A DNA stretch of 12,227 bases, taken from IMG/VR virus record IMGVR_UViG_3300041809_000977. One strand, 5' to 3'. Below, piece after piece: positions 1 to 12,227 of the stretch; the stretch's first letter is position 1, and every line of letters begins with the position of its first letter. Position numbers and translations under genes: made by a program. This stretch comes from a virus. The notes below the pieces were generated by a model. That model saw only the letters and a list, made by a program, of their open reading frames with translations. It did no database searches and was not told the origin of the DNA.

Positions 1-27
1 GATAGCAGCGGGGTTGCTACTAAAGTC

Positions 28-456
28 ATGCCGGTAGACCTGACCCCTATCAACGGCAATCTGGAGTCCGTCCTCATCGACAGGCTCCAGATTGCCGTGA
101 TTGAAAGACTCCGCACCGATTATCCCATGGTCGCACAGAACATGCGGGTGGAGAAGTTCCCCTGTCCCTACGCTGATTACGTTAGCTATGCCTTCATTAG
201 CTATCTCGCGAATATCCATCGGGACGACAAGGAAACCATTACAGTATACGAGTATCCGGCAACCGCGTGGGACTTCATCAAAGAGAAGTACGCCCCGAAG
301 TGGTTTCTGAAACGTTGGCCGGTTCAGTATGAGCGCAAAGACGTTGTGGTGCATAGTGAGAAGAACTTCATGTGCCCTCACCTTCCCACGGAGCCCACCT
401 ATCCTCATGCTTTGTGGCTGATGATGAACCAAGACCGACCGAGTTGGTGGCAATAA
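28..456 (+). CDS. hypothetical protein, 142 aa; may be 5' partial
   Basis: ATG at 28 and TAA at 454-456. The reading frame stays open back to window position 1 (DSSGVATKV precedes the M), so the true start may lie upstream of the window. Only a weak SD. I recognise no domain. GC is intermediate. Confidence 0.55.
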   Translation: MPVDLTPINGNLESVLIDRLQIAVIERLRTDYPMVAQNMRVEKFPCPYADYVSYAFISYLANIHRDDKETITVYEYPATAWDFIKEKYAPKWFLKRWPVQYERKDVVVHSEKNFMCPHLPTEPTYPHALWLMMNQDRPSWWQ

Positions 457-497
457 GTTATTAGCTGTTCGTAATAAGTGAAAGTCTTTTGACTAAT

Positions 498-524
498 GCC
501 CTCTATTTTGGAGGGCATTTTGTT
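498..524 (+). terminator. Hairpin plus T-tract between the 28..456 ORF and HNH gene 1. Candidate intrinsic terminator whose 3' arm is also the SD of the next gene.
   Basis: GCCCTC (498-503), a 7-nt loop TATTTTG, then GAGGGC (511-516), followed by ATTTTGTT (517-524). It sits 42 nt after the stop of 28..456. The GGAGGG arm lies 9-11 nt upstream of ATG 525. Confidence 0.4.
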
Positions 525-1229
525 ATGCGTAAATTTTCTGAATCCCATCGTCGTGCTCTTAGTGAGAGCCACAGAGGTAACCCGAAATTAGGAGGGCATA
601 CGCTTACTTTGGATGATTGTAAGCTTGGCGGCATGGCGAACAAGAGTAATTTAGCCGGTCAAGTGTTTGGAAATTTGATGGTGTTGCGAGAAGGGCCTCG
701 TGCAGGTCGAGGACCAACCCCTCGACCTCACTGGTGGTGCTTATGTAAACTTTGCGGTACAGAAAAATCTATCTCGGCGGCTGCATTGAAATCAGGCGGG
801 GCGGTCAGTTGTGGGTGTAAGAAGACTCATGCTTATTGGGTAAAACAAGGGAAGATATGCTCAATCCACGGCACCCCTAAGGAATTACGAAAGAATGGGG
901 ACACGGAGAAATTCTATTGTGTGGCTTGTGGTCTTTGGAATCTAGCAAAAGCTAGAGCGAGAGTTTTTCAGCTTCCCTTCTCTATAAAGAAGGAAGACAT
1001 TGTGATACCTGTAGTTTGTCCTATATTGGGGTTGCCTTTAATAACAACCCCACCAAAATCGGATAACACCCCAACACTTGATAGGATAGTGCCATCATTG
1101 GGGTACACACCAGATAACATTCATGTAATTTCTTTCAGGGCTAATCGTTTGAAACAAGATGCCACAGCGTTAGAATTGGGAGCCATTTTAAGTTATGTCA
1201 AACAATACACCCCTTTGGATAATCATTGA
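525..1229 (+). CDS. HNH homing-type endonuclease with an N-terminal NUMOD3-like motif and a Cys-rich W-x-C-x-C-x-CG module
   Basis: The ORF track starts at TTG 489. I prefer ATG 525 (MRKFSESHRR...), which has GGAGGG 9 nt upstream.
- SESHRRALSESHRG matches the NUMOD3 pattern.
- PHWWCLCKLCGTEK...SGGAVSCGCKK is the Cys module typical of free-standing phage HNH endonucleases.
- The C-terminus CPILG...TLDRIVPSLGYTPDNIHVISFRANRLKQD fits the LDRI-x-P..GY..N..VIS..AN..K HNH core.
- GC is lower than the backbone. Confidence 0.8.
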   Translation: MRKFSESHRRALSESHRGNPKLGGHTLTLDDCKLGGMANKSNLAGQVFGNLMVLREGPRAGRGPTPRPHWWCLCKLCGTEKSISAAALKSGGAVSCGCKKTHAYWVKQGKICSIHGTPKELRKNGDTEKFYCVACGLWNLAKARARVFQLPFSIKKEDIVIPVVCPILGLPLITTPPKSDNTPTLDRIVPSLGYTPDNIHVISFRANRLKQDATALELGAILSYVKQYTPLDNH

Positions 1230-1749
1230 GGCGTCACACCTTTTTCGTTCCGGTGACAAGTTCCAAACACAGTTCTTTGTAGTTGACGTTGTGAACTACC
1301 TCAAGCGTAATTTTTACGATAACACTGACGATTTTCACACTGTAGTTTTGCACGGCTCCACCAAGGATGAACAGGCGGAACGGTACACGGCTGCTCTTGA
1401 ACGCTTCGATGTCACTGTTATTCGTATGCGCCCCATTGCGTCTATCGCCGGGGAGAACAGGGTCTATTACAAGCCCACGTGGTATTGTCATAAACTCATG
1501 GGTCATGAAATACCAAAAGGCTCTGATGTTATGTTGGTTGGATTTCATAATGAAAGATACCTTACTTTCCTTCAGAAATACCATAAGGATTTTGAGCTAT
1601 CGGTCGCGGCCTTTGAGACTCCATCAAAGAAACAAGGTATGATGAAAATTCCTGACTCATTTAAGCCTCTCCTTCGACACGCAATTGACTTGGATTCTCA
1701 CGTAGCAGAAATAAAAGCAGAGTTCCGTGGAAAACGCAGTATTAGGTAG
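1195..1749 (+). CDS. hypothetical protein, 184 aa (possibly a degenerate NYN/PIN-like fold; speculative)
   Basis: ATG 1195 with GGGAG 12 nt upstream. It overlaps the 3' end of the HNH gene by 35 nt and ends at TAG 1747-1749.
- Low GC.
- LWIIIEASHLF and DVMLVGFHNERYLTFLQKY loosely resemble NYN motifs (vfIDgeNl ... LvSGDsDF), but the acidic residues are replaced.
- The - strand ORFs 1234..1584 and 1657..1878 are read as antisense to this gene. Confidence 0.55.
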   Translation: MSNNTPLWIIIEASHLFRSGDKFQTQFFVVDVVNYLKRNFYDNTDDFHTVVLHGSTKDEQAERYTAALERFDVTVIRMRPIASIAGENRVYYKPTWYCHKLMGHEIPKGSDVMLVGFHNERYLTFLQKYHKDFELSVAAFETPSKKQGMMKIPDSFKPLLRHAIDLDSHVAEIKAEFRGKRSIR

Positions 1750-1750
1750 T

Positions 1751-1960
1751 ATGCGTTCTTCTACTACCAGCCGAACTAAAGATTTAACCGGCATGACCTT
1801 CGGGTACCTTACACTCATAGGTGTTGTGAGAACTGAGGGAAGTAACCGGGTGTGGGCGGCTAAATGTGTCTGCGGCAATGAAACTACAGTGACTACTACA
1901 AATGCTGTTAGGAAAAGAAAACAATACTGGGACAGCCAATGGTGCGACGGAAGGCGTTGA
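1751..1960 (+). pseudogene. Truncated HNH-endonuclease N-terminal module. A fragment with no nuclease domain.
   Basis: - ATG 1751 lies immediately after the stop of the previous gene.
- MTFGYLTLIGVVRTEGSNRVWAAKCVCGNETTV reproduces the G..FG.L.V....W..C.CG.E module of the two intact HNH genes.
- The ORF then ends at 1960 (...KQYWDSQWCDGRR*) without the SCGC or HNH parts.
- Its 3' end overlaps the convergent - strand ORF 1908..2231.
- Base composition switches at ~1950. Confidence 0.5.
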
Positions 1961-2231
1961 ACCGGCGTCTCAAGTAGCGAAGGTTGTCGATGTACAGTTG
2001 GCTCTCAAGTTCTCGCTCAGGGCGTTCCGCATAGGGCACATTGTAGGGCTCCAGATGCCCCTTGGCGGCGATGTAGGCGGTATCTATGACCCAAGAGAGG
2101 CTCCGCTGGAGCCCGTAGTCGCTGTGCTTGTCTGAGGGGATTCGGCAGTTCTTGAGAAGCGTCCCAACGATGTCATTGAACTTAATGACAGGGGGCAGTA
2201 GAGCGTCAGGTGCCTTGTTGGGAGGTCTCAT
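1908..2231 (-). CDS. hypothetical protein, 107 aa
   Basis: ATG at 2231..2229 forms an ATGA overlap with the stop (2230..2228) of the upstream Sel1-like gene. The track ORF 1908..2246 begins 5 codons earlier. High GC. The 3' end runs into the low-GC island, so the true C-terminus is uncertain. Confidence 0.45.
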   Translation of the reverse strand: MRPPNKAPDALLPPVIKFNDIVGTLLKNCRIPSDKHSDYGLQRSLSWVIDTAYIAAKGHLEPYNVPYAERPERELESQLYIDNLRYLRRRFNAFRRTIGCPSIVFFS

Positions 2232-2656
2232 GCTACCCGCTTCCACACCAGTTTGAGCATCGGCTTCGGCGGCTCAAGCTGATTGAGCGTCTGTCGAGCC
2301 CACTTGGCGCATTCGTCAGTCGCCCCTTTGTTCTTTGCGAGGTAGAGTTTCAGGTGGTGAATCGCGGCGTCTTTGTTAACATCCACGTTGCGGGAGTAGA
2401 GCGTGGCAAGCTGGTACGAGGCGTCCACGTTGCCCTGCATTGCCGCTGCCTCGTAGAAGTCAATGGCGTTGGGGTCTTTCAATTCCTCCATCGTCCGCCC
2501 GAGATTGAACAGAACAATCGGAGCGGACGGACGGAGACGAAAGGCTTGCCAGAACTTTCTCTGAGAGGCGAAGTATTCGCCTTGTGCGAAGAGGGTAGCC
2601 CCCTCATCAATGAGTGAAACGTAGACCTCTTCGGAATGCCGGTCGGCGGGGTTCAT
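2228..2656 (-). CDS. Sel1/TPR-like repeat protein, 142 aa
   Basis: The track start at 2689 is TTG. I prefer ATG 2656..2654 (MNPADRHSEEV...), which has GAGG 8 nt upstream. The repeats FYEAAAMQGNVDASYQLATLYSRN and DAAIHHLKLYLAKN resemble Sel1/TPR units. High GC. Confidence 0.55.
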   Translation of the reverse strand: MNPADRHSEEVYVSLIDEGATLFAQGEYFASQRKFWQAFRLRPSAPIVLFNLGRTMEELKDPNAIDFYEAAAMQGNVDASYQLATLYSRNVDVNKDAAIHHLKLYLAKNKGATDECAKWARQTLNQLEPPKPMLKLVWKRVA

Positions 2657-2690
2657 GTTAGTTGCCTCAAAATCACCACCAGTTATCAAA

Positions 2691-2727
2691 ATTGTGACTT
2701 TTCGACTCTAAGTAGGAGAGTCACAAT
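2691..2727 (+). promoter_or_regulatory. Perfect 9-bp inverted repeat ATTGTGACT-N19-AGTCACAAT spanning the SD and start codon of HNH gene 2. It lies in the divergent intergenic region.
   Basis: Left arm 2691-2699, right arm 2719-2727. The right arm includes the AT of ATG 2726. The 19-nt spacer contains AGGAGAG. The region lies between the divergently oriented Sel1-like gene (start 2656) and HNH gene 2 (start 2726). Confidence 0.4.
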
Positions 2728-3328
2728 GAAAAAACTTGTGGTAGAAGGAAGTCGTTATGGTACGTTACAGGTTAAAGCCCTTGCCCCAAAAGAACAATGG
2801 AAATACATAGACAAGGGTCACGCTGAGAGGTGTTGGGTATGCATTTGTGATTGTGGAGCAGAAGTCCTTGTACGGCGCTCCACCTTAGTCAACACCAAAA
2901 ACCCCAAATGTAACAACCCACACCCACCCAAATGCCTTAAATGTGGAGAAACCAATTCTGATAACTTCTACCCTCGCTCTGTTGGCGAGTGTAAAAAGTG
3001 TGCAATCGAACGAACCAACCTAGCCGCCTCTAAATTGAGTGGGTACCACCTATTCATACGTTACAAGATAACGTTAGAACAGTACGAGACCCTACTTAAA
3101 AAGCAAGGGGGCACATGTGCTTTATGCGGAGAGCCCCCTGATAACAACCCCTTGTCGGTAGACCATGACCACTCCTGCTGCCCCACTGACCGTTGTTGTG
3201 GGAAATGCATTAGAGGGTTGGTACATCGCCGCTGCAATACCCTCATAGGCATGGCTGATGACAGCGTTGATAAGCTAACTAGAGCAATAGCTTATTTGAA
3301 TCAACATCAGCATCAACAGGCACAGTAG
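2726..3328 (+). CDS. HNH endonuclease, endonuclease VII-like, with an N-terminal W-x-C-x-C-x-CG Cys module
   Basis: ATG 2726 with AGGAG 9 nt upstream. The track start 2636 is an upstream extension.
- RCWVCICDCGAEVLV is the same Cys module as in HNH 1.
- CALCGEPP...LSVDHDH...CGKCIRGLVHRRCNTLIG matches the T4 endonuclease VII signature (C..C...VDHDH...RGLLC..CN..G).
- Low GC.
- The 3' end overlaps the convergent gene 3279..3725 by 50 nt. Confidence 0.8.
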   Translation: MKKLVVEGSRYGTLQVKALAPKEQWKYIDKGHAERCWVCICDCGAEVLVRRSTLVNTKNPKCNNPHPPKCLKCGETNSDNFYPRSVGECKKCAIERTNLAASKLSGYHLFIRYKITLEQYETLLKKQGGTCALCGEPPDNNPLSVDHDHSCCPTDRCCGKCIRGLVHRRCNTLIGMADDSVDKLTRAIAYLNQHQHQQAQ

Positions 3329-3725
3329 AAACAAGAACGATTGCTCCATACGTACCCCATGTTTTGTGGTTTGGAAGAAAAGGCTTCCATGCCTCATCAA
3401 TAAGGCAGTTGGCGGGAGCCTCGGCGAACAGCGGAGCCACAACAGCGTCCGCCCATCCCGCCAGACCGCAGCCGATGCGGGTGACTTGGAACGTCTCCTG
3501 CGGGTTCATCTTCGCGTACAGGATGAAGGTGTAGATGTAGTAGCGAAGCTTGTCCGGGCTGATAGTGGAGTCGGGCTCGTTGGTGGGTTTGGCACAGGTC
3601 GGGATACCGAAGCTGTCGCCCTGCGGGCCGAAGCCTTGTCCATACCGTGCTCCGTGAGACATCGCGGCCTTGGCGGCTCCGCCGCCGTGACGACCCAATT
3701 CGTTGCTGCCGAATACGAAAATCAT
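3279..3725 (-). CDS. conserved phage-type protein with a Gly-rich N-terminal Rossmann-like motif, 148 aa; family not identified
   Basis: ATG 3725..3723 with AAAGGA ~9 nt upstream. The N-terminus is MIFVFGSNELGRHGGGAAKAA...GIPT, with ...TRIGCGLAGW later. I recall this FGSN..G.HG.GAA...IPT pattern from phage proteins but cannot name the family with confidence. Confidence 0.6.
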   Translation of the reverse strand: MIFVFGSNELGRHGGGAAKAAMSHGARYGQGFGPQGDSFGIPTCAKPTNEPDSTISPDKLRYYIYTFILYAKMNPQETFQVTRIGCGLAGWADAVVAPLFAEAPANCLIDEAWKPFLPNHKTWGTYGAIVLVSTVPVDADVDSNKLLL

Positions 3726-3758
3726 GGAAGTGTCCTTTCGTTGCGTGTTGAGGTTAAA

Positions 3759-3953
3759 CTAACTCTTCGTTGACGATTGCCGCCCACGACGCACCGAACT
3801 TCTTTGGGAAGGTGCCATTTCGGCGATTTTGGCTTTGACGGCGTTGATGCCGACGCCATCCATGCCTTTGAAGGTCTTGACCTTCTTGAGGGTAATCCGG
3901 CTTGCCAGTATTCCACGTTTTTCTCCTATGCCTACAGTATACCGGGGAGCCAC
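3759..3953 (-). CDS. hypothetical small basic protein (~64 aa); start uncertain
   Basis: Frame chosen by hand-counted codon-position GC over 3762-3909. The third positions of this frame are 64 % GC, against 48 % and 50 % for the other two position classes. GTG at 3953 or ATG at 3863. No clear SD. It competes with the 3722..3916 frame. Confidence 0.35.
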   Translation of the reverse strand: MAPRYTVGIGEKRGILASRITLKKVKTFKGMDGVGINAVKAKIAEMAPSQRSSVRRGRQSSTKS

Positions 3954-3970
3954 CTGTTTTGGCTAGTAAA

Positions 3971-4231
3971 TCAGGAAATTATTTTCGCGTTCCTCGTCTC
4001 CCGGTTGAACCCCACATGGCTGGCGGTCATGAAGGGCGGCTTGCAGCAAGGAGCCACAGTAAAGGCGCTCCCACAGTCGGTGCATTCCACGATTCGAGCC
4101 CCATTATCCTTCCGGGCGGTCGAGCCGCCATCCGGGCAGACTCCCCGGTTCAGCATGTCCAAGTCGGTCTCCGGTCCCCAGTGCAGGGGGGTTTCGAGGC
4201 GTTTGAATCGGCTAAAGAATCGTTTCAACAT
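3971..4231 (-). CDS. small Cys-rich protein (zinc-ribbon-like), 86 aa
   Basis: ATG 4231..4229 lies 12 nt after the stop of the upstream gene. It contains IVECTDCGSAFTVAPCCKPP. Codon-position GC in 4081-4140 modestly favours this frame (70 % against 60 % and 60 %). Confidence 0.5.
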   Translation of the reverse strand: MLKRFFSRFKRLETPLHWGPETDLDMLNRGVCPDGGSTARKDNGARIVECTDCGSAFTVAPCCKPPFMTASHVGFNRETRNAKIIS

Positions 4232-4243
4232 GCTTCAAGCATA

Positions 4244-4534
4244 CTACAGTTGGGTGGCTTCCATGTAAAGCGTGGAGCACTTCTGGCAAACATCCTTGTC
4301 CAGCAAGAACACAGCGGCACGGCTGACAGGGTACTGCCTGTCCCAATGAACTACATGTCCGCACATCGCCGGGGTGTCGGCCCCGCCGCTTGTCTTCTTC
4401 CCCTTCTCGGTCAGGATGCGGATGTGCCATGGGCTGGTCGAACCAGCAGCCACGTTCTCACAGAAGGCGTGAAGGGGCAATAGCGCGGTCGGTTGAGGCT
4501 TACTGCGAGAGAAGAGTTTCGTGAACCAGTTCAT
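4244..4534 (-). CDS. hypothetical protein, 96 aa
   Basis: ATG 4534..4532. Hand-counted GC by codon position over 4261-4500 gives 74 % at the third position of this frame, against 57.5 % and 49 %. This is strong periodicity, and it rejects the overlapping + ORF 3902..4483. Confidence 0.6.
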   Translation of the reverse strand: MNWFTKLFSRSKPQPTALLPLHAFCENVAAGSTSPWHIRILTEKGKKTSGGADTPAMCGHVVHWDRQYPVSRAAVFLLDKDVCQKCSTLYMEATQL

Positions 4535-4703
4535 GAGTGTTCTGCCCTTTCAAGTGGAGAATTTGGTCGTCAACAGCAAGAAGATAGCCGACCATCATTG
4601 CGTTCAAAATGAGGATACGGTCTTGAGGCGAGGGGAAGAGATAATTCTCCTCAACAAACTTACGTGCCCGTTCCGTGAGTCGAATTTGGTCACGGTCGCT
4701 CAC
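4500..4703 (-). CDS. hypothetical protein, ~67 aa
   Basis: GTG 4703..4701 forms a GTGA overlap with the stop of the upstream gene (4702..4700). The track start at 4724 is TTG. Over 4541-4700 the GC by coordinate class is 63 % (mod 3 = 2), 28 % (mod 3 = 1) and 55 % (mod 3 = 0). That fits a coding frame, but it does not choose between this - frame and the + frame 4521..4886. I chose the - frame on amino-acid composition (IRLTERARKFVEENYLFPSPQDRILILNAMMVGYLL) and operon polarity. Confidence 0.4.
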   Translation of the reverse strand: MSDRDQIRLTERARKFVEENYLFPSPQDRILILNAMMVGYLLAVDDQILHLKGQNTHELVHETLLSQ

Positions 4704-4951
4704 AGAATAGCCCCTGCAATCCAAGTGACCTTTCCACCCATCTTGGTGGATTCAATCATGCGGAACTCTCCATCCTCCGACCGCTGCCAGGGTTCGTTGA
4801 GGGCTTGGAAGAACTCCAGCCCCTCGAACTCGTACATCTGCAAGTCCTTCAACTTGCCGGAGTGGAACTGCTCTGCCGTGACATGAATGACATGGGTGAG
4901 TCGAGCGGCTTGGTAGAGAGAGGCAATCGTGCGGCGGCTGTGCTGAATCAT
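4700..4951 (-). CDS. hypothetical protein, 83 aa
   Basis: ATG 4951..4949 (MIQHSRRTIASLYQ...) with a TAATG junction to the upstream gene. The track ORF begins at TTG 5014, inside the upstream gene. Confidence 0.55.
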   Translation of the reverse strand: MIQHSRRTIASLYQAARLTHVIHVTAEQFHSGKLKDLQMYEFEGLEFFQALNEPWQRSEDGEFRMIESTKMGGKVTWIAGAIL

Positions 4952-5145
4952 TACTTCACCCCCAAAGTCATGTACCACATCACACCATACAGGAGAGCGA
5001 ACACCCCGATGCAAATCGAAACGTTCATCTTCCGCAGGAACCGGCGTTCTGCCGGGTCGTTAGTCAGGGTCGATGTGAACCCTGCTATCACAAGGATAGC
5101 GATAAGCCACGTGATGATGAACCCCACATTCTCGTGTAGTGTCAT
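4951..5145 (-). CDS. small membrane protein, 64 aa, two predicted TM helices
   Basis: ATG 5145..5143 with GAGGAG 5 nt upstream. The protein is MTLHENVGFIITWLIAILVIAGFTSTL...MNVSICIGVFALLYGVMWYMTLGVK. The upstream part of the track ORF (to 5319) is R/A/T-rich and looks non-coding. Confidence 0.6.
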   Translation of the reverse strand: MTLHENVGFIITWLIAILVIAGFTSTLTNDPAERRFLRKMNVSICIGVFALLYGVMWYMTLGVK

Positions 5146-5152
5146 AGTCTCC

Positions 5153-5545
5153 TCAATCCCAGTAAGGTACGCCAATGACGGAGGGAGTGCGACCGTTCGC
5201 ACGGTCGATGTACTCCCGGTAGTAGTCGCTGCTGGCGGGGATGCTCTCGCTCGTCCAGCCCTTGTCCTTGCCGAGGTCAGTCGCCAGCTTCTGATACGCT
5301 GCCTTGCGCTCCTCTTCATTCAGGCTTTTGTAGACAGCAGGAAGCAGGTCGATGGTAATCCAGCTCCACGCCGTGCCACGCCCTCCAGTGACGCTGTAAC
5401 GAAGCCCACGAGCCTTGAACGCGGCCTTAATCTTGGCAATGACTTCGTTCCGGTTGTCTGACGGTTCCCACGTCGTCGCGTTCATCCAGTTGCAGCCGGA
5501 GCAGCCCTCAACAACGGTTTTGTGCATGTCGCATGGTAGCTGCAT
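5153..5545 (-). CDS. hypothetical protein, 130 aa, Cys cluster at the N-terminus
   Basis: ATG 5545..5543 with AAGAGG ~9 nt upstream and a TAATG junction with the upstream gene. The N-terminus carries CDMHKTVVEGCSGCNW. Confidence 0.6.
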   Translation of the reverse strand: MQLPCDMHKTVVEGCSGCNWMNATTWEPSDNRNEVIAKIKAAFKARGLRYSVTGGRGTAWSWITIDLLPAVYKSLNEEERKAAYQKLATDLGKDKGWTSESIPASSDYYREYIDRANGRTPSVIGVPYWD

Positions 5546-5802
5546 TATCTTGCCTCTTTCACAGTGTACTCAGGGTTCAGCTTGACCGAAACATTATAGG
5601 TACCAAAGTCGGCACCATTGATGTCCAGCTTCACTTTCACTGGCTTGTATCCGGGGTGCGCGTGGTGATAGTGTTTAGCCGAATCCTCCGCCAGTTGCCA
5701 CGCAGCAGGGCAGATGTCAGACCAAGTAGCTTCAATCGAGTGAGCGAAGACTTTCCCCAAGTGGGTTGCAACTCTACTTGCTCTACTTGCTGTTGACGGC
5801 AT
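5545..5802 (-). CDS. hypothetical protein, 85 aa
   Basis: ATG 5802..5800 with GGGAGG 9 nt upstream. It contains an in-frame 9-bp tandem duplication (ASRASR). Confidence 0.6.
   Translation of the reverse strand: MPSTASRASRVATHLGKVFAHSIEATWSDICPAAWQLAEDSAKHYHHAHPGYKPVKVKLDINGADFGTYNVSVKLNPEYTVKEAR
5772..5789. repeat. Perfect 9-bp tandem duplication CTCTACTTG x2 inside the 5545..5802 gene
   Basis: The two copies lie at 5772-5780 and 5781-5789. The duplication is in frame and encodes ASR-ASR near the N-terminus. Confidence 0.8.

Positions 5803-12227: not shown

Follow-up and report, generated by a model that had tools for sequence, protein, structure and literature searches.

Gene Organization of the Locus

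The DNA analyzed here, a stretch of 12,227 nucleotides referred to as the window, is from an uncultured huge phage. An earlier note had described three open reading frames in it (A, B, and C) as homing-endonuclease genes or fragments thereof; all three are present, and all are on the plus strand. A conserved backbone gene with a GC3 of 0.68, orf28 (28–456, +), borders the first island on the left and is followed by a hairpin with a T-run (495–519, +) and, directly past the hairpin, by the ATG of the endonuclease gene A (525–1229, +; 234 aa). Gene A overlaps by 35 nt with orf1195 (1195–1749, +), which encodes a putative NYN/LabA-fold protein conserved in huge phages and is referred to below as the NYN gene. 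B (1751–1960, +) comprises 69 aa, or 77 aa if the GTG at 1727 is the start, and its start is coupled to the stop codon of the NYN gene (TAGTATG). B is overlapped by 53 nt by the 3′ end of the backbone gene orf1908 (1908–2246, −; GC3 0.67), for which a search returned no homologues. The following features are Y (2228–2656, −), a TPR-like backbone gene whose probable start is the ATG at 2656, a second hairpin (inverted repeat I4; 2691–2727, +), and gene C (2726–3328, +; 200 aa), which has an AGGAG 8 nt 5′ of its start. Gene C is flanked on the left by Y and on the right by X (3279–3725, −), a conserved gene of the A1S_2505/PHROG 2072 type (NCBIfam NF049995, 1.3e-36; PHROG 2072, 8e-41). As had been observed, C is the sole plus-strand gene of the leftward block and overlaps its convergent neighbor, X, by 50 nt.

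The Cys Module Common to A, B, and C

The proposal that A, B, and C carry the same Cys module, and that the three copies are related, is borne out by a module HMM and by PHROG 374. The HMM, built from 11 copies that are all from outside the window, was searched against the 225 six-frame segments of the window and matched A (4e-16), B (8e-12), and C (1e-7); no other copy was found among these segments, the next best having an E-value of 0.1, and the outcome was unchanged when the A family or the C family was left out. Positions 189–252 of the PHROG 374 profile ("HNH endonuclease") align to A (1.1e-12), B (3e-12), and C (3.1e-5), i.e., to identical profile positions in all three, with the B copy truncated. 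In phage proteins the module follows the pattern G-x2-FG-x-L-x-V...W-x-C-x-C-x-CG...SCGC. The A copy (651–818; residues 43–98) matches HMM positions 2–55 of 55 and has one residue more in its motif (W-x-C-x-C-x-x-CG), and the B copy (~1781–1921) matches only positions 1–44/49 of 55, is without the terminal SCGC Cys pair, and is of an A-x-C-x-C subtype found in a Vibrio phage too. The motif G..FG.L.V...W-x-C-x-C-x-CG-x-E, previously read in all three genes, is confirmed as a shared module, with one residue more in A and an incomplete copy in B.

Elsewhere, the module is fused to PacI-like, Endonuclease_7, T5orf172/GIY-YIG-like, and AP2 domains, and in the APSE-1 polymerase gene it adjoins an HNH ORF within the gene; the description of one N-terminal module with different catalytic domains is thus true across the family. 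Neither Pfam nor NCBIfam holds a model for the module, and it has no curated name. It appears to be a widespread, zinc-binding module combined with many nuclease types, and its role is presumably DNA targeting.

Nuclease Cores of A and C, and the Remnant B

Gene A consists of an N-terminus that is NUMOD3-like by appearance, the Cys module, a C-x2-H...C-x2-C zinc ribbon, and a PacI-like core (~930–1211). It matches PHROGs 3322, 1035, and 374, and no Pfam match was obtained at E ≤ 1; the NUMOD3-like motif proposed for A accordingly stands as a visual resemblance (FSESHRRALSESHRG, kept in P0002-4) and is not matched by Pfam PF07460 at this threshold. The invariant residues of the A family are C165, P166, D186, R187, G193, Y194, N198, S203, A206, N207, and K210, among which D186-R187, Y194, and N207 are invariant across 41 members. 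PacI is the best PDB match for A both by sequence profile and by fold: the A-family profile matches PacI (3LDY) weakly (E = 0.0036), with LDRI..GY..N aligned to VDRS..GY..N, and PacI is the top Foldseek PDB match of the AlphaFold model of A (pLDDT 82), with a probability of 1.0. Judged from the profile and the predicted fold, A is a PacI-like His-Me finger nuclease of the group 20 type, with D-R instead of D-H and an omega-loop Tyr. Group 20 is predominantly viral (Jablonska et al., 2017; PMC5714182), and a Tyr-for-His mechanism has been reported for PacI (PMC5714182); the invariant loop Tyr of A probably takes over the role of the catalytic His. The canonical catalytic His is absent from A, and activity is assumed. 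Full-length A-type proteins form only 4 clusters, as against 108 clusters for the NYN gene.

Gene C comprises the Cys module (~2735–2911), a zinc ribbon, and an EndoVII domain (3050–3301). The endonuclease-VII-type core that had been recognized earlier is matched at residues 109–192 by Pfam Endonuclease_7 (PF02945; 3.1e-18; 65.9 bits, gathering threshold 23.6), and C keeps every Cys, Asp, His, and Asn that is invariant in the family. The residue at position 167 of C is His, where 90% of its relatives have a zinc-binding Cys; given this substitution, the activity of C is likewise assumed. Relatives of the Endonuclease_7 domain are found in 911 phage records, including actinophage "endonuclease VII / HNH" genes. 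No relative of C above ~50% identity was found among 1.84 billion representatives; its best relatives are 36–48% identical and are unrelated to A. The conserved AIAYL motif of C falls within the C/X overlap. A and C do have different cores, as had been claimed, since the A-family and C-family HMMs show no cross-match and hhalign yields a probability of 1.8%. The intergenic, antisense, and sporadic placement of C argues for a homing role and against that of a Holliday-junction resolvase.

B had been regarded as a fragment without a nuclease core, and indeed none lies downstream of its module in any frame. Among phage proteins, B comes closest to the N-termini of nucleases and DNA-binding proteins of 211–394 aa; a search by shared words returned no candidates for B in a collection of 5.8 billion sequences, and no empty-site comparator was found for its locus. 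We interpret B, which lies 3′ of the NYN gene, as the decayed stump left by the N-terminal part of a third gene of this type.

Empty and Occupied Sites in Relatives

The earlier reading of A and C as insertions between conserved genes is in agreement with empty sites in relatives. For C, the single comparator locus is L001, a relative with 72% identity in its major-vault-protein homologue; here X runs to 6937 and Y begins at 6940, leaving 2 nt and no endonuclease between them, and in the window X and Y are separated by 622 bp. Y is 56% identical to L001 6940–7374, the alignment starting at residues MN. Clear likeness to the L001 X protein ends near nt 3327, at the stop codon of C, and the last 15 codons of X lie within the 3′ end of C. 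Two further metagenome contigs, 100% identical, repeat the arrangement of C.

The A site is occupied in four lineages, and at least eight are without an A-like gene 5′ of the NYN gene. An A-like gene lies at exactly the same site in four diverged lineages, namely the window, L008–10 (66% identity), L004–7 (56%), and L025–27/31 (39%); in the three closer ones among them, it overlaps the NYN gene by 14–35 nt. L014 and L015/16 have an empty site, with an orf28 homologue followed 69–88 nt on by the NYN gene; the homologues directly 5′ of the NYN gene in L014 and L015 are 50–56% identical to orf28, and in L009 the A-like gene is preceded by a homologue of 35% identity. No A-like gene was found 5′ of the NYN gene in L020/21, L022, L023, L024/28/29, or L030, and no gene is called at the A site of two ENA contigs. 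The site 3′ of the NYN gene holds different endonuclease genes in L004 and L008. The empty-site comparators are only 50–80% identical at the protein level, and gene loss in their lineages, instead of gain in the window, is conceivable. The A-like genes of relatives do occupy the same position as A; however, their composition is not that of the backbone, and they again form low-GC islands of sporadic occurrence, which fits homing to a fixed site better than vertical inheritance with the backbone.

It is unlikely, in our judgment, that A and possibly C are domesticated nucleases instead of selfish genes, with A as the partner of the translationally coupled NYN-fold protein, e.g., in DNA processing or to degrade the nucleic acid of a host or competitor. 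The conserved A/NYN overlap would also suit two genes that function as a unit, A has kept every residue that is invariant in its family, the neighborhood of the A–NYN pair is one of nucleotide metabolism (ThyX, dCMP deaminase, dUTPase, and NUDIX genes), and viral PacI homologues have been proposed as restriction-like enzymes (PMC5714182). However, most lineages with the NYN gene have no A, so the NYN gene does not need it, A is compositionally alien wherever the backbone is GC-richer, and selfish endonuclease genes of the T4 type also overlap or couple to their neighbors (PMC2988022).

Nucleotide Composition

A, B, and C had been placed in AT-richer DNA than the backbone, and the drop is evident in GC3, which is 0.38 in A, 0.42 in B, and 0.46 in C and ranges from 0.64 to 0.73 in backbone genes. 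The GC content of the backbone is 55.4% (window, 53.6%) and not 58–60% as had been estimated. Furthermore, the low-GC signal is real, but A and B do not form separate islands; they lie in one block of ~1.5 kb (~405–1960) that includes the NYN gene, which is no endonuclease, and A, the NYN gene, B, and C together have a GC3 of 0.38–0.46. A three-gene low-GC block as in the window is also found in L004, L008, and L009. At C, a GC content of 0.35–0.47 extends up to ~nt 3395, so that low GC runs ~70 nt beyond the stop codon of C into the conserved coding sequence of X. The low GC of the NYN gene suggests co-conversion, and the compositional footprint in this gene and in ~70 nt of X may reflect conversion of flanking sequences together with the endonuclease genes. 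The NYN gene has a backbone-like GC3 in the endonuclease-free L014 (0.63), L015 (0.73), and L030 (0.66); in L023, L024, L028, and L029, which are also endonuclease-free, its GC3 is 0.05–0.1 below that of its neighbors, so the gene itself could account for some of the dip. In L025, which belongs to a lineage of 43% GC, the A–NYN pair has the native composition, and an L025-like low-GC lineage is a plausible donor of the pair.

Local selection or mutation bias, e.g., through expression timing or accessory-gene codon usage, is a very improbable source of the low-GC blocks in place of foreign origin and co-conversion. Mild GC dips do occur elsewhere in the window (3700–4000, 4500–4700, and 9400–9800), and the slightly GC3-poor NYN gene of some endonuclease-free genomes points in the same direction, but the GC3 drop of ~0.2–0.3 is restricted to the inserted genes and directly abutting sequence, NYN orthologues in endonuclease-free GC-rich genomes are at backbone GC3, and the block boundaries are the empty-site boundaries.

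The earlier note had further called A, B, and C paralogous and suggested modular shuffling within one genome. Pairwise BLASTP gives no significant match (A/C, best E = 0.04 and out of register; A/B, E = 19; C/B, E = 0.011 over 17 residues) and the genes have only family-consensus residues in common, which leaves such shuffling unsupported; moreover, the relatives of A at 56–66% identity lie at the same site in other phages, so that each gene is far closer to outside genes than to its neighbors. That one cassette was duplicated in this genome and its catalytic domains were then swapped is hardly credible, even though the module is found in all three genes and nowhere else in the window, their low-GC composition is similar, and A and C are collinear (module, zinc ribbon, and beta-beta-alpha-metal core) and both match PHROG 1035, because the best relatives of C and those of B (in Vibrio, Clostridium, and APSE phages) differ from each other and from those of A, and the module subtypes differ as well.

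Hairpins at the Starts of A and C

The hairpin at 495–519 (−18.4 kcal/mol, z = −5.2) is the only terminator-like site within 300–3900 and looks like the terminator of orf28; its 3′ arm contains the Shine-Dalgarno sequence of A (GGAGGG), 5 nt from the ATG. The A-like genes of L009 and L004 are likewise preceded by hairpins, equivalent but of different sequence. The hairpin at 2691–2727 (−17.6 kcal/mol, z = −5.3; equalled by 0 of 200 shuffles) sequesters the Shine-Dalgarno AGGAG of C along with the A and U of its start codon. A and C are probably kept translationally silent by these hairpins, which would sequester their ribosome-binding sites.

Proposed Homing Mechanism

A and C are probably free-standing phage homing endonucleases of a known kind, with predicted cleavage activity, and belong to ordinary phage biology. 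Together with B, they likely represent three independent insertions of free-standing homing-endonuclease genes, of the "intronless homing" kind, in a huge phage. In a mixed infection, the enzyme would cut an endonuclease-free allele at or near the neighboring conserved gene, and repair would copy the endonuclease gene plus flanking donor sequence into the cut genome; the copied flanks would account for the endonuclease-like low GC of the NYN gene and of X at its 3′ end. A would fill the short stretch that separates orf28 from the highly conserved NYN gene, its 3′ end providing the NYN gene with a new start codon, and the NYN gene is likely the gene beside the homing target. C would have entered the X/Y junction in the opposite orientation, overwriting the terminal codons of X. 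Intergenic endonuclease genes of the free-standing type, co-conversion, and hairpins at the ribosome-binding site all have precedents (reviewed in PMC2988022).

More tentatively, the A-type genes might constitute a homing family with a PacI core (His-less and Tyr-dependent) that is specific for the site upstream of the NYN gene and carries the NYN allele with it; the low-GC tract might then be a natural and directly visible co-conversion footprint of marker exclusion driven by endonucleases among uncultured huge phages, and the Cys module an uncurated, portable DNA-targeting domain occurring in at least five architectures of nucleases or DNA-binding proteins.

If confirmed, these findings would extend T4 intronless homing, including intergenic genes, co-conversion, and translational hairpins, to huge phages, and would provide two enzymes with candidate substrates, i.e., the empty-site alleles of L001 and L014/L015; one of the two, A, has an active site of the rare PacI type, in which the catalytic His is missing. 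In addition, a widespread zinc module that is absent from curated libraries is now flagged. Current understanding is unchanged; the locus is a clean and well-documented example and no surprise.

Comparison With Known Systems

Features that A has in common with PacI (3LDY/3M7K) are D-R where D-H is usual, a Tyr within the loop joining the two β strands, an Asn in the α helix, and an N-terminal zinc motif. However, PacI has two zinc motifs flanking the catalytic site, whereas A keeps only the N-terminal one; LACFICN of PacI corresponds to VISFRAN in the A family, in which the second zinc site (CxxC...CxxC) has been lost (CFIC to SFRA). Unlike PacI, A carries a Cys module in addition and begins with a NUMOD3-like region, and its context is of the homing type, whereas that of PacI is restriction. 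Gene C has the CxxC...DHDH...C..CN pattern in common with T4 endonuclease VII and PF02945; it differs from the Endonuclease_7 matches in cultured phages by the added N-terminal Cys module, which is covered by none among the matches listed.

The seg and mob genes of T-even phages differ from the genes of the window in several respects: the T4 mob-type cores are HNH or GIY-YIG, whereas those of the window are Endonuclease_7 and PacI-like; the predicted DNA-binding part, here the N-terminal Cys module, is C-terminal in T4; and the present host is an uncultured huge phage. By contrast, the genomic behavior is alike. In both cases, homing-family nuclease genes lie sporadically in the spacers between conserved genes (PMC2988022), different endonuclease genes replace one another at one site, and the flanks appear to be co-inherited. 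Furthermore, the ribosome-binding sites of mobE, segB, and I-TevI–III are sequestered by hairpins (PMC2988022), as are those of A and C.

Candidate homing-endonuclease genes and their shared module

The window appears to carry two intact free-standing homing-endonuclease genes, A (525-1229) and C (2726-3328), and a decayed one, B (1751-1960), all on the plus strand, of known superfamilies and beside conserved huge-phage genes. The signs expected of insertion are found, namely empty sites in relatives (loci without the endonuclease gene), patchy occupancy of one and the same site, foreign base composition reaching into the flanks, and translational hairpins; cleavage by A and C, their target sites, and their mobility are predicted. 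The three open reading frames (ORFs) lie at the positions proposed in an earlier note on this DNA: A starts 5 nt past a hairpin, B one base past the stop codon of the preceding gene (1195-1749), and C has AGGAG 8 nt upstream. The cysteine module that the note saw in all three is borne out by PHROG 374, positions 189-252 of which match A, B, and C (1e-12, 3e-12, and 3e-5). Furthermore, an HMM of 11 module copies, all from sequences outside the window, was searched against 225 six-frame window segments and matched A over its full length (4e-16), B at positions 1-44 of 55 (8e-12), and C at positions 17-53 (1e-7). These were the only matches among the 225 segments (next best E = 0.1), and the outcome was unchanged without A-family or without C-family sequences in the HMM.

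Nuclease cores and the truncated copy

The nuclease cores of A and C differ, as had been proposed: C is Pfam Endonuclease_7 (3.1e-18), A is PacI-like, and the two family HMMs gave no cross-hit. Deep homology of the two cores was considered and rejected, as the hhalign alignment is collinear yet has a probability of 1.8%, and they are therefore treated as separate families of one superfamily. Pfam and NCBIfam searches found nothing for A, B, or the gene at 1195-1749, and Pfam found nothing for the outside relatives of A and of that gene; the "NUMOD3-like" motif formerly assigned to A thus has no Pfam HMM support. The A family is characterized by the invariant pattern CP..G...LDRI..GY..N..S.RAN.LK, and its profile matches the restriction enzyme PacI (E=0.0036), with LDRI..GY..N opposite VDRS..GY..N; PacI is also the sole credible PDB match (probability 1.0) of the AlphaFold model of A (pLDDT 82). 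PacI is a His-Me finger enzyme without the catalytic His, for which a loop Tyr stands in (PMC5714182). In C, residue 167 (nt 3224-3226) is His, in contrast to the zinc-binding Cys carried by 90% of Endonuclease_7 relatives (RGLVHRRCN versus RGLLCxxCN).

For B, no frame yields a nuclease domain, and its module is without the last Cys pair. A homologue search with B yielded zero candidates, so its truncated status is judged from the module HMM and from tblastn matches to longer phage proteins. No called protein corresponding to B turned up. B aligns best with the N-termini of T5orf172/GIY-YIG-like nucleases from Vibrio phages and of AP2 proteins from Clostridium phages, and it also matches a stretch next to an HNH ORF within the APSE-1 polymerase gene.

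Composition

The low GC content noted for the three copies holds, since their GC3 values (A 0.38, B 0.42, C 0.46) compare with 0.64-0.73 in backbone genes; backbone GC is 55% as measured, not 58-60%. Low GC thus stands for all three, but A and B are not separate islands: they share one continuous block (~405-1960) that also holds the non-endonuclease gene at 1195-1749 (GC3 0.46).

Probable insertion of C between two conserved genes

In L001, a 98-kb IMG/VR contig, homologues of X (3279-3725, minus strand; the A1S_2505/PHROG 2072 gene; 73% identity) and Y (2228-2656, minus strand; 56% identity) are 2 nt apart; in the window, X and Y are separated by 622 bp holding C on the opposite strand. Clear similarity of X to L001 stops at ~nt 3327, the stop codon of C occupies 3326-3328, and the 50-nt C/X overlap contains the conserved AIAYL motif of C. 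From these two features, the overlapping DNA most likely belongs to the insert, with X now ending within it. A native C-terminal tail of X, suggested by a MAFFT alignment of VPVDADVD opposite VTIDAEAD, was dropped; capture from the insert is favored because similarity ends at the C stop codon and because the overlap contains AIAYL and has a GC of 0.35-0.42. Insertion of C into the 3′ end of X would explain the overlap. For ~70 nt past the C stop codon, within conserved X coding sequence, GC is 0.35-0.47 and then jumps to 0.65-0.70, which matches what a co-conversion tract (flanking donor sequence copied along with the endonuclease gene) would leave. The right-hand island junctions at 1908-1960 and 3279-3328 are both convergent gene overlaps (53 and 50 nt), in which the tail of a backbone gene lies antisense to the 3′ end of an endonuclease gene.

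Empty and occupied sites at the A locus

A lies between orf28 (28-456, plus strand), a backbone gene, and the gene at 1195-1749 (plus strand), which appears to have an NYN/LabA fold. This NYN gene recurs in >100 clusters at 56-98% identity, contigs of 325-463 kb among them, and its usual neighbors are ThyX, dCMP deaminase, and dUTPase genes. It falls outside every curated family, tblastn of its protein against cultured phages gave no match, and by our motif reading its invariant residues would be Glu, His, and Asn in place of the canonical NYN Asp.

In the related contigs L014 and L015/16, the orf28 homologue is followed by the NYN gene after 69-88 nt, with no endonuclease between; no A-like gene occurs upstream of the NYN gene in L020/21, L022, L023, L024/28/29, and L030, and no gene is called at this site in two ENA contigs. 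An A-type gene occupies exactly the same spot in four diverged lineages, namely the window, L008-10 (66% identity), L004-7 (56%), and L025-27/31 (39%), and the closest relatives of A are these same-site genes of other phages. In the three closer lineages, the A-type gene and the start of the NYN gene overlap by 14-35 nt, and a 24-nt gap separates the two genes in L025. In L004, L008, and L009, which are GC-richer hosts, the A-NYN block likewise stands out as a low-GC island; in L025 (genome 43% GC) it blends in. In endonuclease-free loci the GC3 of the NYN gene is backbone-like (L014 0.63, L015 0.73, L030 0.66), although the gene is already slightly GC3-poor in some endonuclease-free genomes. 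On composition, a relative of lower GC would fit as the source from which the A-NYN segment was acquired.

Contigs L011 and L012 are 98% identical to window 405-1719 and have different sequence upstream (L011 1-326, L012 1-301), where a homologue of the gene preceding orf28 in L014 runs directly into the last 17 orf28 codons. An edge of a mobile block at 405 was rejected, because orf28 homologues have the retained HALWLMM tail as their own and the sequence upstream corresponds to the gene that comes before orf28 in L014; the two contigs look like a population deletion variant or an assembly chimera.

Probable independent origins of the three copies

The earlier note regarded A, B, and C as paralogous cassettes shuffled within one genome. 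Pairwise BLASTP among them is not significant, the closest relatives of A are at its own site elsewhere, and B and C match other outside proteins. Among 1.84 billion representatives, no relative of C exceeds ~50% identity; the best hits share with C only the EndoVII domain, and a few distant relatives (P0228, P0267, and P0299) have the same module and EndoVII layout. The BLASTP result and the separate outside relatives indicate that the cysteine module is a widely shared domain and that swapping occurred across the family, not inside this genome. The finding is sound as a description and ordinary in kind, and the reading of paralogues shuffled within one genome should be dropped.

Source phage

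The window has 53.6% GC, and beyond its first 2 kb the genes form one leftward block. An 838-aa ORF (7241-9757, minus strand) encodes a major-vault-protein homologue (Pfam MVP_shoulder 1.9e-23, Vault_3 2.6e-10) with 40% identity to ORFs of uncultured phage genomes of 462-735 kb and 72% to its counterpart in L001; whole-window megablast against 50,697 cultured-phage records gave no match. Together these point to a source among uncultured huge phages or their close relatives. The occurrence of a vault-shell homologue among huge phages may merit separate study. The ORF at 10817-11794 (minus strand) has an ATP-grasp domain of the R2K clade (Pfam R2K_3, 5.4e-12). Viral-contig scans with Y, orf28, and orf1908 (1908-2246, minus strand) as queries found no relatives, and an exact look-up of orf1908 returned no record. 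Around 1700-2660, window-identical short public contigs all end at 1691-1719 or begin at 2663-2933; B, orf1908, and Y are not spanned by any of them, and this stretch may be strain-variable.

Comparison with known endonuclease genes

Downstream of the NYN gene, where the window has B, L004 and L008 carry a different endonuclease gene, one of the GIDR...CxxCN type. Low-GC endonuclease genes unlike A and C in type are located at L004 4055-4570 (minus strand), L004 7117-7716, and L008 1286-1801; one shows the pattern W..M..RC...GRGI...SLDRLD, the rest combine a NUMOD-like N-terminus with a GIDR...CxxCN core, and Pfam gave no hit for them. Among T4-like phages, one endonuclease gene is known to take the place of another at the same site (PMC2988022), and the site downstream of the NYN gene resembles such a one-site replacement. 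Furthermore, the Shine-Dalgarno sequence of each intact gene is enclosed in a strong hairpin: that of A (495-519; -18.4 kcal/mol, z=-5.2) also looks like the orf28 terminator, and that of C (2691-2727; -17.6 kcal/mol, z=-5.3) takes in part of the AUG. Equivalent hairpins of differing sequence precede the A-like genes of L009 and L004. These hairpins parallel the ribosome-binding-site sequestration described for mobE, segB, and I-TevI-III (PMC2988022).
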